64,000 nt of DNA, from NCBI GenBank assembly GCA_965231215.1, contig OZ246423.1, forward strand, positions 854,699-918,698. The letters run 5' to 3'. The notes beneath the pieces were generated by a model that saw nothing but the letters and a program-made list of their open reading frames with translations, was not told the DNA's origin and did not search any database. Shown here one piece after another: positions 1 through 64,000 of this stretch. This stretch comes from Candidatus Altimarinota bacterium. GTDB taxonomy: Bacteria; Patescibacteriota; Gracilibacteria; UBA4473. Numbering within the stretch: the first letter of the stretch is position 1; each line of letters starts with the position of its first letter. Both the position numbers and the translations under genes were made by a program.

Positions 1-154
<154 letters not shown>

Positions 155-513
155 GAAGAGGGCCAGTGTACTAAACTGACCACTGATATTGGCATCAGAT
201 AGAACGCGTGACATTAAAATGTTCGCGTTTGTTATCCGAAATGTAGATTTTTGAAGAATCTACGAAACTTATAAATTCAAAAAGAATAAACGTTGATTTG
301 TTTGTTGCGTATAGATTCCCGACTAGAAAATCTATACAGTTGCGTTCGAAATGAAAAAGAACTCCGTCGAATCTTGATCAGCGCTAAAGCTGACTGCGAT
401 TTCGATTGTTAGAAACCTCTAGAGGGCTTCTCATCCTTTGTCCTACACTTTGGAGAACCAGTTGATGAGCCTTGATTGTGAACTAAGTGGTTTAGTTGCC
501 TCAAAGCCGAGCG

Positions 514-542
514 ATCTTATGAATGAAGCAGCGGTCTGTCAA
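514..542 (-). promoter_or_regulatory. Putative sigma70-type promoter of the rRNA operon
   Basis: On the minus strand: TTGACA (537-542), 17 nt spacer, TAAGAT (514-519), about 360 nt upstream of the 16S 5' end. Confidence 0.35.
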
Positions 543-647
543 AACTTTTTTGAGGAAAATTTTCAGAGCCGCTACCACCCTCATCAATAATGTGCCTTAA
601 ATTTATTTGCGTCCATTTTGCAGTCGCCTATCATTTGGGTGTTATCA

Positions 648-970
648 TGCCGAAAGTACGAAGATATCATCTCAAAACAGTGGCCACCCAGACCAAGCAT
701 TTATTACTGCTTTTGCTGGTGAGTCTGGCTTGTGTGCTTTTTGTCCTGCAACTTTTTTTGATGAATCGACTTTCTATGGCGGGGTATGTACTGACTCGGG
801 AAGTAGAACAAAATGCTGAATTAGCATTGGCACACGAGAAATTTGATTCTCAAATTGCTAAAGCGCAGACTCAAGAGTACGTTACAAAAACCTCAAGCAA
901 ACAGCACATGACGGTTAAAGAAAACCAGCAGTTTGTGTATGTGCCGCTTAATTTTACGGCCAAAAGATAG
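648..970 (+). CDS. Small single-pass membrane protein of unknown function (FtsL-like topology)
   Basis: ORF 590-970. The ATG at 648 gives a basic N-terminus MPKVRRYHLK, a hydrophobic helix LLLLLLVSLACVLFVLQLFL and a helical ectodomain. The choice between starts 590 and 648 is unresolved. Confidence 0.5.
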
Positions 971-1036
971 CGCTCCACAAAACAGCAGAATCAATTATGG
1001 GAAAAACATTAATGTATCAAATTTCCATGTTCTTTG

Positions 1037-1047
1037 TGTCACGACAA
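1037..1047 (+). promoter_or_regulatory. 11-nt motif TGTCACGACAA just upstream of the clpC promoter (second copy at 17744-17754)
   Basis: The exact 11-mer is shared with the region upstream of the secreted serine protease gene. It contains the inverted repeat TGTC-AC-GACA. Confidence 0.3.
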
Positions 1048-1057
1048 CTAAACTTCC

Positions 1058-1085
1058 TTGTCTAATAAATACAAAGCTGTACAAT
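1058..1085 (+). promoter_or_regulatory. Putative clpC promoter
   Basis: TTGTCT (1058-1063), 16 nt spacer, TACAAT (1080-1085), 25 nt before the clpC ATG. Confidence 0.4.
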
Positions 1086-1109
1086 CGCTTGAAAACTTAA
1101 TAAATTTTT

Positions 1110-3884
1110 ATGGCTAACTCGCACTTCGATTCCTTTACTCACTTTGCTAAGAATACAATCATATTGGCTCAGGAAGAAATAAAAAAATTAGAAGAATCTC
1201 AGATTCAGACTCAACATTTGTTACTTGGTATTCTCAGACAACCCAAATCACTTGGCGGCTCTATCCTCAGGAACTTTGGAGTGAATTATGAGAATGCTTT
1301 TAGGCTAGCTGAAGAATTAAAAAATCCCATTACCGATGAAGTAGACGAAGAGACAGAAGCCGAAAACATTCTTTCTACCTTTGGGCAAAGAGCTATTGAG
1401 TTAGCGGCGCAAACGGCTTTAGATTTCGGTCACTCAATGGTGGATTCAGAACACATTCTCTATGCACTACTCAAACAGCCAAACTCAGGAGCCAATCATA
1501 TTTTAGAAGCACTTATGGTGCGTCCAAGCCACCTCATTGAGTATCTGGAAAACTTATTCCGACAATCAAATCAGCAAAAACGATCCGAAGAGGGTAAAGC
1601 AGAAGAAAATGCAGCACAAAATAGCCAAATGCCAGCCCCAAGTAATGAACAAATTGACAATTTTCTTAACGGACTTCAAGGGGTGCTGGCTGGACTCTTT
1701 ATTGAAAGAAATGGGGCCAATGGTCAAATGCCAGGGGCTGGAGGGGGTAACCTAATGGGACAAGATCGAGACGAAATGATGGGCGAAGAGGTAGGAGAAG
1801 ACGGATCTTCACGCAAGAAAAAACTCGCGCTGGATTACTTTTGTACAGATTTCACGGAAATGGCGTTCAATGGAAAATTAGAACGCATTATCGGACGACA
1901 AAAACAAATTAACCGAATGGTTCAGATTTTGTGCCGAAAAACCAAAAATAACCCAGTACTTTTGGGAGATCCAGGAGTAGGGAAAACCGCGATTGTAGAA
2001 GGTCTGGCTCAACGAGTAGCGGAAGGGAAAGTGCCAGATAGTCTTTTGGATAAAAGAATCCTCTCCCTTTCTATGGCCAATCTGGTGGCGGGAACCAAAT
2101 ATCGAGGAGAATTTGAAGAACGACTTAAACGTATCATTGAAGAAGCCTCGGACAGCGAAAATGAAATCGTACTTTTTATTGATGAACTTCATACCATTAT
2201 TGGTGCTGGAAGTGCTGAGGGCACTCTAGATGCTGCCAATATTCTTAAACCAGCCCTTTCACGAGGTCTTATCCAAGTAGTAGGAGCCACAACGTATGAA
2301 GAATACCAAAAATATATTGAAAAAGATGCCGCGCTTACCAGACGGTTCCAAGGGGTTGAGGTTCCAGAACCGACTCAGGATGAAGCGCTAGAAATTCTCC
2401 AAGGGGTTCGACCACACTACGAAAAATACCACAGTGTAGAAATTTCTGACGAAGCCTTAGAGATGGCCGTAAAACTATCAACCAGATATATTACAGACCG
2501 GTTTTTGCCAGACAAGGCTTTTGATGTGCTGGATGAAGCCTGCGCGTCAAAATCAATCATGAATAGAAAGCATGGGAAAGACATTCGTGACCTGCGTAAA
2601 AAAATATCTGATATTCAGAAAAAGAAAGAAAATGCCGTAGTGAATCAGAATTATCAAAAAGCCAATGACCTGCATCAAGAGCAACAAAATCTAGAAGCTG
2701 GAATTTTGAAACTCAAACAACAAAAAGTAGATCCACAGAAAGTACAAACTGTAGACAAAGAAACCATTGCCAAAATTATCCACCAAAGCACTGGTATTCC
2801 CACTTCAGCTTTGATTAGCTCAGAGTTGAAATCATTACAAGATTTAGAATCGACACTGCAAAAAAATATTATCGGACAAGACGAAGCTATTGACGAGATT
2901 TCAAAAGCTATCAGACGATCCAGAGTCGGACTTAACAACCCCAAGAGACCCTTAGGGGCCTTTATGTTTCTGGGGCCTACAGGCGTAGGGAAAACAGAGC
3001 TGGTAAAACAACTTGCGAAGGAAGTGTATCATGACGAAAAAGCGCTGATTAAAATTGATATGTCAGAGTTTTCTTCTGGCCACACATCTTCTCGATTAGT
3101 TGGAGCCACCGCCGGATATGTAGGGCATGAAGAAGGCGGTGATCTTACCGAAAAAGTACGCAAAAAGCCCTACTCTATTGTACTTTTTGATGAAATTGAA
3201 AAAGCACACAAAGAAGTCCATAATATGCTTTTGCAGATTTTGGATGAAGGTATTTTGACGGATGGAAAAGGGCGAAAAGTTAATTTCAAAAACACCATCC
3301 TCATTATGACCTCTAATATAGGAGCTCAAAAATTCCAGCGTGAAGCCAATAGTATTGGATTTGCTGAATCAGAAAAAGATCTAGCCGAACATGATCATGA
3401 GTTTGATGTTATAAAAGAAGAAGTCACCAAAGAACTTAAAAAACAATTTGCTCCAGAATTCTTAAACCGGCTGGATGGAACACTCGTATTTCGCCCCCTC
3501 AACCGAAACCATATTAAAGGGATTATTAAACTCCATGTTGAAGAATTCCAATCTCGACTCGCGGAAAAAGAGATCGTCATTAAAGTAGGAGGCTCTACCC
3601 TGAATGCCCTGGCTAAAGCCTCATACAAACCAGAATTTGGAGCTCGTGAAATTCGTCGAGTACTTCAGGAAAAACTTGAAAATCCACTCGTTGAAGCCCT
3701 TGTTTCTGGTGATATACATGAAAATATGACCTATCATGTAGGCTATGATGGCAAAATAGAAAAGTGTACTTTTACGCCTGAAATAAAAAAAGTTTCTAAA
3801 CCCAAGGCCCAAAAAAAAGGGGTAAAAAAAGCAGCCCCCAAAACTAAAAAGACCGCTATAAAAGCCAAGAAAAAGACTCCTTAA
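1110..3884 (+). CDS. clpC: ClpC-type AAA+ chaperone ATPase (two AAA modules)
   Basis: 924 aa. It has Clp_N repeats (HLLLGILRQ, HILYALLKQ), Walker A GDPGVGKT and GPTGVGKT, a short coiled-coil middle domain and an IGF tripeptide (NSIGFAE) in D2. The C-terminal tail is Lys-rich. Confidence 0.9.
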   Translation: MANSHFDSFTHFAKNTIILAQEEIKKLEESQIQTQHLLLGILRQPKSLGGSILRNFGVNYENAFRLAEELKNPITDEVDEETEAENILSTFGQRAIELAAQTALDFGHSMVDSEHILYALLKQPNSGANHILEALMVRPSHLIEYLENLFRQSNQQKRSEEGKAEENAAQNSQMPAPSNEQIDNFLNGLQGVLAGLFIERNGANGQMPGAGGGNLMGQDRDEMMGEEVGEDGSSRKKKLALDYFCTDFTEMAFNGKLERIIGRQKQINRMVQILCRKTKNNPVLLGDPGVGKTAIVEGLAQRVAEGKVPDSLLDKRILSLSMANLVAGTKYRGEFEERLKRIIEEASDSENEIVLFIDELHTIIGAGSAEGTLDAANILKPALSRGLIQVVGATTYEEYQKYIEKDAALTRRFQGVEVPEPTQDEALEILQGVRPHYEKYHSVEISDEALEMAVKLSTRYITDRFLPDKAFDVLDEACASKSIMNRKHGKDIRDLRKKISDIQKKKENAVVNQNYQKANDLHQEQQNLEAGILKLKQQKVDPQKVQTVDKETIAKIIHQSTGIPTSALISSELKSLQDLESTLQKNIIGQDEAIDEISKAIRRSRVGLNNPKRPLGAFMFLGPTGVGKTELVKQLAKEVYHDEKALIKIDMSEFSSGHTSSRLVGATAGYVGHEEGGDLTEKVRKKPYSIVLFDEIEKAHKEVHNMLLQILDEGILTDGKGRKVNFKNTILIMTSNIGAQKFQREANSIGFAESEKDLAEHDHEFDVIKEEVTKELKKQFAPEFLNRLDGTLVFRPLNRNHIKGIIKLHVEEFQSRLAEKEIVIKVGGSTLNALAKASYKPEFGAREIRRVLQEKLENPLVEALVSGDIHENMTYHVGYDGKIEKCTFTPEIKKVSKPKAQKKGVKKAAPKTKKTAIKAKKKTP

Positions 3885-3885
3885 T

Positions 3886-4788
3886 TCACTTTTTTTGCAC
3901 TTGTCTTCTTTTTTGAGAAAGAGAGGCCAGAACATTGTCTCTTTCAGAGATAGCTTTCCTGAATAGTCCGGTTACCTTAGGCTTAGACTCGTCTACTAGG
4001 AATTCATAAATTTCTATAAGTGTTATTAGCTCTGCGTCGTTTAGCTTGTTTAGTACGAATTTAAGATTGTCTAAAGCTGATCGGGAATTTCTAATTTGGC
4101 TTAGGCTTAAGCAGAAAAGCTGTAGAAGTTCATACTTGTTTTCTGAAAAGGACGCTCCTTTGTTAAGCGGTTCAAAATCTTCACTAGAGGTAGTTTGAAT
4201 AGTTTTTCTAACCACATCATCCATTTCATCTACAACCTTATTTTGTGTTGATAATATGAGAGACTGTATAGTTAAAGCTATATTTCGTAATTCGTTATTA
4301 TCTTCTGACTCCTGAATTATTTCAACCCACTTATCACCTTGTTCTGCATGCAGGATTTCTGCCTCAAAGACTTTGCCAGGCTCTGGAGCAAATATTTCCT
4401 CAAATATTTCCTCAAAGTCCCCCAAGGGGGCCTGAATGGCTTTGAGGAATTCATCTTTGAGTTTAGCAAGAAGTTTTGTGAGTTTTTTCTGATTAGGATC
4501 TTGTGTGATTACACAATTATAAATATTAAGAAGCCGCTGCTGGTCAAAAAGATCTAAAGCCTTAAAGATTTCTATGAAATTAGATAGGTAATATTCGTAG
4601 CTTTCCCTGCCTGCAGCTGCTAAAAATATTTGATCTTCTTGTGGGTTGTTTAGATCATCAATAGCAGAAATAGCAGATTTAATCTCTTTGGCTAGATTCT
4701 CAATAGTTTCGCCTGATTTCATACGATCGAACCACTGATCAAATCGATCAAGGCCTTCTTCGTATGCTGCTTCTGATATTTCGCACAT
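3886..4788 (-). CDS. Hypothetical acidic helical protein
   Basis: 300-aa ORF with no TM helix and no recognisable motif. Its TGA stop lies 1 nt from the clpC stop (convergent genes). Confidence 0.6.
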   Translation of the reverse strand: MCEISEAAYEEGLDRFDQWFDRMKSGETIENLAKEIKSAISAIDDLNNPQEDQIFLAAAGRESYEYYLSNFIEIFKALDLFDQQRLLNIYNCVITQDPNQKKLTKLLAKLKDEFLKAIQAPLGDFEEIFEEIFAPEPGKVFEAEILHAEQGDKWVEIIQESEDNNELRNIALTIQSLILSTQNKVVDEMDDVVRKTIQTTSSEDFEPLNKGASFSENKYELLQLFCLSLSQIRNSRSALDNLKFVLNKLNDAELITLIEIYEFLVDESKPKVTGLFRKAISERDNVLASLSQKRRQVQKK

Positions 4789-4870
4789 CAGAAGTTATAC
4801 TATAAAATTTTTTCTTAAATTGCAAAGATATCGTTTTATTTTCCGCTTTGAGTATGATAGAATAAACAGA

Positions 4871-7324
4871 ATGGATATAGGTTTTTGGCTGAAGGTAATG
4901 GTAACTGGCGTAATCGTTGGAGGAGCCGTTATTTTTTGGCTTTGGTATGTTCGCCGGCAGCATGATGTGGCGCGAACTTTGGATTTTGTATTTTTACGTG
5001 TTTTGATTCCCAAGAAAGATTCAAAAGACGATTTTGAAAAAGAGCGAGACCAAACCAATGAAATCCGAAAAGTAATTGGAATTGGAGAACATTTTTTTTC
5101 AGCTTTGCACGGAGTTTATAGCTCAGACTGGGATAGAGCCTGGAAAAACCAGGATTTTATGTCTCTGGAATATATTGCTACAGACGGACAGATTGAATTT
5201 GTTATGGGATGTCCGCGTGATATTAAAGATTTGGTAGAAAAACAAATTACCTCTTTTTATCCAGAAGCCCTTGTGGAAGAAGGAGAAATGCCCTCGCTGT
5301 TTCAGGAAAAAACCAAACAAGCGACCGGATATCTGGTTGCCGCCGGAAAATATTTTTACCCGATGAAGACTTATACCCGGTTTGAATCAGCTGACCCCAT
5401 GAACAATGTATTAAATGCGTTGTCTCAAGCCTCAGATGAACATGGGAATGCCGCTGCAATTCAATTTATGATTCGCCCAGCTAAGGATAAGTGGCAGCAA
5501 AAAACTCGAGATAAATCCAAAGAACTTGGAAGTGGAAAAAAAAGTATTTCTTGGTGGAATCCAATTTCTATTTTGGGGGGATTATTCCAGGTGATTATTG
5601 GTCGAAATGAGGAAAATAACAGTAATAATGATGAAGGAAAGGAAACCAATGAATCTCAAGAACTCACTAAAGCCATGGATGAAAAAGCTGAAAAAAGTGG
5701 GTTTGAAACCATTATTCGGTGTGTGACATCGTCGCCTGATCAACGCCAGGCAGAGGTGAATTTGGCCAATGTTTTAAACGCCTTTACCCAATTTGGAACC
5801 CCCACTATGAATGGGTTTAAAAAGAAAAAATACCATTCAAAAAATGCCCTTATTCAGAACTTTGTATGGCGAGCCTTTAAACGTTCTTGGCACGTTCAGA
5901 ATAAGATGATTCTTTCGACAGAGGAACTGGCTAGTATGTATCACTTTCCGCATATTAAGTTCAACAATATTCCATCAGTAAAATGGCAAAATTATAAAAT
6001 TGTTCAGGCGCCAGCCAATATTCCCAAAGAAGGCTTGTTGTTGGGACATAATTTGTACCGTGGTAAGAACACGCCCATTTATATGAAACGGGATGATCGG
6101 TTCCGTCATTTCTACGTGATTGGACAAACCGGTACCGGGAAATCCTCCATTTTTCAGACAATGATTCGTCAGGATATGGCCAATGGTGATGGACTGTGTG
6201 TGGTAGATCCGCATGGGAGCTTGGTAGAAGATCTTTTACCTTTTGTACCAAAAGATCGAGTGGATGATGTTATTATCTTTGATCCCTCAGACCTAGAGCG
6301 TCCTATGGGACTTAATCTACTAGAAGCCGATACAGAAGAAGAACGAGATATGGTAGCACTAGATGCCATGAATATGATGATTAAACTCTTTGACGAAGAG
6401 GTGTTTGGTCCTCGTATTCAGGATTATTTCCGGAATGGAGTCTTGACCCTTATGGCCGATCCAGCAGGGGGGGCCATCACCGACATCATGCGTATTTTTA
6501 CCGATGATGCGTTTCAGCGTTCAAAAGTGAAACACCTTAAAAACCCAGTCGTGAAAAGTTTCTGGACCAACCAAATGGCCAAAACTGGAGCCCGAGAGAA
6601 ACAAGAAATTATTCCCTACTTTGCGGCTAAGTTTGGTCAATTCTATACCAATGGAATGATCCGAAATATTATTGGGCAGACTAAATCTTCCTTTGATTTC
6701 GCGGATGTAATGGATAATAAAAAGATCCTCTTTATGAATCTTTCTAAAGGAATGACTGGAGATTTCAACTCCAAGCTGTTGGGGCTTATCATTGTGTCTA
6801 AAATTCAGACAGCAGCACTGCGAAGGCAAAAACAAGAAAAAGGTGCCAGAACCGATTTTTTCCTCTACATCGATGAATTTCAGAACTATGTCACCGACTC
6901 TATTGAATCTATTTTATCTGAAGCTCGTAAATACCGTCTGGGGCTAAATGTAGCCCATCAGTACATGTCACAGATTGACACCTCTGGACAAAAGAAAGGT
7001 GTAAACCTAAAAGATGCCATCCTGGGAAATGTGGGCACCATGATGTGTTATAAAATTGGAGCTCAAGATGCTGAAATTATGGGCAAAGAAATGGCTCCGG
7101 CCTTTACCGACCAAGACTTGATTAACGTAGATAAATATAAAGCCGTGATGAAACTCTCTGTTGATACGCAGCCATCGCAGCCATTCTCTATTACGCCGTG
7201 TAATCCGTATATAGAAAAAGGAGACCCAAAAATGGGAACAGCCCTTAAACAAATCTCTCGCCTCACTTATGGGCGGAGTAAAAAGTTCGTAGAAAAAGAG
7301 ATATTTGCTCGATTAGATGTTTAA
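4871..7324 (+). CDS. Membrane-anchored VirD4/TraD/TraG-like (type IV coupling protein-like) P-loop ATPase
   Basis: N-terminal TM helix IGFWLKVMVTGVIVGGAVIFWLWYV, Walker A VIGQTGTGKS, VVDPHG and IIFDPSD segments, Walker B-like DFFLYIDEFQ. The ORF track begins at 4820; the ATG at 4871 is preferred. Confidence 0.6.
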   Translation: MDIGFWLKVMVTGVIVGGAVIFWLWYVRRQHDVARTLDFVFLRVLIPKKDSKDDFEKERDQTNEIRKVIGIGEHFFSALHGVYSSDWDRAWKNQDFMSLEYIATDGQIEFVMGCPRDIKDLVEKQITSFYPEALVEEGEMPSLFQEKTKQATGYLVAAGKYFYPMKTYTRFESADPMNNVLNALSQASDEHGNAAAIQFMIRPAKDKWQQKTRDKSKELGSGKKSISWWNPISILGGLFQVIIGRNEENNSNNDEGKETNESQELTKAMDEKAEKSGFETIIRCVTSSPDQRQAEVNLANVLNAFTQFGTPTMNGFKKKKYHSKNALIQNFVWRAFKRSWHVQNKMILSTEELASMYHFPHIKFNNIPSVKWQNYKIVQAPANIPKEGLLLGHNLYRGKNTPIYMKRDDRFRHFYVIGQTGTGKSSIFQTMIRQDMANGDGLCVVDPHGSLVEDLLPFVPKDRVDDVIIFDPSDLERPMGLNLLEADTEEERDMVALDAMNMMIKLFDEEVFGPRIQDYFRNGVLTLMADPAGGAITDIMRIFTDDAFQRSKVKHLKNPVVKSFWTNQMAKTGAREKQEIIPYFAAKFGQFYTNGMIRNIIGQTKSSFDFADVMDNKKILFMNLSKGMTGDFNSKLLGLIIVSKIQTAALRRQKQEKGARTDFFLYIDEFQNYVTDSIESILSEARKYRLGLNVAHQYMSQIDTSGQKKGVNLKDAILGNVGTMMCYKIGAQDAEIMGKEMAPAFTDQDLINVDKYKAVMKLSVDTQPSQPFSITPCNPYIEKGDPKMGTALKQISRLTYGRSKKFVEKEIFARLDV

Positions 7325-7643
7325 TCAATGGCCCATCATTGTTTTTTCACCAGAGCTTGACCTATTGTACTTAGGAGTTCTGGTTAATAGTTTGATGTAT
7401 TTAGTGGTCTATCCTATGTGGGCCAAAAGTGACTGGAATCGTTTAGTTATAGGGGACACCATTGCTGGGCTTGGAGTTTTGACAGTAGTATTGGTTAATT
7501 ACTGGGGCAGTGAAATTAATATCCAAGTATTTGGAAATATATTCTTGAGTTGGTGGGTGTATTTTATTCTGATCTATTTTGTACTAGATAGTGTTTTCTT
7601 TGGTGTGTATTGGTGGCAGTTTCTAAAAATTGATAAAAAGTAA
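7317..7643 (+). CDS. Small polytopic membrane protein of unknown function
   Basis: 108 aa with about 3 hydrophobic helices. Its ATG overlaps the end of the upstream ATPase gene by 8 nt, suggesting translational coupling. Confidence 0.55.
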   Translation: MFNQWPIIVFSPELDLLYLGVLVNSLMYLVVYPMWAKSDWNRLVIGDTIAGLGVLTVVLVNYWGSEINIQVFGNIFLSWWVYFILIYFVLDSVFFGVYWWQFLKIDKK

Positions 7644-7664
7644 AAAAAGTGTTATTATTATGAA

Positions 7665-8174
7665 ATGGGTTTAAATAAACTAACTTCATTTCCAGAAACA
7701 ATTAAGTTAGGTGAAGAAGTCTTATTTTTGGAATTCTCTCCAATCCTTGGTAAAATTGAGTCGGATGTGAAGGACTTTGTGGCTGAGTACTATATTAAGC
7801 CCGTAGGTCTTAGTGAAACTCGAATTAAGCAACTTGATAAAGCATTATGTTTAGAAGACCTGCTTATTGTTAGAAACCAAGAAAGGGAAATTGTTGGTTG
7901 TTTGGCTTCAGAGATTGAAGATAATGAACTTGGTTTAGTTGCTGTATGCCCAAAATATCAAAGGCGTGGGCTAGCCTTGCAGATGGGTGAGCTTGTTGTA
8001 AGTGAAATGTTAAAGCAAGCTAATGATGAATCAATTGAGATTTCAACTAGAGTGCAAACTGAAGCAGGAATGAAGCTGGTTGAGGAATTACAAAACAAAA
8101 CTCCTGCTTCAGTTTCTATAGTTATTACTGAAGACCTGAGAGCTTTCTATCGAGAAAGAAAGAAAAAAAATTGA
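7665..8174 (+). CDS. GNAT-family N-acetyltransferase
   Basis: 169 aa. The segment VAVCPKYQRRGLALQMG matches the GNAT acetyl-CoA binding motif (Q/R-x-x-G-x-G/A). Confidence 0.7.
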   Translation: MGLNKLTSFPETIKLGEEVLFLEFSPILGKIESDVKDFVAEYYIKPVGLSETRIKQLDKALCLEDLLIVRNQEREIVGCLASEIEDNELGLVAVCPKYQRRGLALQMGELVVSEMLKQANDESIEISTRVQTEAGMKLVEELQNKTPASVSIVITEDLRAFYRERKKKN

Positions 8175-8257
8175 GTCGCTCAAAAAGACCGTTTTGAAAT
8201 AAATGATTCGCCATGGTTCACAGGAATTTATTTTATATGGATATTTTCTCTCCTTAA

Positions 8258-9226
8258 CTACTTATTCCATGGCATTCTTTCCATCAAATGGGTGAAAAGC
8301 ATTTTGCCCGTTACTCCAATGAAGAGCAGCATAATCGCAATCGCAAAGATGATGATTTTTCCAATAAAAATACTTCCCGGAAGAGCCATTCCAATAATTA
8401 GAAAAAGCCCAAGGACAATATAAATTTGTCTTTGAGGGCCAGCATCAACAAATCCTTTTTTACTATTGCCGAGTTTGTGTTTGGTTTTGTTCCAAAATCC
8501 TTTTGGCTTTTCTTCCTTTTGGGTTGCCTGATCAGTTTCACTTTTAGGTTCGGTTTCTTCAGTTTTAGGTGCTGGCTTTGGTTCGGTTTCTTTTTTGGGT
8601 TCTTCTGCAGGCTTTTCGGTTGTTTTTTCTGCCTCTTGGTCGTTTGCTTCTGGTTGAGGTTCTTCTTTCTTTACTTCGTTTTGGGTTTCATTACTTTCTG
8701 TGTTTTCTGTCTTTTGCTCTTCTTGAGGGGCTTCTGGTTTAGAGTCTTCCCCGGTTTTGGCTTCGCTTTCTTCTTTTTTGGCAAAAGGGTTAATTTTGTT
8801 AAGGCCTCCACTTACGGCTCCAAAGGCATTTGAGGCTCCTTCTTTTACCTCACCTCCAGGATTATTGGCTTGAAGTGGTTCATTCCCAACAACGAGAGAC
8901 TTTTGGGCATGACTCCAGGCTTCGATCCCTCCAGCGAGAATAAGGATAGATTTTTCTTTTTCAGTTCCATGAATGATATCTACGGCTTTTTCAACGCTTA
9001 CTCCTTGGTTATGTGAGGCCAAAATAACCGTTTTTCCCTCAAAAGCGATTAAGTTATCTTTAAGGTCATCAAGTGGACAGTTTTTAAACCCCTTAATATG
9101 ACCTTGTTCAAACTCCTGTAGGCTCCGGATATCTACAAACAGATCATCAGAGGCAGCATTGTTGATTCGGTTTTCTAAGGCAGAAATTTCAATTTCTTCG
9201 GAAACGATTTGGATGTCATCAGCCAT
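8258..9226 (-). CDS. Rhodanese-homology domain protein with a long Glu/Lys/Pro-rich linker and a C-terminal two-helix membrane anchor (YgaP-like architecture)
   Basis: N-terminal rhodanese fold (FVDIRSLQEFEQGHIKG ... VILASHNQGVS), about 100 aa of low complexity, then hydrophobic helices IYIVLGLFLIIGMAL and IIIFAIAIMLLFIGV. The active-site loop has no Cys. Confidence 0.65.
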   Translation of the reverse strand: MADDIQIVSEEIEISALENRINNAASDDLFVDIRSLQEFEQGHIKGFKNCPLDDLKDNLIAFEGKTVILASHNQGVSVEKAVDIIHGTEKEKSILILAGGIEAWSHAQKSLVVGNEPLQANNPGGEVKEGASNAFGAVSGGLNKINPFAKKEESEAKTGEDSKPEAPQEEQKTENTESNETQNEVKKEEPQPEANDQEAEKTTEKPAEEPKKETEPKPAPKTEETEPKSETDQATQKEEKPKGFWNKTKHKLGNSKKGFVDAGPQRQIYIVLGLFLIIGMALPGSIFIGKIIIFAIAIMLLFIGVTGKMLFTHLMERMPWNK

Positions 9227-9277
9227 TTTAAGGGCAATTGTTTACAAAATGTATCTAATCATTATATCACATGAGGT

Positions 9278-10261
9278 ATGAAAAATAAAGGCTTAAACTC
9301 TAGAAAATTTATTGAAAATATGGCACAACCACTTTTGGTGCTCGCCCCTATGGCGGGATATACTGAAAGTCCTTTTAGAAGGCTTATAAAAGAGATTGAA
9401 CCTTCTACTATTTTGGTATCAGAATTAGTTTCGGCTGAAGCCCTGCGTCGGCGAAATGAAAAAACGTTCCGGATGATTGAGTTTGTAGAGGATGAAAGTC
9501 CTTTTTACGGAGTTCAGCTTTTTGGGAGCGAGGTCTCGGCCTTTGTTGAAGCGGCTAAAATAGTAGAAGAAATTGGGGCTGATTTTATTGACCTTAATTT
9601 AGGTTGTCCTTCCCCAAAAGTGGTAGGTTCTGGCCATGGATCGGCTTTGCTTCAAAACCCAGGGGCTACCGCCAAGATGATTGAAGCCCTGGTTAAATCT
9701 ACAAATCTTCCAGTAACGGTAAAAATGCGTCTGGGATTCTATGATGATTCAGGGCTTATTGATACCGCAAAAAGTTTTGAATCGGCGGGCATTTCGTGGT
9801 TGGCGATACATGGTCGAACTACCAAACAAAAATTTACCGGCAACGCTGACTGGACCAAAATTTATGAAGTAAAAGAACACCTCAATATTCCGGTTATTGG
9901 AAACGGAGATGTCACTTCGGCCAAAATAGCTCAGCAGTGGCTCAAAAACTTAGATGGCATTATGATCGGACGAGCTAGTTGGCGAAATCCTTGGATTTTT
10001 AAACAAACGAGAGAGATTTTTGAGGGAAAACCAGTTTCGCCAAAGCCAACTATGACAGACCAAATCAAGTTCTTTCAGCGACATGCCGATCTGGCCATTG
10101 AATTCAAAGATGAAAAGTGGGCCATGATAGAATTGCGGAAACACTTTGCCCACTTCTGCAGAGGATTTAGAGGGGCTTCACAGTTCCGTGATAGACTCAT
10201 CAAAGTTGAATCTAGAGCCGAAATGGAGCAAATTTTTTCAGAAATTTTAAGCGAGCTTTAG
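9278..10261 (+). CDS. dus: tRNA-dihydrouridine synthase
   Basis: Dus-family motifs LAPMAGYT, DLNLGCPSPKV and AIHGRT. An alternative start is the ATG at 9320. Confidence 0.9.
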   Translation: MKNKGLNSRKFIENMAQPLLVLAPMAGYTESPFRRLIKEIEPSTILVSELVSAEALRRRNEKTFRMIEFVEDESPFYGVQLFGSEVSAFVEAAKIVEEIGADFIDLNLGCPSPKVVGSGHGSALLQNPGATAKMIEALVKSTNLPVTVKMRLGFYDDSGLIDTAKSFESAGISWLAIHGRTTKQKFTGNADWTKIYEVKEHLNIPVIGNGDVTSAKIAQQWLKNLDGIMIGRASWRNPWIFKQTREIFEGKPVSPKPTMTDQIKFFQRHADLAIEFKDEKWAMIELRKHFAHFCRGFRGASQFRDRLIKVESRAEMEQIFSEILSEL

Positions 10262-10286
10262 CTTAGTCTGGAAAAAGGAAAAGGGG

Positions 10287-10315
10287 TTGCAGTTTTGTGC
10301 TTTTTGTGGTACAAT
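10287..10315 (+). promoter_or_regulatory. Putative promoter of the 10339-14867 three-gene locus
   Basis: TTGCAG (10287-10292), 17 nt spacer, TACAAT (10310-10315) with an upstream TGG (extended -10 like). Confidence 0.45.
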
Positions 10316-10338
10316 GGAGGGATAATTTTTATTTCTCT

Positions 10339-10686
10339 ATGAGCATTGCCAACTCTGTGCCTGAAAAGACTCATGTTCTAAGCCTCTTAGAACAATCAAA
10401 GCTGTTTGGTGATCGGCAGAAAAAATTTTTGAATTTAGCCTGGGATAAGCTCCCGAAAGCTAATCAAACTGAGCTTTTTTCGCTTTTAGAAAAAGAGACA
10501 GAATACCACAAAAAACATGCTGAAGATCTAGAAAATAATTATCGAACACTTCTTCAGAATGCGATTGCTCGTTTGACTGGCGTGAAGCGCGTGGTTCAAC
10601 GTCGTCTAATTTCTAGCTCGGAGAGCGTACAAGATTCTGCAAAGAATCCTGATCAAGAATTAATGGAAGCCTTAAAAGACCTCTAA
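10339..10686 (+). CDS. Hypothetical small helical protein
   Basis: The ORF track start at 10297 is a GTG lying inside the predicted promoter, so the ATG at 10339 (MSIANSV) is preferred. No TM helix and no known motif. Confidence 0.5.
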   Translation: MSIANSVPEKTHVLSLLEQSKLFGDRQKKFLNLAWDKLPKANQTELFSLLEKETEYHKKHAEDLENNYRTLLQNAIARLTGVKRVVQRRLISSSESVQDSAKNPDQELMEALKDL

Positions 10687-10689
10687 ATC

Positions 10690-13600
10690 ATGAATCAAAA
10701 CAGCCCAGAAGAACGGTTTGCGAATGTGCTTAATAAAGTAGAATTTGAAAAGGCTGAAAATTTAGAAAAGGAATTTGCTCAGCTTCGAGAATCTCAAAAG
10801 GCCGTGGTTGCTGGAGACTCTGAGCTTCAAGCTTTGCTTGACAAGGCTCTTTTGGAGTCGATAGATAAATTGGAAGAAAAAATGTCTGGAGGTGAACTGC
10901 CTCGAGAGCTTATTGAACAGTTTTTAACTTTTTGGGAAAACCTCAACACGGTACCAGCTATTAGAGCCTTGGCTGCCGAGCAGGGATTGGACACCCAAGA
11001 CGTGGCCGCTCCTGCTCCAGCAATGAGTATTGGTTTTTCTTTTGAGGTAACCGCGGCAGAAAATTTGAGAGATCCACTCAACCACAATACTCTTTTAGGT
11101 CGAGCTGAAGTGGGACAAATTTTCAAAGTTGTGGGGGAGTTGCCCGCGAGAGGTCAATATGAATATCGTTTGGTTGAGAATCAAAAGGGACAACGGTTTA
11201 AGATTTGTATTAATGATGATCTTAAATACCGTCTGGCGGCTGAACCGGTTCGGGGAGATGGAAATGATGAAGATAAAGCCGAGTTAGTGTCAGCAGCACC
11301 TGAGCAAGTTGAAGCTCAGCCTTTTTCTGCTCAGGGAGTTGCGCCTGGTCAAAAAATACGGGTATCGGCAGCTGATACTTTAAGAACTTTAGATGGATCA
11401 AGATCAGGAGTTGCACTTAACGTTGGTGATGAGGTCACGTTTGTGAAAGCTATGGAGGTCAGCTCAAAGGGGTATGAATACTGGGAAGTAGAAGTAAATG
11501 GTGAGCATTATAAGCTGTGTATTAACGATACGTTGGGAGGCACAATTTTATCTGATTCTGAGCGAGTGGTGTCTGGAGCTCAGGCGATTTATATTCCAGA
11601 CTCCTCTGGAGGCACTTCTGTCCCGGAAGTTTCTGAAAGAGATCCTAAAACTGAAGCTTTGAGAAAAGCGAACTTGGAAGCATCGGAGTCACTTTTGTCA
11701 GAACCATTAAGAGCGGTTTATACCGATTTGGTAAATCAAATTCAGGGTTTGAATATTGAAGATAAAAGCACTTTGGGAGCCTCTCCTGTGCACATTACTA
11801 CGTTCCGAGGCAGACCAGAGATTTCCTCTGGAAGTTGGCGTAAAGCCGATACTTCATTGGTTTCTGAGACCTGGAATGATCTGACTTCAGAGCAGAGAAA
11901 AGAAGTGGTAGATATGGTCAATCTGTGGTGGAACAGTAATCACGCTGATCTGCTAGAGCCAGGAACCGAGAACCGTAATAGTTACATTACAGATTCGATT
12001 TTGCGATCGCAGTTTTCGGCTTTATCTGCTTCTCCAGAGGCCGAGAATGCAGGGAGCTTAGCCGATCAGGTGATAGAGGGTTTGGTCAACTATGCAGAGA
12101 CTAATCTAAATGGAAGATCGGTTTCTTTGGTGGCGGAGGGGTTCCAATTATTAACGGCTAAGATGGGAGCCGAGTACGGAACTAAACTGGCTCAAGCGGT
12201 TAAATCTAATCCTAAAATTGCAATTAGTGAGTTGTATAGCAATTTTTGTGAGGCGGTTGGTAGTGTTGAGACCTCGGCCAATATTCAGGACTTAATTAAT
12301 GGCGTTAATTTTTCTGAACTCGGAATCCCGGCTACCTCAAGACCCTTTGTCGTTTCGGGGGATAACTTGGTATACATGGCTAGGACAGGAAAAGTTCAGA
12401 TTGATTTAGGCGGCCAGTGGCCAGGGTTGTCAGTAGTAGACAAAGCCGCTGTAATTGGAGGACTAAATGATAAGATTCAGGTTCATGCCAATCGGTACGA
12501 TCGATTTGAGGAGGCTTTAGCTAAAGATATTTTAGATCTGTTTAGTGATTATAGTGTAACAGACGCAACTCAAGCGGTTCTGGCTCGTTTACGGCAAGAA
12601 CCAAATTTTTTGAATACGTTGCCAGCGGATCGTCAGGACGAGGCTGCCTGTGCCGCTTTTCTGACTCGTTATTTTGATAATGTTTATGGATCAAGGTTTT
12701 CTAGCTTCTCTAATTTAGGAGGAAAGAACGCTTGGGAATATGCTAAGACGCTCATTGATTCTGGCTATGGAAACATGGGGACCGATATTTCTTCTTTTTA
12801 CAATATTGATTCTGTTCGAGCCCAAAACGAAAAAGATAAATCAGCGATTACGCTTGATGATGGCTCACCAGAGTTCCAGGCGAAAATGGAGGAATTTATG
12901 CAGAGCGCTTTTGATCCACAGGCCAATGGTGGAGTAGTAACGTTCCACTATCGATTAACCAGTGCTAATGATAATATTGTTAACACGCCTCATGCTTCTC
13001 CGAATTCTCATGTGACGACTTCTCTGGGCGAAAAAAGTTATGAAGTTGCTTCTACAGGGCGGGCAGTTACTGCTGAGTTAATGCGGTATTTTGCTCAGAA
13101 AATTGGCCGTCATAGTGTTGGAAAACCAGAATATCTGCAGTATCTGAAAAATGTTAAGGCTGGTGATACACCGCTGATCTACGATTCTTCGAAAGGTGAT
13201 TTCGTGGGACCGGATGGAAAAGTCTTCCGTCCACAATCTGGAGAACCTATTACCTTTGATGATGTTGAATTGGCTCATTTTTATCATAAGCACCCAGATG
13301 ACGCAGACCCGGTACGAAGAGATGGATTGGTGGCGCTTATGTCAACAGGGCTGTTTGAGCCGGTTCAGGTGATCAACCTAAATCCTGATGCGGTATCTGT
13401 GCCACCAGCCGGGCGACAATTTAACGAAAGTTTTGTGACGTCTGTTCATCATTCAGAAAAACCAATGAGTCAGACAGATATTGAATCGCTGTATCGACAA
13501 GAATATGAATCGCTCCTATCTAAACAACCAGGAGGCTCTGAAACCGTTGATTCCTTGGTTGAAAAATCAATGCAATACCTAACTGAAAATTTATACCAAA

Positions 13601-13692
13601 GTATTTTGGCTCGATCAGATGATCCGACTGAAAAAGTATTTCCGGCAGATTCTCCGCTGCCCATTATAGATTGGAGACAAAAACCTGTTTAG
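10690..13692 (+). CDS. Large (1000 aa) hypothetical protein with two tandem SH3b-like repeats
   Basis: Internal repeat at about 11041-11222 and 11355-11535 (V.AA.NLR ... G ... YEY ... V ... G ... K(I/L)CIND.L). No signal peptide. The start lies 4 nt after the upstream stop. Confidence 0.7.
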   Translation: MNQNSPEERFANVLNKVEFEKAENLEKEFAQLRESQKAVVAGDSELQALLDKALLESIDKLEEKMSGGELPRELIEQFLTFWENLNTVPAIRALAAEQGLDTQDVAAPAPAMSIGFSFEVTAAENLRDPLNHNTLLGRAEVGQIFKVVGELPARGQYEYRLVENQKGQRFKICINDDLKYRLAAEPVRGDGNDEDKAELVSAAPEQVEAQPFSAQGVAPGQKIRVSAADTLRTLDGSRSGVALNVGDEVTFVKAMEVSSKGYEYWEVEVNGEHYKLCINDTLGGTILSDSERVVSGAQAIYIPDSSGGTSVPEVSERDPKTEALRKANLEASESLLSEPLRAVYTDLVNQIQGLNIEDKSTLGASPVHITTFRGRPEISSGSWRKADTSLVSETWNDLTSEQRKEVVDMVNLWWNSNHADLLEPGTENRNSYITDSILRSQFSALSASPEAENAGSLADQVIEGLVNYAETNLNGRSVSLVAEGFQLLTAKMGAEYGTKLAQAVKSNPKIAISELYSNFCEAVGSVETSANIQDLINGVNFSELGIPATSRPFVVSGDNLVYMARTGKVQIDLGGQWPGLSVVDKAAVIGGLNDKIQVHANRYDRFEEALAKDILDLFSDYSVTDATQAVLARLRQEPNFLNTLPADRQDEAACAAFLTRYFDNVYGSRFSSFSNLGGKNAWEYAKTLIDSGYGNMGTDISSFYNIDSVRAQNEKDKSAITLDDGSPEFQAKMEEFMQSAFDPQANGGVVTFHYRLTSANDNIVNTPHASPNSHVTTSLGEKSYEVASTGRAVTAELMRYFAQKIGRHSVGKPEYLQYLKNVKAGDTPLIYDSSKGDFVGPDGKVFRPQSGEPITFDDVELAHFYHKHPDDADPVRRDGLVALMSTGLFEPVQVINLNPDAVSVPPAGRQFNESFVTSVHHSEKPMSQTDIESLYRQEYESLLSKQPGGSETVDSLVEKSMQYLTENLYQSILARSDDPTEKVFPADSPLPIIDWRQKPV

Positions 13693-13706
13693 TAAATTAA
13701 AAACTC

Positions 13707-14867
13707 ATGTCTAACGAGTATTCACCATCGAATTCAGAAAACCCTCATGATTCAGAGAGAGATAAGGCTTGCGCTGAATTTAGTGCTGAGTGTGCAGATT
13801 TGAGTTCGAGTATTTCGATGGCTAGTACTCAACCAGAAATGAGTGAAGCTTTTAGAGATAACATAAGTTATATTAAGCCTTTTATTGAAGATAAAGTTGA
13901 TCTGTCTTATCCGAAGGCCCCTTCTCCGAGGGAAGCCGCGATTCTATTGCAGCCTGAGACGGCTAGAATGGTAGCGACTCTTTTTCAACATTTAGAGGCC
14001 GAAGGTTATCCGAAGTGGTTAATTGATGGAGCGGTGACTATTACTAGTACAGTTCGATCTAAAGAATATACTAATCATATTTATGATCAGTATATTGCTG
14101 AGGCCAAAGCGGCCGGAGATACGGCTACCGCTAATCGTTGGAAAAGGATTAAGGCTCGTCTAGCTAGTGGAGCTCAATTATCTCATACAACGGGGAGAAA
14201 GGTGGACATTGTTGTTTCTCAGAGAAGATTGAATTCTTTGAGTGAGTTTTGGAACCCGAACGGTATTTTCGCGTCTGTAGAAAATTTCTTTAAATCTGGA
14301 AAAGCTTCAGGTTTTAATGCCGATTTTCATGCTGGTCACTTTGATATTTATCCGACCACTCCTAATCCTCGGGACATTCCCTTTGAAACTGACGCCGACA
14401 TTAATAATGCTATTGCCGCTCGTAATAACACTTCGCAGAGAAGGGCCTCAGGTAATTATGTAGCAGAGGCGTCTCAAGGCGTTCCGGTGGTGGCCGATTC
14501 TGTTGAACCTGAAGGAGCAGGGCCAGCGGATAAAGTTAGTTTATTCGCTGGACAGGTTGAACCAAAAGGTTCGTCGATAGTTGAGGGAAAAGACCTTCAT
14601 CGATCAGTGATAGTTGATTCTAGAGTCGTTCAAACTCGGCTTAATCTAAGAGATATAGATAATCCAAATAAGGTATTACAGAAGGCTAAAGCTAATGATG
14701 TTTTTGAGTGTTCTCAACCCCCAGCGGTTAAGACTGGTAAAGAATTAGGTCTTGCTGATGAGGATCTTGCTGATCTTAAATTTGTATGTCTTAAGTCTTC
14801 GAAAGGAAAAGTTTGGGCTTGGCTTGATGCTTTTAAACAGGAAGAAGGACCAACAGCAGTTGCTTAG
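13707..14867 (+). CDS. Hypothetical protein with LAS (peptidase M15/VanY-like) metal-binding motifs and a C-terminal SH3b-like segment
   Basis: SHTTGRKVD (H-x2-G-x3-D, about 14181-14207) and DFHAGHFD (about 14322-14345). The C-terminus reads TRLNLRD ... KFVCLKSSKGKVWAW. No signal peptide. The function call is tentative. Confidence 0.45.
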   Translation: MSNEYSPSNSENPHDSERDKACAEFSAECADLSSSISMASTQPEMSEAFRDNISYIKPFIEDKVDLSYPKAPSPREAAILLQPETARMVATLFQHLEAEGYPKWLIDGAVTITSTVRSKEYTNHIYDQYIAEAKAAGDTATANRWKRIKARLASGAQLSHTTGRKVDIVVSQRRLNSLSEFWNPNGIFASVENFFKSGKASGFNADFHAGHFDIYPTTPNPRDIPFETDADINNAIAARNNTSQRRASGNYVAEASQGVPVVADSVEPEGAGPADKVSLFAGQVEPKGSSIVEGKDLHRSVIVDSRVVQTRLNLRDIDNPNKVLQKAKANDVFECSQPPAVKTGKELGLADEDLADLKFVCLKSSKGKVWAWLDAFKQEEGPTAVA

Positions 14868-14966
14868 TTTTTATTTAGAAGCCTCGCTTCTTGATCTTTG
14901 TTCAGTTCGGTCTTGAGATTTTTATTTCAATCCGCATAATTTGGGGGATTTTTCCTTGAATTTTTT

Positions 14967-17603
14967 ATGTCTGAAGAAAACCATCTGATTACCGAACGAA
15001 AAGCTAAAATACAGGCCTGGAATGATCTAGGTTTTCCTGGGTATGCCAAAGATTTTGAACGCACTCACACAGCAGCTGAAGCCGTTGAAGACATAAAATC
15101 TAATGAAGGCGCCTTGCGCGAGGCTCCAGCCATTATGGCTAAACCTCAGCAGGCTCGATCTATGGCCGGTCGTATTGTGGCGAGCCGTGAGATGGGGAAG
15201 TTGGCCTTCCTCAAAATTCGGGATGTATCAGGGAATTTTCAGATTTGTTTGGCCCAAGATTTATTAGGAGCTAATTTCAAAGCGTTATTAAAAGCGTTAG
15301 ATTTGGGAGATTACTGTGGTTTTGCCGGAGAGTTCTTCACGACCAAAAACGGAGAACCTACCCTTATGGCGGTGGAAGTGACGCCTCTTTCAAAGTCGCT
15401 ACGACCGCTGCCCGAAAAATGGCATGGATTAACAGACAAAGAACACTGTTACCGAGAAAGAAACTTAGATCTAATTTCAAATCAAGAATCATTTAAACGG
15501 TTTAAGATTCGGAGTGAAGTGGTAAAAGCCGTACGTAATTTTTATGAAGCACGGGACTTTATAGAAGTGGAAACCTCTATCTTGCAAGCTCAAGCTGGAG
15601 GCGCTATGGCCAAAACCTTTGAAACGCATCACAATGCCTTGGATCATAATTTTCATCTGCGGATTGCGCTAGAACTACCGCTCAAAATAGCCTGCTCAGG
15701 AGGATTTGAACGCATCTTTGAAATCGGAAAATGTTTTCGGAATGAAGGAACCGATCCGTCTCATTTGCAGGAATTTACCATGCTTGAATGGTATGCGGCC
15801 TACGTCAGCTTTGAACAAAACATGGAATGGAATGAGCAAATGCTGCGTGAAATTGCGACCAAAGTTTTTGGCAAAACGGTTTTCACCGTCAAAGACAAAA
15901 ATGAAACAGATCATGAGATTGATTTTGAAAAGCCCTTCGCCAAGAAACGTTTTGCTGATCTACTCAAAGAGTACGCTGACTTTGATATGTTTAGCGCGAG
16001 TGATGATGAGGTTCGGGCTAAAGCGGCGGAAGTAGGCGTGGAACAAATCGATGGAGTGGGACGAGCTAATTTGCTCGATGATATCTATAAAAAAACCGCT
16101 CGGCCAAATCTGATTCAGCCAACTTTTGTGTTAGATTACCCAGAAGATCTCAAACCTTTAGCTGCTCCAAACGGAGACGGAACGGCCAGCTGTTTCCAAG
16201 TGCTCATTGCCGGGTGGGAGGTGATTAATGCCTATGGAGAATTGATTGATCCACAAATCCAAAGAGCCTTGTTGGAAAAACAAGCCGAATTCAAAGCCAG
16301 TGGAGACGATGAAGCTATGGAGGTAGATGAAGTTTTTCTCAAAGCCATGGAACACGGATTCCCGCCAATGGCTGGGCAAGGAATGGGGATTGATAGAATT
16401 GTGACCCTGCTTACCGGACAAGACAATCTCCGAGAAGTAGTACTCTTCCCAACGATGCGTCCAGAAACGGGTAAACAAGATAAGGAAACCAAGCTCGCTA
16501 CAGCTATTATCAATACCGATCTGATATCTGAAGACTGGCAGGCGCTCAACTCTGTGGGGCATCTGTGTGCGGCCTTTGGAGCGAGAGAAGGAAAATCTCT
16601 GTTCTATCAAGACGAAGTAGAAACCAAAGACGGAAAGACCATTAAACTTAACACCACTCAGGCCATTATGATTAAGGGATGTGACAAAAATCTATCCCTC
16701 ATTGACCTAGCTCAAAAAGCGAAAGCACAAGGATTGCAAGTAGCTGAATTTACCCGAGAAATGCTAGCAACATCAGATGACGCTAAAGTGGCCGAAATTA
16801 CCAAAACTAAAAACCTATCTGAGATAGATTTTTACGGCATATTAGTATTTGGTAAAAAATCTGTAGTGGAGAATATGACTAAGGAGTTTGAACTATTAAG
16901 AAGCTTAGAAAATGCTTCCACTAGTCATCCCCATGAAGATGGGGATCCAGATAATAAGAATTCCGATTTAGAAGTAGATTCCCGTATGCACGGAAATGAC
17001 AATTCAGGAGGCGGTTTTGAAATTTTCGATGGAGAATTTGATAGGGATAAAGCTTGGAAGATGGTTAAGTCCCGATGTGATTGGGCCCTCCAAAGACACT
17101 TGGCTCATGTGGCGGTCAGTATGGAAGCTTTAGCGGTGCATCTAGGACACCAAGACCAAAAGGAAACCTGGTACTTAACGGGGCTGCTACATGATATTGA
17201 CTGGAATCAAACTATTGAAACGCCAGAACTTCATTGTGGCGAACCTACCATGCAGTACCTGGAAGCCAACGGAGTGCCAGAAGTAATCTACAGAGGAATT
17301 CAATCTCATCACGAAATCTTTGATCTTCCAATAGATTCAGATCTGCGGAAAGGGCTTTTAGCCGTCGATGAAATCTCTGGATTTGCCGTAGCCGTAGCCC
17401 AAATGCGCCCCACCAAAATGGAGGGAATTTCACCAAAATCCATTACCAAAAAAATGAAAGACAAGCAGTTTGCAGCTAGCGTAAGCCGTGAGCATATGAA
17501 ATACTGTGAGCCTTATTTTAACATCCCCGTATCAGAATTTTTACAGATCCTCATTCCCGCCTGGGAGGCTATTGCTCAAGACTGGAAGTTAGTAGGCGAA
17601 TAG
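14967..17603 (+). CDS. lysS: Lysyl-tRNA synthetase (class II) fused to DUF2000 (PTH2-like) and COG2316-type HD phosphohydrolase domains
   Basis: The LysRS core spans aa 1 to about 500 (FRNEGTDPSHLQEFTMLEWY, GMGIDRIV). The DUF2000-like part is at about 16491-16900 (WQALNSVGHL, FTREMLATSDD, FYGILVFGKKSVVENMTKE). The HD part is at about 17040-17600 (TGLLHDIDW, IQSHHE, KKMKDKQFAASVSRE). Confidence 0.85.
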   Translation: MSEENHLITERKAKIQAWNDLGFPGYAKDFERTHTAAEAVEDIKSNEGALREAPAIMAKPQQARSMAGRIVASREMGKLAFLKIRDVSGNFQICLAQDLLGANFKALLKALDLGDYCGFAGEFFTTKNGEPTLMAVEVTPLSKSLRPLPEKWHGLTDKEHCYRERNLDLISNQESFKRFKIRSEVVKAVRNFYEARDFIEVETSILQAQAGGAMAKTFETHHNALDHNFHLRIALELPLKIACSGGFERIFEIGKCFRNEGTDPSHLQEFTMLEWYAAYVSFEQNMEWNEQMLREIATKVFGKTVFTVKDKNETDHEIDFEKPFAKKRFADLLKEYADFDMFSASDDEVRAKAAEVGVEQIDGVGRANLLDDIYKKTARPNLIQPTFVLDYPEDLKPLAAPNGDGTASCFQVLIAGWEVINAYGELIDPQIQRALLEKQAEFKASGDDEAMEVDEVFLKAMEHGFPPMAGQGMGIDRIVTLLTGQDNLREVVLFPTMRPETGKQDKETKLATAIINTDLISEDWQALNSVGHLCAAFGAREGKSLFYQDEVETKDGKTIKLNTTQAIMIKGCDKNLSLIDLAQKAKAQGLQVAEFTREMLATSDDAKVAEITKTKNLSEIDFYGILVFGKKSVVENMTKEFELLRSLENASTSHPHEDGDPDNKNSDLEVDSRMHGNDNSGGGFEIFDGEFDRDKAWKMVKSRCDWALQRHLAHVAVSMEALAVHLGHQDQKETWYLTGLLHDIDWNQTIETPELHCGEPTMQYLEANGVPEVIYRGIQSHHEIFDLPIDSDLRKGLLAVDEISGFAVAVAQMRPTKMEGISPKSITKKMKDKQFAASVSREHMKYCEPYFNIPVSEFLQILIPAWEAIAQDWKLVGE
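16926..17000. repeat. Inverted pair of small palindromic repeat units embedded in frame in the lysS fusion linker
   Basis: GTCATCCCCATGAAGATGGGGATCCAG (7-bp stem) sits next to TAGATTCCCGTATGCACGGAAATGAC. The reverse complement of the second unit, GTCATTTCCGTGCATACGGGAATCTA, has the same GTCAT-stem-loop-stem-ATC layout. Confidence 0.45.
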
Positions 17604-17743
17604 TTTGGGATTTTGAATTTTGCCACGTAGAATATTGTTCTCTGTTAGATTAACAAACGTTTTGGATCAGGTGTTCTGCGAGATACCTACTCCGACATTA
17701 AGTTGCTTGGGCTTTCACTGTCTAGCTTTAGAGCCTGAATTTT

Positions 17744-17754
17744 TGTCACGACAA
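17744..17754 (+). promoter_or_regulatory. Second copy of the TGTCACGACAA motif, here inside the perfect inverted repeat TTTGTC-AC-GACAAA
   Basis: Lies 36 nt upstream of the protease ATG. A TACAAT box at 17770-17775 follows. Confidence 0.3.
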
Positions 17755-17789
17755 AATTTTGTAGACGTATACAATGGGCATAAACACAC

Positions 17790-18899
17790 ATGAAGAAATT
17801 AGTTCTAAGTTTAGGGATTCTATTATTGCCACTTCAGGTATTGGCTGAAGTAGAGCTTTTTCAGTTGGTTATGTTTGATTGGGAGGGAGAAACTAAAAAA
17901 CTAAAACTGGTTTCACTGGGTTCAGGAACCTCTATTGGGAAGGATCTTATTATCACCAATAAGCATGTAGTAGAAATTAATGATGAGCCAGCGGATCTTA
18001 TTCTACTCTGTCAGGCCAAACAAAAAGCCACGCACAAGGTAGAGTGTAATATCCCAGCAGGAATCTCGATCCTCCATAGAGACTTTGATGTGGCGCTGGT
18101 AAAACCTATTGTTTCAGGAGCTTTTATTCCTCAAGTACGAACCTCTACCGCCATTAAAAGAAAGGGAGATGTGGTGCGAATTGTTGGATTCCCAGCCCCA
18201 GACGGACAACGGCAAAATTTTGGAGGCCAAGCGACCCTGAACGCCTTTAAAACCTGGGAAGCCGATCCGACCACACCACTGCAAATACGAGGCGATAAAC
18301 CTACCATTACCCGTGGAGAAATCTTGGCGCGGTATAAACTAGAAAATACGGGAGAAACCTTTGCGCTGACTTCAGCCAAAGTGAATTTTGGAAACTCAGG
18401 TGGAGCCGCGTTTGATCAGTTTGGAGATTTTGTTGGGATTCCTTCTTTAAAAGATCGCGAAGGAAATGCCTTTATATTAGAGTACGCCCAAATCTATGAT
18501 TGGGTGAATAAAAATTCAGCTAAAAAACCTCAGTTTGATCAGGACGCATTGAATTTTTATAACCAGATATCGAACGCTAAAGCCGCTTCTAAATCCAGCC
18601 GTTGGGCAGGAAGACTTAATAATAAAAGCAGTTCTGCTACCACTGCTACTACTTCAAAGTCAGACCTCAGGGCCAAGCTAAGAGCTCGGTTGCTCGCGCG
18701 TAAAAATGGAATTTCTACCAGCGTTCAAAGTTCTAACACTACCACTAGTAGGGCGAGGCAGAGTTTGAGAGAGCGGCTCAAGGCCCGTTTAGCCGCTAAG
18801 CGAGCACAACTAAAGGCGTCTAAACATAATACAATTTCAACGAATCGATATAACCGGTCTTATTATTTCAATCAGTACCGCCAAGATTTAGCGGATTAG
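17790..18899 (+). CDS. Secreted trypsin-like (S1 family) serine protease with an Arg/Lys/Ala-rich C-terminal tail
   Basis: Signal peptide MKKLVLSLGILLLPLQVLA. The catalytic triad context is TNKHV, DVALVK and GNSGGAAFD. The tail reads LRAKLRARLLARKNG ... LRERLKARLAAKRAQLKA. Confidence 0.8.
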   Translation: MKKLVLSLGILLLPLQVLAEVELFQLVMFDWEGETKKLKLVSLGSGTSIGKDLIITNKHVVEINDEPADLILLCQAKQKATHKVECNIPAGISILHRDFDVALVKPIVSGAFIPQVRTSTAIKRKGDVVRIVGFPAPDGQRQNFGGQATLNAFKTWEADPTTPLQIRGDKPTITRGEILARYKLENTGETFALTSAKVNFGNSGGAAFDQFGDFVGIPSLKDREGNAFILEYAQIYDWVNKNSAKKPQFDQDALNFYNQISNAKAASKSSRWAGRLNNKSSSATTATTSKSDLRAKLRARLLARKNGISTSVQSSNTTTSRARQSLRERLKARLAAKRAQLKASKHNTISTNRYNRSYYFNQYRQDLAD

Positions 18900-18950
18900 C
18901 CTTTTATTTATCAGTTTTTGTGGGGTTTCTAAAAAAGCTCACAAAAGTCC

Positions 18951-18978
18951 TTGACACTCGGTACTAGATTCATATTAT
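18951..18978 (+). promoter_or_regulatory. Putative promoter of the rplP-rplO half-operon
   Basis: TTGACA (18951-18956), 16 nt spacer, TATTAT (18973-18978), about 108 nt before the rplP ATG. Confidence 0.5.
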
Positions 18979-19086
18979 CGGCCGGCTTTAATACGGTATT
19001 GCTACGGACATTACACGTTTTAGCAGCGATCCAAATTTACAGGGGTCAACTATTAAAGCCAATTCGTTTAGTGCTTTTATTTAGCT

Positions 19087-19503
19087 ATGCTTCAACCTAA
19101 AAAAACCAAATTCCGAAGACTGCACCGACTACGTTCTCAGCGTAAAGGAGTAGCCAATCGTGGCAATAAAATTGCCTTCGGGGAAGTAGGACTTAAAGCT
19201 ACTACAGCTGGTGAGATTAACGCTCGTCAGATTGAAGCGGCTCGTCGAGCGATTGCTCGGGCTGTAAAACGAGGAGGAAAAATTTGGATTCGAGTTTTTC
19301 CAGACAAAGTACTTACCGCTAAATCAGGGGAAGTACCAATGGGTTCAGGGAAAGGAGCTCCAGATAAATGGGTAGCTCAGGTGCTTCCAGGAAAAGTCCT
19401 TTTCGAAATGGGAGGAGCCGATCCAGAACTTATGAGAGAGGCACTAAAACTCGCTTCATACAAATTATGCGTGAAGTGCAAAGTAGTAACTAATGAAATC
19501 TAG
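19087..19503 (+). CDS. rplP: 50S ribosomal protein uL16
   Basis: [11 protein letters not shown] ... [11 protein letters not shown] ... MGSGKG. Confidence 0.95.
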
Positions 19504-19506
19504 GCA

Positions 19507-19698
19507 ATGACTATTCAAGAATTACGTCAGCTCACTCCAAGCAAGTTGTTAGCTCAACTAAAGAAAACTCGTAGAGAGCTAGCCGTTACTCGTTTTCATA
19601 TTAAAACGGGTCAAAGCCAAGATACAGCGAGCATCAAAAAATTAAAAAAAGTGATTGCTCAGATCCAAACGCTCATCAATAACCTTAAGCAAAAATAA
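19507..19698 (+). CDS. rpmC: 50S ribosomal protein uL29
   Basis: 63 aa, with operon position and sequence typical of L29. Confidence 0.9.
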   Translation: MTIQELRQLTPSKLLAQLKKTRRELAVTRFHIKTGQSQDTASIKKLKKVIAQIQTLINNLKQK

Positions 19699-19937
19699 TG
19701 ATTAGTAAAAAAGGGACGGTTGTGAAAAAATCAGGGGATAAAACTATCCGAGTTGAGGTAAATGAAAGACGACCTCATCCTAAGTACAAGAAACAATACC
19801 GAATCACTACTAATTACTTAGTACATGATGAAGAAAATAAAGCTAAAGATGGAGATGAAGTGGTAATTACTCAAGCTCGACCAACGTCTAAAAAGAAATC
19901 TTGGAACCTAACTTCTATAGAGAAAAGCGCTCAATAA
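19698..19937 (+). CDS. rpsQ: 30S ribosomal protein uS17
   Basis: [16 protein letters not shown] ... HPKYKK ... VHDE pattern. Confidence 0.9.
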
Positions 19938-20305
19938 TGATTCAACATATGACTCGTCTTCGTGTAACAGATAACACTGGTGCTAAGTGGGCACAGTGTG
20001 TAAAAGTCTTGGGAGGCTCTAAGAGAAGATACGCCCAAGTAGGAGACGTAATTGTTGTGGCCATTAAATCAGCCGCTCCTAAAGGAGTTGTAAAGAAAAA
20101 AGCGGTAGAAAGAGCCGTGATCGTAAGACAGACTAAAAAAATGAAAAGACCAGATGGGTCTTATATAAGCTTTGATGATAACGCTGTTGTGATCATCAAC
20201 CAGCAAGGGCAACCTAAAGGAACACGTGTTTTCGGGCCTGTGGCTCGTGAACTTCGTTCTAAAGGGTACCAACCAATACTTTCTAAAGCGCCTGAAGTAC
20301 TTTAA
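19937..20305 (+). CDS. rplN: 50S ribosomal protein uL14
   Basis: [17 protein letters not shown]. The ATG at 19937 overlaps the rpsQ stop by 1 nt. The ORF track start at 19901 is rejected. Confidence 0.95.
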
Positions 20306-20308
20306 AAC

Positions 20309-20674
20309 ATGAAATTCAGAATAGGAGACGACGTCGTTGTGATTACAGGGAGTGATAAAGGGAAAACCGGAAGCATTACCCGTATCCTAGAATCAGAAAA
20401 CAAAGTGATTGTTGAAGGCATAAACATGAAAACAAAACACGTAAAAGGACGAGATGGAGTACCAGGAGAAAAAGTTCAATTTGCGGCTCCTATTCAGGCT
20501 TCAAATCTAGCGGTTATAGACGCTAAGACAAAAAAGCCAAGCCGAATAGGATACCTTATCGACAAAAATGGTAACAAAACTCGAATTACTAAAGCTTCTG
20601 GTCAAGAAGTGGTAAAAGCCGCTAAAAAAGAAAAGACCAAAGAAGACAAAGGACCTAAAACTATTAAAGCGTAA
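20309..20674 (+). CDS. rplX: 50S ribosomal protein uL24
   Basis: KOW motif GDDVVVITGSDKGKTG, with a Lys-rich tail. Confidence 0.9.
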   Translation: MKFRIGDDVVVITGSDKGKTGSITRILESENKVIVEGINMKTKHVKGRDGVPGEKVQFAAPIQASNLAVIDAKTKKPSRIGYLIDKNGNKTRITKASGQEVVKAAKKEKTKEDKGPKTIKA

Positions 20675-20680
20675 TTAAAA

Positions 20681-21277
20681 ATGACTGCAAAAGCCAAGAA
20701 AACTTCCAACGCACATAAGTCACTCCTATTAGAGCGATATGCAAAAGAAATTGCGCCTCAACTTCAAAAAGATTTGGGGATGAAAAACGTAATGGAAGTG
20801 CCTAAGATTGAAAAAGTATGTGTGAATGTAGGTATGGGATCATACCTTCAAAGACTTGGGACGAAAGATTACAGCTTAGTAGAACAAACGCTGCTCCAAA
20901 TTACAGGACGAAAACCTGTCCTGAGAAAAGCTCGACTTTCGGTGTCGAACTTTAAACTCAGAGAAGGGATGCCTGTGGGATTAAGTGTGACGCTTCGAAA
21001 AGACGAAGCTTACATCTTCCTGGATAAAATAATTAACATTGTGTTTCCTCGGGTGCGAGGCTTCCGTGGTATAAAACGAAACATCTTTGATAAAAGTGGA
21101 AACTGTTCCTTCGGTTTTGCTGATCACTCTGTATTTCCAGAGATCGATCTAGAAGATGCTCGAAAAGCTCACGGAGTCCAAGTAACCGTTGTTACAAATG
21201 CAAGAGAATCAGCCCATGCCGAAAAATTAATGGAAGCTATGGGTTTCCCTTTTATAAATAATAAGGCTAACAATTAA
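20681..21277 (+). CDS. rplE: 50S ribosomal protein uL5
   Basis: [18 protein letters not shown] and operon position. Confidence 0.9.
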
Positions 21278-21288
21278 TATTTAACTTT

Positions 21289-21543
21289 ATGGTACGAAAA
21301 GCCCTCCTGATCAAACAACAAAAAATGCTCGCACGAGCTATGGCTAAACGTGAAGATGGTACTTACAACCAAAAAAAACACGCCACAAAGCCAAAAGACA
21401 AGTACAAAACTCGAGCCTACAATCGGTGTAAAGTCACCGGACGCTCTGGTGGATATATGCGAGATTTTGGAATCTCACGTTGTTTGTTCCGGGAATTGGC
21501 TGAGAAAGCTGAAATTCCAGGAGTTCGTAAGAGTAGCTGGTAA
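21289..21543 (+). CDS. rpsN: 30S ribosomal protein uS14
   Basis: [25 protein letters not shown] ... PGVRKSSW. Confidence 0.9.
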
Positions 21544-21637
21544 GCTGCTGTAACTCCAAAGCCGGTTAAGCCAGGCCAGGAGTTCACTCAATAATAAACT
21601 TAATGGCTTAAACATTTAAACACTTAAACGCTCAAAA

Positions 21638-22012
21638 ATGGTAGACCCAATTGGTGACTTTCTAACTCGAATGCGTAATGCTCAGATGGCTGGGCAAGCA
21701 ACCGTTGTAGCTCCTTACTCAAAACTAAAAGAGCAAATTGCAAAGGTAATGCTAAAAAATAAATTCTTGGACAACGTTGAGGTTGTGGAGAACGGGAACA
21801 AAAAAGATCTCAAAGTAACTTTGCCTGAGAAATCACTCACGCTAAAACGAGTGTCTCGACCAGGGCAAAGAATCTACTGCGGAAGCCAAGATATTCGAAA
21901 AGTGCTTAATGGTCTTGGAATCGCTATTGTTTCGACTTCAAAAGGAGTTATTACTGGGTACGAAGCAAGAAAGCTTGGCGTCGGAGGTGAAATTTTATGT
22001 GAAATCAGCTAA
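21638..22012 (+). CDS. rpsH: 30S ribosomal protein uS8
   Basis: MVDPIGDFLTRMRNAQ. Confidence 0.95.
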   Translation: MVDPIGDFLTRMRNAQMAGQATVVAPYSKLKEQIAKVMLKNKFLDNVEVVENGNKKDLKVTLPEKSLTLKRVSRPGQRIYCGSQDIRKVLNGLGIAIVSTSKGVITGYEARKLGVGGEILCEIS

Positions 22013-22029
22013 CTATATAACTATTTAAA

Positions 22030-22581
22030 ATGTCTAGAGTAGGTAATAAGCCAGTCGTTATCCCCGAAGGAGTAGAAGTACAATTGAGTGACAATGTGCT
22101 TACAGCCAAAGGGCCCAAAGGAGAACTGTCTCAAAGTTTTGAACCCGCATACGTGGAAGTCAAAATAGAAGGGAATGAAATTTTAGTTTCTCGAAAAAAC
22201 GAAACGAAAGAGGCTAAATCTAGACATGGCCTATACCGAAGTTTATTTGAAAACATCGTAGTCGGAGTCAAGACAGGATTCTCTAAATCGCTTGAAGTTC
22301 GCGGGGTTGGATACCGAGTAAATCCAAAAGGAAAAGCTCTGGAATTCAATCTAGGATACTCTCATTCTATTACTTACGATCTACCAGAAGGCGTAGAAGT
22401 AAAATTTGATGAACAAAACCAAAATATCTTTACGCTCTCCGGAGCTGATAAACAGTTAGTGGGACAAACCGCCGCTAACATTCGAAAACTCAGAAAACCT
22501 GAACCTTACAAAGGAAAAGGTATCAGATACTCAGATGAACATGTAATTATTAAAGCTGGTAAATCTGCTAGCGCTGCTTAA
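22030..22581 (+). CDS. rplF: 50S ribosomal protein uL6
   Basis: [17 protein letters not shown] ... RGVGYR. Confidence 0.95.
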
Positions 22582-22586
22582 TTAAA

Positions 22587-22928
22587 ATGAAATCTATTAT
22601 AAAACAGGCACGACTAAAAGCACGAGCAAGGCGTACGCACGCTAAAGCTCGAATTGCCCAACGACCAAGACTCGTAGTATTCAGATCTGGTAAAGCTATT
22701 TACGCTCAGATTATAGATGATATTCAGAACAAAGTGCTCTGTGGAACCTCAAGCCTTAAAAGCAAAAAATCAGGGATTGAAGCTGCCGCTGAAGTAGGAA
22801 AAGCGCTTGCAGAAATGGCTAAAAAAGCCAAAGTCACTGAAGTCGCTTTTGACCGAAATGGTTATCAATATCACGGGCAAGTGAAAGCGCTCGCTGAAGC
22901 CGCTCGAGAAGGGGGTCTTAAATTTTAA
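22587..22928 (+). CDS. rplR: 50S ribosomal protein uL18
   Basis: [20 protein letters not shown] ... [24 protein letters not shown]. Confidence 0.95.
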
Positions 22929-23010
22929 ACCGCTCAATAAACTAATTAAAAAATTCTATACTGCCGGTAGGCCAACTACCAACTAATAACTACCTACTAC
23001 CAACTAATAA

Positions 23011-23772
23011 ATGTCAGAAGAAAAAAATGACGCTCCCGTAACGCCTGAGATGGCGGCTCCAGAAGCCACAGAAAACACTGAAAGCACTGAAGCTGCACAA
23101 GCTCCAGCTCAAGGTGGTGATAAAGCTCAAAATGATGCCAAAGACGGTAAAAAAGATCGTCGAGATGGGAACCGTCGTGGACGAGGACGACGTGAAAACC
23201 GAGGAGACAGACAACCAAAAGAATTTGAAGAATCAATCATTCAGATTGACCGAGTAACCCGAGTAACCAAAGGAGGACGACAGCTTCGATTTCGAGTTTC
23301 TGTAATCATCGGAGATCAAAAAGGACGTGTTGGATTTGGAATTGGAAAGTCTTCTGAAGTAATGACTGGAGTACAAAAAGCGATTACTCAGGCTAAAAGA
23401 AACCTGATTACAGTACCCATCTTTGAAGACACGATTCCTCACAGTGTAACCGCTAAATTTAAATCTTCTAAAGTATTTTTGCTTCCAGCACCAGAAGGTA
23501 AAGGAGTAATTGCTGGAGGAGCCGTGCGTAAAGTTTTGGAACTGGCTGGTATTAAAAATGCCCTTTCTAAAATTCACGGATCACGAAACAAAATTAATAC
23601 TACTTACGCCACTATTCAAGCCCTTCAAATGCTACAAAACAGAGCGCCACATAAAAGCGCTGAAGAGGCTGAAGACACCCCCAAAGAAGAAAAAGCCGAA
23701 GCTAAAGCCGCTGATAAAAAGCCAGCTAAAAAAGCTCCGGCTAAAAAAACGACTAAAAAGAAAGACGCTTAA
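23011..23772 (+). CDS. rpsE: 30S ribosomal protein uS5 with N- and C-terminal low-complexity extensions
   Basis: Core IDRVTRVTKGGRQLRFRVSVIIGDQKGRVGFGIGKS. 253 aa in total, with a charged N-terminal extension and a KKPAKKAPAKK tail. Confidence 0.95.
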   Translation: MSEEKNDAPVTPEMAAPEATENTESTEAAQAPAQGGDKAQNDAKDGKKDRRDGNRRGRGRRENRGDRQPKEFEESIIQIDRVTRVTKGGRQLRFRVSVIIGDQKGRVGFGIGKSSEVMTGVQKAITQAKRNLITVPIFEDTIPHSVTAKFKSSKVFLLPAPEGKGVIAGGAVRKVLELAGIKNALSKIHGSRNKINTTYATIQALQMLQNRAPHKSAEEAEDTPKEEKAEAKAADKKPAKKAPAKKTTKKKDA

Positions 23773-23790
23773 TCTAAATTATTCATTCTC

Positions 23791-24258
23791 ATGAAAGTTC
23801 ATCAAACCGCTCCGAATCTAAAAAAACCAGCTCGAAAAAGAAAAGGCCAAGGAAACGCTACAGGTAATGGTACCTATGGTGGTCGTGGTATGAATGGACA
23901 GAATGCACGAGCCGGAGGCGGTGTGCGACAAGGTTTTGAAGGAGGTCAAACCCCCTTGATCCAACGAATGCCAAAACGACGAGGATTTAAAAACCCAAAC
24001 CGAGTAGAAACCCAAGCTGTTGATTTAGGGCAGATTGAAGCCGTATATAAAGACGGGGAAAGCGTAAACCTCGGTACTCTTATTGAAAAAGGGTTGGTCA
24101 ATAATCCTAATAAAAAAGTAAAAATTCTCGCTTCAGGGGAACTGAGCAAAAAAGTAACCGTAGAAGGTGTTCCAGCGTCTAAAACAGCCGTAGCCGCTAT
24201 TGAAAAAGCTGGCGGAAAATTTGTCGCTCCAAAAGTAGAAAAAGCCGAAGAAAAATAA
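23791..24258 (+). CDS. rplO: 50S ribosomal protein uL15
   Basis: GGRGMNGQNARAGGGVRQGFEGGQTPLIQRMPKRRGF. It follows rpsE directly, with no rpmD between. Confidence 0.95.
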   Translation: MKVHQTAPNLKKPARKRKGQGNATGNGTYGGRGMNGQNARAGGGVRQGFEGGQTPLIQRMPKRRGFKNPNRVETQAVDLGQIEAVYKDGESVNLGTLIEKGLVNNPNKKVKILASGELSKKVTVEGVPASKTAVAAIEKAGGKFVAPKVEKAEEK

Positions 24259-24283
24259 GACTTATACTAAAGAACTAAATCAG

Positions 24284-24308
24284 AAACGCCTTCGGGCGTT
24301 TTTTTTAT
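24284..24308 (+). terminator. Rho-independent terminator after rplO
   Basis: AAACGCC-TTCG-GGCGTTT stem-loop followed by a T-run. Confidence 0.8.
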
Positions 24309-24400
24309 TTCGCAAAGAAGTATTGACATTTTTTCAAAAATATTTATTTAAAATATAATAAAAGAAACATCAAAAGAAAAAACCTTTAATCAACCTTTTG

Positions 24401-25243
24401 ATGTTGTCTTTGATGCTTGGAATTGCGGCCTCAGTACAAATGGGAACTGTTAGTGTAGAAAACTACCATGCGGTTCACTCTAATGTGATACGTCGTTATA
24501 AGATCTATAAATCACGTAATATTACGCCTCAATCCACAAGCCGAACCTCAGTGGATCTAAAACCTAAAACGACTCAAAAAAAGAAGCCTTTGAATCTACC
24601 TTGGGACGGGCATTTTTCAGCCAAAAATTTTACAACCTCTACGGATAGAATTGATTTGGAGGGGATTAAGGGAGCTCTTAAAGCGTCAATCTTGATGCTA
24701 CCGAAAAACCACACAGGAACTTTAAAAGAACTTGAAATCAGAAATGTAACACATGTATCAAGAGGGCTCGCTAACTCTAAAAAGATTATTCTCCATACCG
24801 ATTCTGTAGAAACAGAGGCAGAGTTGAAGTCAGTGTTTGTCCATGAAATGGGGCACATTGTGGATTTAGGATATTTAAAGGGGCAAAATGGGAACGTTTC
24901 TACCTTTAAAGACGGGAGACGAGTTATTTATACGGATGATCCGAGTTTGATTTTTTATACCATTTCTTGGCAGGATGAAAAGACGCGTAAAAAAGGAACC
25001 CTCAGAAATGATTTTGTTTCCGGTTACGCTATGCAGAGTCCGTTTGAAGATTTTGCGGAGAGCTATATTTTTTATCGATTACACGGTGAAAAGTTTCGAA
25101 AAATTGCCAAAGAATCTGACGCCCTTGATCAGAAATACAACTTTATGAAATACCAGGTATTTGCCGGAGTGGAGTTTCAGAAAGAAAAAAATGGGAAGTT
25201 TCTTCACAACCTGATCTGGGATGCTACATTAGTAAAGTCTTAA
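24401..25243 (+). CDS. Exported gluzincin-type metallopeptidase (HExxH ... ExxAE, anthrax lethal-factor-like ATLF motif pattern)
   Basis: N-terminal hydrophobic segment MLSLMLGIAASV, then VFVHEMGHIVD and, downstream, PFEDFAESYIFY. The ORF track start at 24398 is a TTG. The family assignment comes from motif memory. Confidence 0.5.
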   Translation: MLSLMLGIAASVQMGTVSVENYHAVHSNVIRRYKIYKSRNITPQSTSRTSVDLKPKTTQKKKPLNLPWDGHFSAKNFTTSTDRIDLEGIKGALKASILMLPKNHTGTLKELEIRNVTHVSRGLANSKKIILHTDSVETEAELKSVFVHEMGHIVDLGYLKGQNGNVSTFKDGRRVIYTDDPSLIFYTISWQDEKTRKKGTLRNDFVSGYAMQSPFEDFAESYIFYRLHGEKFRKIAKESDALDQKYNFMKYQVFAGVEFQKEKNGKFLHNLIWDATLVKS

Positions 25244-25251
25244 AAAATTTG

Positions 25252-25815
25252 ATGAAAATAAGTGGAGTACCAGTGGAAATAAAAGGCAATTTTATAAGGC
25301 CTATTCCAGATAAACCTTTAGATACAGTACCTGTCCCTACAAATGAGAAATCTGCTTTTGGAACATTTCAGTCTCTTCGTTTAGAGATATTGAATCATCC
25401 AAATTTTGAATTGGTTGCGAAGAAACTAAAGGTTGGTAATTCTGTCCCCACGACGTTGATGTTAAATTTTTTAGTGATGTTGGAGAAAGGATTCATACCT
25501 AACTCTAATCCTAACTCTGTACAGGCTCAGAACCAGTTAATTCGACTAAAAATAATTCTAACGCGATTTATCTGTAATGAAAATTCTTTTGAATTATCAC
25601 AGGCTGAGATTGAGTTTTTAAAAACACTAACAACAGAAATTGGAATGCAGAATTTAGCTCAAAGTGGGGCTTGGTATGATTTTTGTAGCCAATTGTATAA
25701 AGGAAATCCAGTGGAAGTGGCTGATGAAATTTTGATTCAGGTTCGAATGCTTTTTTCTCTTCAGATAAGAGATAGGGTAGAAAAAACTCATTTGAGAATA
25801 AGTTTGGTTCAATGA
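25252..25815 (+). CDS. Hypothetical protein
   Basis: About 187-aa ORF with no recognisable motif. Its stop overlaps the next gene's start (ATGA). Confidence 0.5.
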   Translation: MKISGVPVEIKGNFIRPIPDKPLDTVPVPTNEKSAFGTFQSLRLEILNHPNFELVAKKLKVGNSVPTTLMLNFLVMLEKGFIPNSNPNSVQAQNQLIRLKIILTRFICNENSFELSQAEIEFLKTLTTEIGMQNLAQSGAWYDFCSQLYKGNPVEVADEILIQVRMLFSLQIRDRVEKTHLRISLVQ

Positions 25816-26441
25816 AAAAATCTCACTGGAGAAAAACCTACAGAGACAAAGCGCACTTTTGGGCGAAGATTTTGGGAAAATGTCCAGGAGTAGAGGCTCT
25901 ATTTTTATCAGGGAGTTTAGCCCAAGGGAAAGCAAAGCAATCATCGGATATAGACTTTTTTATTATTGCCAAACCAGGGCAAATCTGGACGGCGCGGTTT
26001 TGGACTTTTTCAATCCTTAAATTTTGTGGCCAAATTTCAACAGAGACACATCATTCAGGGAAAATCTGCCCCAATCATCTGATCACTTCAAACGCTCTAG
26101 AAATCGAAGAAAAAGACGCCTATAGTGCTCATCTTTTTAGTCATAATATCCCCCTTTGGGATCCTCAAAATATTTTTCCCCATTTTGCCGAAGCCAACAC
26201 CTGGGTGTGGAAATACAAATATGAGTTTCCTCTGCAGATAGAAACGGGAGAGACTCCCAAATACGAAGCTCCAAAGGTGAAAAAATCATGGAGTGAAGGG
26301 TTTTTAAAATGGATTCAACAAAAGAAAGTTCAAAACAATCCAGATTTTAAAAGACCTGGAGCCAAAATAATTATGACCGATACTGAATTACGGTTTCACC
26401 CAGATCCCAAAAATCAGTACTGGAAAGAAATTAAAAGATAA
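25812..26441 (+). CDS. Pol-beta superfamily nucleotidyltransferase domain protein
   Basis: GSLAQGKAKQSSDIDFFII (G-S-x9-12-D-x-D signature). Confidence 0.65.
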   Translation: MKKSHWRKTYRDKAHFWAKILGKCPGVEALFLSGSLAQGKAKQSSDIDFFIIAKPGQIWTARFWTFSILKFCGQISTETHHSGKICPNHLITSNALEIEEKDAYSAHLFSHNIPLWDPQNIFPHFAEANTWVWKYKYEFPLQIETGETPKYEAPKVKKSWSEGFLKWIQQKKVQNNPDFKRPGAKIIMTDTELRFHPDPKNQYWKEIKR

Positions 26442-26590
26442 CGCCTAGTCTCGGGGGGCATTGCGAGGCAAAATTAATTTAAAGAAGTAATCTACTGCCG
26501 AAATAAAGAATTAGATTGCCATGCTCTTATGCACAATTTTTAACCCTCGCTCTCCATGACAAAGAGATAAATTTTTGTTATGGTTAAAAT

Positions 26591-27001
26591 ATGAAATATG
26601 CAATTACAATCCTGGCTACGGCCATAACGATTTTGCTTATGGATATTATCTGGCTCAAATACATTGCTGGGGGATTTTTTACCAAACATTTAGAAACAAT
26701 TGGTCGGTTTAATGCAGATGGAACTTTCAATGTGGAATTAAAGGCCGCGGCTTTAGTCTACGTTACGATGATTGCGGCCATTATTGTGTTTGTAGTTCCG
26801 AGAGCTTCAAACAGCTTAGAAGCGGCAATGTATGGAGGTCTGATGGGATTAGTGCTCTATGCGGTGTTTGACGGGACGAATCTGGCCATCCTCAAAGACT
26901 GGTCTTGGAACTTCGCCGCGGTTGATATAGCGTGGGGGACTTTTCTTTGTGCGGTGACGGGACTGGTGGCGTGGAACGTCTTTCATTACTTTAGCCAGTA
27001 A
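26591..27001 (+). CDS. DUF2177-like integral membrane protein
   Basis: 136 aa with 4 hydrophobic helices. The N-terminus MKYAITILATAITILLMDIIWLKYIAGGFF is typical of this family (from memory). Confidence 0.55.
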   Translation: MKYAITILATAITILLMDIIWLKYIAGGFFTKHLETIGRFNADGTFNVELKAAALVYVTMIAAIIVFVVPRASNSLEAAMYGGLMGLVLYAVFDGTNLAILKDWSWNFAAVDIAWGTFLCAVTGLVAWNVFHYFSQ

Positions 27002-27879
27002 TGTTTTGGTTTTGGGCGGTTGTGTCAATGCTGGGATATGCCACCCAAAATGTGCTAATGGCTCGTTATGTCAGAAGTATGGATGTCTTGTCCGCTGGGT
27101 TTTATAGAAACCTTACTTTTGTGGTGAGTTTTTTACCCCTGCTTTATTTTGTCTCCACTGAAAAGTACCAAATGATGATCTCCTTTTTGCCACTGATTAT
27201 ACTGGCTGGTTTTCTGGGGGCGGCTTCCCAGTGGACTAGATTTTTGGCTTTAAGGTATTTCCCTATAGGGGTTTCGAGTAGTGGTATTATGGGATTTAAC
27301 GTGGGTTTAGCCTGGCTTTTGGGGTGGTTTTATTTTGGAGAAGCTTTGAGTTTGCCAGTGTTATTTTCTTTAGTGTTGATTTTGGCAGGGAGTGTTACGT
27401 TATCGGCGACAAAACAGTGTATGCCACACCTTGAAAGTACTTCAGTCTTGAGGGGGGGGAGTCTTATTTTTGTTACTAGTTTATTGATCACCACAGCTTT
27501 TGTTATTGTGGCTAAGGTAAGTCGTGAAGTAGATCCGCTACTTACGGCTTATGTATGGGAGGTTTTGATTGCCCCAGCGGCTTTAATTTTTATTGGATTT
27601 AGGAAACTGGCTAGAGGCAATGGGTTAGAAAAAATTTCACTTAAAGTCTTTCATAAAATCTTTTGGTGTGTGGCCCCTACGGCTGTTGGTACAGCTGGAT
27701 TTGCTTTAGCTGTAACGATGGGGCCAGTAGCGATAGTATCAGCTATATCGGCTACAGGAGTATTAGTAGCAACGTGGATGGCCGTCATTTTGTATCACGA
27801 AAAACTCCAAAAGATTCATTACATTGCTATGGGCATAACCGTACTAGGAGTCATTTGCTTGAAGTTACTCTCCAGCTAA
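27001..27879 (+). CDS. EamA/DMT-family transporter
   Basis: 292 aa with about 10 hydrophobic helices in two halves. The start overlaps the upstream stop. Confidence 0.7.
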   Translation: MFWFWAVVSMLGYATQNVLMARYVRSMDVLSAGFYRNLTFVVSFLPLLYFVSTEKYQMMISFLPLIILAGFLGAASQWTRFLALRYFPIGVSSSGIMGFNVGLAWLLGWFYFGEALSLPVLFSLVLILAGSVTLSATKQCMPHLESTSVLRGGSLIFVTSLLITTAFVIVAKVSREVDPLLTAYVWEVLIAPAALIFIGFRKLARGNGLEKISLKVFHKIFWCVAPTAVGTAGFALAVTMGPVAIVSAISATGVLVATWMAVILYHEKLQKIHYIAMGITVLGVICLKLLSS

Positions 27880-28266
27880 AAAGAGGTCTTTATCAGTAAT
27901 GTAGTTTGCTTCTCCAGGAAGATAGTGGGTAGAAGAGAAGCAGAGCATTACCGCGTCTTTAGAGAACTCATAAAATTCATGCCAACACCCTTTGTGCACC
28001 AGTAAGGCTTTACTGGGATGATCGAGTTGGATTTCTTCTTCGTTGTTGCCATTATGAACTTTGGCGGTGATCGTGCCTTTGGCCGCTACAAAAACTTCAG
28101 ATTCTATTTTGTGAGCATGCCCCCCTCGAACGGCTTTTTCGTTCCCAGTTACTAAATACACTCGCTTGGTTTCAAACGGAAAATTTGCATCCAATTCAAA
28201 GGGAGTCAGGGTCCCACGTGAGTCTTCAAAGTGTGGGAAAGTGAGAATTTGGTATTTTTCAGACAT
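27865..28266 (-). CDS. Cupin-fold sugar 3,4-ketoisomerase (FdtA/WxcM-like)
   Basis: FEDSRGTLTPFE ... KRVYLVTG ... RGGHAHK pattern. The 3' end overlaps the transporter gene by 15 nt (convergent). Confidence 0.65.
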   Translation of the reverse strand: MSEKYQILTFPHFEDSRGTLTPFELDANFPFETKRVYLVTGNEKAVRGGHAHKIESEVFVAAKGTITAKVHNGNNEEEIQLDHPSKALLVHKGCWHEFYEFSKDAVMLCFSSTHYLPGEANYITDKDLFLAGE

Positions 28267-28469
28267 ATCATTGATACTTTAGTGTTCATTTTTTGATTGG
28301 TCAAAAAACGAAGCAAAAAAGACCGCCTTGAAAAGATTTTTGAAAAAAACAATCGATCAAATTCTATAAAGACCAAAGTCGCTTCGCTCCGAAATGCAGG
28401 CTCTTTTTAATGAATTATTCACGGGTTTTTTGGTTCAAAAATCTTCAGACGCGAAAATGAGGAATAGAA

Positions 28470-29393
28470 TTAATTATTGAGATACTGGTTGTGAGTTTTC
28501 TTTAAATCTGCATTGGCCACATGGGTATAGATCTGTGTGGTGGAAATATTAGAGTGGCCGAGCATTTCTTGGACAGACCTGATGTCAGCTCCATTCCGAA
28601 GTAAGGTTGTGGCAAAAGTATGTCTTAGTTTGTGGGGGGTAACAGGCTTGGTAATACCACACTTTCGGCCTCTATTGCGGATCATAATTTCTATAGCGGT
28701 ACGACTAAGACGGCGAGATTCACCATGATTTTCAAATTCATCTTTTCGTGTTCTTGCATTGATAAAAAACGGTCTAAAATTGTCATTCCGGAGGTCTAGA
28801 TAGCTCTGGAGAATACGAGTGCAAAGGTCGGTCAAATACACAGTTCGGACTTTGTTGCCTTTCCCTATAATCGAAAATTCTTTGGTTTTCAGGTTTACGT
28901 GTTCGAGGTTGAGCGCACAGAGCTCAGATATCCGTAAACCGGTGGAAAAGAGCATTTCTACAAGCCCTCTATCACGAGCATCTATGAAAGCGTTTTTGCC
29001 TTCACGGTAGTTTCTGAGCGTATCAAGCTCGTCGAGAGTTAGCCCAGAGACATCACTGGGGTTGGTTTTGAGCAGTTCAATTTTTTCTGGATTCATGATG
29101 GGATCATCCAGTTCTCGTTTGATGGCAAACTTTAAAAAACTCCGAAGGGGAATCAGGTAAATATTTCTCGTCTTTGAAGAGAGTGGCTGTCCTTTGCGGT
29201 TGGTCTTTTGAAACACAAAGTCCTGGTAATCATCTACCGTATGCAGATTTAGGTCTTTTATATGCGCTTTTTCCCCCATAACTTCAACCAAAAACCCCAA
29301 ACTCTTGCTATAGTTTCGGAGCGTATAAGGAGAACTATTTTTTACGTTTTTGAGGTAACGCAAATATTTTTCAATGCCTTGGGTTATAAGCAT
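28470..29393 (-). CDS. Tyrosine site-specific recombinase (XerC/XerD-like)
   Basis: STGLRISELCAL, HKLRHTFAT, LGHSNISTTQIYTHV (R-H-R-H-Y set). The ATG at 29393 (MLITQGIEKYL) is preferred over the ORF track start at 29450. Confidence 0.85.
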   Translation of the reverse strand: MLITQGIEKYLRYLKNVKNSSPYTLRNYSKSLGFLVEVMGEKAHIKDLNLHTVDDYQDFVFQKTNRKGQPLSSKTRNIYLIPLRSFLKFAIKRELDDPIMNPEKIELLKTNPSDVSGLTLDELDTLRNYREGKNAFIDARDRGLVEMLFSTGLRISELCALNLEHVNLKTKEFSIIGKGNKVRTVYLTDLCTRILQSYLDLRNDNFRPFFINARTRKDEFENHGESRRLSRTAIEIMIRNRGRKCGITKPVTPHKLRHTFATTLLRNGADIRSVQEMLGHSNISTTQIYTHVANADLKKTHNQYLNN

Positions 29394-29495
29394 ACAAAGA
29401 TTATATTGTGTTAAGTTAATTGAAGCTAGAAAATTAAAGAATGATATCAAATTTTCTGTTGATGAAATTATCTCAGTGTAGGTTGAGAGCTAGAG

Positions 29496-30413
29496 TTAAT
29501 GCATCATTTTAGTCACGTTTTGGACTTCTTCTTTAGATCCTAAAAAGACGGGACTGGTTTGATGATAGTGTTCCACTTTAGTATCCAAGATATCTGTTCC
29601 TTCTTGATCTTGTCCAATGCCACCGGCTTCTTTCATGATGAAGCTCATCGGAGCACATTCAAACAGCAACCTTAGTTTGCCACTTTCATGTTTAGAATCT
29701 CTTGGATAGCTAAAGACGCCCTGTCCTTTGCATAAAATATGATTAATATCTGGTACCATACCTCCAGAGTAGCGTAGCTTTCGTTGTTGACTGAGCCAGA
29801 AATCTACCACGGCTTTATACTTAGGGTCTTCGCCATAAGCCCTAAGGTTGCCTGGGGCAAAATATTTTGTATGGGGCTCAATCTGAATATCTGACTGGGT
29901 CAAAATAAACTCTCCTACATCATTGAGTTCAAATTCATGTGTTCCTTTGTCTTTGAGTGCGATAATCAGAGTGATCCGTGGTCCATAAACAGCAAAGCAG
30001 GCAGCAACCATGTTATCGCCCACACGGTGCCCCAAAAGCTCAGGTTTTTCCCAAATTCCAAAGATAGAGCCAATAGAGAGATTGGCATCCACTAGTGAAC
30101 TTCCGTCTAATGGGTCATAGGCCACAAAGTAGTTTCCTCTATGCGCTTCGTATTCAATACAGGTTTCTTGTTCTTCACTGGCAATAACTTTAGCGAGTTG
30201 AGATTTTTCTAGCTCGGTTGAAATGATTTTATCAGCCAGTACGTCCATAGCCATTTGATCTTCGCCAAAGGTATTTTGGGTGGCAATTTTTTCAGTATTT
30301 CCGGCTCGGATAGAGAAGTTAATGTATTTAACGCTTCTGGCTACGTGGTAGAGCAAACTACGAACGTCCCATTCCGCACCGCGTTCCCGAAGAAAATGAT
30401 TGAAAGAAAGCAT
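29496..30413 (-). CDS. fbp: Fructose-1,6-bisphosphatase class 1
   Basis: DPLDGSSLVDANLSIGSIFGIW and YSGGMVPD motifs. Confidence 0.85.
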   Translation of the reverse strand: MLSFNHFLRERGAEWDVRSLLYHVARSVKYINFSIRAGNTEKIATQNTFGEDQMAMDVLADKIISTELEKSQLAKVIASEEQETCIEYEAHRGNYFVAYDPLDGSSLVDANLSIGSIFGIWEKPELLGHRVGDNMVAACFAVYGPRITLIIALKDKGTHEFELNDVGEFILTQSDIQIEPHTKYFAPGNLRAYGEDPKYKAVVDFWLSQQRKLRYSGGMVPDINHILCKGQGVFSYPRDSKHESGKLRLLFECAPMSFIMKEAGGIGQDQEGTDILDTKVEHYHQTSPVFLGSKEEVQNVTKMMH

Positions 30414-30477
30414 GGATCAAATAGATTTGTGAGTAATTTTAGATTATATTTTTTGAGCTAAAAATAAACTTTTTTAA

Positions 30478-30936
30478 ATGAAATACTGGTTGTTTAAGTC
30501 GGAGCCTAGTTGTTATTCAATAGACGATTTAAAACGCGATAAAGTGGAACACTGGGATGGAGTACGAAACTACCAAGCCCGAAATATGCTCAGAGATGAA
30601 TGCGGGGTAGGGGATTTAATAATTTATTACCACTCTAGCTGTAAAGTGCCCGCCGCTGTAGGCATAGCTGAAGTGGTGACAAATGGGTATCCAGATCATA
30701 CGGCTTTTGACCCAAATTCCGCCCATCCAGATTTATCTTCTGATCCCGAAAATCCACGGTGGTATATGGTAGACGTAAAGTTTGTGTCTAAGTTTGCCCG
30801 TCCTGTTAGCCTCAAAGCCATGAAAGACAGGGCAGAATTAGCTGATATGCGGTTGCTACAAAGAGGGAATAGATTGAGCTTGTTTCCCATAGAAAAAGCC
30901 CATTTTGAGCTGATTAAACATTTGGGGAGGGCATAA
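30478..30936 (+). CDS. EVE (PUA-like) domain protein
   Basis: MKYWLFKSEP ... WDGVRNYQARN ... GDLIIYYHS pattern. Confidence 0.75.
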   Translation: MKYWLFKSEPSCYSIDDLKRDKVEHWDGVRNYQARNMLRDECGVGDLIIYYHSSCKVPAAVGIAEVVTNGYPDHTAFDPNSAHPDLSSDPENPRWYMVDVKFVSKFARPVSLKAMKDRAELADMRLLQRGNRLSLFPIEKAHFELIKHLGRA

Positions 30937-30962
30937 AAAAAGCGCCAGATGGCGCTTTTTAT
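30935..30962. terminator. Bidirectional rho-independent terminator (EVE gene on +, rpsC on -)
   Basis: A-run, AGCGCC-AGAT-GGCGCT hairpin, then a T-run. Confidence 0.75.
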
Positions 30963-30983
30963 TTAATTCAGTATTTTGAGGGA

Positions 30984-31628
30984 TTATTCCCCTAGTTTTT
31001 CGTTTTTGAATACGAGTCCGTGATATACCCATACTTTGATCCCGATCATCCCGTACATGGTAGGAGCTTCGGCTGTAGCGTAATCAATGTTAGCTCGCAG
31101 GGTATGGAGTGGCACGGTTCCATGGTTGTAGGTTTCTTTTCGGGCAATGTCTACTCCGTTGAGACGTCCAGAAACAATTACTTTTACCCCTTTTACTCCA
31201 GAATCTTTAGCTTTATCAACGGCCATTTTTACGACTCGTCGGTACGGGAAACGTCGACTGATTTGGTCGGCGATATTATCGGCAATAAGCTGAGCGTTAG
31301 CTTCTGGTTTTCGGATTTCTTGTACATTGGCTTCAAAGATTTCACCAAAGGTAGCTTTAAGATCTTTTGAGAGTTGTTGGATTTCTTCTCCACCTCGTCC
31401 TACGATCATTCCTGGTTTAGCGGCGTGAAGGACAACACTAATTTTTCCAGCACTTCTAATGATTTCAATCTTAGAAACACCAGCGTTTTTGTAACGCTTT
31501 TTGAGGTATTTTTTGATCTCTAGATCTTGTAGAAATTTATCTTGGTAATCTCGTTTTGCGTACCATCGAGAATTCCAGGTACGAGTGATTCCAATACGAA
31601 GCGAATGCGGTGAAACTTTTTTTCCCAT
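30984..31628 (-). CDS. rpsC: 30S ribosomal protein uS3
   Basis: MGKKVSPHSLRIGITRTWNSRWYA. Confidence 0.95.
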   Translation of the reverse strand: MGKKVSPHSLRIGITRTWNSRWYAKRDYQDKFLQDLEIKKYLKKRYKNAGVSKIEIIRSAGKISVVLHAAKPGMIVGRGGEEIQQLSKDLKATFGEIFEANVQEIRKPEANAQLIADNIADQISRRFPYRRVVKMAVDKAKDSGVKGVKVIVSGRLNGVDIARKETYNHGTVPLHTLRANIDYATAEAPTMYGMIGIKVWVYHGLVFKNEKLGE

Positions 31629-31960
31629 TAGGCTTTTTTAGGTTCTAGAGTAATAGAAATATTAGAAGTAGGTTTTTGGATTGGTAGAGCTCTTCCTCGA
31701 GCTGAAGGTTGGTATCTTTTGTAGGCAGGACCTTTATTTATAATGATTTCCTTAATCACTAAGTTTTCTCTTTTTTGATTATCATTGTTTTCAGCATTAG
31801 CTACGGCTGAAGTCAGTACTTTGAACAGTACTTGCGCCGCTTTTTTGGGGGTAAATCGAAGAATATCAAGGGATTCTTCCGCGTTTTTTCCACGAATGAG
31901 TCCAGCCACAATATTGGCTTTCCTTGGGGATATCTGAATTCGTCTGAGATGTGCTTTCAT
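31628..31960 (-). CDS. rplV: 50S ribosomal protein uL22
   Basis: RRIQISPRKANIVAGLIRGK. Confidence 0.95.
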   Translation of the reverse strand: MKAHLRRIQISPRKANIVAGLIRGKNAEESLDILRFTPKKAAQVLFKVLTSAVANAENNDNQKRENLVIKEIIINKGPAYKRYQPSARGRALPIQKPTSNISITLEPKKA

Positions 31961-31987
31961 TTAAGTTTTAGTTGGACTGATTTTTAA

Positions 31988-32257
31988 TTATTTAGCGAGT
32001 TTTCCTCCATGAGCTCGGAACCGTCTGGTTGGAGCAAATTCTCCGAGTTTATGACCTACCATGAATTCTGTACAGAATACGGGGATATGTTCCTTCCCAT
32101 TGTGAACACCGAAAGTGTGACCAATAAATTCAGGAGAAATAGTAGATTTTCTAGACCAAGTTTTAATCACTCGTTTTTGTCCAGAAGCGTCCATCTCCTT
32201 AATTTTTTTAAGAAGAATTGGATCAATATACGGGCCTTTTTTTGCGGAACGGGTCAT
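31988..32257 (-). CDS. rpsS: 30S ribosomal protein uS19
   Basis: [12 protein letters not shown] ... [11 protein letters not shown]. Confidence 0.95.
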
Positions 32258-32274
32258 GAATGTAAATTAATTAA

Positions 32275-33120
32275 TTATTTCTTTTTGGCTCTGTGACGAG
32301 AGACAATAATAAGTTTATCACTGTTTTTATGTCGTGCTCGGGTTTTAACGCCTAGAGCGTGAGCACCCCATGGTGTTTTTGGGTATTTCATCCCGATAGG
32401 AGAACCTCCTTCACCCCCTCCATGTGGATGGTCATTCGGGTTCATGGCTTTACCACGAACGGTAGGTTTACGACCAGCATTTCTTACTCTTCCAGCTTTA
32501 CCAATTCGCTGTTGGTTGTGTTCTTCGTTAGAGACAATACCAATAGTGGCAAAGTTGGTTTTTTCAACGTATCTAATTTCTCCAGAAGGGAGTTGTACTT
32601 GCGCTTTTTCTCCGTCCAGAGAAACGAGGGTCGCATATTGACCAGCCGCACGTACGACTTGTCCGCCTTTGTTTGGAGTAATTTCTACGTTGTGGATACT
32701 GTATCCTACGGGAATGCTCTGAAGTTGCATTCGGTTTCCTTCTTTAATCTTAGCTTTAGTATCTGTAACGGTCTCATCTCCTACTTTGGCGTTTTTATGA
32801 GCCAGAATATACCTTTTGTCACCATCCTTGTAGTGGACAAGTGCGATAAAACACGTTCGTTTTGGATCGTATTCAAGAGCAGCGATCTTCCCTGGGATTC
32901 CCAGTTTTTCAGTTCCGCTAAAGTCTACTTTTCTCCAGTGAGAGCGAGTACCACCCCCTCGGTGTCGAATGGTAATAGTTCCTTTAGATCTACCAGCTAG
33001 TTTTTTACTCTTTTTGAGAAGCGCTTTGTTGGTAGGTTTTTTGGCTGTGACCTGAGCATTATCAGTATAGCTCGTGTCTCTTTGTCCATTCGTAGTCGGT
33101 TTTCGATTTACAATAGCCAT
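32275..33120 (-). CDS. rplB: 50S ribosomal protein uL2
   Basis: RHRGGGTRSHWR ... GRKPTVRGKAMNPNDHPHGGGEG. Confidence 0.95.
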   Translation of the reverse strand: MAIVNRKPTTNGQRDTSYTDNAQVTAKKPTNKALLKKSKKLAGRSKGTITIRHRGGGTRSHWRKVDFSGTEKLGIPGKIAALEYDPKRTCFIALVHYKDGDKRYILAHKNAKVGDETVTDTKAKIKEGNRMQLQSIPVGYSIHNVEITPNKGGQVVRAAGQYATLVSLDGEKAQVQLPSGEIRYVEKTNFATIGIVSNEEHNQQRIGKAGRVRNAGRKPTVRGKAMNPNDHPHGGGEGGSPIGMKYPKTPWGAHALGVKTRARHKNSDKLIIVSRHRAKKK

Positions 33121-33407
33121 TATTTCATATCATTAAAGTTGAGAGTGCTCCCAGACTTGAGCGTTACAGTTGCTTTTTTGTAAGCCGCTCGTTTTTCAAT
33201 AAGTCTTCCACGTCCAACCATTCTTTCTTTTGGTCGAGCGTTAGTGATGTTTACCGCTACGATGTCTACACCGTAGAAATGTTCTACGGCCATCTTAACA
33301 TCTTTTTTATTAGCTTCTGGGTGTACTTGGAAAGTATATTTCCCAGGCGCAGCCACCGTTTTTTCTGTGACGATTGGAGCGATAAGAACGTTATCTGTAC
33401 GGATCAT
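33120..33407 (-). CDS. rplW: 50S ribosomal protein uL23
   Basis: VLIAPIVTEKT ... FQVHPEANKKDVK. Confidence 0.9.
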   Translation of the reverse strand: MIRTDNVLIAPIVTEKTVAAPGKYTFQVHPEANKKDVKMAVEHFYGVDIVAVNITNARPKERMVGRGRLIEKRAAYKKATVTLKSGSTLNFNDMK

Positions 33408-33409
33408 GA

Positions 33410-34045
33410 TTAGTTACTTTTAGATAAGAAAGTTTGTTCTACTACTTCAAGGGAATCCTCTAGGAAGATTACTTGGTCAGCGAGCAATACATCGTATGGG
33501 TTTAGGTAAGAAGCTAGAATTGTGCTTACCCCTGGAATATTGTTACAAGATTTTTCAAAGTTCTCGTCTTTAGCTCCAAGGACGAAAAGATGTTTTTTAC
33601 CTTCTGGAAGTTTTCCCAGTAGTGAAACCATCGTTTTAGTTTTTGGAGTTTCAAGTTTAAGATTTTGCAGTACTGATACTTTTTCATCTTTTACTTGAGA
33701 TGAGAGCGAAGCAAAGAGGGCCGCTCTTCGTTCTTTTTTGGGCATAGACTTCTCAAAGTGAGCGGTGTTTCGTGGACCATGAGTGACCCCACCACCCCGA
33801 AGGATGTTTGTGCTTCGAGCGCCTCTACGGGCGTTCCCTGTCCCTTTTTGTCGAAAGAGTTTTTTAGTAGAATAGGCGACTTCTCCTCGAGTCTTAGTAT
33901 GAGCGATAGGATTTCTTCGGTTGGCGAGTCTCATAACAATCGCACGATGCATAAGATCGGCATTGATTTTGGCACCAAAGATTGCGTCAGACACGTCCTT
34001 GCTTCCTTTTTTACTTCCGTCAGCCGCGTATAGGTTAACTTTCAT
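33410..34045 (-). CDS. rplD: 50S ribosomal protein uL4
   Basis: RQKGTGNARRGARSTNILRGGGVTHGP. The ATG at 34045 lies 4 nt after the rplC stop. Confidence 0.9.
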   Translation of the reverse strand: MKVNLYAADGSKKGSKDVSDAIFGAKINADLMHRAIVMRLANRRNPIAHTKTRGEVAYSTKKLFRQKGTGNARRGARSTNILRGGGVTHGPRNTAHFEKSMPKKERRAALFASLSSQVKDEKVSVLQNLKLETPKTKTMVSLLGKLPEGKKHLFVLGAKDENFEKSCNNIPGVSTILASYLNPYDVLLADQVIFLEDSLEVVEQTFLSKSN

Positions 34046-34049
34046 GAGA

Positions 34050-34640
34050 TTAGTCTGCGCGAATAAATACAAAACTATTTTTAGCTCCAGGAACAGCCCC
34101 TTTTAGAGCAATCAGATTATTTTTTGAGTCAATGTGAATCACTTTTACTCCTCGGAGAGTTACTTGATCACTTCCATAATGCCCCGGAAGTTTTTTCCCT
34201 TTGTTTACTCGGGCTGGTTTAGCACAAGTACCAATAGATCCAGGTTCACGATGATGATGAGAACCATGAGTTTCAGGCCCTCGAGAAAAGTTGTGTCGTT
34301 TAATGACTCCGGCAAAACCACGCCCTTTAGAGGTTCCAGTGATTTTAACGGTTTCCACGCCTTCAAGTTGAGCGACCGTCATTTTGTCTCCCTTTTTGCA
34401 GGCTTGAGTGTCATCAAGTTGTAGTTCTTGAATGTGTTTATAGTTCTTGTTCGTGTTCTTTCTTTGTTTCGTACGAGGAAAACCAGCAAGTACCGCCGCA
34501 CTGTATCCATCACGGTCTTGAGTTTTTACTTGAAGCACGGTGTTTTCAGGCGCTTCGAGTAGTGTCACAGGTGTTACTTTCCCAGATTCTGGGCAAATCA
34601 CTCGAGACATTCCGACTTTTCGGGCAATAATTCCTTTCAT
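34050..34640 (-). CDS. rplC: 50S ribosomal protein uL3
   Basis: MKGIIARKVGMSRV ... GTSKGRGFAGVIKRHNF. Confidence 0.95.
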   Translation of the reverse strand: MKGIIARKVGMSRVICPESGKVTPVTLLEAPENTVLQVKTQDRDGYSAAVLAGFPRTKQRKNTNKNYKHIQELQLDDTQACKKGDKMTVAQLEGVETVKITGTSKGRGFAGVIKRHNFSRGPETHGSHHHREPGSIGTCAKPARVNKGKKLPGHYGSDQVTLRGVKVIHIDSKNNLIALKGAVPGAKNSFVFIRAD

Positions 34641-34728
34641 GGTTTAAATCTTATTTTATGAGGGGATGTGTGAGAGGTTGTAAAGGTTCCAACATCACGC
34701 CTCGGAAATTCAATTGATTTTGTATAAT

Positions 34729-35091
34729 TTAGGCGGTGAGCATTTTAATTTCTACGTCTACTCCGCCAGGAAGGCTTAGATTTTGTAACGATTCGATCGT
34801 TTTTGGTGTAGGTTCTTTAATATCAATGAGCCGTTTATGAGTACGAATTTCGTACTGATCACGAGCGTCTTTATTAACAAAAAATGATCGATTCACTGTG
34901 TATTTCTTAATTTTAGTAGGCAACGGAATCGGGCCAGAAACAATAGAACCGTTTCTTTCAGCCGTTTCTACAATTGACTTAGCGGCTTCATCAATGATGG
35001 TGTAATCGAATGATCTAACGATAATTCTTACACGAGAAACTGTAGTTTCTTTAGTTTTTGCCGAATTCTTGGTAGTTGATTTTGTTGCCAT
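34729..35091 (-). CDS. rpsJ: 30S ribosomal protein uS10
   Basis: [27 protein letters not shown] ... [12 protein letters not shown]. The ATG at 35091 is preferred, because the track start at 35103 is a TTG. Confidence 0.9.
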
Positions 35092-35115
35092 GTGCCTATA
35101 CAAAAGAGCCAGCGG

Positions 35116-35143
35116 AATATAGGTTTCCGGTCTTTACTGTCAA
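35116..35143 (-). promoter_or_regulatory. Putative promoter of the rpsJ-rpsC half-operon
   Basis: On the minus strand: TTGACA (35138-35143), 16 nt spacer, TATATT (35116-35121), about 20 nt before the rpsJ ATG. Confidence 0.45.
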
Positions 35144-35307
35144 ATCTTTTTTATGTAAAAACACTGAAAAATGCCGAACTTTGGCGTTGCCCTAAAAGTT
35201 TCCTCAAACGCCTATGCTAAACTATAGGCTTATCTGCGGTACTTTTGGGCGCCTTAAATTTCTTGTTTTTGAGTGTTTTTACTGCAAAAAGTACTCTATT
35301 TCATTTT

Positions 35308-35336
35308 TTGTTTTTTCTACAAAAGTGTGTTATAAT
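35308..35336 (+). promoter_or_regulatory. Putative promoter of the inserted plus-strand genes
   Basis: TTGTTT (35308-35313), 17 nt spacer, TATAAT (35331-35336) preceded by TGT (extended -10). Confidence 0.45.
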
Positions 35337-35360
35337 GCAGGGTGATTAATTTTTAAAACC

Positions 35361-35732
35361 ATGGCCGACGAAAACCAAAACCAAAATAACGCTGAAGCTC
35401 CTCAGCCAAATGAAAGAGAGCAAGAAAAAGAACAGATCAAAGCCGCCATCGAAGATTCAAAAAAAACGAAACAGCAAGAAATAACCGAAATTGTCCGATA
35501 TCCAGCTCTAAAGATGGTTATCCGATTTGCTAAAATGGCCGGAATCATCCTTCTTGTATTTTTCTGGATCGTAGCGATTGTTCAGCTTTTTGTAGCTGAA
35601 ACTTGGGGGGAAGCTATCTTTTACTTCTTTATCTGTTTTATGTTCGGGATCCTTCACTTTATATTGGGGTGGTTCCTAGGGGATTATGTTCAACTTCAGA
35701 TTGATATTGAAGAAAATACCCGAAATAAATAA
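35361..35732 (+). CDS. Small membrane protein, paralog 1 of a tandem pair
   Basis: 123 aa. The N-terminus is charged. EIVRYPALKMVIRFAK, two or three hydrophobic helices, then a C-terminal LQIDIEEN. Confidence 0.6.
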   Translation: MADENQNQNNAEAPQPNEREQEKEQIKAAIEDSKKTKQQEITEIVRYPALKMVIRFAKMAGIILLVFFWIVAIVQLFVAETWGEAIFYFFICFMFGILHFILGWFLGDYVQLQIDIEENTRNK

Positions 35733-35762
35733 ACCCTTTTTAAAACCAATAACTTAAAAACC

Positions 35763-36134
35763 ATGTCAGACGAAAACCAAAACGAAAATACTGCACCAGC
35801 TGCAGATCAAAAAGCTGAAGAAAAGGCTCAAGTAGAAAAGGCGATTAATGAATCGCGAAAAACTACAGAACAAGAGCTGGCCGAGATTGTAAGGTATCCA
35901 GCCCTTAAATTTATTATCCGATTCGCCAAAGTAATGGCTATTACTTTCGCTATCCTTTTTGTGATCATCGCCATTGTGATGTTCATTAGCGGATGGTTCC
36001 TCGAAGGGTTAGTAAACTTTATTCTTTTTCTCTCTATTGGCGTTGTGCTTTCAGCACTTACTTGGTGTTTTGGAGACTTCTTCCAATTGCTCATCGATAT
36101 TGAAGAGAATGGCCGGAAAAACATAAAAAAGTAA
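35763..36134 (+). CDS. Small membrane protein, paralog 2 of a tandem pair
   Basis: 123 aa with the same layout: EIVRYPALKFIIRFAK ... LLIDIEEN. Confidence 0.6.
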   Translation: MSDENQNENTAPAADQKAEEKAQVEKAINESRKTTEQELAEIVRYPALKFIIRFAKVMAITFAILFVIIAIVMFISGWFLEGLVNFILFLSIGVVLSALTWCFGDFFQLLIDIEENGRKNIKK

Positions 36135-36183
36135 TTTATCAATTTGGAGGGGGAGGCTTTTTCGGGCTTCCCTCTTTTTTACA

Positions 36184-37278
36184 ATGCAAGAAGCAACGGA
36201 GCAGAGTGGTTTTGAGATTCCTGAGTCGATTAATGAAAACTCAGTGGCTCTTTTTATGGCTGAACATCCAGATTTGCACTCGGGAGTTCCACTTAATATA
36301 ACTAAAGGAATCGCCTTTTTTTTAGTAAAAAAAGACTATTTGAATTCAGAAAATTTTTTAGCCGTTACTGCTAGAGCTGTGAAGCTTATCAATACTTTAT
36401 ATTCTTTGATAGGAGAGGACTACTTTAAGTCTAATGTCTTTAGGTATGTTACTGATCGTGAGAACCCATTTGAGGTCTTGGACAGTATTAAAAGTAATGC
36501 GCAGTTCTGGGTTGATATTTATGGGCCGGATTTTTTTAAACGTTATAGTCCTCGTTCAAAAGAGCGAAAAACGCAACTAAGAGCTGATATTGATGATGAT
36601 TTTTATTTATCGGCTAAAGGGGGTAACGGTGTGACTAATTTTGGCTTAGATTTGGCTATTGGGGTAAAGTCTCATAAAGTGGCTCCTAATATTCCGAAAG
36701 GGGAGATTTGGCGAATGGGGATGGATACTGAGGTAGTTGAGGATGAACGAATCTTAAGAGTGATTCAGAGTGGATCAGGCGTTCGCCAATCAGCCAAAGG
36801 GTTCGAAGATAAGTCGAAAATGTTTGATAAGTTTAAGAAGCGCTACAAGATTACGCCGCAACGATTATTGGCTTTAATGTCACTGTATGTTGGACATGAT
36901 TTGGGATTTGAGCGTGCCCGATCGGTAACACTTTATGGTATTCGGCAAAAGCGTTTAAATTTGACTCAAGGAAGTTGGATTAACTTTGACTATGATGGCC
37001 TATTTGGGGGTGTTGGATTTCAGAAAACTGACAGTCTTATTTGGAGGGAAACCAACGTTGGTAAGGGATTTTATGATGGCTTAACTGGCAGAGATGGTAG
37101 TTGTTCAGGGCTACAGATACATGAAGTTAAGGCTTTAGATTTAGCCATCAGATCTTTTAATGAATTAAGAGATGTTCTAGATGAAACCCATAGAAATCCA
37201 ATTAGGCTATGTGAAGATGACACCCGAGAGTCTGTGGCAGAGGCGATGAAAGCTTTTGCGAAAATTCATAGAAAATAA
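36184..37278 (+). CDS. Hypothetical protein (364 aa)
   Basis: Long ORF with no TM helix, no signal peptide and no recognisable motif. A strong terminator follows. Confidence 0.55.
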   Translation: MQEATEQSGFEIPESINENSVALFMAEHPDLHSGVPLNITKGIAFFLVKKDYLNSENFLAVTARAVKLINTLYSLIGEDYFKSNVFRYVTDRENPFEVLDSIKSNAQFWVDIYGPDFFKRYSPRSKERKTQLRADIDDDFYLSAKGGNGVTNFGLDLAIGVKSHKVAPNIPKGEIWRMGMDTEVVEDERILRVIQSGSGVRQSAKGFEDKSKMFDKFKKRYKITPQRLLALMSLYVGHDLGFERARSVTLYGIRQKRLNLTQGSWINFDYDGLFGGVGFQKTDSLIWRETNVGKGFYDGLTGRDGSCSGLQIHEVKALDLAIRSFNELRDVLDETHRNPIRLCEDDTRESVAEAMKAFAKIHRK

Positions 37279-37307
37279 AAAGACCGCCAACTTGGCGGTC
37301 TTTTTTT
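37277..37307. terminator. Bidirectional rho-independent terminator (36184-37278 on +, tuf on -)
   Basis: AAAA, AGACCGCCA-ACT-TGGCGGTCT hairpin, TTTTTT. Confidence 0.8.
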
Positions 37308-37327
37308 ATAGTTAAGCGGTCTAAGAA

Positions 37328-38524
37328 CTACTTAAGAATTTTAGTTGCTACTCCGGCTCCTACAGTTCGACCTCCTTCTCGGATGGCGAATCGAGTTCCT
37401 TCGTTAAGGGCAATAGCTTTTCCAAGTGTTACTTTGAATTTAGCGTTGTCCCCAGGCATAACCATTTCAACTCCGTCTGGAAGGTGAATTTCACCAGTCA
37501 CATCCGTAGTTCGGATAAAGAATTGAGGTTTGTAGCCTTTGAAGAATGGAGTGTGTCGTCCTCCTTCTTCTTTTTTAAGTACGTATACTTCAGCTTCAAA
37601 TTCAGTATGTGGTGTGATAGTTCCAGGTTTAGCCAGTACTTGTCCACGTTCAATATCTTCTCGTTCAACCCCTCGTAGTAGAAGACCGGCATTATCTCCA
37701 GCTTCTCCTTGGTCTAGAAGTTTTCGGAACATTTCTACTCCAGTAACAGTCGTAGAGGTAGTGTCTTTAAGTCCTACAATTTCAATAGTATCACCCACTT
37801 TAATGATTCCTTGTTCAATACGTCCAGTAGCCACGGTACCTCGTCCTTTAATAGAGAATACATCTTCAACTGGCATAAGGAAGTCTTTATCAGTGTCTCG
37901 TTTTGGTTCTGGAATTTCAGAATCAAGAGCATCTAGAAGTTCTTTAACTTTGTCTCCCCATTCGCCTCCTGGTTCTTCAAGTGCTTTAAGGGCAGATCCA
38001 TGAACGATGATAGCGTTATCACCATCGTATTCTCGTTTAGAAAGTTCTTCTCGAATTTCCATTTCAACCAGTTCGATCATTTCAGCGTCATCAACCATGT
38101 CACATTTGTTCAGGAAGACCACGATTTTTTCTACCCCTACTTGCCGAGCCAGAAGGATGTGTTCTTTAGTTTGCGGCATTGGACCATCAGTCGCAGCACA
38201 CACAAGGATGGCTCCGTCCATTTGGGCGGCACCCGTAATCATGTTTTTAACGTAATCGGCATGACCAGGACAATCTACATGAGCGTAGTGACGTCCTTCG
38301 GTTTCATACTCTTGATGAGAAGTAGCAATAGTAATACCTCGAGCTTTTTCTTCTGGAGCGTTATCAATTTGATCGAAAGCTACAGATTTGTTACCCGGAA
38401 GGTCTGGATAACGATTGTGAGCTACAGCTGTAATAGCGGCAGTCAAAGTTGTTTTACCGTGATCCACGTGACCGATAGTTCCCACGTTCACGTGCGGTTT
38501 GGTTCTTTGGTAAGCATCTGACAT
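37328..38524 (-). CDS. tuf: Elongation factor Tu
   Basis: [24 protein letters not shown] and NKCD motifs; 398 aa. Confidence 0.97.
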
Positions 38525-38584
38525 TTTAGATGTGGGTTAAGAGAAATAAATAAAATGTAAAATAAAGATGATTTTAACGGGCCG

Positions 38585-38612
38585 ATTCTAAAAATGGGCA
38601 GGGTTTTGTCAA
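38585..38612 (-). promoter_or_regulatory. Putative tuf promoter
   Basis: On the minus strand: TTGACA (38607-38612), 16 nt spacer, TAGAAT (38585-38590). Confidence 0.45.
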
Positions 38613-38633
38613 AGTTTTTTTTGAGCCTAACCA

Positions 38634-39278
38634 TTATAGTAAATAGTCGGGCAGTTCCAAGATATTATTGAGTACTTTTTTGCTTTTCGAAAAATCTTGG
38701 CTTTGAGTCAGTTCTGTAGGGATGACCCAACACTCAATTCCAGCTTTAGTGGCCGCCTCTAAACCTCTGGCAGAATCCTCAATAACTAAGGCTTCTTCAG
38801 GCTTTACTCCAGCTTTTTGCAATGCGAGCAGATAAGGTTCTGGGTCTGGTTTGGTATGCTTAACATCTGCTTGATCTACTACAAAATCAATATAATTGAG
38901 GCATTGGGTTTGGGCGTGAATGAGCTGAAAGTGCTCCCGTTCAGACCCCGTGACAATTCCAAGAGTGTATTTTTGAGACTGATGAAGTTGTTTGAGTATA
39001 TCTTCAGCTCCAGGAAGGCTTTTGAGTTGGGTTCTAATAAAACGGCTATAAAGATCATCCCTCTTTTTTCTCAGGGATGGAGCGGCTGATGTATCGGCTC
39101 CTTGCTGGGTTAAAAACCCCGCTATTCCAGTACAGTGTGACATAAAATGTTGAGCGTAATCCTTTCTGGTAAAATCAAATCCCTGTTCGGCGAGAGCGTC
39201 TTGGGTGGCCTTGCAATAAAGCTCTTCGGTATCAACCAAGATTCCATCGTTATCAAAGAAAATAGCTTTCTTATTCAT
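38634..39278 (-). CDS. HAD-superfamily hydrolase (subfamily IA, beta-phosphoglucomutase/phosphatase-like)
   Basis: FFDNDGILVDTE (DxD motif I), IVTGS and EDSARG motifs. Confidence 0.75.
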   Translation of the reverse strand: MNKKAIFFDNDGILVDTEELYCKATQDALAEQGFDFTRKDYAQHFMSHCTGIAGFLTQQGADTSAAPSLRKKRDDLYSRFIRTQLKSLPGAEDILKQLHQSQKYTLGIVTGSEREHFQLIHAQTQCLNYIDFVVDQADVKHTKPDPEPYLLALQKAGVKPEEALVIEDSARGLEAATKAGIECWVIPTELTQSQDFSKSKKVLNNILELPDYLL

Positions 39279-40518
39279 TTAGCGGGGTTATAGTGATGGT
39301 TTTTTCAATGTAAGCAACGAGATCATCTACCGCTCTTTCAAGATCAAATTCATTCGCATAAAATCGAATAGTATAATCGCCTGGAGTCGTATAGGTATGG
39401 CTTCCTAGTGGGATGATAGTAGATTTTAGCCTGCAGCCTTCTTTGGAGATATCGGCTTGAGCGTAGTCGTCTCTCGTATTTTTAGAGTTATCACCCCAAT
39501 CAACTTTGTATTTTAGACAGGTGGGATGGTACGCATTATAAAAAAGCTCAATGGTGTTTTTGCCTTTAGATTTAAAGGTAAATCGATCATTGATACTGGG
39601 GGTTTCGATTTTTCCAATCAGTGCAAACCAATCACTTTCATCTGAGCTGAGAATTTTGTTTTGAGAAATAAGATCCACAACAATTTTGAAATCATTTTTG
39701 TTCTTGAGAAGTTTTTCCAGGTAGAGGGGTTTATTGAGATTTCCTAAAAGCCTAGTGCGAACCTCTCCCTCGTAAGAAACAGGATGAGTTTGTCTCAGGA
39801 TGACATCGCTATCTCGGTTTATAAGTTTGATTTCTACCCGGGAAGGGCGCAGGGTTTTTACGTGCATCACTATTTCTGGAAAAGACTCATAGCCGTAAAC
39901 GGATTTAAAATCTTGGGTCTCGAGGGTGACCTCGGAGGTGCCATCGCCATCGGTTCCGGGTAAAACCAAGACACTCTCTTGACCTTTCCAATCGATAACA
40001 GGGCTCTTTGTTGCGTCTGGATGCCAGAGTTTAGCGGTGACTAGATACGTTCCAGAAGTGTTGTAAGTATGGGAAAGATTTAAGGCACAAGAATCTCCAT
40101 CCTCCCAGTGCCCTTTGGAACCATCTCCCCAATCAATCATAAAGCCACAGCCAAACAAGGGGTGGACTGAGCCTTCTCTTAAATTGGTAAGTTCTGTTGG
40201 CCCGGTGACACTTACTGAGATTGGAGCGGTGCCACCTTTATCACTGAGTTGGAGGACTTTCGCACTCAGCGGAATTGGATCGGCTTTAGAGGTCTCAGGA
40301 GGCGTTTTTTTAGGAGTGGATTTGGGTTGAGAACGAACTTCTTCTGGGGGAGCAGAAGTTGTTTCAGGCTCAGTTTTGATTGGTTGTGTTTGAGATAATT
40401 CTAGTTTGGGGGAAGGCTTAGGGCCTTCCGGTGGATGTAAAAAATCAATCACTTTAAAAAAGTAAAGTCCCACCCCTATCAGAGCGCAGAGCACAAAGCC
40501 AAGAAGAAATCCTTTCAT
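39271..40518 (-). CDS. Membrane-anchored extracellular protein with two PKD-like (DWGDGS) domains
   Basis: N-terminal TM helix MKGFLLGFVLCALIGVGLYFF, a Pro/Thr/Lys-rich stalk, then IDWGDGSKGHW ... HTYNTSGTY and VDWGDNSKN ... HTYTTPGDY. Confidence 0.6.
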   Translation of the reverse strand: MKGFLLGFVLCALIGVGLYFFKVIDFLHPPEGPKPSPKLELSQTQPIKTEPETTSAPPEEVRSQPKSTPKKTPPETSKADPIPLSAKVLQLSDKGGTAPISVSVTGPTELTNLREGSVHPLFGCGFMIDWGDGSKGHWEDGDSCALNLSHTYNTSGTYLVTAKLWHPDATKSPVIDWKGQESVLVLPGTDGDGTSEVTLETQDFKSVYGYESFPEIVMHVKTLRPSRVEIKLINRDSDVILRQTHPVSYEGEVRTRLLGNLNKPLYLEKLLKNKNDFKIVVDLISQNKILSSDESDWFALIGKIETPSINDRFTFKSKGKNTIELFYNAYHPTCLKYKVDWGDNSKNTRDDYAQADISKEGCRLKSTIIPLGSHTYTTPGDYTIRFYANEFDLERAVDDLVAYIEKTITITPLNE

Positions 40519-40651
40519 TTTTGTTTGTGCTTATTGTACCAGAAATAAATTTAGTACTTTATTTTTTTGTATTGTTTTAATAATTCATGAGTAAGTTTAG
40601 GGTCTTGTGGGTTCCCTAAACGAAGCGAATTCAATATTTTAAGGGGTTTTG

Positions 40652-40676
40652 CGTAAGGGGAAGCATTCCCCTTACG
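40652..40676. other. Perfect 10-bp hairpin just downstream of guaA (possible terminator, no U-tract)
   Basis: CGTAAGGGGA-AGCAT-TCCCCTTACG. Confidence 0.3.
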
Positions 40677-40681
40677 AATGT

Positions 40682-42598
40682 TTACTCCCACTCAATAGTG
40701 CCTGGAGGTTTAGAAGTAACGTCTAAAAATACGGCAGAAACCTCATCATCTTCTAAGATTTCAGTGGACACTTGTTCAAAAAATTCCCAAGGAAGTTTCC
40801 CCACACTGGCACTCATCGCATCAATAGAGTCAATAGGCCTGAGGATGATAGATTCTTTACCGCTGTGGTTAAAGTTTATGGGCGCCAATACTACTGGAAA
40901 TTGCCAGACGTCATTGTAGAGACCCATGGATTGCAGTTTAGAAGTCACAATATGATCAGCCCTTTGGAGTCGAGCCACCCTGGTTTCGTCTACAAAAGAC
41001 TTTTCAACATTCATGACCTTAATAGAACCTTCGTAGTTTTTTCCCAGTAGTTTCACGCACCGGTTAATTTCGGTGTAGTGATTGATGAGTTTGGTAGAGA
41101 GGTTCTCTAGTTTAGAAATATCGGTGTCCTGAACCGTCAATAATCCTGGATGGCGGTAGGTTCGAAAATCTCCCTGAACCCCTACTGATTTTAGTGGTAA
41201 AACCTGGAATGGTTTTTGGCTGGTCTGCAGGGTGAAGGCTTCTACCTTTGGAGCATTGATTTCCTCTATGTTTTCTCCTGCACATAAAATTCTTACTCCC
41301 AATCCAGGGCCTGGGAAGGGATGCCTCCAGACGAGTTCATGAGGCAGTCCCATAAGTTCTCCAAGAGCTCGAACTTCATCTTTATAGAGATCAGAAAGAG
41401 GTTCTATGACTTTACCTTCATCGATAAGTTTTTGGATTTCAGGGACCCGGTTGTGATGCGTTTTAATCTTGGCAGAATTTTTGGTGCCGCCCGTTTCTAT
41501 CGTATCGGGATAGATAGTTCCTTGAGCTAAAAGCCACTCTGTTTGAGGAATTTCGGCGTTATCGTCTGCGGTACTCCCTCGCCCTATTGATTCATAGGGC
41601 TCAGTCTGTTCCTCGTCGCTGCCTTGAACTTCACTCAAACCTAGGGCTTTTCCGTGCTGCGCGAAAAAGTTTCGTTGGACCTCTAAAAAAGTATTTCCAA
41701 TGATTTCTCGTTTAGCTTCTGGATCGTACATATCCTTGAGATTACCGAGGAATCTGTCTGACTCTCGCATAACGGTGAGGTTGGCCCCGATGTCGGTAAG
41801 GGCTTTCTCTACATATTCAACTTCGTCTTGTCGCAGGAGGCCGGTATCTACAAAGAGACCTTGGACTTTGTCGGCCCCCAAAATTTTAGAAAGTAAGGCA
41901 AAAGCAACGGTTGAGTCCACTCCGCCAGAAACAAAGAGGACAATGTGTTTATCACCAATTTGTTTTTTGAGTTTGGCTTGATGGGCTTCATAAAACTTTT
42001 CAATGGTCCAGTCACCGCTGACTTGGCAGATATCCAGAAAATTTTGGAGGATTAGGTGACCGTATTCTGAATGGGTTACCTCTGGATGAAACTGAATTCC
42101 AAAAAGGTTTTTGGTAGGATGCCACACAGCGGCGTTAGGGCAGAGATCTGTATCTCCACAACCTTCAAACCCGGCTCCTATTTCGGATACTTCATCTCCG
42201 TGGCTCATCCAGAAGGTAGAGGTCGTGGGAATATTTTTAAAAAGAGGGCATTGGCCGTTATGAGTGAGTTCAGCTCGTCCAAATTCTTTTCCAGAGTCTT
42301 TGCCAGGAACTACTTTTCCACCGGTGGCTTGGTTGAGGAACTGGTGTCCATAACAGATACCAAGAACCGGTTTGCCCAGTTCAAAAATAGCCCGATCGCA
42401 TGAAGCACTCCCTTCATCATATACACTTTGTGGTCCTCCAGAGAGGATGATGCCCTTAATGAGATCATCTTGGAAAAACGCTAAATCCACTTCATCGGGC
42501 TGATGAATTTCTGCCAGGACATTTTCTCTTCGTATCCGGCTAGCAATCAGGTGAGCGTATTGTCCGCCAAAATCGAGAATGATGATCTTTTCGTTCAT
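40682..42598 (-). CDS. guaA: GMP synthase (glutamine-hydrolysing), long form
   Basis: GATase1 (ILDFGGQYAHLIA, GICYGHQ), ATP-PPase (VLFVSGGVDSTV) and C-terminal PPGTIEWE. At 638 aa it carries extra segments relative to the usual ~520 aa bacterial form. Confidence 0.9.
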   Translation of the reverse strand: MNEKIIILDFGGQYAHLIASRIRRENVLAEIHQPDEVDLAFFQDDLIKGIILSGGPQSVYDEGSASCDRAIFELGKPVLGICYGHQFLNQATGGKVVPGKDSGKEFGRAELTHNGQCPLFKNIPTTSTFWMSHGDEVSEIGAGFEGCGDTDLCPNAAVWHPTKNLFGIQFHPEVTHSEYGHLILQNFLDICQVSGDWTIEKFYEAHQAKLKKQIGDKHIVLFVSGGVDSTVAFALLSKILGADKVQGLFVDTGLLRQDEVEYVEKALTDIGANLTVMRESDRFLGNLKDMYDPEAKREIIGNTFLEVQRNFFAQHGKALGLSEVQGSDEEQTEPYESIGRGSTADDNAEIPQTEWLLAQGTIYPDTIETGGTKNSAKIKTHHNRVPEIQKLIDEGKVIEPLSDLYKDEVRALGELMGLPHELVWRHPFPGPGLGVRILCAGENIEEINAPKVEAFTLQTSQKPFQVLPLKSVGVQGDFRTYRHPGLLTVQDTDISKLENLSTKLINHYTEINRCVKLLGKNYEGSIKVMNVEKSFVDETRVARLQRADHIVTSKLQSMGLYNDVWQFPVVLAPINFNHSGKESIILRPIDSIDAMSASVGKLPWEFFEQVSTEILEDDEVSAVFLDVTSKPPGTIEWE

Positions 42599-42739
42599 GG
42601 GTTGATGGTAAAGATTTTTTCAAATTTGGAAATACGGAGTTTGTACTTTAGAACTCTGAATCATGCCTGAAAGGGGAACGAGTATTGAGCGTAGATTTTT
42701 AAAAATCTGGCAAGTTGACCGGATAATCAAGAGTACAGG

Positions 42740-43723
42740 TTAAACTTTTTTATACTGCATCCACAAGTCATTGCCTAAATTTTGAGTTTCAGTTAATTCG
42801 AAACTTTTCAAATCTAATTCTTTGCTAAAAGTGGGTTTTTTATCATTTCCTAAAAAGAGAGGTGCGGTAAAGATTTGGATTTCATCAACGATTCCTAAAT
42901 TTAGAAGTTTGGTATTCATTGCTCCTCCACATTCGGTCATGAGAGAGTCTCTATTTTTTTCGATGCAATAGGGGATGAGTTCCTCCACATTATCGACTCG
43001 ATGAATGGCTCTTCCTGGAAGCGCAAAAATTTTGGCTTCTTGTGGTATTTCACTTTTTCCTAAAATAATAATTTCTCCGTCAGAGGCGGGGTGGCTTAAT
43101 GTTTTCTCGAGCCTACAGTTAAGGCATGGGTCATCTTTTCTTATAGTTTCGGTTGTAGTTAAAATTGCCGAATATGCGGCTCGCATCTGGTGCACTTTTT
43201 GCCGCGAAATTTCATTCGTGATGTATTGTGTGTCACTGGTGATTTTTCCATCCAAGCTCTGGGCTATTTTGAGCGTGATGTATGGTTTTTTCTGGGTAAT
43301 CCAGGTTTCAAAAAAAGGATTAAGCCCTTCACAGTCTTTATTTGGGAGGAGCTCAATATCAAGGCCTTTGGCTTTAAGTTTTTTTATATTTTCACCTTTG
43401 AAATGCGGATCTATCGATCCTACCCATACTTTTTTTGGCTGCATTTTAACAATCAAATCACTGCAGCTTGGGGTTTTTTTCCCGTGAAAGTGATCACAGG
43501 GTTCTAGGGTAATAAACATCTCTAAATCTTGAGTTGTAGTATCCAAATGTTCATAGGCCATTCTTTCCGCGTGATCTTGCCCAAAAGCTACATGCACTCC
43601 CTGAGACACAACCTGCCCGTGACTGGTCAAAATACAGCCGACTCTTGGGTTAGGGGCGGTTCTATGTGGATCAATTTGAGCGGCTAGTTGTGCGGCTTTG
43701 GTGAGGAAGTCTTGAGGGTTCAT
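42740..43723 (-). CDS. ribD: Bifunctional riboflavin biosynthesis protein RibD (deaminase/reductase)
   Basis: HAERMA ... LEPCDHFHGKKTPSC zinc deaminase motifs plus a C-terminal reductase-like half. Confidence 0.75.
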   Translation of the reverse strand: MNPQDFLTKAAQLAAQIDPHRTAPNPRVGCILTSHGQVVSQGVHVAFGQDHAERMAYEHLDTTTQDLEMFITLEPCDHFHGKKTPSCSDLIVKMQPKKVWVGSIDPHFKGENIKKLKAKGLDIELLPNKDCEGLNPFFETWITQKKPYITLKIAQSLDGKITSDTQYITNEISRQKVHQMRAAYSAILTTTETIRKDDPCLNCRLEKTLSHPASDGEIIILGKSEIPQEAKIFALPGRAIHRVDNVEELIPYCIEKNRDSLMTECGGAMNTKLLNLGIVDEIQIFTAPLFLGNDKKPTFSKELDLKSFELTETQNLGNDLWMQYKKV

Positions 43724-43734
43724 GTGAGGTGCTG

Positions 43735-46700
43735 TTAAAATCGCACTGTCTGAGCATCAATCCGGTTAAAATTTGGCTGACCTTTGAGTTTCACATAGAG
43801 CGTAATATTGACGTTGCCTCGAGTTGTTCCTTTGGCAACAAAGACTTGTTTGTATTTGGTGATATCAGTCCATTTTTCATCCAGTAATATTTTTTCTGGT
43901 TGACTAATAACCACCTGTGCGGCTTCAACGGTTTCAGGTTTAGGGAACACCATTTCTACCGACAAGGTTCTGAATTGTTTATCTACCTTCAAAATACTTG
44001 GGTTTTTAGCCTCAATAAGGCCTTCACGAGTAATCTGAATCGGAATAGATTTTTCGCTCAAATTGTCATGAATATCCCAAGCGCGGATCATGAGGAAGGT
44101 TCGTCCCATGCGTTCGGGAGCCTCAAAGTTTCTCGTAAATGGAGCTTGAGTGTTGGTTCCTAAGCTCTGGTTATTTACAAAAAATTCGGCTTTGCTGACC
44201 CGAGATTGATGGTCTTTGATATCGGCTAAAATTTGAATATTGGAATTAATCGGAATATTTTGATTGGCTAGTGGACCGAGGAAAATGATTTCTGGCCCCG
44301 CCGTATCTTGCTCTACATTTACTCGTACCTCATCTTCTCCGGCGGCGAGATTGGCCGAAATAGCCACGGCTCGAATAGTATGGCTAGAACCCAAATCCGT
44401 GTCTTCTGGAATACTAAATCTTCCAGTGAATGGAGGCTTTTGGGCTCGGTAAATGAGTTCATCGTCAAAGTAGTATTCTACGACCTGAATGTTTTGTGGA
44501 TGATAGTTGATTTGAACTTCAACTTCCCCTGGGGTAATGGTATTTCTTGGACTCAAAATAGAGACTTCTGGCGGGTTGGCTTTGGTTTCAAATTGACTCC
44601 AATCAATAGTCCCTTCACGTTTCATCATGTTTCTCAGTTTTCGCTGCATAAAGGGAGGCAGGTCTTTGAAATAACTTTCGGTCAGGTCGTTCATTGGATC
44701 TTTAGAATTTTCTGCATCATCTTCGTCTTTTGGCGTGTCCATTTCTACCCCGAGAGTGGCAAAGAAAAGTGGATGTTCTTGAATCCATTTTTCTACGGGT
44801 TCAATCCAATTTGGCAGGTCTGGGCGAAGTGAAGTAAGGGAGAGTATAGGGAGTGTTTTTTTGGCAAAGGCCGGTGTACGAAAATCCGCCTTTTCCCCAT
44901 TAAAGATATTAATAGTTTTTACGGCTACCGAATCATCGAGTTCTGTAGGCTGGTTAAAGCTGGCAAAGTATTCTGTGACTTTGAGGTTTTCTGGTGTTTG
45001 ATCTGTGGCTAGTTTTCCTGATAACCGATTAATTTCCATAGCCAATAGGGCTTTAGATTCAAGGTATGGCTTGTCTTTGTCCCCCCCCCGCTCTTTAATG
45101 AGTTGGTCATGAGCTCCTTCCATAAAGTTTTTCCAGAGTGGGGCGGCTACAGTCAGTCCAGTAGCTCCGGATTTCATAGGTTTACCACGATTATTTCCTA
45201 CCCAAAAGCCAGTTACCAAATGTGGAGAAAACCCAATAGTCCACGAATCTCCTGGGACAGTAATGAATTTTCGGTTTTCGTCTGATTCTGGTTCGGCTTC
45301 ATTAAAGGCTGGATTTTTAGCGACTCGGTTAGAAGTTCCGGTTTTGGCTCCATTGTTAATCCCTTCTATCTGCAAGAAATTATTCCAGTCAAAGTCATTA
45401 GTGGTGGGTCTTGAAGTTTCATCAGTTAATACGTTGCGTACCAAGGCGGCTACTTCGGGATCTACGGCTTCTTTTTGGTTTTGAGTGTTATCGACTTTTT
45501 CCAGGACTTTCCCTTCAGCATTCCTGATTTCCAAGATGGCAGAAGGGGGGAAGTAGGTTCCGTCATTAGTAAAAGTCTGATAAGCAGAAATGTGAGAGAG
45601 CGGTTCTACTTCGGCTACTCCTACCCCAATAGCGACTCCATGAGTATCCGCATCACCCTCGTATTTGATGCCCATTTTTCCTGCCATTTCTAGTACTTTG
45701 TTAGGCGTGGCAAGAACGGCCATTTTTACAGCCGGGATATTGAGACTCCGATTTAAAGATTCTCGGAAAGAAACTGGACCACTAAAACTTTCATCAAAAT
45801 TTTGTGGTGTATATCCAGCTCCAAAATCAGTTTTGACATCAAACACCACCGTGCCTGGAGCATACCCAGCTTCAAATCCCGCAGCGTACACTATTGGTTT
45901 AAAGCTTGATCCTGGTTGGCGAGAGGAAGTCAGCACATCTACCTGTCCGTCACTTTCGGTATCAAAGAAATTTTTCCCTCCGATGTAGGCGAGGATTTCT
46001 CCATTATCTGGATTGATACTGGTCATAGCTACATTTTCTGCGCCGTAAGTACCGACGTAGTGAGCGGTTTTTTCTTTTACCAAAGTCTCAGCCAAATTTT
46101 GAAGATCTGGGTCTAGCGTGGTGTAGATTCTTAACCCTCCTTGGTCTAGGAATTCTTTTCCGTATTTTTCTTCCAGTCTTTCTCGTACATAAAATACAAA
46201 GTGAGGAGCTTTGATATCAGTTCGGGCACGTTTGAATTCGAGTTCCAAACTTTCAGCCCAGGCCTGGTTGAACTGATCTGAAGTCACATAACCCAACTCT
46301 AACATTCGTTGAAGGACTATGTCTTTTCTCCCTTTTTTATAAGTTCGTGGTCCTTTTGGTTTGGCTTTTTCATCGGCTTCCTCAGCGGACTCTTCGGCAA
46401 CATCAGAGGTTTGGTTTTCCTCTGCGGCTCGGGCTTCGGCCTCAGTGCTGAATTCTTCATATTCATAAAATCCCATTAAGAGATCTTTGTTTGATCCGTA
46501 AGGGCTAAACCGTGTTGGCGCTACGGGGATACTGGCCAGTATAGCACTTTCAGCGATGGTCAGGTCACGAGCGGATTTTCCAAAATAGGTTCGAGCCGCC
46601 GCCTCGATCCCGTAGGCATTGTTACCGTACGAGATTTTATTGAGATAGAGTTCTAAAATTTCATCTTTGGTATAATGCCATTCTAGTTTTATGGCAATGA

Positions 46701-47226
46701 GGAGTTCCTTGAACTTTCTTATAAATTTTCTCTCTGAGCTTAAAAATACTTGTTTAGCGAGTTGTTGGGTGATGGTAGAGCCTCCACGCCTAGGGCCAAT
46801 ACCAAAAAATTCATACAAAACAGCTTTTCCGATACCTCCAATATCAAATCCAAAGTGTGAATAAAATTGATCATCTTCAATCGCCAAGGTGGCTTTGACC
46901 ACCCAAGGAGAAATTTCATCTAGAGGAATATATTCCCGATTTTCATCTCCATGGATTACGTACAAGATGTGTTCAGCGGGATTGGCGGCCGGATTCAAAG
47001 CTTCACGATCATAAATAATAGTAGATTCGGCAAAGCTGAGTTCTTCGGCATTGTCTACACTGGGGAGGAAAATAGAACCATAGGCATATAAGGCCACTAA
47101 GGTGACAATGCTTAAAATCAAGATATTTCGTTTCCAGTGTAGGCAGATTGATTTTTTTCGTTCACGCTTAAAAGGATTAAACTTTTTCCACCAGGCTTGT
47201 TTTCGTCGGAAACGTTTTATGCGCAT
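43735..47226 (-). CDS. Class A penicillin-binding protein (transglycosylase/transpeptidase) with a C-terminal extension of about 400 aa containing Ig-like repeats
   Basis: GT51 motifs (AIEDDQFYSHFGFD, RGGSTITQQLAK). TPase motifs (SSFKP, SLN, KTGTS). Two Ig-like repeats near the C-terminus. Confidence 0.9.
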   Translation of the reverse strand: MRIKRFRRKQAWWKKFNPFKRERKKSICLHWKRNILILSIVTLVALYAYGSIFLPSVDNAEELSFAESTIIYDREALNPAANPAEHILYVIHGDENREYIPLDEISPWVVKATLAIEDDQFYSHFGFDIGGIGKAVLYEFFGIGPRRGGSTITQQLAKQVFLSSERKFIRKFKELLIAIKLEWHYTKDEILELYLNKISYGNNAYGIEAAARTYFGKSARDLTIAESAILASIPVAPTRFSPYGSNKDLLMGFYEYEEFSTEAEARAAEENQTSDVAEESAEEADEKAKPKGPRTYKKGRKDIVLQRMLELGYVTSDQFNQAWAESLELEFKRARTDIKAPHFVFYVRERLEEKYGKEFLDQGGLRIYTTLDPDLQNLAETLVKEKTAHYVGTYGAENVAMTSINPDNGEILAYIGGKNFFDTESDGQVDVLTSSRQPGSSFKPIVYAAGFEAGYAPGTVVFDVKTDFGAGYTPQNFDESFSGPVSFRESLNRSLNIPAVKMAVLATPNKVLEMAGKMGIKYEGDADTHGVAIGVGVAEVEPLSHISAYQTFTNDGTYFPPSAILEIRNAEGKVLEKVDNTQNQKEAVDPEVAALVRNVLTDETSRPTTNDFDWNNFLQIEGINNGAKTGTSNRVAKNPAFNEAEPESDENRKFITVPGDSWTIGFSPHLVTGFWVGNNRGKPMKSGATGLTVAAPLWKNFMEGAHDQLIKERGGDKDKPYLESKALLAMEINRLSGKLATDQTPENLKVTEYFASFNQPTELDDSVAVKTINIFNGEKADFRTPAFAKKTLPILSLTSLRPDLPNWIEPVEKWIQEHPLFFATLGVEMDTPKDEDDAENSKDPMNDLTESYFKDLPPFMQRKLRNMMKREGTIDWSQFETKANPPEVSILSPRNTITPGEVEVQINYHPQNIQVVEYYFDDELIYRAQKPPFTGRFSIPEDTDLGSSHTIRAVAISANLAAGEDEVRVNVEQDTAGPEIIFLGPLANQNIPINSNIQILADIKDHQSRVSKAEFFVNNQSLGTNTQAPFTRNFEAPERMGRTFLMIRAWDIHDNLSEKSIPIQITREGLIEAKNPSILKVDKQFRTLSVEMVFPKPETVEAAQVVISQPEKILLDEKWTDITKYKQVFVAKGTTRGNVNITLYVKLKGQPNFNRIDAQTVRF

Positions 47227-47318
47227 ACAGAGAGGTTGTATCTAAATTATGATAAATTTCAAATACTTAAAACGAAGAAAACGTTTTTTTATGACATTTT
47301 TAAATTTTAGAATTTTTT

Positions 47319-48557
47319 CTATTCATACCGCAACGCTTCAATAGGACTTTTTTTCGCGGCTTGCCTAGCTGGATAAATACCAAAAATCATACCTATAAAA
47401 GTAGCCACTCCCACTCCCAAAAGGGCGCCTGAAATTGGGAAGACGAAAACCCAGTCCATACCGCTAAAAGTATTAATAGCATAGGTTATTAACCAGGATA
47501 TCCCGGTGCCCAGCAAAATGCCAATAACGCCTCCTATACCGGTGAGCATTATGGATTCTAATAAAAATTGGGTCAAAATATCGCTCGAAGTCGCTCCTAA
47601 AGCTTTTCGTAGGCCGATTTCTCGGGTTCGTTCAGTTACACTCACCAGCATAATGTTCATAATTCCGATGCCTCCTACAATTAGAGAAATAGCAGCGACG
47701 GCTCCAAGGAAAAGAGTGAGTGTCCCGGTAACGGTACTAATAATGTCAGCGGCTTGATCCATAGTAGATACATGAAAATCGTCTTTATCTGGATCGGTAA
47801 TGTCATGTAATTCTCGGATGGTGAGAGTCACATCTTCGGCTACCTGTTTAATATATTTTTCTTCCGTGGCTTTTAGTAAGATCGCCTGAAAATAATTGGT
47901 TCCAGCTAGGTATTCTTGAACCGTTGAATATGGAATGAGAATAAATTTATCTACATTCTGCATTGAAACTGTGCCGGTTTTGGGGAAAGTTCCAACAACT
48001 CGAAACCATTGTCCTTTAATTTTTATTTTTTCACCAATCGCATTGGAGTCCCCAAAAAGATCATCTTTAAGTTGCCAACCCAGAACTACCACTTTGGACT
48101 TGGCTTCAACTTCTTCATCGCTAAAAAGGTTTCCTTTGTCTGGGTAAACGTTGAGAAAGTCCATGTAATGAGCGGTAGAGCCCAAAATTTGCCCCCGGGT
48201 TCTTTCTCCTTTATAAACCACATTTTCCGAAATAATGACAAGCGGAGTAATATTTTCGACATGGGGCACGTTTGAACCTTTACTCACGGCTTCTAAATCT
48301 TTTTTCCCGACCGAATCGGTATAGATTTCAACCCTATCTGACAACCCCTTTGGAGCGGCTCCTGGTTCAAGAGAAATGGTAGTGGACCCCCAACCACTAA
48401 TCTGGTTCATAATCATAGTATTTGCCCCTTTTCCAAGCGACATAACAATAATAATAGCCATCACCCCAATCACAATTCCTAAAATCGTCAGAAGTGAACG
48501 AACTTTGTTCGTCTTCAGTCCGGTAATAGCCGTGAGAAAGGTATAAAAAAGCGACAT
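47319..48557 (-). CDS. ABC transporter permease (MacB/FtsX-like)
   Basis: N-terminal TM helix, a large extracytoplasmic domain and a C-terminal FtsX 3-TM bundle (REIGLRKALGA). Confidence 0.85.
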   Translation of the reverse strand: MSLFYTFLTAITGLKTNKVRSLLTILGIVIGVMAIIIVMSLGKGANTMIMNQISGWGSTTISLEPGAAPKGLSDRVEIYTDSVGKKDLEAVSKGSNVPHVENITPLVIISENVVYKGERTRGQILGSTAHYMDFLNVYPDKGNLFSDEEVEAKSKVVVLGWQLKDDLFGDSNAIGEKIKIKGQWFRVVGTFPKTGTVSMQNVDKFILIPYSTVQEYLAGTNYFQAILLKATEEKYIKQVAEDVTLTIRELHDITDPDKDDFHVSTMDQAADIISTVTGTLTLFLGAVAAISLIVGGIGIMNIMLVSVTERTREIGLRKALGATSSDILTQFLLESIMLTGIGGVIGILLGTGISWLITYAINTFSGMDWVFVFPISGALLGVGVATFIGMIFGIYPARQAAKKSPIEALRYE

Positions 48558-49276
48558 TATTTGAGGGTGTGTTGATTATGGATAGGCCCAGTTATGGCAC
48601 GATCAGTTCCAACTTTTCCATCTACGATTCGAACTAGACGCTCCGCATATTCGGCCGTGCGGGTTTCATGAGTAATAAGAATGATGGTTTTACCGGCTTT
48701 GTGTAGATCTTTGATAACTTGCATGATGGTGATTCCGGTTTTTGAGTCCAGATTACCGGTAGGTTCATCAGCAAAAACCACTGAAGGTTCACACACCAAT
48801 GCTCGGGCAATAGCGACTCTTTGTTTTTCTCCGCCTGAAAGTTGACCCGGATCATGATGTATTCTGTGTGAGAGACCAACAGAATCGATTGCTTTTTCGG
48901 CCATCGAATGCCATTGTTTGGAAGGAATTTGTGAGTACAGCAAGGGAAGCTTTACATTCTCTAAAACTGAGGTTCGAGGGAGTAAATTAAAAGCCTGAAA
49001 TATAAACCCCATTTGCTGGTTTCGGATTACAGCTTTTTCTTTTTCACTGTAAGTATCAATTTGTTTTCCTTTAAAAAAATATTCTCCATTCGTGAGATCA
49101 TCCAGTAATCCAATGATATTAAGCAGCGTAGATTTCCCTGATCCCGAAGGCCCCATAATAGTCACAAATTCACCTTCTTTTATAGTTACATCAATGCCAT
49201 GCAAAACCTTAGTTTCCAGGTCGCCTGAAAAGTAGGATTTATGGATATCTTTGAGTTCAATAAGCGAAGATTTCAT
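48557..49276 (-). CDS. ABC transporter ATP-binding protein (MacB/LolD-like)
   Basis: [24 protein letters not shown] and [10 protein letters not shown]. The ATG at 49276 lies 4 nt after the upstream stop. Confidence 0.9.
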
Positions 49277-49280
49277 AGCA

Positions 49281-50837
49281 CTATTCGAGTAAAAGTTTGT
49301 CGCCTTCTTTAAGTCCACTCAGAATTTCAATATGGCCGTTGGTATCTCTAATACCCGTTTGGACTCCAACCTCTACCACTTCTTGTGATTGGTTATGGGT
49401 TTCTAAAATTCGAACAATTTTTTCATTTCCGTCCCGGATAACTCGTCGTTGAGGAACTTTAATAATGTTTTCTTTTCGGGCAGTAATAATGTCGACATCT
49501 ACGGACATACCTGAACGAATTTCGAGTTCAATATCCTTTGGGTCAAGTGCAATTTTTACTTGATAATAAGTGACCCCTCCTACTTCGGTTTCAGCAGGTT
49601 CAATAAATTTTACAACACTTTCGAAGGTGTGATCATCAAAGGCATCAAACATAATCTCTACCGGATCATCAATATTAATTTTGGCTACATCAATTTCCGG
49701 AACATTGAGTTCAATTTCATAGCCTTCGCCGATCATCGAAATTAAAATTTCTTTAGCCGTCATCAGTGAAATAACTTCACCTTTTTTAGCATTTACTTTA
49801 GTAATAATTCCATCAAAGGGAGCATAGAGAATGGTTTTATTAATTTGAGCCTGGATTTGAGCCACCCGGGCTTGCGCCCCAAGAACCGCTGCTTCGTACA
49901 TTTCAATTTGCTCTTCACGTGTTCCGACCTGGGTAAGATTGAGTTCTTGTGCACTTGTATCAAGTGATTTTTGAGCGATGAGTAAATTTTGCCGAGCGTT
50001 TCTGAGTCCTGAAATAGCGGTGTTAATATTGCTTTGAGTGCTACTGATACTATTTTTCCAGCTATCAAGTTTACTTTGGGATTGAGTAACCGTGACGTGA
50101 AAAGTATGGCTGATACCCACTAAGTCATCCACAAACACTTTTAGTTGATCTAGATTTTTCTCCACCTTTTGTGCCGTAAGGTCAAGATTATGCGTTGTTA
50201 TTTTATGCATTTCGCTTTCCCAATTTTTCACCATTTGATCCAAATAAAAAAGCTGGTGATTGAGTTGTCCTAACTCGGTAGTATGGGTAGTGGCAAAAGC
50301 GATTTTTGAACGGTTGTAGCCAGGATTGTAGGTAAGTCCTCGAAGAGTGTTACGAACAATAAAACTGGCAGTAGTAAAAGCTTCACGGATTTCAATTTCT
50401 AGATCCTGTTCCGCATTTTTGAGAGTGGTTTCCGAAGAAGATTTTTTAGAAATCTGAATCTGAACTTCTTCTTCACGGTTTCCTTTTTGAGCTTCTTTAA
50501 GCTGTGCCTGAACTTGACGAAGATTGGCAATAGCTTCGGTTTTTTGAGCCCAAAGTTCTTGATTGGTAAGTTTTACAAGGGTGTCTCCACTTTTTACAGA
50601 ATCACCTACTTTTACGTACACTTCCTGAATTTTTCCATTATTTTCAAAGGTCAGGTCAGATTCATCAATGGGTTTGACTTTTCCAGTAACACTCACTTTT
50701 TGAGTGATATCAGATTTTTCAATCGTCTGATATTCATAGTCTTTTTGTTCTTCCTGGAATTTTATAAGATAAAGCGTAGTTCCAACACCCAGTAATATGC
50801 TCAGGAGAAGAAGGCGTTTCCAAGTAAAAAATTTCAT
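49281..50837 (-). CDS. HlyD/MacA-family periplasmic adaptor (membrane fusion) protein
   Basis: N-terminal TM helix, a lipoyl-like segment (VKVGDSVKSGDTLVKL), a long coiled coil and a beta-barrel C-terminus. Confidence 0.8.
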   Translation of the reverse strand: MKFFTWKRLLLLSILLGVGTTLYLIKFQEEQKDYEYQTIEKSDITQKVSVTGKVKPIDESDLTFENNGKIQEVYVKVGDSVKSGDTLVKLTNQELWAQKTEAIANLRQVQAQLKEAQKGNREEEVQIQISKKSSSETTLKNAEQDLEIEIREAFTTASFIVRNTLRGLTYNPGYNRSKIAFATTHTTELGQLNHQLFYLDQMVKNWESEMHKITTHNLDLTAQKVEKNLDQLKVFVDDLVGISHTFHVTVTQSQSKLDSWKNSISSTQSNINTAISGLRNARQNLLIAQKSLDTSAQELNLTQVGTREEQIEMYEAAVLGAQARVAQIQAQINKTILYAPFDGIITKVNAKKGEVISLMTAKEILISMIGEGYEIELNVPEIDVAKINIDDPVEIMFDAFDDHTFESVVKFIEPAETEVGGVTYYQVKIALDPKDIELEIRSGMSVDVDIITARKENIIKVPQRRVIRDGNEKIVRILETHNQSQEVVEVGVQTGIRDTNGHIEILSGLKEGDKLLLE

Positions 50838-50977
50838 TAATTAAAAAATGGTAGAATTACCCCATTTTATCACATTTCTTGTATATTTACAAAACAAATA
50901 CAGGCTGGATCTTTCGGTTCAAAATTGATAATTTTAAATGCATTTGAGTATAGTGTGATCAAATATTATGTTTTTCT

Positions 50978-51613
50978 ATGAAAATTGCGCCCTCCATTCT
51001 TGATGCGGATTTTGGTAATCTTCAAACAGATATTGATTCTATTGCGACAGCCGATCGTATTCACCTGGATGTTATGGACGGGCACTATGTACCTAATATT
51101 AGTTTTGGTCCGCCGGTTTTAAAAAATATTAAATATCCTGTGCCTTATGAAGTGCACCTCATGGTGGATAACCCAGAAAAATTTGTAGAATATTTTGCCC
51201 CTATGGGAGTTATGGGAATAACGTTTCATATAGAGAATACAGGGACAGAAAAAGCTCTAGCGCTGCTCGAAACCATTAAGAAAAAAGAAATAAAAGCGGG
51301 TATTTGTATTGATGGATACACGGAGCCAGAAGCCTTGAGTGATGAAATTTTAGACATCACAGATCAAATACTAGTAATGTCGGTCAAAGCCGGATTTGGG
51401 GGACAGTCTTTTATGCCCCAGTCAACCGAAAAAATTCAAACACTTCGAGCTCGAGGCTACACCGGAGAAATAGAGGTAGATGGAGGGGTCACCCTGGAGA
51501 ACGTTAAAATACTGAGCGAAGCGGGAGCCGATATAGTGGTAGTAGGAAGTTTTTTAATGAAAAAAGGGATTGAAGAAAGAGCTCAAATCATTAAGAATTT
51601 CCAGGCTATATAA
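50978..51613 (+). CDS. rpe: Ribulose-phosphate 3-epimerase
   Basis: MKIAPSILDADFGNL ... HLDVMDGHYVPN ... VDGG. Confidence 0.9.
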   Translation: MKIAPSILDADFGNLQTDIDSIATADRIHLDVMDGHYVPNISFGPPVLKNIKYPVPYEVHLMVDNPEKFVEYFAPMGVMGITFHIENTGTEKALALLETIKKKEIKAGICIDGYTEPEALSDEILDITDQILVMSVKAGFGGQSFMPQSTEKIQTLRARGYTGEIEVDGGVTLENVKILSEAGADIVVVGSFLMKKGIEERAQIIKNFQAI

Positions 51614-51621
51614 GCTCATTT

Positions 51622-52188
51622 ATGTTTACTGGAATTATTCAGCAACTGGGAAAGATTAAAACCATAAAAGGATCACGGTTTGTGATTTCTCATAATTTTA
51701 CAGAGGCTCTAGAGATTGGGGAATCGGTGGCCCTGAATGGAATGTGTTCAACGGTGGTAGAATTTTCTGATAAAGATTTGGCTGTAGATATTATGGCTGA
51801 ATCTCGGAGTGTAACTACTTTTGGGACAGCGCAAGCCGGGACCTTGGTAAATCTAGAACGGTCGGCCAAAATGGGGGAACGAAACTCTGGTCATAATGTA
51901 ACTGGACATGTCGATCAAGTCGGGGAAATAGTGAAGATTAAACCCCTGTCAGATTTTTATTTAATACGCGTGAAATTTAATCCGGAAAACCGAAAATTTT
52001 TGGTGCATAAGGGCTCAGTCGCTCTTGAAGGTATCTCCTTAACCATCAGTGGTTTAGGGGATGATTTTTTTGAAGTTTCGATTATTCCACATACTTGGCA
52101 GCACACAAATCTGTATGATAAAATTGAAGGAGATGGCGTAAACCTAGAGTTTGATATTTTTGGGAAATACGTTCTCAACTTAAAATAA
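51622..52188 (+). CDS. ribE: Riboflavin synthase alpha chain
   Basis: MFTGIIQQLGKI ... SVALNGMCSTV ... VALEGISLTI (two lumazine-binding repeats). Confidence 0.85.
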   Translation: MFTGIIQQLGKIKTIKGSRFVISHNFTEALEIGESVALNGMCSTVVEFSDKDLAVDIMAESRSVTTFGTAQAGTLVNLERSAKMGERNSGHNVTGHVDQVGEIVKIKPLSDFYLIRVKFNPENRKFLVHKGSVALEGISLTISGLGDDFFEVSIIPHTWQHTNLYDKIEGDGVNLEFDIFGKYVLNLK

Positions 52189-52260
52189 GCACTAAAAATT
52201 CAGTCAGTAATTGAGTGACAGCGTATCTTTATTATTTAGGAAAGGCTCTAAACCTACACC

Positions 52261-52524
52261 ATGATAAAAAAAATTCTGAACTTCCCAGATAAACTCATCA
52301 GTCAATTGCTTATTGGCTGCATCCGTGTGTATCAACGTACGATTTCTCCAGATCACTCGGCGCTAGGGAAAACCGAACCTTTTAAGGGCTGTAAGTTCTA
52401 CCCGTCTTGCTCACAGTATGCGGTAGAAAGCTTAGAAAAAAAAGGGATTTGGTCTTTACCCAAAATTGTATGGAGGGTTTTGAGGTGTAATCCGTGGAGT
52501 AAAGGAGGCATAGATAAACCTTAA
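52261..52524 (+). CDS. yidD: Membrane protein insertion efficiency factor YidD
   Basis: YQRTISP ... CKFYPSCSQYA ... RCNPW. Confidence 0.85.
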   Translation: MIKKILNFPDKLISQLLIGCIRVYQRTISPDHSALGKTEPFKGCKFYPSCSQYAVESLEKKGIWSLPKIVWRVLRCNPWSKGGIDKP

Positions 52525-52528
52525 AATT

Positions 52529-52556
52529 AAGAATTGCCATTTGATCTGCAATTCTT
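52529..52556 (+). terminator. Hairpin after yidD (weak terminator candidate)
   Basis: AAGAATTGC with a 10-nt loop and GCAATTCTT, followed by ATCTTT. Confidence 0.35.
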
Positions 52557-52568
52557 ATCTTTAGGCTG

Positions 52569-53501
52569 ATGGTTTTATTTTCGATTCTCGTTTTCTTTGT
52601 GATCTTCTCAATCTTGATTCTTATTCATGAGTTTGGGCACTATTACGCCGCCATTAAATCAGGAGTAAAAGTAGAAGAATTTGGATTGGGAATGGGCAAG
52701 AAATTGTATGGAAAAAAATACGGAGAAACCGAATTTACTTTCAATGCGGTTCCTTTTGGGGGTTTTGTCCGAATGTTAGGAGAGGAAGAAACCTCAAAAG
52801 ATCCACGAAGTTTTGGGCAAGCACCTCTGCTGAACCGAATGATTATTACGCTTGCTGGCGTGTTTATGAATTTTGTACTAGCTATAGGGTTGTTAACGAT
52901 TCTTTTTACTATCGGAACCAATCCCATTTTGGTTTCGAAGCAAGATATTGACAGAGCCCATGAAAAAGGCTGGATAGAGTTCCAAAACGAAGCAGGAAAC
53001 GTTCTAGAAAAAAATCAGATTGAAGCTGAAAAAGAAGCCGGGAGAACGGTCTCAATCACCTATACTCAAAAGATTAAAAAACCTTTCCCGCAGTCTGTGT
53101 GGTTTGCCACGACCGAAACCGTAAGAATTTCTTATGCCGTGTTGCAGAAAGCGGCCGAGATACCAGTTGAACTGATTAAAGAAAGGCGGATACCAGAAGG
53201 GCTAGCCGGCCCTATAGGGATCGCAGAAGTCACGCATCGGGTTATTCCCCTAGGGTTTTTGGCCTTGGTCAAATTGACCGCACTGCTTTCAATATCTCTT
53301 GGAGTGATGAACCTTTTACCCATTCCAGCTCTGGATGGAGGGCGGTTTATTTTTCAGCTAGTAGAACTGATTTTGAAACCTTTCAAAACCAGACCAAGTG
53401 AAACTATTGAAAATTTTGTACATTTAGGAGGATTTGTTCTGCTTATGGGGTTGCTGTTGCTCATTACCTGGAACGATATCTATAGGATTTTTGTTTTATA
53501 G
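52569..53501 (+). CDS. M50 site-2 protease (RseP-like), short form without an obvious PDZ domain
   Basis: HEFGHY zinc motif in TM1 and NLLPIPALDGG near the C-terminus; only 310 aa. Confidence 0.8.
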   Translation: MVLFSILVFFVIFSILILIHEFGHYYAAIKSGVKVEEFGLGMGKKLYGKKYGETEFTFNAVPFGGFVRMLGEEETSKDPRSFGQAPLLNRMIITLAGVFMNFVLAIGLLTILFTIGTNPILVSKQDIDRAHEKGWIEFQNEAGNVLEKNQIEAEKEAGRTVSITYTQKIKKPFPQSVWFATTETVRISYAVLQKAAEIPVELIKERRIPEGLAGPIGIAEVTHRVIPLGFLALVKLTALLSISLGVMNLLPIPALDGGRFIFQLVELILKPFKTRPSETIENFVHLGGFVLLMGLLLLITWNDIYRIFVL

Positions 53502-53628
53502 TCCTGCTGGGTTATTTTGTTTTTGTAAGTATGGACTTCTCACACTACAAGAAAATAGAGAGAGGAATTCCGATATTTCTAGAGGAGAACAATTAGCTCT
53601 AGTTGAAACTACTTGGCTTTATTTCTGT

Positions 53629-53656
53629 TTGACAAAAAATTCCTCACTCCTAAACT
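53629..53656 (+). promoter_or_regulatory. Putative rplY promoter
   Basis: TTGACA (53629-53634), 16 nt spacer, TAAACT (53651-53656). Confidence 0.4.
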
Positions 53657-53678
53657 CGCGCGGCTTATTTGAAGAATA

Positions 53679-54329
53679 ATGGCTGAAACTTTTGCCTTGG
53701 CTGCCGAAAAAAGAGAAATTTCTAAACATTCTGCTCGAAATACTCGTCGTGAATACAAAATTCCTGGCGTGGTGTATGGACACGGCCTTGATCCAGTTCC
53801 AGTATCAGTAGATTATTCAGAATTTTTAAGACTTTTTCGTAAAGCGGGTCAATCTTCAGTTATTGACCTAACTATCGATGGAAAAGCCACAAAAGTTTTA
53901 GTACAAAAATATGATCTTGATCCGGTAAAAGATACATTTGTTCATGTTGATTTCTTTGCGGTCAACCTCAAAGAAAAAACGATTGTCCGTGTGCCCCTTC
54001 ATTTTGAAGGAGAATCAATGGCCGTTAAAAACCTTGGAGGTATCTTTAATGTGGCTCATCATGAACTTGAGATCCGATGTCTTCCAACCGAAATTCCACA
54101 CGATATTAAAGTAGATATTTCTAGTCTAGAAAATGTCCACGATCATATTTCTATTGCAGACCTAAATCTTTCAGAAACTTTGGAAGTGATGCATCTAGAG
54201 GCTGGAACGGTGCTGTGTACCGTAACAGCGGCTCGAGTTGCGGTCGAAGAAGAAACTACCGCCGGAGGTGAAGAAGGGGAGGGAGCTGAAGGTGCCGATG
54301 GAGGAGAAGCCAAAGCCGAAGACGCTTAG
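53679..54329 (+). CDS. rplY: 50S ribosomal protein bL25 (Ctc form) with an acidic Gly/Glu tail
   Basis: RREYKIPGVVYGHG ... HVDFFAV pattern; 216 aa. Confidence 0.85.
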   Translation: MAETFALAAEKREISKHSARNTRREYKIPGVVYGHGLDPVPVSVDYSEFLRLFRKAGQSSVIDLTIDGKATKVLVQKYDLDPVKDTFVHVDFFAVNLKEKTIVRVPLHFEGESMAVKNLGGIFNVAHHELEIRCLPTEIPHDIKVDISSLENVHDHISIADLNLSETLEVMHLEAGTVLCTVTAARVAVEEETTAGGEEGEGAEGADGGEAKAEDA

Positions 54330-54374
54330 GGAGTAGTTGCTTATCTCTCGTAATTTATTTAGTTTAGAAGGTGA

Positions 54375-55088
54375 ATGGAGCCTTATGTTTTTGAAACCTT
54401 TAGAACTTTTGATCAGCATAAAATTTTTCAATTAGAAATGCACTTGGATCGACTGTTCCATTCGGCCAGAACTTTGGATATAGAGCTGCCTCAAAATTGC
54501 ACAAAGCCTCATATTTGTACCAAGCTCCAAGAGATATTGAATCTCCATAACCCACAAAAAGATTGGCGTATAAAGATAGAGGCCAGTGCGAAAGACTGGA
54601 AGATTATTGTGAATCCCTTTGTGCCACTACCAGAAAGTATTTATCAAGAAGGAGTGCGATTGGTAAGTGATAGATGTCTAAGAGATAATCCCACAGCCAA
54701 AGCTAATTCTGAAAGGTACAAGTACTACGCCCAAAAGTGCGAAAAAATCTTTTTTGATGTTATGGTGTTTGATGAAAATCAAAACCTGCTTGAAGGAGGT
54801 ATCACGAATATTTTTGTTGTTTTTGGGAAAACCGTTATAACGCCTAAAGACCATATTTTGTTGGGCACTATGAGGTCTTGGGTTATAACCCAATTGCCTA
54901 AGCTCGGGTATAGCGTTCAAGAAAAAAAAATTACCTATCTGGAGATGAAAAAAGCCAAAGCTATTTTTTGCACTAATGCCCTAAAAGGGGTGGTGCCGGT
55001 AGGTTTCTGGGAAGATTGGGCAAGCCGGGACTTTGAGCTCGCTAAAAAGCTAAACCAAAAACTTCCTTTTCCACGCCCTAAGAGTTGA
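54375..55088 (+). CDS. Class IV (fold type IV) aminotransferase-like protein
   Basis: HLDRLFHSA, EGGITNIFVV and GVVPV motifs. At 237 aa it is short for the family. Confidence 0.6.
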   Translation: MEPYVFETFRTFDQHKIFQLEMHLDRLFHSARTLDIELPQNCTKPHICTKLQEILNLHNPQKDWRIKIEASAKDWKIIVNPFVPLPESIYQEGVRLVSDRCLRDNPTAKANSERYKYYAQKCEKIFFDVMVFDENQNLLEGGITNIFVVFGKTVITPKDHILLGTMRSWVITQLPKLGYSVQEKKITYLEMKKAKAIFCTNALKGVVPVGFWEDWASRDFELAKKLNQKLPFPRPKS

Positions 55089-55128
55089 AAGATTTGGCTA
55101 TTTCTGGTACAATGATCTGGTAAATTTT

Positions 55129-56043
55129 ATGTCCAGTTTTTCTGTTATCATTCCCAGCTATAATGAAGGTGCGTGGCTTGAACGCACTGTTATGGGCGTA
55201 CTGGAGAATACCAATTACCCAGAGTTTGAGATCATTATTGTAGCCGATAACTGCACCGATAATTCTACCGATTTTTGTAAACAAAAATCTATTCCCAACG
55301 TAGTGCTCTTGGAAACTTCACACAATTTGGGAGCGATAGAAGCTCGGAATTATGGCGCTTCTATTGCCGAGGGAGAAAACTTAGTCTTTATTGATGCTCA
55401 TGAAGTTCCGGAAACCGATAATTGGATTTCGGTGCTATTTGACTTGCTTGAGAAGCCTAATACGGGAGCGGCAACAATACCGATTTCAAGCTTCGAAGAC
55501 CCTCAGAGGATTGGGTATGTGTATCGCCTTAAGGATTTGGCGCTAGAGCCTGCTTGGGAGTCGAGAGAATCAAAACATTTACCATTAGTACCGGTTATTC
55601 CTGGGGGGTGTTTTGCCATTAAAAAATCTGTATTTATCGAAACAGGAGGGTTTAATCCTTTGTTAAAAAAGTGGGGGAGAGAGGACCTAGAATATTCGCT
55701 TCGTTTGTGGCGAATGGGATATGATTTGAGGTCGTCAAAGGCAGCTAAGATTGCTCACGCATTTAGCCATAAAAGAGCATTTGAGATTAGTTGGGATCAG
55801 GTGGATCATAATATTTTGCTTATTGCTGATTTATTGTTTTCCTCAGAGGCGTGTAAAAAAGTTTGTACACATTTAAAAAAGATTCGTCCACAGAATTATG
55901 ATAAAATTTATCAACAATTATTAAATAATGAAGCCTACCAAGCTTACAAAGCAAAACTACTGCTAAAGCGTAGTTTTGAGGACTATAAGATCGAGTTTAA
56001 AGACTATTTACCAAAAAATTATTCTCTTATACCACAAGTATAA
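55129..56043 (+). CDS. Family 2 glycosyltransferase
   Basis: FSVIIPSYNEG, IIVADNCTDNS and FIDAHE (DxH) motifs. Confidence 0.8.
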   Translation: MSSFSVIIPSYNEGAWLERTVMGVLENTNYPEFEIIIVADNCTDNSTDFCKQKSIPNVVLLETSHNLGAIEARNYGASIAEGENLVFIDAHEVPETDNWISVLFDLLEKPNTGAATIPISSFEDPQRIGYVYRLKDLALEPAWESRESKHLPLVPVIPGGCFAIKKSVFIETGGFNPLLKKWGREDLEYSLRLWRMGYDLRSSKAAKIAHAFSHKRAFEISWDQVDHNILLIADLLFSSEACKKVCTHLKKIRPQNYDKIYQQLLNNEAYQAYKAKLLLKRSFEDYKIEFKDYLPKNYSLIPQV

Positions 56044-57281
56044 AACATTCCAAGCCCTATATTTTTCCAGTCATTATCACTTCCAACTCTTAATGGAGTA
56101 GTGCTATAGCCAATATAACTAGGGACGATTGATCCAAGCTCTCCATGGTTTCCACTTCCCCAACACCATAAAGCACCATCATTCTTTATCGCACAAGAGT
56201 GAGAGTATCCTGAAGCAACGCTTTCCCAAGTGTTCTCACTTCCTACCTGTGTAGGAACCCTCTTACTACCTGTATAGCGTTTTCCCTGACCAAGCTGTCC
56301 ATAGTGATCTCCCCCCCAACACCACAAAGTATTATCTGTTTTTATCGCACATAAGTGTCTTTTTCCTATACCAATACTTTTCCAAGTATCGGTACCAACC
56401 TGAACGGGAGTACTTCGATCTATAGCATCATTCTGTCCTAGTTGTCCATAACGGTTATCTCCCCAGCACCACAAGGTATTATTATTTTTAGTCGCACAGG
56501 CAAATTTATTTCCAAGGTAAATATTTTTCCAATCGTTATCGCTACCAACTTGCACAGGGCTCGGTTGGTTATCTGATGGATCATTACTACCAATTCCAAG
56601 TCTTGAATCAGAATTACTCCCCCAACACGACAAAGTATTATCAGTTGTTATTCCACAAGTATGATCTAATCCTGCTGAAACATCTTTCCAAGTACCAGGT
56701 AATCGCTTAGGGTAATGTTCATACTCATGAATTCCTCCTTTTCTGCCTATTCCTAGCTTCCCAAGGTAAGTGTGTCCCCAACACCATAACGTATTATCAT
56801 CTTTTATTGCACAAACATGTCCAGCTAAACCAAATTCTATAGTATCTGCCAGACTACTTAAGTATGAAGGACTCATTCCCCAACATTGAAGATTATTTCC
56901 ACTTGAAATAGCACAAAAGGAATTCACCCCAATTCCAACTTTGTTCCAACTACTACTTTCAAACTGCTCAGGCTCATGAGTATTTGATAATCCTGGAAGA
57001 GGTGAGCTTCCCCAGCACCAAAGAGCCTCTGGAACATGGCATGCCGAAAATTCAATATTTATGGGTTTATTATTCAGAAAAGAGTGCCATCCTGTGGTGG
57101 TTTGAGTTGGAACAAATCGTTCTTTCCCATCCAAGCTCTTAATTTTTTTACAAATTCCATGAGCATTAATTATTTTATCGGCTGTTCCAATACGGAATCC
57201 AGTAAGAATGGTATTAATTGCAAAAACCTCGTCAAAAAGAAGCAATAACGAAAGTAAGAAAAATAATTTTTTTGTTCTCAT
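56019..57281 (-). CDS. Secreted RCC1-repeat (seven-blade beta-propeller) protein
   Basis: Signal peptide MRTKKLFFLLSLLLLFDEVFA. About 7 repeats of the (N)TLWCWG ... GQLG type. The ATG overlaps the stop of the upstream fibre gene (ATGA). The 3' end overlaps the GT2 gene by 25 nt. Confidence 0.8.
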   Translation of the reverse strand: MRTKKLFFLLSLLLLFDEVFAINTILTGFRIGTADKIINAHGICKKIKSLDGKERFVPTQTTTGWHSFLNNKPINIEFSACHVPEALWCWGSSPLPGLSNTHEPEQFESSSWNKVGIGVNSFCAISSGNNLQCWGMSPSYLSSLADTIEFGLAGHVCAIKDDNTLWCWGHTYLGKLGIGRKGGIHEYEHYPKRLPGTWKDVSAGLDHTCGITTDNTLSCWGSNSDSRLGIGSNDPSDNQPSPVQVGSDNDWKNIYLGNKFACATKNNNTLWCWGDNRYGQLGQNDAIDRSTPVQVGTDTWKSIGIGKRHLCAIKTDNTLWCWGGDHYGQLGQGKRYTGSKRVPTQVGSENTWESVASGYSHSCAIKNDGALWCWGSGNHGELGSIVPSYIGYSTTPLRVGSDNDWKNIGLGMFYTCGIRE

Positions 57282-59155
57282 AGATTCATAACTTCCTTTA
57301 ATTTATTAATTTGTTCTTGTTGATTTTCAATTAATTTCTGTTGTTGATCCGTTAGTTCTTTCATTTCTTTTAAGGCCTCAACAAGTATGGCATTTATATT
57401 TCCATAGCGAACCGACTTCAGCCCATCCACCTCGCTTGTTTCTACGAGTTCTGGTAGGACTCTTTCAACATCTTGAGCAATGAAACCAATAGAATTTTTA
57501 TCAGAATTATTCCATTTAAATTTAACACCTTCTAATTGCTGAATAATTTTTATTGGATTTTTGATTTTCAAAATGTCTTTTTTCAAACGCTTATCAGAGG
57601 AGTAAACAAAATCTGTTGCTAGAACTGTTCCTTCAACATCTAGCTTCTGAGAAGGGGCCGTCGTCCCAATCCCGACATTACCCGTATGCGCAACCGTCAT
57701 GGAAGGTGTCCCGCCATAATAGGAATTACCAGCAGCACCATCTACATAAAACCGAATATCCCCTGCATTGGACACCAAACGTATCCAGTTGCTTCCACCT
57801 TCAGAATAAAGCCCTAAATCAGTACCAGAAGCCAACCCCGCTTTGTTGATGATGCCCTCTCGAACCCTCAAACCACCACTACCAATATCCAACGTAGCAC
57901 TCGGCGTCGCCGTCCCAAGACCAATATAACCATTACCACCATCAAGCGTAAAGTGCGTATTTTCCCCAACACCACCACCCACATTAATCTTGAATTTATG
58001 ATTATCTGACTGATCCAGTCCTACAGAATACCAAGCATTCCACGGATCATGGAAACGAATTTGCGAGTCAGCATCATTATTCTCAACCTCGATATTCCCG
58101 CCGCGTATCTCTAACTTATTATCCGGATCTGCCGTCCCAATCCCGACATTGCCGCCGACAAGCGCCATGTCAGTTGCAACAGAACGTAAGATAGCCGTAT
58201 TATTACTATCTGTTGTTATATCAAGAATTCTTTGGTCACCCGCTTTATCATTATTAAAAATACTAAAAAATTGATTGTCATCTAGACTTCCTGCTGGCGC
58301 AGCGCCAAGAGCCCTGCCTGCCATTATTATCCCTGAAACATTCAACTTCGCATTAGGAGACTCCGTCCCAAGCCCGACATTGCCATTCGCTGCAATACTC
58401 AAACCATGATACCAATTGGTACCATCATTATTATAGATAGAGAGCGCATTCGGCGCACCATAAGAAGATGGTCTCTTAACAAAATCTGTAAAGTGTGAGC
58501 CACCATTGCTACTTTGCAAACGTAACGTATGGCCAGTATTATCCGGCGAAAGAACGTGCAACGGCAAACCAGGCGTCGCCGTCCCAATGCCAACCCTACC
58601 GGTTTCTGTCACTCGCATAAGTTCAGCCCAGTTACCGCCTGGGCCAGCGGCATTTTTTCCGATGACGAGGGCTCGGTTATCATTATCATCATTATTCCAG
58701 TCCATAGAAAGATAAACATTGTCTTCCCCATTTAGCTCTAGAGCTCCATTACTGTCATAAATAGTGCCGCCTCTTACCAGCAGTGTACCATCTATTTGAA
58801 GATCTCCGTCTTCATCAATGTTGGCTTTATCTGCATCGGCTCCTGTTCCAATCTGAAAGAGTTTTTCATTGGCGGTAGGAGAGGCTTTGTGAATTGAAAA
58901 ATGTGCCGGAAAAGTATCGGTTCCAATACCGACTTTCCCATTAAGATAATAGAGGTCTTGACCGCTGAAATTCCAAACCTGATAGCCTAAAATATCAACA
59001 GCGGTAGAGAGGCTTAGGAGATCAGTTCTTACCTTGTTCCAATCTGAGGCCCGAATAAGTTCTCCACTATTGACAGTGGGAGTGGTTATTGTCACCGCAG
59101 CGTAAGAAGTATTTGAGAAACTGAACAACAGCCATGCAAGCAATAGAGTTCTCAT
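57278..59155 (-). CDS. Exported modular fibre protein A with a C-terminal peptidase S74 intramolecular-chaperone domain
   Basis: Signal peptide MRTLLLAWLLFSFSNTSYA. Six GxVGIGT-headed modules. The C-terminus (57281-57598) reads SDKRLKKDI ... GFIAQDVERVLPELV ... coiled coil, matching the tail-fibre/endosialidase autochaperone. Confidence 0.8.
   Translation of the reverse strand: MRTLLLAWLLFSFSNTSYAAVTITTPTVNSGELIRASDWNKVRTDLLSLSTAVDILGYQVWNFSGQDLYYLNGKVGIGTDTFPAHFSIHKASPTANEKLFQIGTGADADKANIDEDGDLQIDGTLLVRGGTIYDSNGALELNGEDNVYLSMDWNNDDNDNRALVIGKNAAGPGGNWAELMRVTETGRVGIGTATPGLPLHVLSPDNTGHTLRLQSSNGGSHFTDFVKRPSSYGAPNALSIYNNDGTNWYHGLSIAANGNVGLGTESPNAKLNVSGIIMAGRALGAAPAGSLDDNQFFSIFNNDKAGDQRILDITTDSNNTAILRSVATDMALVGGNVGIGTADPDNKLEIRGGNIEVENNDADSQIRFHDPWNAWYSVGLDQSDNHKFKINVGGGVGENTHFTLDGGNGYIGLGTATPSATLDIGSGGLRVREGIINKAGLASGTDLGLYSEGGSNWIRLVSNAGDIRFYVDGAAGNSYYGGTPSMTVAHTGNVGIGTTAPSQKLDVEGTVLATDFVYSSDKRLKKDILKIKNPIKIIQQLEGVKFKWNNSDKNSIGFIAQDVERVLPELVETSEVDGLKSVRYGNINAILVEALKEMKELTDQQQKLIENQQEQINKLKEVMNL
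57666..57918 (-). repeat. Copy A of the 253-bp identical internal module
   Basis: Identical by eye to 60454-60706. It encodes GTATPSATLDIGSGGLRVREGIINKAG ... TPSMTVAHTGNVGIG. Confidence 0.9.
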
Positions 59156-59246
59156 ATTTATTTTTTTTCACACTTTATAATACAGGTATTTGTTTTTAGT
59201 TTAAAGTTAAATTTTCTGACTTGTTTTTTTAAAATTTTGGATGGAT
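58578..59246 (-). repeat. Copy A of the 669-bp duplicated block (upstream region, signal peptide and first ~193 codons)
   Basis: Aligns base for base with 61606-62273. By eye there are 5 substitutions in the coding part, and one 1-nt indel plus one adjacent substitution in the upstream T-run. Confidence 0.9.
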
Positions 59247-59321
59247 ATCAGCAAAATTCTCTGTTGATAAACTTTATCTGATCATTGTATCAGAAAACCC
59301 CTAAAAAATAAAGTGAGGATT

Positions 59322-62183
59322 CTATTGATTTTCCAAAGCTTCAACACGAGCTTTGAGGGCATCATTTTCAGCCTTGAGCTCTTGAATTGCTTTGACGAGG
59401 ATAGGCGCCATCTGACCATAGGCCAAAGACTTCGTGCCCATCTCATCATCCGCCGTGCTCACCAGCTCCGGCACCAAAGCCTCAACCTCTTGCGCCAAGA
59501 AACCAACCTGATGCACTTGCTCCGCCCGCTGCGCCTCATCGATCCAATCAAACGCCACCGGCTTCATCGCCATCACCGTATCCAAACCATAATCCAGATC
59601 CACCACATTGGTCTTCAACCGAGCATCAGAAAAAGTCGACCAAGTCGACCCCGTATTCGCCCCGCCCCCCCCACCAAGTGAGGACTGAGCCACACAATTA
59701 CCTCCAGAAGTATCACAAATTTGATTCGTGCGTACTCCTCCACCGTCAGCTCGAATACCCGCCCCTGAATAAAGCCACTTATTTCCATAAACTCTCAACC
59801 AAGTAGAATCGGTCATATGGAATCCTCCTCCATAATTTTGGAAATAAATTCCATTATTTCCATTCACTCGAAGCCAATCTCCTAGAATCTGAACTCCATT
59901 ATGGATGAAAATACGCCCACCAAATGTAGCATCGTTATTTTCCATATTTATAGACAAGGGCCACTGTCCATTGTATTGACACCAATTATTACCCCCTCCA
60001 ACGCCATCATTACCACAACCTCGTAAAAAATACATTACATTAGCATTCATATGTATCATGGCCGAACGATGATCTACATCTCTAAAGTAAATGGTTGGGT
60101 AATTACTTCGAATGGTTAACCCATTGGCATATCCATCGCCTCCATTCCCAACCTGAAGTTTGGTAGTTGGGCTTGAAGTTCCAATCCCGACATTGCCCTG
60201 CATACCAAAATAACTTAGGTTAGGCCTAAAAACGGCATACTCTGTATATTCTCCGGGATTATCTCTCCATCTAAAAATCCTTAACCCTTGATCATAATTA
60301 TCAATGGTAATTCGCCCATTTCTATTGCTTTCTGGATCAGCATTCATTAACACCATTTCACCTCCTTCAGTAGCTGTGTTTTGAGAGTCTATTCTCAAAT
60401 AATTGGTTCTCAAATCCCCAGCTACCTGTAGTTTTGAGGTTGGATTAGCGATTCCAATCCCGACATTACCCGTATGCGCAACCGTCATGGAAGGTGTCCC
60501 GCCATAATAGGAATTACCAGCAGCACCATCTACATAAAACCGAATATCCCCTGCATTGGACACCAAACGTATCCAGTTGCTTCCACCTTCAGAATAAAGC
60601 CCTAAATCAGTACCAGAAGCCAACCCCGCTTTGTTGATGATGCCCTCTCGAACCCTCAAACCACCACTACCAATATCCAACGTAGCACTCGGCGTCGCCG
60701 TCCCAATCCCGACATTACCAGAAGGTTTAATAGTTACTTTTTCAGAAAATGAACCAAAACCAATATTAGGGGCTAAGCCTTCAGTATTCCAATGTCCTAA
60801 TCTTATATCTGTTGTAGAGCCTGCTGCAATAGCCGGATATTGCCCATTCTTTTTCACAAACCCTAAACGAGAATTAACACCAGAGTCAGCTCCCATATAA
60901 ATATCCTCTCCAGTGGCTACTACATTTCCTCCAGCTACTAATTTTGTCTTGGTCCCAAAAGGGCTCGGAGATGTAGCAGTACCAGCCAGAACGATACCCC
61001 CTGTTGGGTTAAGCAGAAGATTCCTGGCGTTATTAGTCGCATTAAACTCTTTATGGTAAGCCTGTAACCAAGGCCCTCCATCAGCAACACCTATATCCAT
61101 AACATTTGTACTATTTACAGTCTGAAATCGAGCTATAGCCCCAGGACTAGGGGTAGTAGCATCTGGCAGCGATTGTCCAGACGATGTTACATGTAATTTT
61201 TCCAATGGAGTATTAGTCCCAATCCCGACATTGCCAGAAGCCCGAGTAACGTTGCTACCACTTTCTGTCCAGGTAGAACTCCCGCCACCACTACTCAAAC
61301 TTCCAGCGGGAACACAGTTACCTCCATTTTGATCACAGTACTCTGTAGCGCCTATTTTCCCTTCAACATCTAGCTTTAGCCCCGAGGAGGGGCTGATTGT
61401 ACCAATCCCGATATTCCCATTTCCTAGATTCAAGGTCATCATATCACCGCCACCACCAGTAGAAGAAAATCTAGCTGTATCCTGAGCTCCTGCATAAGTT
61501 TTTATTCTTAATGAGTCTGTAGCATTACTAATAATTAAGCCGTCATCACTAGCTCCACCATTAACTTTCATATCTCCGACCACCTGAAGCGCATGAGATG
61601 GATTTGCCGTCCCAATGCCAACCCTACCGGTTTCTGTCACTCGCATAAGTTCAGCCCAGTTACCGCCTGGGCCAGCGGCATTTTTTCCGATGACAAGGGC
61701 TCGGTTATCATTATCATCATTATTCCAGTCCATAGAAAGATAAACATTGTCTTCCCCATTTAGCTCTAGAGCTCCATTACTGTCATAAATAGTGCCGCCT
61801 CTTACCAGCAGTGTACCATCTATTTGAAGATCTCCGTCTTCATCAATGTTGGCTTTATCTGCATCGGCTCCTGTTCCAATCTGAAAGAGTTTTTCATTGG
61901 CGGTGGGAGAGGCTTTGTGAATTGAAAAATGTGCCGGAAAAGTATCGGTTCCAATACCGACTTTCCCATTAAGATAATAGAGGTCTTGACCGCTGAAATT
62001 CCAAACCTGATAGCCTAAAATATCAACAGCGGTAGAGAGGCTTAGGAGATCAGTTCTTACCTTGTTCCAATCTGAGGCCCGAATAAGTTCTCCACTATTG
62101 ACAGTGGGAGTGGTTATTGTTATCGCAGCGTAGGAAGTATTTGAGAAACTGAACAACAGCCATGCAAGCAATAGAGTTCTCAT
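59322..62183 (-). CDS. Exported modular fibre protein B (paralog of A) with a C-terminal peptidase S74 intramolecular-chaperone domain
   Basis: The first ~193 aa match A with a single difference (V21I). Seven GxVGIGT modules. The C-terminus (59325-59630) reads SDARLKTNV ... GFLAQEVEALVPELV ... LKAENDALKARVEALE. Confidence 0.8.
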   Translation of the reverse strand: MRTLLLAWLLFSFSNTSYAAITITTPTVNSGELIRASDWNKVRTDLLSLSTAVDILGYQVWNFSGQDLYYLNGKVGIGTDTFPAHFSIHKASPTANEKLFQIGTGADADKANIDEDGDLQIDGTLLVRGGTIYDSNGALELNGEDNVYLSMDWNNDDNDNRALVIGKNAAGPGGNWAELMRVTETGRVGIGTANPSHALQVVGDMKVNGGASDDGLIISNATDSLRIKTYAGAQDTARFSSTGGGGDMMTLNLGNGNIGIGTISPSSGLKLDVEGKIGATEYCDQNGGNCVPAGSLSSGGGSSTWTESGSNVTRASGNVGIGTNTPLEKLHVTSSGQSLPDATTPSPGAIARFQTVNSTNVMDIGVADGGPWLQAYHKEFNATNNARNLLLNPTGGIVLAGTATSPSPFGTKTKLVAGGNVVATGEDIYMGADSGVNSRLGFVKKNGQYPAIAAGSTTDIRLGHWNTEGLAPNIGFGSFSEKVTIKPSGNVGIGTATPSATLDIGSGGLRVREGIINKAGLASGTDLGLYSEGGSNWIRLVSNAGDIRFYVDGAAGNSYYGGTPSMTVAHTGNVGIGIANPTSKLQVAGDLRTNYLRIDSQNTATEGGEMVLMNADPESNRNGRITIDNYDQGLRIFRWRDNPGEYTEYAVFRPNLSYFGMQGNVGIGTSSPTTKLQVGNGGDGYANGLTIRSNYPTIYFRDVDHRSAMIHMNANVMYFLRGCGNDGVGGGNNWCQYNGQWPLSINMENNDATFGGRIFIHNGVQILGDWLRVNGNNGIYFQNYGGGFHMTDSTWLRVYGNKWLYSGAGIRADGGGVRTNQICDTSGGNCVAQSSLGGGGGANTGSTWSTFSDARLKTNVVDLDYGLDTVMAMKPVAFDWIDEAQRAEQVHQVGFLAQEVEALVPELVSTADDEMGTKSLAYGQMAPILVKAIQELKAENDALKARVEALENQ
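60454..60706 (-). repeat. Copy B of the 253-bp identical internal module
   Basis: See copy A. Confidence 0.9.
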
Positions 62184-62273
62184 ATTTATTTTTTTTCACA
62201 CTTTATAATACAGGTATTTGTTTTTAGTTTAAAGTTAAATTTTCTGACTTGTTTTTTGAAATTTTGGATGGAT
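61606..62273 (-). repeat. Copy B of the duplicated block
   Basis: See copy A. Confidence 0.9.
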
Positions 62274-62415
62274 GTCCCCAACAGGATTCTCTCTAATTTT
62301 TATGGTTTATCCTGGCATAAGATTAAAGGTTCGCCCTGCGGCTCTGAGCTGGTTTATAGTTTTCTCACTACAATAACTATCACCGAGGAATCCTCCGCTG
62401 TTAGTTCCTATCTCA

Positions 62416-64000
62416 TTAGTTTTTACGGCAATAGAGTACGGCGACATTCTTTGGTCGGGTTTCAGCGCCACCAACGGCGTTTGATGCATTCGCAATGACG
62501 CCGTTATTATAGCCTCGTTGATAATGCCCGCCAAAGGACCAACCGCTGCCATTATAGGAATTTTGCGGAATATGCTCGTGTGACTTAAATTCATCTTCTT
62601 GCGTGCTTCCCGGCGCTCTCACCCCGCCAGGGTCAATGGTTCCGGTGCTGTCAATACCCCGCAAGAAGCGTCCGCGTGCAGCGGTATATTCGCTCCATCC
62701 AGCAGGGCAGGACGTCAAGTCAAACGCCTGAATCTCTCCAGAAATTCGGCCGCCACCCGAACTGCCGCCGGAGCTGCCGAAATAGCCACAACGGCCCTCA
62801 TCACAAATATCGGCCAAATCCACACCGGCACCATCCGTGGCACCACAACGGGTGCTTAAACCACTAATACCAGAAATATTTCCAGTTCCATCAAAGGCGA
62901 TATACCGATTAAAATTCCCTACAATTGCATACCAAACCGAGTCATTCTTGTGTTCCGACATAACCAGAATCTGACCCCATGTTCCCGAGCTGTAATTACA
63001 CATCAAGTAATCCGGCCACTTCGAAACACCCGCAGGCGCGACCGGTAACTTCAGTGTCGACGCAAGATTAGACCCCGCGATAGCATCAGAAATAGCCGCC
63101 CCCGAACTCGAACCCGACCCGCCGCCGGGTACAACTTTATATACCTTATAATCCACCGTGCCGCCGCAGCCTGCATTGTTGTAGATGGTCATGGAGATTT
63201 TACTCGAGCCATCCGTTCCAAAGGTGGCGTACATATAGCCGCAGCCTGCCGTGCTATAGGTCGGTTCAAGTGCGGCGATGTATTCGTAACCGTTTGCTAG
63301 CCCCGTTACGGCAGAGGCGTATGAATTACCTGGGACAGTGGCGGTACCGGACGCTACTTCTTCCAGCCCCAGTGCGCTGCCACCCCCCGAACTCGACCCG
63401 CCGCCACCGAAATAGATGACTTTACCTTCGCTGATGAGCGTATCTATCGATTTGCCGTTACAGTCTGAGCCGGTGGCATGCGTCTGATAAGCCGCAGTCT
63501 GCGCCTTAGTCGTGGGATGGAAGATGAACTGCGCATTGTCCGAATCACTCGGGTCGGAATTCGCGACATAATAGACGCCGTTGGTTGCGTGGTCATGATC
63601 GGCGATAAACATTCGTGTGTAGCCATTTTGCGTACATTTTAGCGCATCCGGCCAGCCGGATTTGAACACACCGGTTGGTGTGCTCGAACTCGACGAACCC
63701 GAGCTGCCGCCGACTTTAAAGCCGGAGAAATGGGATTCCCTTACGGTTCGTGCGGTGCCGCCATTGTGATAGACAATGACTTCAACCACATCATTGGCAT
63801 TGAGATAGGCTATTCCAGAACAGCTAAATGCTCCTGAATTGCCTGACACTGTGGTGTTATGTCGCGCATAACAAATACTATCTGCTGCCGCGGATTTGCC
63901 AGCATGATTCTTCTGAATTCTAATGATTTGATCGGAGCCAGAGGCCTCAATTTCAGCAGAGGCGTTAAATTGGTAAAAACCTGTTGACGGCACGGTAAAT
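62416..64000 (-). CDS. Multi-domain protein with a C-terminal phage tail-collar domain. The 5' end lies outside the window.
   Basis: Globular segments are joined by Gly/Ser linkers (GGSSGSSSSS, GGGGSSSGGGS, GGGSGSSSG, SSGGSSGGG). The last 109 aa (62419-62745) read GEIQAF ... CPAGW ... RGRFLRG ... GSTQEDEFKSHEH ... ETRPKNVAVLYC, like the Collar domain. The reading frame stays open to the window edge. Confidence 0.7.
   Translation of the reverse strand, partial: FTVPSTGFYQFNASAEIEASGSDQIIRIQKNHAGKSAAADSICYARHNTTVSGNSGAFSCSGIAYLNANDVVEVIVYHNGGTARTVRESHFSGFKVGGSSGSSSSSTPTGVFKSGWPDALKCTQNGYTRMFIADHDHATNGVYYVANSDPSDSDNAQFIFHPTTKAQTAAYQTHATGSDCNGKSIDTLISEGKVIYFGGGGSSSGGGSALGLEEVASGTATVPGNSYASAVTGLANGYEYIAALEPTYSTAGCGYMYATFGTDGSSKISMTIYNNAGCGGTVDYKVYKVVPGGGSGSSSGAAISDAIAGSNLASTLKLPVAPAGVSKWPDYLMCNYSSGTWGQILVMSEHKNDSVWYAIVGNFNRYIAFDGTGNISGISGLSTRCGATDGAGVDLADICDEGRCGYFGSSGGSSGGGRISGEIQAFDLTSCPAGWSEYTAARGRFLRGIDSTGTIDPGGVRAPGSTQEDEFKSHEHIPQNSYNGSGWSFGGHYQRGYNNGVIANASNAVGGAETRPKNVAVLYCRKN

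What the first reader, a model, noticed from the sequence alone, without database searches (positions are those of the whole stretch)
14967..17603. LysRS fused to a PTH2-like DUF2000 domain and an HD phosphohydrolase
The 878-aa ORF has three parts:
- a complete class II lysyl-tRNA synthetase (to about aa 500)
- a domain matching DUF2000, which has a peptidyl-tRNA-hydrolase-2-like fold (WQALNSVGHL ... FTREMLATSDD ... FYGILVFGKKSVVENMTKE)
- after a low-complexity linker, a COG2316-type HD domain (TGLLHDIDW ... SHHE ... KKMKDKQFAASVSRE)

LysRS is a well-known source of Ap4A, and HD-domain enzymes such as YqeK hydrolyse Ap4A. A PTH2-like domain suggests hydrolysis of aminoacyl- or peptidyl-tRNA esters.

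The fusion may therefore couple lysine charging with product editing and/or dinucleotide-polyphosphate turnover. I do not recall this architecture being described.
Basis: partly seen in the sequence, partly recalled or inferred. Interest (0 to 1): 0.6.

Follow-up and report, generated by a model that had tools for sequence, protein, structure and literature searches.

The report
Lysyl-tRNA synthetase with two hydrolase tails
This tiny-genome bacterium makes its only lysine-charging enzyme as one chain with a peptidyl-tRNA-hydrolase-like domain and a metal-dependent HD hydrolase, one example of an unstudied but widespread set of such fusions, which suggests that lysine tRNA gets proofreading or clean-up that textbooks do not describe.

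Summary
Window 14967-17603 (+) is one uninterrupted 878-aa ORF with three parts:
- a complete class II LysRS (aa 1-500), the only LysRS in this 1.33-Mb genome;
- a DUF2000 domain (aa 513-645). Its model matches 2GAX first and then only PTH2 structures;
- after a low-complexity linker, an HD domain (aa ~693-874) with all putative metal ligands conserved.

At least 14 independent assemblies carry the same in-frame triple fusion.

The architecture belongs to a larger, undescribed pattern in CPR bacteria and DPANN archaea. Their LysRS C-terminus carries interchangeable modules: DUF2000, B3/4, an AlaX-like editing domain, and this HD, in varying order.

The HD belongs to a large family of free-standing ~195-aa proteins. 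In a 401-genome sample, 49 of the listed HD copies sit in long ORFs (all those inspected are LysRS fusions) and 78 stand alone. Of 20 free-standing copies inspected, 9 lie directly downstream of a LysRS gene, and 2 of those 9 are the unrelated class I LysRS.

Function is inferred only:
- DUF2000 is probably a tRNA(Lys) acyl-ester hydrolase (editing or recycling).
- HD is a LysRS-dedicated phosphohydrolase, with Ap4A or aminoacyl-AMP clean-up the leading guess.

Two results weaken the Ap4A idea: the HD co-occurs with YqeK, and it is linked to class I LysRS. I found no paper describing any of this.

The parts
14967..17603 (+). Whole gene: 878-aa LysRS-DUF2000-HD fusion, stop codon included
   Evidence: A single open frame. 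The full-length architecture is conserved in at least 14 other assemblies.
14967..16466 (+). Class II lysyl-tRNA synthetase module (aa 1-500): N-terminal helix, OB anticodon-binding domain (aa 66-141, nt 15162-15389) and catalytic core (aa 158-497, nt 15438-16457)
   Evidence: Pfam PF01336 and PF00152. NCBIfam PRK00484 and TIGR00499 score above their cut-offs. It is the only LysRS in the genome: the other PF00152 hit is a 603-aa AspRS-type ORF, and no class I LysRS scores above cut-off.
16503..16901 (+). DUF2000 domain (aa 513-645), PTH2-like alpha/beta fold. Family-invariant residues: N528, G542, D555, K570, F595, T596, E598, K615, G624, G629. H532 is nearly invariant.
   Evidence: PF09391 at 63 bits. 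A profile search hits PDB 2GAX at E 5e-5. The AF2 model has pLDDT 86. Foldseek gives 2GAX at E 2e-10 and TM 0.70/0.76, then only Pth2 structures. Invariant residues come, numbering.
16902..17042 (+). Low-complexity acidic/Gly-Asn linker (aa 646-692). Its length and sequence vary among homologues.
   Evidence: Alignment A1, columns about 745-795. Sequence printed.
17043..17588 (+). HD phosphohydrolase domain (aa ~693-874). Putative metal ligands: H711, H742-D743, H756, H781, D801. Invariant D745. Basic signature S825, K828, K829, K831, K833, F835, A836, R841.
   Evidence: PF01966 is hit by all 15 aligned homologues. The AF2 model has pLDDT 92.8 and is all-helical. The best Foldseek matches are HD proteins only, none below E 1e-3. 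The invariant residues are shared with 22 free-standing relatives. Numbering.
14913..14940 (+). Promoter-like site (TTGAGA-16-CATAAT) in the 99-nt gap upstream. A hairpin followed by a T-run at 14877-14891 lies after the preceding gene.
   Evidence: Consensus scan only; the number of sites does not exceed the shuffled expectation. There is no T-box or other Rfam leader. Weak evidence.

Best explanation
The gene encodes the cell's only, housekeeping class II lysyl-tRNA synthetase. It is extended by two catalytic accessory modules on flexible linkers.

Shown:
- The three domains are real and lie in one reading frame.
- The fusion is conserved.
- DUF2000 has the Pth2 fold.
- The HD domain keeps a full H...HD...H...H...D ligand set.
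- This HD family is a persistent partner of LysRS genes. It is fused to them, or placed directly downstream of them, in many CPR families and next to both LysRS classes.

Inferred:
1. The DUF2000 module binds the acylated CCA end of tRNA(Lys), either leaving the synthetic site of the same dimer or in trans. It hydrolyses wrong or N-blocked acyl esters. That would be a post-transfer proofreading or recycling step, which canonical LysRS lacks.
2. The HD module is a metal-dependent phosphohydrolase. It destroys a phosphoanhydride side-product of lysine activation. The most likely substrates are Ap4A/ApnN made from Lys-AMP plus NTP, or released non-cognate aminoacyl-AMP.

Tethering would raise the local concentration of these substrates for both hydrolases.
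For: Architecture and housekeeping role.

DUF2000:
- PTH2-like fold.
- All 80 best DUF2000 loci among the species-representative genomes (genome contigs) lie in frame behind LysRS, in CPR bacteria and DPANN archaea.

The same C-terminal slot holds recognised aminoacyl-tRNA editing folds in other CPR LysRSs:
- LysRS-B3/4-HD (P0074, L130, L133).
- LysRS-HD-B3/4 (L132).
- LysRS-DUF2000-AlaX-like, i.e. tRNA-synt_2c C-terminal end plus tRNA_SAD (L127, L128).
- B3/4 proteins can act as stand-alone deacylases (CtdA, PMC10018355).

HD:
- Ligands are invariant in fused and free forms.
- Their order matches the two-metal site of YqeK (H29, H58-D59, H91, H117, D135; PMC11857287).
- YqeK entries are the top PDB sequence matches, though not significantly (E 0.018 to 0.12).

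HD-LysRS linkage:
- Among the 150 listed matches of a 401-genome phylum sample, 49 HD matches lie in ORFs of 500 aa or more, 78 are free-standing and 21 are DUF2000 matches in long ORFs.
- Of 20 free-standing HD genes inspected, 7 sit directly downstream of class II lysS and 2 downstream of class I LysRS.
- A syntenic relative has lysS, a 132-aa gene and HD as separate genes.

The own genome has no YqeK and no ApaH.

Class II LysRS is known to misactivate Orn, Hcy and Hse, and has only pre-transfer editing (PMC7373986).
Against: No activity has been measured for any DUF2000 protein or for this HD family.

DUF2000:
- It does not match the PTH2 HMM.
- Profile-profile comparison with Pth2 is very weak (probability 1.7%).
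- The Pth2 'GK..AQ..HA' lysine seems to be replaced by Q or E. This rests on my manual alignment.
- A canonical Pth1 is present in this genome, and Pth2 is present in 4 of 5 DPANN genomes that carry LysRS-DUF2000.
- In L127 and L128, DUF2000 coexists with an AlaX-like domain, so the two are not simple substitutes.

HD:
- It is not a YqeK-family member.
- It has W where YqeK has the catalytic Lys62.
- It co-occurs with true YqeK in 5 of the 8 YqeK-bearing genomes.
- Three Nudix proteins could cover Ap4A hydrolysis.
- Class I LysRS needs tRNA for activation (PMC7373986). From my own knowledge it is therefore not expected to make much Ap4A, yet it also keeps the HD as a neighbour.
Confidence: 0.4

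Rival explanations
1. The HD module acts on tRNA(Lys) itself rather than on a nucleotide by-product. It would be a phosphoesterase that heals or trims a tRNA end, for example removing a 2',3'-cyclic or 3'-phosphate, as the HD domain of some CCA-adding enzymes does. LysRS would then receive a chargeable tRNA.
For: - The HD is linked to LysRS of both unrelated classes, which share tRNA(Lys) but not Ap4A chemistry (PMC7373986).
- It is co-fused, in either order, with domains that bind tRNA acceptor ends: B3/4, AlaX-like, and the PTH2 fold.
- Free-standing members weakly resemble the HD tail of an archaeal Trm56 tRNA methyltransferase model (NF009343, E about 4e-5).
- In one locus the gene neighbours miaA (L015).
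- The top Foldseek hits are the HD domain of the bacterial GlyRS beta subunit (E 0.07), which approaches the acceptor arm (PMC8464048).
- There is no mutual exclusion with YqeK.
Against: - All of these similarities are at the level of the HD superfamily.
- No kinase or ligase partner for tRNA repair is seen in the neighbourhood.
- The genome has its own CCA-adding enzyme, which gives a weak HD match.
- Nothing explains why only tRNA(Lys) would need such healing.
Confidence: 0.2
2. DUF2000 is a dedicated peptidyl-tRNA(Lys) or N-acyl-Lys-tRNA(Lys) hydrolase. It would recycle dropped-off or N-blocked tRNA(Lys) and hand the free tRNA straight back to the fused synthetase. It would not be a proofreader of mis-charged amino acids.
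For: - Pth2 proteins are its only structural relatives besides 2GAX.
- From my own knowledge, not checked here, tRNA(Lys) is the limiting species in E. coli pth(ts) cells (Heurgue-Hamard et al. 1996).
- Every one of the 80 best DUF2000 loci among the species-representative genomes is fused to LysRS.
Against: - A canonical Pth1 is present here, and Pth2 is present in DPANN genomes carrying the fusion.
- Pth2 catalytic motifs are not recognisably kept.
- The slot is shared with editing-type folds (B3/4, AlaX), not with Pth1.
Confidence: 0.15
3. One or both tails are non-catalytic. They would serve as extra tRNA-binding or dimer-stabilising domains that improve charging in a reduced genome, as the degenerate HD domain of bacterial GlyRS beta or Trbp111-type appendages do.
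For: - There is precedent for a non-catalytic HD domain in an aaRS. In E. coli GlyRS beta the HD doublet is changed to S-K, and mutations there affect aminoacylation (PMC8464048).
- DUF2000 lacks recognisable Pth2 catalytic motifs.
- The HD family carries a conserved Lys/Arg-rich signature.
Against: - The His and Asp ligands of the HD domain are invariant across fused and free-standing members at only 28-38% identity for most of them.
- The same HD exists as an abundant stand-alone 195-aa protein, with more than 8000 hits.
- DUF2000 also has invariant polar residues: N528, D555, K570, T596, E598, K615.
Confidence: 0.12
4. The fusion is an assembly or gene-calling artefact, and the three parts are really separate genes.
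For: - A close relative has lysS and HD as separate genes in the same reading frame, separated by stop codons and a different middle gene.
- Read support could not be checked.
Against: - The frame is open through both linkers.
- At least 14 independent assemblies carry the same in-frame architecture, including one at 84% identity over the LysRS core plus DUF2000 region.
- The linker varies in sequence but never contains a stop.
Confidence: 0.02

Closest known systems
DUF2000 / Atu0240 (Pfam PF09391; PDB 2GAX), a structural-genomics protein of unknown function
   Same: The middle domain is a member. It scores above the Pfam cut-off, and 2GAX is its best structural match (TM 0.70/0.76).
   Different: Atu0240 is a free-standing 135-aa protein, whereas here the domain is fused behind LysRS. 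No function is known for either. This genome also has a free-standing paralogue with 25% identity.
Peptidyl-tRNA hydrolase 2 (Pth2/PTRH2, PF01981; e.g. 2ZV3, 1Q7S, 1XTY)
   Same: The same alpha/beta fold. Pth2 proteins are the only other significant structural matches (E 1e-5 to 1e-3). Their substrate is an acyl ester on the tRNA 3' end, which is the product chemistry of LysRS.
   Different: There is no HMM match. hhalign probability is 1.7%. The conserved residues differ. Canonical Pth1 or Pth2 coexists with the domain.
YqeK (COG1713/TIGR00488), the HD-domain symmetrical Ap4A hydrolase of Gram-positive bacteria
   Same: It is an HDIG-type HD domain of similar size. The order of putative two-metal ligands is the same (PMC11857287). 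It gives the best PDB sequence matches, although not significant ones. There is a logical link to Ap4A made by LysRS.
   Different: The domain does not match the family model. It has W in place of the catalytic Lys62. It has a distinct C-terminal basic signature. It lacks the nadD context. It coexists with true YqeK in 5 of 8 genomes.
cis- and trans-editing modules of other aaRSs: PheRS B3/4 and CtdA, AlaRS/ThrRS tRNA_SAD and AlaX
   Same: These are hydrolase modules appended to, or working beside, a synthetase to clear mis-acylated tRNA. In sister CPR lineages the same folds occupy the same LysRS C-terminal slot (PMC10018355).
   Different: This protein carries a PTH2-type fold instead. No editing domain has been described for LysRS, which is known only for pre-transfer cyclisation of Orn, Hcy and Hse (PMC7373986).
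HD domain of the bacterial GlyRS beta subunit
   Same: It is an HD fold built into an aaRS, and gives the top Foldseek hits (8IE2_E and 7EIV_C, E about 0.07, TM 0.47).
   Different: The GlyRS HD has lost the H-D doublet (changed to S-K) and is thought to bind the acceptor arm (PMC8464048). The LysRS HD keeps every ligand. The match is only at fold level.
LysX (LysRS-MprF fusion) of mycobacteria
   Same: It is another bacterial class II LysRS fused to an enzyme that uses a LysRS product. The NF002821 model matches the LysRS part only.
   Different: In LysX the partner is an N-terminal membrane lysyl-PG synthase. Here the partners are C-terminal soluble hydrolase-type domains.

Membership tests
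Class II lysyl-tRNA synthetase (lysS) | OB anticodon-binding domain plus class II catalytic core, scoring above curated LysRS model cut-offs | tested here: met
   PF01336 and PF00152. PRK00484 scores 519 against 468; TIGR00499 scores 448 against 428.
Class II lysyl-tRNA synthetase (lysS) | Acts as the housekeeping enzyme, with no other LysRS in the genome | tested here: met
   There are only two PF00152 loci, and the other is a 603-aa AspRS-type ORF. No class I LysRS scores above cut-off. The genome is 99.3% complete.
DUF2000 (PF09391) | Match to the family HMM above the gathering score | tested here: met
   63 bits against 25, aa 513-645, covering profile positions 5-133 of 133.
DUF2000 (PF09391) | Fold of the family's solved member, 2GAX | tested here: met
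   Foldseek E 2e-10, TM 0.70/0.76, with a model of pLDDT 86.
Peptidyl-tRNA hydrolase 2 (PF01981) | Pth2 alpha/beta fold | tested here: met
   2ZV3, 1Q7S, 1XTY, 1WN2 and 3ERJ match at E 1e-5 to 1e-3, TM about 0.55/0.70.
Peptidyl-tRNA hydrolase 2 (PF01981) | Sequence membership (HMM or profile match) | tested here: not met
   No PF01981 hit at E <= 1. hhalign of A3 against five DPANN Pth2 sequences gives probability 1.7%.
Peptidyl-tRNA hydrolase 2 (PF01981) | Conserved catalytic Lys of the GK..AQ..HA motif and Asp of the DAG.T motif. The residue roles come from my recollection of Fromant et al. 2005. | tested here: inconclusive
   Only a weak local alignment places F-T-x-E598 opposite I-T-D-A-G. 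By motif spacing the Lys position reads Q or E; this is my manual alignment. A structure-based alignment is needed.
HD superfamily (PF01966) | H...HD...D metal-ligand motif in an all-helical domain | tested here: met
   H711, H742-D743 and D801, plus H756 and H781, are invariant or conserved. The model is all-helical with pLDDT 92.8. This copy alone scores 17-20 bits, below the gathering score of 22, but all 15 homologues hit the model (best E 4.8e-10).
   Profile E-values of 1e-52 to 1e-87 against free-standing proteins. There are 21 invariant columns across 23 sequences.
   No COG library is available. Only the JGI product names agree with the COG2316 description.
YqeK Ap4A hydrolase (TIGR00488/COG1713) | Match to the family model | tested here: not met
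   TIGR00488 is not among the NCBIfam hits. The own genome gives no match at E <= 1e-5. PDB profile matches to YqeK have E 0.018 to 0.12.
YqeK Ap4A hydrolase (TIGR00488/COG1713) | Two-metal ligand set plus catalytic Lys three residues after the H-D doublet (PMC11857287) | tested here: not met
   The ligand pattern is present, but the Lys position is W746, aromatic across the family.
YqeK Ap4A hydrolase (TIGR00488/COG1713) | Phyletic complementarity expected of a functional substitute | tested here: not met
   YqeK scores over its cut-off in 8 of 401 phylum genomes. Five of these also carry the LysRS-linked HD.

The most novel reading that the evidence does not exclude
In CPR bacteria and DPANN archaea, LysRS is the hub of a modular quality-control system for tRNA(Lys).
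- DUF2000 would be a previously unrecognised class of aminoacyl- or acyl-tRNA(Lys) deacylase. It would be the first post-transfer editing activity assigned to a LysRS, interchangeable with B3/4 and AlaX-type modules.
- The ~195-aa HD family would be a LysRS-dedicated partner enzyme. It has been retained through swaps between class I and class II LysRS. It would act on a lysine-activation by-product or on tRNA(Lys) itself.
Probability: 0.3. Interest if true: 0.8.

Novelty: new variant of a known kind. Interest (0 to 1): 0.62.

Why it matters
LysRS is one of the synthetases for which no dedicated post-transfer editing domain is known, and it is the classic source of Ap4A.

This work points to a whole, undescribed set of natural LysRS fusions to a PTH2-like fold, B3/4, AlaX-like and HD modules. 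The HD partner is kept even where the LysRS class has been swapped. That offers a direct experimental handle on three questions:
1. Does tRNA(Lys) mis-acylation or blocking need active clearance in organisms that scavenge all their amino acids?
2. What do DUF2000 and this abundant HD family do?
3. How is Ap4A or aminoacyl-AMP handled in bacteria that mostly lack ApaH and YqeK?

If the inference is right, two orphan families would gain a function, and the list of aaRS editing strategies would grow.

Tried and rejected
- **DUF2000 replaces a missing Pth.** Rejected. A canonical Pth1 scoring 192 bits is present, and 4 of 5 DPANN carriers have Pth2.
- **HD is a YqeK-family member or a phyletic substitute for YqeK.** Rejected as membership. 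No mutual exclusion was found.
- **Direct PDB sequence search with the 376-aa tail.** No hits.
- **hhalign of DUF2000 against Pth2.** Too weak to map catalytic residues.
- **A T-box or other leader upstream.** None. The promoter and terminator scan did not exceed chance.
- **The middle gene of the split relative L006 is DUF2000.** It is not. That 132-aa protein has no Pfam or NCBIfam hit.
- **The small ORFs between class I LysRS and HD (L027, L028) are related to each other or to DUF2000.** They are not.
- **The triple fusion is one clade.** Not supported. The HD-linked state is scattered on the LysRS-DUF2000 tree, needing at least 8 changes for 10 rows.
- **Literature searches** for DUF2000, COG2316, LysRS with HD and Patescibacteria, and editing domain with Patescibacteria found nothing relevant. 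PMC2253226 (the Pth2 family paper) is not held.


Full report
**1. The observation**

Window 14967-17603 (+) is a single open frame of 878 codons.

- Pfam finds the OB anticodon-binding domain (aa 66-141), the class II D/K/N catalytic core (aa 158-497, E 2e-71) and DUF2000 (aa 513-645, 63 bits against a gathering score of 25).
- Pfam also finds a sub-threshold HD match at aa 710-786, 17.4 bits against 22.
- NCBIfam lysS models score above their curated cut-offs.
- The HD assignment holds at family level. All 15 aligned homologues hit PF01966, best E 4.8e-10. Free-standing relatives pass the HDIG cut-off.
- The putative ligands H711, H742-D743, H756, H781 and D801 are conserved.
- The AF2 model of the tail is a confident all-helical HD-type domain with pLDDT 92.8.

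**2. The fusion is real and the enzyme is the housekeeping one**

- The genome is a single 1.326-Mb contig, 99.3% complete.
- It has only one LysRS. The other PF00152 locus is a 603-aa AspRS-type ORF, and no class I LysRS scores above cut-off.
- Thirteen proteins from other assemblies share the full LysRS-DUF2000-HD architecture at 38-79% identity.
- The nearest, from MAG 'bacterium CG_2015-02_41_16' (L033), is 84% identical over the LysRS core plus DUF2000 region. It reads through both linkers without a stop.
- The linker at aa 646-692 is low-complexity and varies in length, as a tether would.
- Relatives are labelled Gracilibacteria, Peribacteria or Peregrinibacteria, so this is a CPR/Patescibacteria organism.

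**3. The DUF2000 module**

- A profile of the domain finds PDB 2GAX (Atu0240) at E 5e-5.
- The AF2 model (pLDDT 86) matches 2GAX best (E 2e-10, TM 0.70/0.76). After that it matches exclusively Pth2 structures: MJ0051, human Bit1, and Sulfolobus, Pyrococcus, Archaeoglobus and Thermoplasma Pth2. The PTH2-like fold is therefore verified.
- It is not a Pth2-family member by sequence. There is no PF01981 hit, and hhalign against five DPANN Pth2 sequences gives only a weak local match around '...IK...AK..GL.V.EFT.E' against '...LKV..AKD.GI..ITDAG'. The Pth2 GK..AQ..HA lysine appears not to be kept; this is my manual reading.
- It does not substitute for Pth. This genome has a canonical Pth1. Four of five DPANN genomes with LysRS-DUF2000 have a canonical Pth2.
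- DUF2000 is a small family, with 369 representatives at E <= 1e-3 in 1.84 billion sequences.
- All 80 best loci among the species-representative genomes (genome contigs) lie in frame directly behind a class II LysRS. They occur in many CPR groups and in Nano-, Woese- and Aenigmarchaeota.
- This genome also has a divergent free-standing paralogue of 132 aa.

**4. The HD module**

- It belongs to a very large family of free-standing ~195-aa proteins in Patescibacteria. More than 8000 hits were found, and JGI names them 'predicted hydrolase (HD superfamily)'.
- Fused and free forms share 21 invariant columns. These include all putative ligands and a basic signature, S-x2-KK-x-K-x-K-x-FA-x4-R.
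- No solved structure is close. No Foldseek hit falls below E 1e-3.
- The best Foldseek hits are the HD domain of the GlyRS beta subunit, then PgpH, then a YqeK-type protein.
- By sequence profile, YqeK entries come top but are not significant, at E 0.018 to 0.12.
- The ligand order parallels the YqeK two-metal site (PMC11857287). However, the YqeK catalytic Lys62 position is W746 here.

**5. The wider pattern, which is the main result**

In a 401-genome sample of the phylum, 181 genomes match the tail. Among the 150 listed matches:
- 49 are HD domains inside ORFs of 500 aa or more. Every such long ORF I inspected is a LysRS fusion.
- 21 are DUF2000 domains inside long ORFs.
- 78 are free-standing HD genes.
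- Only the window's own protein has both domains.

I inspected 20 free-standing HD loci:
- Seven have class II lysS immediately upstream on the same strand.
- Two, from two different families, have a class I LysRS upstream, in the order lysK, small ORF, HD, serS.
- Sister genomes in the family of one of these two have class II lysS followed by HD instead (L021, L022). So the LysRS class was swapped while the HD neighbour stayed.
- By a rough estimate of my own, chance adjacency in a genome of about 1000 genes is around 0.2%.

A syntenic close relative (L006) has lysS (500 aa), an unrelated 132-aa gene and HD (187 aa, 73% identical to the window's HD domain) as separate genes. They lie ahead of the same protease and rplP cluster.

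Other CPR LysRSs carry different tails:
- LysRS-B3/4-HD (P0074, L130, L133).
- LysRS-HD-B3/4 (L132).
- LysRS-DUF2000-AlaX-like, with the tRNA-synt_2c C-terminal end plus tRNA_SAD (L127, L128).

On a tree of 79 LysRS-DUF2000 proteins, the HD-linked state needs at least 8 changes for 10 rows, close to the shuffled expectation. The modules have therefore been re-assorted repeatedly.

**6. Mechanism**

Shown:
- The architecture, the folds and the conservation of polar and ligand residues.
- The class-independent genomic coupling of the HD family to LysRS.

Inferred for DUF2000:
- B3/4 and tRNA_SAD are established aminoacyl-tRNA deacylase folds. CtdA is a free-standing example of a B3/4 deacylase (PMC10018355).
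- Their appearance in the same slot as DUF2000, together with the Pth2 fold, makes hydrolysis of an acyl ester on tRNA(Lys) the most economical reading. The ester could be a mis-charged amino acid or an N-blocked one.
- Canonical class II LysRS has only pre-transfer cyclisation of Orn, Hcy and Hse (PMC7373986).

Inferred for HD:
- The intact ligand set and the abundance of free-standing forms argue for an enzyme, unlike the degenerate HD of GlyRS beta (PMC8464048).
- The leading guess is hydrolysis of phosphoanhydride by-products of lysine activation, i.e. Ap4A/ApnN or aminoacyl-AMP.
- The genome lacks YqeK and ApaH, though it has three Nudix proteins.
- Two of my tests count against a simple 'YqeK analogue'. 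The HD coexists with true YqeK in 5 of the 8 genomes that have YqeK. It is also tied to class I LysRS, which needs tRNA to activate lysine.
- A tRNA(Lys)-directed phosphoesterase therefore remains a serious rival.

I put 0.4 on the combined best explanation, 0.2 on the tRNA-end rival, and less on the others.

**7. Comparison with what is known, and novelty**

- The protein is a member of class II LysRS, of DUF2000, and of the free-standing CPR HD family.
- It has the fold of Pth2 but is not a member of that family.
- It may work like YqeK but is not a member of that family.
- I found no paper mentioning DUF2000, COG2316, or LysRS fusions of this kind.
- Public annotations call these proteins simply 'lysine--tRNA ligase'.
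- Earlier AI notes of this scan describe sister architectures in at least 12 other genomes. I read them only after making. They agree with my results but are not independent evidence.
- I rate this a new variant of a known kind: an aaRS with appended hydrolytic modules. It is of good interest to the aaRS and CPR fields. Function remains entirely untested.

Noticed in passing
L028 (G354:C1:88000-100000) 4765-8442 (-); L027 (G260:C1:419500-431500) 4490-8261 (-): In two CPR genomes from different families, the free-standing HD gene sits in the order class I LysRS, small unrelated ORF, HD, SerRS. Sister genomes in the family of one of them (L021, L022) have class II lysS followed by HD. The LysRS class appears to have been swapped beside a retained HD gene.
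   Followed up: partly
L127 1847-4858 (+); L128 1727-4873 (+); L130 941-3793 (+); L133 609-3467 (+); L132 1098-3941 (-): Other CPR LysRS architectures were found: LysRS-DUF2000-AlaX-like (tRNA-synt_2c C-terminal end plus tRNA_SAD; 1004 and 1049 aa), LysRS-B3/4-HD (951 and 953 aa), and LysRS-HD-B3/4 (948 aa).
   Followed up: partly
L006 4081-6564 (+): A syntenic relative on a 1.295-Mb contig has lysS (TAA stop), a 132-aa gene with no Pfam or NCBIfam hit in place of DUF2000, and a separate 187-aa HD gene. All three lie in the same reading frame and are preceded by a dus gene.
   Followed up: partly
G000:C1:638080-638472 (-) = L004 1498-1896 (-): The genome has a second, free-standing DUF2000 paralogue of 132 aa, 25% identical to the fused domain. 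It abuts an ORF with TrmB-like (tRNA m7G methyltransferase) motifs and lies about 0.7 kb from RNase Y.
   Followed up: no
P0026; L097, L075, L073, L071: P0026 has W wherever its relatives have conserved G. This suggests an organism that reads TGA as Gly (code 25) but was called with code 4. Several LysRS-DUF2000 loci show 3 to 34 in-frame stops under table 11, which would also fit stop-codon recoding; I did not check which stop codons these are.
   Followed up: no
P0011 (533 aa) and P0078 (314 aa): P0011 joins the trigger factor N-terminal and FKBP domains to the C-terminal piece of DUF2000 plus the HD; it may be a chimera. P0078 is GTP cyclohydrolase I fused to this HD (58% identical). It is recorded in a freshwater mussel assembly and is probably a bacterial contaminant.
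   Followed up: no
window 10690-13692 (+) and 13707-14867 (+): A 1000-aa ORF with no Pfam match is followed by a 386-aa ORF with only a weak VanY-like hit (E 0.0015). Both lie directly upstream of the LysRS gene.
   Followed up: no
window 17790-18899 (+) and 19087 onward: A secreted-looking trypsin-like protease gene separates the LysRS gene from a ribosomal-protein cluster that starts at L16 (rplP). The same order is seen in L006.
   Followed up: no
window 1-154 (-): The 5' end of a bacterial SSU rRNA gene runs off the window start (Rfam RF00177, 105 bits).
   Followed up: no

Follow-up and report, generated by a model that had tools for sequence, protein, structure and literature searches.

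Two tandem fiber genes on this chromosome, one short (S) and one long (Lg), are mosaics in which a near-identical head and one identical internal module sit within otherwise deeply diverged sequence. The window, which is the whole 64,000-nucleotide stretch analyzed, was compared with itself, with related genomes, and with domain and structure databases. The reading that best explains the combined observations is that S and Lg belong to a surface-fiber repertoire that became mosaic through recent grafts at a recurrent motif, with a uniform head and exchanged tips. We give this reading a probability of about 75%. The coordinates of the features are collected in Table 1.

Table 1. Features of the fiber locus, numbered from the first nucleotide of the window
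Feature	Coordinates	Strand	Basis
Tract shared with the OZ245819 syntenic locus, ~99.5% over 2 kb	55911..57930	-	98-100% per 100-nt window; 92-100% over 57907-55911
Secreted RCC1-repeat beta-propeller protein gene	56019..57281	-	Domain search, synteny, OZ245819 comparison
Short fiber gene S, 625 aa	57278..59155	-	ORF list, translation, Pfam PF13884 E = 3e-15, module map
S74 intramolecular chaperone/self-cleaving domain of S, aa 520-625	57281..57598	-	Translation, Pfam
Joint motif GNVGIGT, end of M5 block in S	57662..57682	-	Module map; Lg counterpart 60450-60470
Second block, S copy: M5, aa 409-491 and start of next motif	57666..57918	-	BLASTN
Joint motif GYIGLGT, start of S M5	57911..57931	-	Module map, OZ245819 comparison
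Head copy of S: 91 nt of 5' flank and codons 1-193	58578..59246	-	Self-BLASTN, base alignment
Joint motif GRVGIGT of S, end of head identity	58580..58600	-	Alignment, module map; Lg counterpart 61608-61628
Promoter-like site TTTAAA-17-TATTAT 5' of S	59177..59205	-	Consensus match only; twin 5' of Lg at 62205-62233
Long fiber gene Lg, 953 aa	59322..62183	-	ORF list, translation, PF13884 E = 1.2e-15, module map
S74 domain of Lg, aa 852-953	59325..59630	-	Translation, Pfam
Second block, Lg copy: M5, aa 489-571	60454..60706	-	BLASTN, module map
Lg module M2', aa 188-261	61402..61623	-	Comparison with OZ245819
Head copy of Lg	61606..62273	-	Self-BLASTN, base alignment
Third fiber gene P0123, 1908 aa, 3' part; directly upstream of Lg	62416..64000	-	Runs off window

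S and Lg share a head and one internal module

S consists of a signal peptide (residues 1-20), an N-terminal segment (residues 21-72), six modules (M1-M6) that each open with G-x-[VI]-G-[IL]-G-T, and an S74 chaperone. Lg has the signal peptide, N-terminal segment, and M1 of S; its other modules differ except for M5, and its S74 chaperone is divergent. The signal peptide (MRTLLLAWLLFSFSNTSYA, with cleavage before AVTITT) was judged by inspection to combine a basic n-region with a hydrophobic core and to be cleaved at a site of the small-x-small type. Both carboxy termini score above the PF13884 (Peptidase_S74) gathering cutoff of 22 bits (S, 56.7 bits; Lg, 58.0 bits), and the catalytic S-D-x-x-x-K is present in each (SDKRLK at residues 520-525 of S and SDARLK at residues 852-857 of Lg). 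The S74 domain of S aligns to the phage long tail fiber 6F45 and to MyRF 7DC3, and it is 32% identical to the S74 domain of Lg at the protein level. Both genes are predicted to be expressed, and their products to undergo S74 self-cleavage and reach the cell surface.

The reading made earlier from the sequence alone (the sequence-only reading) had picked out a near-identical 669-bp head. BLASTN of the window against itself recovered it at 98.95% identity with six mismatches and one gap (E = 0). Base-by-base alignment agreed with its count of five coding differences, three of them synonymous and two in the codon that gives V21I. They lie at gene positions +51 (TCT/TCC), +61 and +63 (GTG/ATA), +279 (CCT/CCC), and +489 (CTC/CTT). 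The alignment also located the reported 1-nt indel and neighboring substitution in an A/T run ~72-76 nt 5' of the ATG, and the duplicated 5' flank, TATTAT box included, measured 91 nt. Identity stops directly 3' of GRVGIGTA, and past codon 193 the distal sequences differ as described (TPGLPLHVLS in S versus NPSHALQVVG in Lg). An Rfam scan of 54-64 kb was empty, so the duplicated leader holds no riboswitch. An AF2 model of the head monomer, built from a 7-sequence alignment, had a pLDDT of 46.5, and a monomer of a presumed intertwined trimer is expected to fail.

Self-BLASTN also identified a second shared block that was absent from the earlier reading. This block is 253 bp long, is 100% identical between S and Lg, and comprises one whole module, M5, with a motif at either end. 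The codon phase of the two copies is the same. The earlier picture of a conserved head with a variable tip holds in that the front end is common and the distal parts differ, but it has to be amended for an internal module shared at 100%. Outside the two blocks, nucleotide likeness between S and Lg is limited to the 20-29-nt motif. Because the genes are deeply diverged elsewhere, as the S74 domains show, the 669-bp and 253-bp blocks are read as recent recombination grafts.

Junctions coincide with a recurrent motif

The motif G-x-[VI]-G-[IL]-G-[TI] occurs six times in S and seven times in Lg, and most copies continue as x-x-P-x-x-[KT]-L. Junctions lie at the motif at the end of the head and at both ends of M5. 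Comparison with OZ245819 ("Ca. Altimarinota"), the nearest genome for comparison, adds further junctions that coincide with the motif, one at each edge of Lg M2' and one at the start of the tract that holds the S tip. The GYIGLGT copy in S is the junction of both the 100% block shared with Lg and the ~99.5% tract shared with OZ245819. Divergence in the head-B pair P0123/P0056 begins at the motif, and a tract shared by two OZ245819 paralogues ends ~25 nt past its GNIGIGT motif. The 14-nt DNA word AATGTCGGGATTGG has eight matches at one mismatch or fewer versus 0.01 expected; among the 13 motifs there are six exact and two one-mismatch copies. The word draws on rare codons, with GTC accounting for 13% of Val codons and GGG for 20% of Gly codons, and in other genomes the motif is free to vary at its synonymous sites. 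An alternative account of why junctions fall at the motif is that selection retained the chimeras able to fold, without any preference in recombination itself.

Heads are homogenized within genomes and distal modules move between them

Two paralogues located 400 kb apart in OZ245819 share 1242 bp at 99.6% identity. The shared tract begins at the mature N terminus, and the promoters and signal peptides of the two genes differ. P0004 carries another leader, attached at the same residue. Heads from the two genomes are 76% identical at the nucleotide level, and the housekeeping background between these genomes is 70-78% (rplY, the M50 peptidase gene, rpe, and the lumazine-binding gene). Because heads are ~99% alike within a genome and differ at the housekeeping level between genomes, the data indicate concerted evolution, with homogenization inside each genome and background divergence between them. 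The sequence-only reading had named divergence of the head at the rate of the rest in related genomes as an outcome that speaks against it. Taken literally, this is what was found.

The distal modules behave in the opposite way. Lg M2' is 98.6% and 98.2% identical to modules in both OZ245819 fiber genes. The ~99.5% tract takes in M5-M6 and the S74 domain of S, all of the RCC1-repeat gene, and the 3' end of a GT2 gene. These identities indicate lateral exchange of modules between genomes, and the RCC1-repeat gene was co-transferred with the S tip. Consensus artifacts between co-assembled strains are a formal, less probable alternative for the inter-genome tracts. The syntenic locus of OZ245819 has a single fiber gene, P0002, in which an Lg-type M2' is joined directly to an S-type M5-M6-S74, and modules recur in other combinations in that genome. 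This reappearance supports the earlier proposal that tips are exchangeable. Between the genomes the head reaches only 76% identity, against 98.6-99.5% for some of the distal modules. The head is therefore uniform inside a genome and specific to its lineage, and mobility lies with the tips.

P0121, a third head-bearing paralogue on the S/Lg chromosome, is 47% identical, and tandem head-bearing genes in the more distant relative L005 are 46% identical. The head family is judged from these values to be old. Across this genome and its clade, other heads show 46-53% identity. Set against the P0121 and L005 values, the identity of S and Lg at synonymous sites and in the 91-nt flank upholds the earlier attribution of head uniformity to recent recombination. 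An exhaustive head search returned 134 matches, only ~6 of which extend over the whole head. Head fragment sequence is present in P0003 and P0004. P0004, P0010, and P0122, from related genomes, have no in-frame S74 domain at the end. Near-identical strains were not found in metagenome and viral scans, which returned relatives only at 51-59% identity.

The fiber genes lie in a conserved chromosomal neighborhood

The start of the RCC1-repeat gene overlaps the S stop codon (ATGA). Genes for RCC1, GT2, aminotransferase IV, rpL25, and M50 peptidase are neighbors of the fiber genes, in a synteny that is kept in OZ245819, and ClpB, EF-Tu, PBP1A, and LysS are encoded elsewhere in the window. P0123 has a different type of head from S and Lg, and there are at least five fiber genes on this 1.33-Mb chromosome, most likely that of a Patescibacteria/CPR bacterium. 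A tRNA scan of the whole window was empty, so there is no tRNA integration site. Phage structural, integrase, and lysis genes were absent within 10 kb downstream, and a domain search of the genes in 52.5-64 kb, P0123 included, found no site-specific recombinase or reverse transcriptase. The full head was not found in IMG/VR viral contigs; residues 70-109 were matched in one contig. The sequence-only reading had likened the genes to receptor-binding cassettes of phage tail fibers. The tail-fiber likeness stands (Peptidase_S74, PHROG tail-fiber families, and matches to structures of mosaic adhesive trimer, or MAT, fibers), but the genes are chromosomal and not phage.

UGA encodes Gly in many Gracilibacteria. 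This alternative code was rejected here, with 0 internal TGA in 14,662 codons and TGA ending 3 of 31 genes. The only inverted repeat (55101-55130/59267-59296) does not flank the alternative tips.

Alternative explanations

A recent tandem duplication of one fiber gene with its promoter, after which one copy had its distal modules replaced, with no conversion of the head between old paralogues, is unlikely. The tandem and direct arrangement, the duplication of the promoter-proximal 91 nt alongside the head, and the single gene at the OZ245819 syntenic locus all fit it. The duplication would still need several recombinations to produce the unrelated bodies and the divergent S74 domains, and M5 requires a separate, younger event (0 differences versus 7 in the head). 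Duplication in place cannot explain head identity across 400 kb of OZ245819 behind different promoters and signal peptides, and relatives contain tandem head-bearing pairs of old origin. The duplication and gene-conversion models overlap in that both are forms of segmental homologous recombination. An assembly artifact, whether a repeat that was collapsed or duplicated or a chimera of strains, is very improbable even though short-read assemblers can mishandle repeats of 0.25-0.7 kb. The head copies differ at seven positions and have unique flanks, both genes are complete and in frame with start, signal peptide, and S74 catalytic motif intact, the contig is 1.33 Mb long, and the independently assembled OZ245819 chromosome has the same design. 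Extreme purifying selection alone is a negligible explanation for head identity. The head is moderately conserved in the family, with 50 of 176 columns invariant, but identity at synonymous sites and in the noncoding flank refutes selection as the cause, and neither the 46-53% identity of other heads nor the 76% nucleotide identity of the syntenic counterpart agrees with it.

The direct repeats might constitute a programmed switch that generates alternative fiber sets in the population by antigenic or phase variation, which we consider quite unlikely. Each repeat pair is in direct orientation and keeps the codon phase, so recombination at either would yield an in-frame product. Head-to-head recombination would delete or regenerate Lg, and M5-to-M5 recombination would fuse Lg(1-571) to the S tip. 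OZ245819 P0002 does resemble the predicted fusion, but the 52.5-64 kb region lacks a recombinase or reverse transcriptase gene for such a switch, and both genes are complete expression units instead of silent cassettes. There is very little chance that S and Lg encode the tail fibers of a prophage, a tailocin, an eCIS, or another phage-derived particle. PHROG tail-fiber families match and phage proteins give tblastn matches, but the phage identities are at most 30% and are confined to modules and the S74 domain. The chromosomal neighbors are in conserved synteny, the window has no tRNA gene, the signal peptides are of the Sec type, and viral contigs lack the full head.

Proposed mechanism

In the favored mosaic-fiber reading, S and Lg would belong to a small set of secreted surface fibers that are related to phage tail fibers and akin to the MAT fibers of Bdellovibrio. 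Each protein would be a string of ~60-190-residue modules, probably beta-helical, and every module opens with the capping-loop motif G-N-V-G-I-G-T-x-x-P-x-x-K-L. The terminal S74 chaperone should trimerize the fiber and then cut itself off, and a trimeric fiber is probable. The head and M5 would be recent homologous-recombination grafts of the gene-conversion type between old, very different paralogues, with either the head copied or the tips replaced. Crossovers map to the motif, which this genome keeps as AATGTCGGGATTGG, and recombination of the RecA type is the probable mechanism. A uniform head would let all fibers dock to one lineage-specific surface partner or export route, and the head probably anchors the fiber at the surface. 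Distal modules and tips are reshuffled between paralogues and pass from one lineage to another, in one case along with the downstream RCC1 gene, and the binding target would change accordingly. The tips may bind host or prey surfaces.

A bolder version is improbable as it stands. It makes the fibers host- or prey-recognition organelles of episymbiotic or predatory Patescibacteria, and AATGTCGGGATTGG, which opens most modules, a dedicated recombination joint. The lineage-specific head would be kept uniform so that any newly made fiber could attach to one common anchor at the surface, possibly an anchor linked to type IV pili. If true, the joint word would allow modules to be recombined between paralogues and host-range tips to be acquired from other lineages, along with an RCC1 propeller protein as partner.

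To our knowledge, how Patescibacteria/CPR recognize and hold their partners is largely unknown beyond the type IV pili of Saccharibacteria. A literature search found no paper linking S74 or tail-fiber-like adhesins to CPR bacteria. The locus provides concrete candidates for partner recognition, a MAT-like fiber repertoire with tips that move between lineages only ~75% identical, and such movement is the behavior expected of host-range determinants. One gene family shows proximal concerted evolution and distal lateral exchange with crossovers pinned to a structural motif. The motif joints could guide the engineering of chimeric fibers.

Comparison with known systems

The mosaicism of phage tail-fiber genes is well known. 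Phage fibers are modular like S and Lg, with a proximal part that fits the particle and distal receptor-binding parts that are swapped horizontally. Phage fibers and tailspikes whose C terminus is an intramolecular chaperone (T5 pb1 4UW8, K1F endosialidase 3GW6, and S16 6F45) have the same S74 Ser-Lys dyad. PHROG tail-fiber families match the fiber proteins, and 6F45 matches at E = 1e-9. Unlike phage fibers, S and Lg have no virion context, carry Sec signal peptides, and show identities of at most 30% to phage proteins; their proximal part would dock to the cell surface and not to a baseplate. The MyRF ICA domain (7DC3) is also an S74-type self-cleaving trimerization domain that follows a beta-helical stalk bearing this loop motif, but MyRF is a eukaryotic membrane-bound transcription factor without a mosaic repertoire.

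Concerted evolution by segmental gene conversion is familiar from Neisseria pilE/pilS and opa, Anaplasma msp2, and the outer-membrane-protein paralogues of Helicobacter. In such surface families, as here, one segment is closer between paralogues than between orthologues, and short conserved sequences flank variable cassettes. S and Lg differ from pilE/pilS-type families in that both genes are complete with a promoter-like flank and the cassettes are whole modules of a predicted trimeric fiber. They do not have a silent cassette layout, since each has a start, a signal peptide, a promoter-like flank, and a complete C-terminal domain. The layout is not that of a shufflon, an invertible tail-fiber system, or a DGR either; the shared blocks are direct repeats, and 52.5-64 kb contains no recombinase or reverse transcriptase domain.

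The closest parallel is the MAT fibers of Bdellovibrio bacteriovorus (PDB 8OND, 8OJN, 8OML, and 8OL4; Caulton et al. 2024, PMC10769870), a family for which 'tip swapping' has been proposed (PMC10769870). MAT fibers are intertwined homotrimers at the surface of the cell that recognize epitopes on prey. The best PDB sequence matches of the fibers, to Bd2133, Bd3182, Bd1334, and Bd2439, are alignments over the capping-loop motif. In phmmer searches the motif repeats align to the repeats of Bd2133 and Bd3182 (8OND, E = 5.5e-13; 8OJN, E = 1.6e-5), and in Bd2133 the repeats that line up with the S motif read 'GNVGIGATAPTAKLEVAG'. The MAT capping-loop motif, V-G-G/N-pi-x-x-P-x-x-x-L, is matched by that of S and Lg, in which a beta-helix is likely. 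Both systems are chromosomal multigene repertoires of secreted fibers of roughly 600-1900 aa with an N-terminal signal peptide (judged by inspection here). Likened by layout, both place a common region directly after the signal peptide (residues 21-192 here) and variable parts distally. Members with an SDxxxK-bearing S74 domain and members without S74 are present in both. The PDB contains no structure of the MAT N-terminal domain. Patescibacteria are absent from the supplementary tables of PMC10769870, and its main text and supplements contain nothing relevant on recombination, gene conversion, or paralogues. The host here differs in being Patescibacteria-like with a 1.3-Mb genome, not a predator of the deltaproteobacterial type. 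This one genome has at least two head types, and the MAT N-terminal domain is ~130 aa. Recent gene conversion, a nucleotide-uniform joint, and inter-lineage transfer are documented for the present fibers and go beyond the MAT description. By analogy with what was recently described in the predator Bdellovibrio, the S/Lg locus resembles a toolkit for exchanging binding tips.

Shared blocks in the S and Lg fibre genes

Repeats within the window were sought by self-BLASTN and a separate repeat scan, and both methods saw two blocks common to the short (S) and long (Lg) fibre genes. Self-BLASTN found exactly these two internal repeats. The first is the head, which the sequence-only reading had described as a near-identical 669-bp front end; the alignment contains 6 mismatches and 1 gap. 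Base-by-base alignment agrees with the five coding differences proposed there (three synonymous, plus GTG/ATA giving V21I), locates the 1-nt indel and adjacent substitution ~72–76 nt upstream of the ATG, and shows that identity is lost directly after GRVGIGTA, the abrupt stop noted at RVGIGTA. The 5' flank copied with the coding part, put at ~90 nt including TATTAT, is 91 nt in both genes and carries a promoter-like TTTAAA-17-TATTAT that is a consensus match only. The second block, module M5, was absent from that account.

Table. Positions of the fibre genes, shared blocks and neighbouring features in the window.
Feature	Position	Orientation	Description
Gene S	57278-59155	minus	625 aa
Gene Lg	59322-62183	minus	953 aa
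Head repeat	58578-59246; 61606-62273	direct	669 columns, 98.95% identity
M5 block	57666-57918; 60454-60706	direct	253 bp, 100% identity
Lg module M2'	61623-61402		98.6% nt identity to OZ245819
S M5-M6-S74, whole RCC1 gene and GT2 3' end	57907-55911 (55911-57930)		~99.5% to L001 11249-13300
Secreted RCC1-repeat protein gene	56019-57281		directly downstream of S; start overlaps S stop (ATGA)
GT2 glycosyltransferase gene		convergent	downstream of S, in same three-gene group as RCC1
Class IV aminotransferase gene			downstream of S, third of the three-gene group
Third fibre gene (P0123), 3' end	62416-64000, continues past window		upstream of Lg; 1908 aa
30-nt inverted repeat	55101-55130; 59267-59296	inverted	TTTCTGRTACAATGATCWGRTAAA core; two copies only in window

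Protein organization and relatives

By inspection, both proteins begin with a Sec-type leader. Each ends in a Pfam Peptidase_S74 domain (E = 3e-15 for S, 1.2e-15 for Lg), known from endosialidases and tail fibres as an intramolecular chaperone, and retains the catalytic S-D-x-x-x-K (SDKRLK in S, SDARLK in Lg). The middle is a chain of modules, each opening with G-N-V-G-I-G-T-x-x-P-x-x-K-L; six copies of this motif occur in S and seven in Lg, spaced 61–172 residues apart. The distal modules and the S74 domain have counterparts among the PHROG tail-fibre families, and matches in GenBank phages are at ≤30% identity. The best solved-structure match by sequence is the Bdellovibrio MAT fibre Bd2133 (8OND, E = 5.9e-12), joined at the top by Bd1334, Bd3182 and Bd2439, then a phage long tail fibre (6F45) and MyRF. 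Alignments to the MAT structures fall at the repeated motif, the MAT 'capping loop' (PMC10769870). Strain HD100 has 21 MATs, in all of which a conserved domain follows the signal peptide, 13 with S74 and 8 with other tips, and the authors suggested 'tip swapping' (PMC10769870).

The complete head is rare: among 1.84 billion representative proteins, only ~6 span its whole length. GTDB genomes and JGI metagenomes contain five full copies each, and IMG/VR contains none. Module M1, the second half of the head, recurs internally in many fibres.

Genomic context

The window is cellular chromosome. Its genes include ClpB, LysS, EF-Tu, GMP synthase, PBP1A, MacB/HlyD, an M50 peptidase and rpL25, and the contig is 1,326,059 bp. 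UGA is read as Gly in many Gracilibacteria; this recoding is ruled out here because internal TGA is absent from the 14,662 codons of 31 window genes and TGA terminates three of them.

The 527 residues of the third fibre gene visible in the window are 100% identical to P0123. Its head (EYD..TGDAFTATELNTLVNVVKGLKR) is of a different type from that of S and Lg, and shares 77% identity over 279 aa with that of P0056, elsewhere on the chromosome. P0123 also has an internal M1-like module at aa 246–387 and repeated domains, C1q/TNF-like by eye, with Gly/Ser linkers between them; GC reaches 49% in this stretch. The 30-nt inverted repeat flanks the segment with S, RCC1 and GT2: the first arm abuts the GT2 ATG, and the second is 112 nt ahead of the S ATG, shortly past the Lg stop. 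It contains TGnTACAAT, resembling an extended -10 element, and was not found in loci L001–L012; it could be a shared promoter/operator or mobile-segment ends. GC skew at 56000–62000 turns from positive to about -0.2 to -0.26 over the fibre/RCC1 block. The change of sign just follows from the genes being on the minus strand here, but the magnitude of the skew exceeds that of other minus-strand stretches (28–50 kb).

Origin of the shared blocks

Beyond the two blocks, the DNA common to S and Lg is limited to the 20–29-nt motif, and their S74 domains are 32% identical, so recent whole-gene duplication cannot account for the pattern. Segmental recombination is required, and both blocks are probably recent grafts. 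Constraint cannot account for the identity of the heads either, because the identity between S and Lg extends to synonymous sites and the non-coding flank, P0121 (a third head-bearing gene of this chromosome) is only 47% identical, and tandem head-bearing genes in distant relatives (L005–L007) have heads only 46% identical. Gene order in L005 (619-18388), L006 and L007 is fixed: a giant LVIVD/LamG protein (2668 aa), a head-bearing protein of 421 aa that is Cys-rich at its C-terminus, an ~800-aa head-bearing fibre with a Cys-rich tip lacking S74, a 730-aa Ig-like protein, and gyrA.

Comparison with the nearest genome

The closest genome is OZ245819.1, a Candidatus Altimarinota bacterium MAG (1,295,315-bp chromosome, Patescibacteria group); the remaining head-bearing relatives carry the label Gracilibacteria or just 'bacterium' from groundwater. 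The window's own taxon is assigned through these relatives and is most likely Patescibacteria. Its syntenic locus L001 holds a single fibre gene, P0002, beside RCC1, GT2, aminotransferase, rpL25 and M50 genes. A second paralogue, P0004 (locus L002), is found 400 kb from there, within a type IV pilus-like cluster (L002 5163-13900, OZ245819 695–717 kb) with PilO, T2SSF, three N_methyl pilins and a T2SSE ATPase. P0004 terminates in a Gly-rich tip. Its S74 chaperone is encoded apart from it, by an out-of-frame ORF of 112 aa that lacks the SDxxxK start and is 42% identical to the Lg S74 domain; a frameshift, pseudogene formation or an indel error in long reads could explain the split. P0002 and P0004 share 1242 bp at 99.6%, beginning exactly at the mature N-terminus, and their promoters and leaders differ.

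Heads are uniform within each genome, yet 76% identical between genomes, like the flanking housekeeping genes (70–78%). They are therefore homogenised inside each genome and diverge with it, which is concerted evolution. The distal modules behave differently. M2' and the tip/RCC1 tract, at ~98–100% (per 100-nt window the latter is mostly 98–100%, with two at 92 and 95), have moved between lineages very recently. The proposed conserved head with variable tips thus holds among paralogues within a genome and is reversed between genomes. The fibre tip and RCC1 propeller appear to move as one unit, which suggests that they are functional partners.

Probable recombination at module joints

The majority of internal junctions fall within the motif or directly adjoin it: the head end, both M5 ends, both M2' ends against OZ245819, the point where the tip tract begins (its left edge is within the M5 motif), the M2'-to-M5 joint within P0002, and the end of the second head type (P0123/P0056). 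The OZ245819 paralogue tract ends ~25 nt beyond its GNIGIGT motif. Motif windows make up roughly 8% of coding sequence, and by our rough estimate the chance probability of at least seven coincidences is ~1e-8. The 14-nt joint word AATGTCGGGATTGG is built with the rare codons GTC and GGG. This genome has 6 exact copies of it, and 8 when up to one mismatch is allowed, where 0.01 would be expected; in other genomes the motif differs freely at its synonymous positions. The motif-bound junctions and uniform joint DNA are in keeping with recurrent recombination through the motif. Junctions at the motif would likewise be expected if selection favoured chimeras that can fold, an explanation compatible with such recombination. 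Because the head and M5 pairs are direct repeats in the same codon phase, head-to-head recombination would excise Lg and M5-to-M5 recombination would give an in-frame Lg-S fusion. We infer that the module order of P0002 is the one predicted for this fusion.

Proposed mechanism and relation to known systems

The data show the recombination history of the fibre genes; fibre structure, surface location and ligand binding are suggested by analogy with MAT and phage fibres. The locus may encode a set of secreted fibres, matured by S74 and presumably trimeric, in which the genome-specific head would serve a common docking or export function and the exchangeable distal modules would set binding specificity. 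Diversification would proceed by homologous recombination at module joints, among paralogues and with DNA of other lineages.

Mosaicism is long established in phage fibres, and mosaic tail-fibre-like adhesins are already known from the MAT family (2024). The host lineage is new, since there are no Patescibacteria in the MAT paper's tables (PMC10769870) and our literature search for S74/tail-fibre-like adhesins in CPR/Patescibacteria found none. Also new are a head with no detectable relation to anything beyond a small clade, explicit evidence of concerted evolution together with inter-lineage transfer, and the genome-specific DNA uniformity of the joint.

What the first reader, a model, noticed from the sequence alone, without database searches (positions are those of the whole stretch)
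57666..60706. An identical 253-bp module sits at different positions in the two fibre genes (module shuffling)
57666-57918 in fibre A (its last module before the chaperone domain) is identical by eye to 60454-60706 in fibre B (an internal module, followed there by about 800 more nucleotides of fibre). The flanking sequence on both sides is unrelated.

The block encodes one complete module, from GTATPSATLDIGSGG to TVAHTGNVGIG. Perfect identity inside otherwise diverged paralogs points to very recent non-reciprocal exchange of a single structural module.
Basis: seen in the sequence. Interest (0 to 1): 0.6.

Follow-up and report, generated by a model that had tools for sequence, protein, structure and literature searches.

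The report
Shared module in two surface-fibre genes
Two neighbouring genes for secreted, phage-tail-fibre-like surface fibres in a tiny-genome (Patescibacteria-group) bacterium carry a letter-perfect 253-base building block at different positions, one sign among several that these fibres are rebuilt by swapping whole blocks at a short conserved joint sequence, within the genome and between species.

Summary
Window 57666-57918 equals 60454-60706 at 253 of 253 bases, in the same reading phase, with only these two copies in the 1.33-Mb genome. The block encodes one 83-residue module bounded by G-x-V-G-I-G-T joints. It is the last module before the S74 chaperone in fibre A (625 aa) and an internal module in fibre B (953 aa).

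- The genes are not otherwise diverged. They also share a 672-bp promoter, signal-peptide and head block at 98.8%, and the module is not demonstrably younger than that block (P about 0.1).
- Every breakpoint examined lies in or next to the joint motif. Its 14-nt DNA form occurs six times, only in these two genes.
- The only relative carrying the module (G004, labelled Candidatus Altimarinota) has it before the same chaperone. That segment is 98.6-100% identical between genomes whose housekeeping genes are 65-73% identical, which indicates recent inter-species transfer.
- Two more paralogue pairs show the same kind of block sharing.

The closest solved relatives are Bdellovibrio MAT fibres.

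Best reading: recombination at conserved joints moves whole fibre modules, most likely by ectopic gene conversion.

This is a new member of a known kind of mosaic adhesin evolution, of moderate interest.

The parts
57666..57918 (-). Module M253, copy in fibre A (codons 413-497). It is the last module before the S74 chaperone, so it would be the tip of the mature fibre after self-cleavage.
   Evidence: 253/253 nt identical to 60454-60706. Translation. Module table.
60454..60706 (-). Module M253, copy in fibre B (codons 493-577), an internal shaft position. In B it is flanked by a 17-nt direct repeat, GGTAATGTCGGGATTGG.
57278..59155 (-). Fibre A gene (625 aa). Layout: signal peptide, conserved head (1-192), modules 193-264, 265-341, 342-415, M253, then the S74 chaperone with SDKRLK.
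   Evidence: ORF; translation. Pfam PF13884 E 3e-15 at aa 520-571. PDB hits 8OND E 6e-12 and 6F45 E 1e-9.
59322..62183 (-). Fibre B gene (953 aa). Layout: the same head, module B2 (193-262), 263-323, 324-495, M253 (496-578), 579-669, a distal domain, then S74 with SDARLK.
   Evidence: PF13884 E 1.2e-15 at aa 852-908. Module table.
58578..59249 (-). Head block of fibre A: about 94 nt upstream with a promoter-like site, the signal peptide and codons 1-192. It ends exactly at the GRVGIGT joint.
   Evidence: 98.8% identical to 61606-62276 (7 mismatches, 1 gap). Five coding differences: three synonymous, plus two bases in codon 21 giving V21I. The same TTTAAA-17-TATTAT site occurs upstream of both genes.
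61606..62276 (-). Head block of fibre B, the partner of 58578-59249.
61399..61623 (-). Module B2 of fibre B. It is 98.2% identical to the module that directly precedes M253 in the G004 fibre gene, and is also present in G004's second fibre gene.
55880..57934 (-). Segment shared with the G004 genome at about 98.6%: the 3' end of the glycosyltransferase gene, the RCC1 propeller gene, the fibre A S74 region and M253. Positions 56927-57679 (753 nt) have no mismatch at all. That perfect tract starts at the 14-nt joint motif.
   Evidence: Background identity between the two genomes is 65-73%.
57666..57679 (-). Joint motif AATGTCGGGATTGG (codes N-V-G-I-G), one of six exact copies. The others are at 58137-58150, 60181-60194, 60454-60467, 60703-60716 and 61219-61232. 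Copies with one mismatch are at 58368-58381 and 61402-61415.
   Evidence: 8 matches against 0.01 expected; no exact copy elsewhere in the genome, and other paralogues encode the same peptide with other codons.
56019..57281 (-). Secreted RCC1-repeat propeller gene. Its start overlaps the fibre A stop (ATGA), and it travels with the fibre 3' part between genomes.

Best explanation
Fibres A and B are secreted, trimeric, phage-tail-fibre-like adhesins of the Bdellovibrio MAT type. Each has a signal peptide, a conserved head, a string of beta-prism modules of about 60-170 residues that each end in the loop motif G-x-V-G-I-G-T-x-x-P-x-x-K-L, and a self-cleaving S74 chaperone.

The 253-bp identity is the footprint of a recent intragenomic copy of exactly one module between the two genes. 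The copy was made by recombination whose end points fall in the conserved joint motif, most likely ectopic, non-allelic gene conversion or replication template switching at the 5-17-nt joint homologies. Because every module starts and ends with the same loop, a swap at the joints keeps frame and fold. The same module can then serve as the tip in A and as shaft in B.

The same process operates family-wide and between species, so the locus is a reticulate mosaic rather than a pair of diverging paralogues.

Shown: the blocks, their identities and the positions of the breakpoints. Inferred: the recombination mechanism, its direction, trimer formation and the role in host attachment.
For: (1) Exact 253-nt repeat, same phase, only two copies in the genome.
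(2) Identity begins at the GGGAC of the 5' joint and ends after GGTAATGTCGGGATTGG of the 3' joint, which is one module period.
(3) The A and B copies share 4 differences from the G004 copy. All four changes falling on that one branch of a star tree has probability about 0.012 (my arithmetic).
(4) The head block shared by A and B ends exactly at the GRVGIGT joint.
(5) The 14-nt joint sequence occurs six times exactly, only in A and B, against 0.01 expected. It uses the uncommon codons GTC (13% of Val) and GGG (23% of Gly), whereas other paralogues spell GNVGIGT differently.
(6) Parallel cases exist. G004's two fibre genes, about 400 kb apart, share about 1,225 nt with one mismatch, and the block ends just after a joint. 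In G000, f958 nt 1555-2249 matches f961/f966 nt 967-1661 at 99.86%, at different offsets, with the 5' break inside a joint.
(7) Inter-genome exchange: B2, M253, the S74 region and RCC1 are 98-100% identical to G004, against a 65-73% background. The 753-nt perfect tract starts at the joint motif.
(8) Protein family: PF13884 matches with SDxxxK motifs. The best PDB sequence hit is the Bdellovibrio MAT fibre Bd2133 (8OND), with T5 pb1 (6F45) and the MyRF ICA domain (7DC3) also hit. A fold search returns 7DC3 and 8OND. The MAT capping-loop motif V-G-G/N-pi-x-x-P-x-x-x-L is described in PMC10769870.
(9) RecA is present.
Against: - Homology outside the tract is very short: 5 nt at the 5' side in A and 14-17 nt at the 3' side. 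That is below what RecA-dependent conversion usually needs, so the molecular route is uncertain.
- The module is not statistically younger than the 99% head block. One duplication followed by replacement of the intervening segments is not excluded.
- Direction is unresolved. Contiguity with G004 on the 3' side favours A as the original context. However, 4 mismatches in the module next to 0 in the adjacent 753 nt (p about 0.004 under a uniform model, my arithmetic) fits copying from B into A, or an inter-genome breakpoint at the joint.
- No reads could be examined, and no independent assembly contains either protein.
- The monomer structure model is low-confidence across the module (pLDDT 45-60), so 'one structural unit' rests on the sequence motif and on the published MAT structures.
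Confidence: 0.7

Rival explanations
1. Remnant of a recent tandem duplication. A proto-fibre gene (upstream region, head, further modules, M253 and tail) was duplicated whole. The head and M253 are what is left of it. The segments between them, and the tail of one copy, were later replaced by imported or paralogous cassettes.
For: - The head (99.1% in coding sequence) and M253 (100%) are statistically indistinguishable in age.
- The genes are tandem, in the same orientation, and each carries the same upstream block.
- Cassette replacement by imported DNA demonstrably happens at this locus.
- G004 has a single gene at the syntenic site.
Against: - It needs at least three separate replacements (193-415 in A; 193-495 and 579-953 in B) within the time that gave about 1% divergence.
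- Donors for most of those segments are not present in the genome. The only matches are B3 at 87% to f958 and B2 in G004.
- Two conversion events explain the same pattern with fewer steps.
Confidence: 0.2
2. Assembly or polishing artefact. Either the two copies are really only similar and were made identical by consensus polishing with cross-mapped reads, or the segments between the two direct repeats (head and M253) were mis-phased, so that the true genes are head-B2...M253-S74A and head-Z-M253-B6...S74B.
For: - No reads could be checked.
- Both proteins occur only in this one assembly.
- Two direct-repeat pairs about 3 kb apart are the configuration in which short-read assemblers can swap paths.
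- The swapped phasing would resemble G004's order B2-M253-S74A.
Against: - The genome is a single 1.33-Mb contig estimated 99.3% complete, which suggests long reads that span 3 kb.
- Both ORFs are intact and in phase.
- The M253 to S74-A junction is independently present in G004.
- Even under mis-phasing or polishing, a near-identical module would still sit in two genes at non-equivalent positions. Only the details would change.
Confidence: 0.06
3. A programmed diversification system, such as a diversity-generating retroelement with template and variable repeats, a site-specific shufflon or invertase, or a pilE/pilS-like silent-cassette system.
For: - The genome has two reverse-transcriptase genes.
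- The joint sequence is conserved at the DNA level beyond what the protein needs.
Against: - The RT genes lie about 585 kb away at 327-329 kb.
- The copies have no differences at all, so there are no adenine-specific ones.
- Both copies are in-frame parts of full genes with their own promoter-like site and signal peptide, so neither is a silent cassette.
- No inverted repeats occur in 50000-64000.
- No Rfam element lies in 55900-62600.
Confidence: 0.04

Closest known systems
Bdellovibrio bacteriovorus MAT (mosaic adhesive trimer) fibres, S74 subgroup (Caulton et al. 2024, PMC10769870; PDB 8OND, 8ONB, 8OML, 8OJN)
   Same: - Signal peptide, then a conserved N-terminal domain, then a long beta-rich fibre with recurring capping loops (V-G-G/N-pi-x-x-P-x-x-x-L, here V-G-I-G-T-x-x-P-x-x-K-L), then a C-terminal S74 chaperone with SDxxxK.
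- A multigene family in one genome, with one conserved end and one variable end.
- Encoded among cellular genes, not in a prophage.
   Different: - The host is a tiny-genome bacterium of the Patescibacteria group, not a deltaproteobacterial predator.
- Homology of the head to the Bdellovibrio N-terminal domain was not tested.
- The paper infers that tips are swapped over evolutionary time. Here internal shaft modules are exchanged, with 100% nucleotide identity and mapped breakpoints.
- The gene is linked to a secreted RCC1 propeller gene.
T-even phage distal tail-fibre and gp38 adhesin mosaicism: recombination between conserved glycine-rich motifs that flank hypervariable segments (Trojet et al. 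2011, PMC3157838, which cites Tetart et al. 1998)
   Same: Short, highly conserved Gly-rich motifs separate variable segments and act as the places where exchanges occur, so that specificity or structure cassettes are swapped without breaking the fold.
   Different: - Those are phage genes exchanged between co-infecting phages. Here the genes are chromosomal bacterial paralogues and the chromosomes of different species.
- The modules here are whole beta-prism units of 60-170 residues, not loops of 10-30 residues.
Gene-conversion antigenic variation of surface proteins, such as Neisseria pilE/pilS and Borrelia vlsE (from general knowledge, not tested here)
   Same: Non-reciprocal copying of cassettes bounded by short conserved sequences into a surface-protein gene.
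   Different: Both partners here are complete genes that appear to be expressed. There is no silent cassette archive, and no evidence of high-frequency switching.

Membership tests
MAT-type fibre (S74 subgroup) | C-terminal Peptidase_S74 intramolecular chaperone with the SDxxxK catalytic motif | tested here: met
   PF13884 E 3e-15 (A, aa 520-571) and 1.2e-15 (B, aa 852-908). The sequences read SDKRLK and SDARLK. The model has pLDDT above 90 over this domain, and the fold search hits the MyRF ICA domain 7DC3 (TM 0.64 on the target).
MAT-type fibre (S74 subgroup) | Fibre body with recurring capping-loop motif V-G-G/N-pi-x-x-P-x-x-x-L on a trimeric beta-helix or beta-prism | tested here: met
   The motif V-G-I-G-T-x-x-P-x-x-K-L occurs 6 times in A and 7 times in B. 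phmmer aligns these repeats to the Bd2133 repeats (8OND, E 6e-12). Trimer formation itself was not testable.
MAT-type fibre (S74 subgroup) | Signal peptide followed by a conserved N-terminal beta-rich domain shared by family members | tested here: inconclusive
   The N-terminus MRTLLLAWLLFSFSNTSYA/A looks like a Sec signal by inspection. The head is conserved in paralogues and across the genus at 45-79%. Homology to the Bdellovibrio N-terminal domain was not tested, because the PDB entries cover only C-terminal parts.
MAT-type fibre (S74 subgroup) | Surface exposure and binding to a partner-cell epitope | not testable with these tools
   This needs microscopy or binding assays.
Ectopic (non-allelic) gene conversion tract | A tract much more similar between paralogues than its flanks are, with sharp boundaries | tested here: met
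   253/253 identical, with flanks unalignable beyond the joint.
Ectopic (non-allelic) gene conversion tract | Paralogue copies closer to each other than to the orthologous copy in an outgroup | tested here: met
   A = B, and both differ from G004 at 4 sites.
Ectopic (non-allelic) gene conversion tract | Homologous, diverged flanks that allow heteroduplex formation at positionally equivalent sites | tested here: not met
   The positions are not equivalent (last module versus internal module). Flank homology is only 5-17 nt of joint motif. It is therefore better described as cassette transfer at micro-homologies than as classical conversion.
Ectopic (non-allelic) gene conversion tract | Non-reciprocity, with the donor unchanged | not testable with these tools
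   The ancestral states of both genes are unknown. Only one outgroup copy exists.
Conserved-motif recombination of fibre or adhesin genes (T-even gp38 type) | Breakpoints of exchanged segments coincide with short conserved motifs | tested here: met
   Breakpoints at or next to joints: the head 3' end, both ends of M253, both ends of B2, the end of the G004 fib1/fib2 block, the 5' end of the f958/f961 block, and the start of the perfect G000-G004 tract.
Diversity-generating retroelement | Reverse transcriptase next to a template repeat, and a variable repeat that differs at adenines | tested here: not met
   RT genes occur only at 327-329 kb. The repeat copies are identical.
Shufflon or invertase switching of fibre tips | Inverted repeats flanking invertible segments, plus a site-specific recombinase | tested here: not met
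   No inverted repeats of at least 30 nt in 50000-64000. All shared blocks are direct. The annotated neighbours are housekeeping genes.

The most novel reading that the evidence does not exclude
The DNA-level uniform joint sequence (GGY AAT GTC GGG ATT GGG AC) is not merely a footprint of past exchange. It would be a selected recombination signal that lets this episymbiotic, tiny-genome bacterium continually reshuffle beta-prism modules among its host-recognition fibres, and import modules from neighbouring species through its type IV pilus DNA-uptake machinery. That would amount to a cassette-based host-range or antigenic variation system for cellular tail-fibre-like adhesins.
Probability: 0.12. 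Interest if true: 0.75.

Novelty: new member of a known kind. Interest (0 to 1): 0.48.

Why it matters
Bacteria of the Patescibacteria (CPR) group are thought to live attached to other cells, but how they recognise hosts is largely unknown. This locus encodes MAT-like fibres, the device Bdellovibrio uses to recognise prey. It gives nucleotide-level evidence that the fibres are being rebuilt now, in three ways:
- whole modules are copied between paralogues;
- blocks are exchanged between species whose core genes are only about 70% identical;
- all of this happens at one short joint sequence.

That points to concrete experiments on fibre tips, binding partners and recombination at the joint. It also serves as a warning that orthology-based annotation of these genes will mislead. 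The event itself, a mosaic patch in a fibre gene family, is of a kind long known from phage tail fibres.

Tried and rejected
- Independent assemblies: neither protein, nor any copy of the module above 63% identity, exists outside G000 and G004 in the 5.8-billion-protein collection. The JGI metagenome contigs gave only distant hits.
- Alternative genetic code. The NCBI label of the nearest relative, Candidatus Altimarinota (Gracilibacteria), raised the possibility of code 25, and the fibre A stop is TGA. This was rejected. Table 11 ORFs of at least 200 aa already cover 82% of the genome, TGA ends 92 of 795 long ORFs, and there is no tRNA with anticodon UCA.
- DGR: rejected.
- Invertible shufflon: rejected.
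- Structured RNA or mobile element in the block: no Rfam hit. The block is an ordinary member of a module type found in more than 900 proteins.
- Prophage context: rejected. The neighbours are riboflavin synthase, M50 protease, ribosomal protein L25, an aminotransferase and a GT2 glycosyltransferase.
- Structure of the module: the AlphaFold2 monomer model is confident only for the S74 domain. The module region has pLDDT 45-60, as expected for an intertwined trimer, so it gave no information on module boundaries.
- GC content by module was examined to infer direction. M253 has 50% GC in both contexts, and its neighbours range from 39 to 51%, so this is uninformative.
- A GENECONV-type test is not applicable to A against B, because the flanks cannot be aligned.
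Full report
**1. The observation**

Window 57666-57918 and 60454-60706 are identical at all 253 positions (blastn 253/253). A blastn of the block against the whole 1,326,059-base genome finds only these two copies. Both lie on the minus strand inside intact ORFs:
- fibre A, 57278-59155, 625 aa;
- fibre B, 59322-62183, 953 aa.

The block begins at codon position 2 in both genes (A nt 1238, B nt 1478). It encodes GTATPSATLDIGSGG...TVAHTGNVGIG.
- In A the block is followed at once by the S74 chaperone region (Pfam PF13884, aa 520-571, E 3e-15).
- In B it is followed by another 91-residue module and a distal domain of about 180 residues before the S74 match (aa 852-908, E 1.2e-15).

One correction matters. 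The genes also share a 672-nt block (58578-59249 versus 61606-62276, 98.8%). It covers about 94 nt upstream, the signal peptide and the first 192 codons. It has five coding differences: three are synonymous, and two lie in codon 21 and give V21I.

**2. Anatomy**

Both proteins have the same plan:
- an N-terminus that looks like a Sec signal (MRTLLLAWLLFSFSNTSYA/A);
- a conserved head;
- modules of 61-172 residues, each ending in G-x-[VI]-G-[IL]-G-T and followed by x-x-P-x-x-K-L;
- a C-terminal S74 chaperone, with SDKRLK in A and SDARLK in B.

M253 is exactly one such module of 83 residues.

Where the A/B identity starts and stops:
- It starts at the GGGAC (Gly-Thr) of the preceding joint.
- It stops after GGTAATGTCGGGATTGG of the following joint.
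- In B the module is flanked by that 17-nt sequence as a direct repeat.
- In A the 5' joint is spelled differently (GGTTATATTGGTCTTGGGAC).

The head block also ends exactly at a joint (GRVGIGT).

The 14-nt core AATGTCGGGATTGG has these properties:
- It occurs six times exactly, and twice with one mismatch, against 0.01 expected.
- All exact copies are in A and B.
- The other family members in the genome encode GNVGIGT with other codons.
- GTC makes up only 13% of Val codons and GGG only 23% of Gly codons genome-wide.

So the joints of these two genes are uniform at the DNA level beyond what the protein requires.

**3. What the proteins are**

The best matches among solved structures, by sequence, are:
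- Bdellovibrio bacteriovorus MAT fibres (8OND Bd2133, E 6e-12; also 8OML, 8OJN, 8OL4);
- the phage T5 L-shaped fibre with its chaperone (6F45, E 1e-9);
- the MyRF ICA domain (7DC3).

The phmmer alignment puts our joint onto the repeated '...GNVGIGATAPTAKLEV...' units of Bd2133.

Caulton et al. (PMC10769870) define MAT fibres by four features:
- a signal peptide;
- a conserved N-terminal domain;
- intertwined trimeric beta-prisms with capping loops V-G-G/N-pi-x-x-P-x-x-x-L;
- either an S74 (SDxxxK) end or a non-S74 tip.

An AlphaFold2 model of A(331-625) is confident only for the S74 domain (pLDDT above 90). The module region scores 45-60, as expected for a monomer taken from an intertwined trimer. 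Foldseek returns 7DC3 and 8OND.

The genomic context is housekeeping, not a prophage. The neighbours are riboflavin synthase, M50 protease, ribosomal protein L25, an aminotransferase and a GT2 glycosyltransferase.

The nearest relative is a complete MAG labelled Candidatus Altimarinota, in the Patescibacteria group. The genome nevertheless reads with the standard code.

**4. Relatives**

Outside this genome the module exists in only one place: the single fibre gene at the syntenic site of G004 (OZ245819.1). The next best hit is 63% identical, and metagenome contigs gave only distant hits.

G004's gene (635 aa, P0005) reads as follows:
- a head, 76% nt identity to the A and B heads;
- a unique 161-residue module;
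- B2, which is fibre B's second module, at 98.2% nt;
- M253;
- the A-type S74 region;
- then the RCC1 gene.

The background identity between the two genomes is 65-73% (M50 protease gene 68%). The other fibre loci are 67-77% identical. Against that background:
- From about window 55880 to 57934 the identity is 98.6%.
- From 57679 down to 56927 (753 nt) there is no mismatch at all.
- That perfect tract begins at the 14-nt joint motif at the 3' end of M253.
- Within M253, G004 differs from A and B at four sites: 57910, 57907, 57836 and 57680.

From this I conclude:
- The fibre 3' part plus the RCC1 gene moved between species very recently.
- A and B are each other's closest copies of M253.
- M253 is a distinct patch even within the A-G004 shared segment.

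**5. The event is not isolated**

- G004's second fibre gene lies in its type IV pilus locus. It shares about 1,225 nt with the first gene, with one mismatch, from the mature N-terminus to just after the joint that closes B2. It then switches to an unrelated Gly-rich tail.
- In the present genome, gene f958 (nt 1555-2249) and genes f961/f966 (nt 967-1661) share 695 nt at 99.86%, at different offsets. The 5' break is inside a joint (|GTCGGAATAGGGACC) and the 3' break is in a Gly/Ser linker.
- Fibre B's third module is 87% identical to a module of f958.

**6. Mechanism and its rivals**

The simplest account is that recombination at the conserved joints moves whole modules. This keeps both frame and fold, because every module begins and ends with the same loop. 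RecA is present. The pilus and DNA-uptake type genes seen next to G004's second fibre have orthologues here, which gives a plausible route for imported DNA. That last step is inference.

For the A/B pair, two conversion events (head and M253) between pre-existing fibres are more economical than a whole-gene duplication followed by at least three segment replacements. The duplication model is not excluded, however. Zero differences in 253 nt against five in 578 is not significant (P(0) = 0.11; Fisher p = 0.33).

Direction is open.
- Contiguity of M253 with the S74-A region in G004 suggests that A is the original context.
- Four mismatches in M253 next to none in 753 nt (p about 0.004 under a uniform model, my arithmetic) fit overwriting of A by B, or an inter-genome breakpoint at the joint.

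A weakness of the account is that homology outside the tract is only 5-17 nt. Replication template switching at micro-homology is as plausible as RecA-mediated conversion.

Rejected alternatives:
- A DGR. The RT genes are about 585 kb away and the copies have no differences at all.
- A shufflon. There are no inverted repeats.
- An RNA element. There are no Rfam hits.

Three points argue against it:
- the genome is a single contig;
- both ORFs are intact and in phase;
- the M253 to S74-A junction is independently present in G004.

Even the alternative phasing would leave the module in two genes at non-equivalent positions.

**7. Comparison and verdict**

In function and architecture these are MAT-like fibres. 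The S74 domain and the capping-loop repeats were tested and met. The N-terminal domain homology and trimer formation were not tested.

In evolutionary behaviour they resemble the T-even gp37/gp38 system, where conserved glycine-rich motifs flank variable segments and host the exchanges (PMC3157838).

I found no paper in the held library linking Patescibacteria with S74 fibres.

The finding is real. It is a clean, datable instance of module transfer, and part of a larger reticulate pattern. In kind, it is a new member of a known class of mosaic adhesin evolution.

Noticed in passing
window 56927-57679 versus G004 (L016/L019): 753 nt covering the fibre A S74 region and the 5' part of the RCC1 gene are 100% identical between two genomes whose housekeeping genes are 65-73% identical. 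This indicates very recent inter-species transfer. The tract begins at the 14-nt joint motif.
   Followed up: yes
window 56269-56313 and 56825: The mismatches between G000 and G004 in the RCC1 gene are clustered: 9 within 45 nt, plus a 3-nt indel. This looks like small conversion patches among the internally repeated propeller blades rather than point mutation.
   Followed up: no
whole genome (G000): The nearest relative is labelled Candidatus Altimarinota (Gracilibacteria), a group known for reading UGA as Gly. This genome, however, behaves as standard code: ORFs of at least 200 aa cover 82% under table 11, TGA ends 12% of long ORFs, and there is no tRNA(UCA). Only 35 tRNA genes were found.
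   Followed up: partly
G000:C1:958992-970193 (L026), outside the window: Three further large secreted family members are here. f961 and f966 are 94% identical tandem duplicates (1241 and 1245 aa) with an internal periodic repeat of about 165 nt. f958 shares a 695-nt, 99.86% block with both, at a different offset.
   Followed up: partly
window 62416-64000 and on to G000:C1:922840 (L027): The upstream neighbour is a 1908-aa secreted protein with four C1q domains and a weak BclA_C match. Its first 633 nt are 95% identical to f961/f966, so it belongs to the same mosaic network.
   Followed up: partly
G004 L017 4821-6987: G004's second fibre gene sits between a PilB-like ATPase gene and pilus assembly genes. 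Its S74 chaperone is a separate 113-aa ORF, and the fibre ORF ends in a Gly-rich non-S74 tail. This may be a frameshifted or remodelled gene. G000 has only 165 bp at the equivalent site.
   Followed up: partly
G000:C1:327388-329326: Two adjacent reverse-transcriptase ORFs (455 and 674 aa frames) lie here. They could belong to a retron, a DGR or a group II intron, and are unrelated to the fibre locus.
   Followed up: no
window 59177-59205 and 62205-62233 (minus strand): The same weak sigma-70-like site (TTTAAA-17-TATTAT, 9 of 12 matches) lies in the duplicated upstream block of both fibre genes. Both genes therefore appear equipped for their own transcription.
   Followed up: no
window 55400-55880: Identity to G004 rises in steps along the glycosyltransferase gene: about 50-60%, then about 78-86%, then 98%. 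This suggests layered recombination events of different ages at the edge of the shared segment.
   Followed up: no
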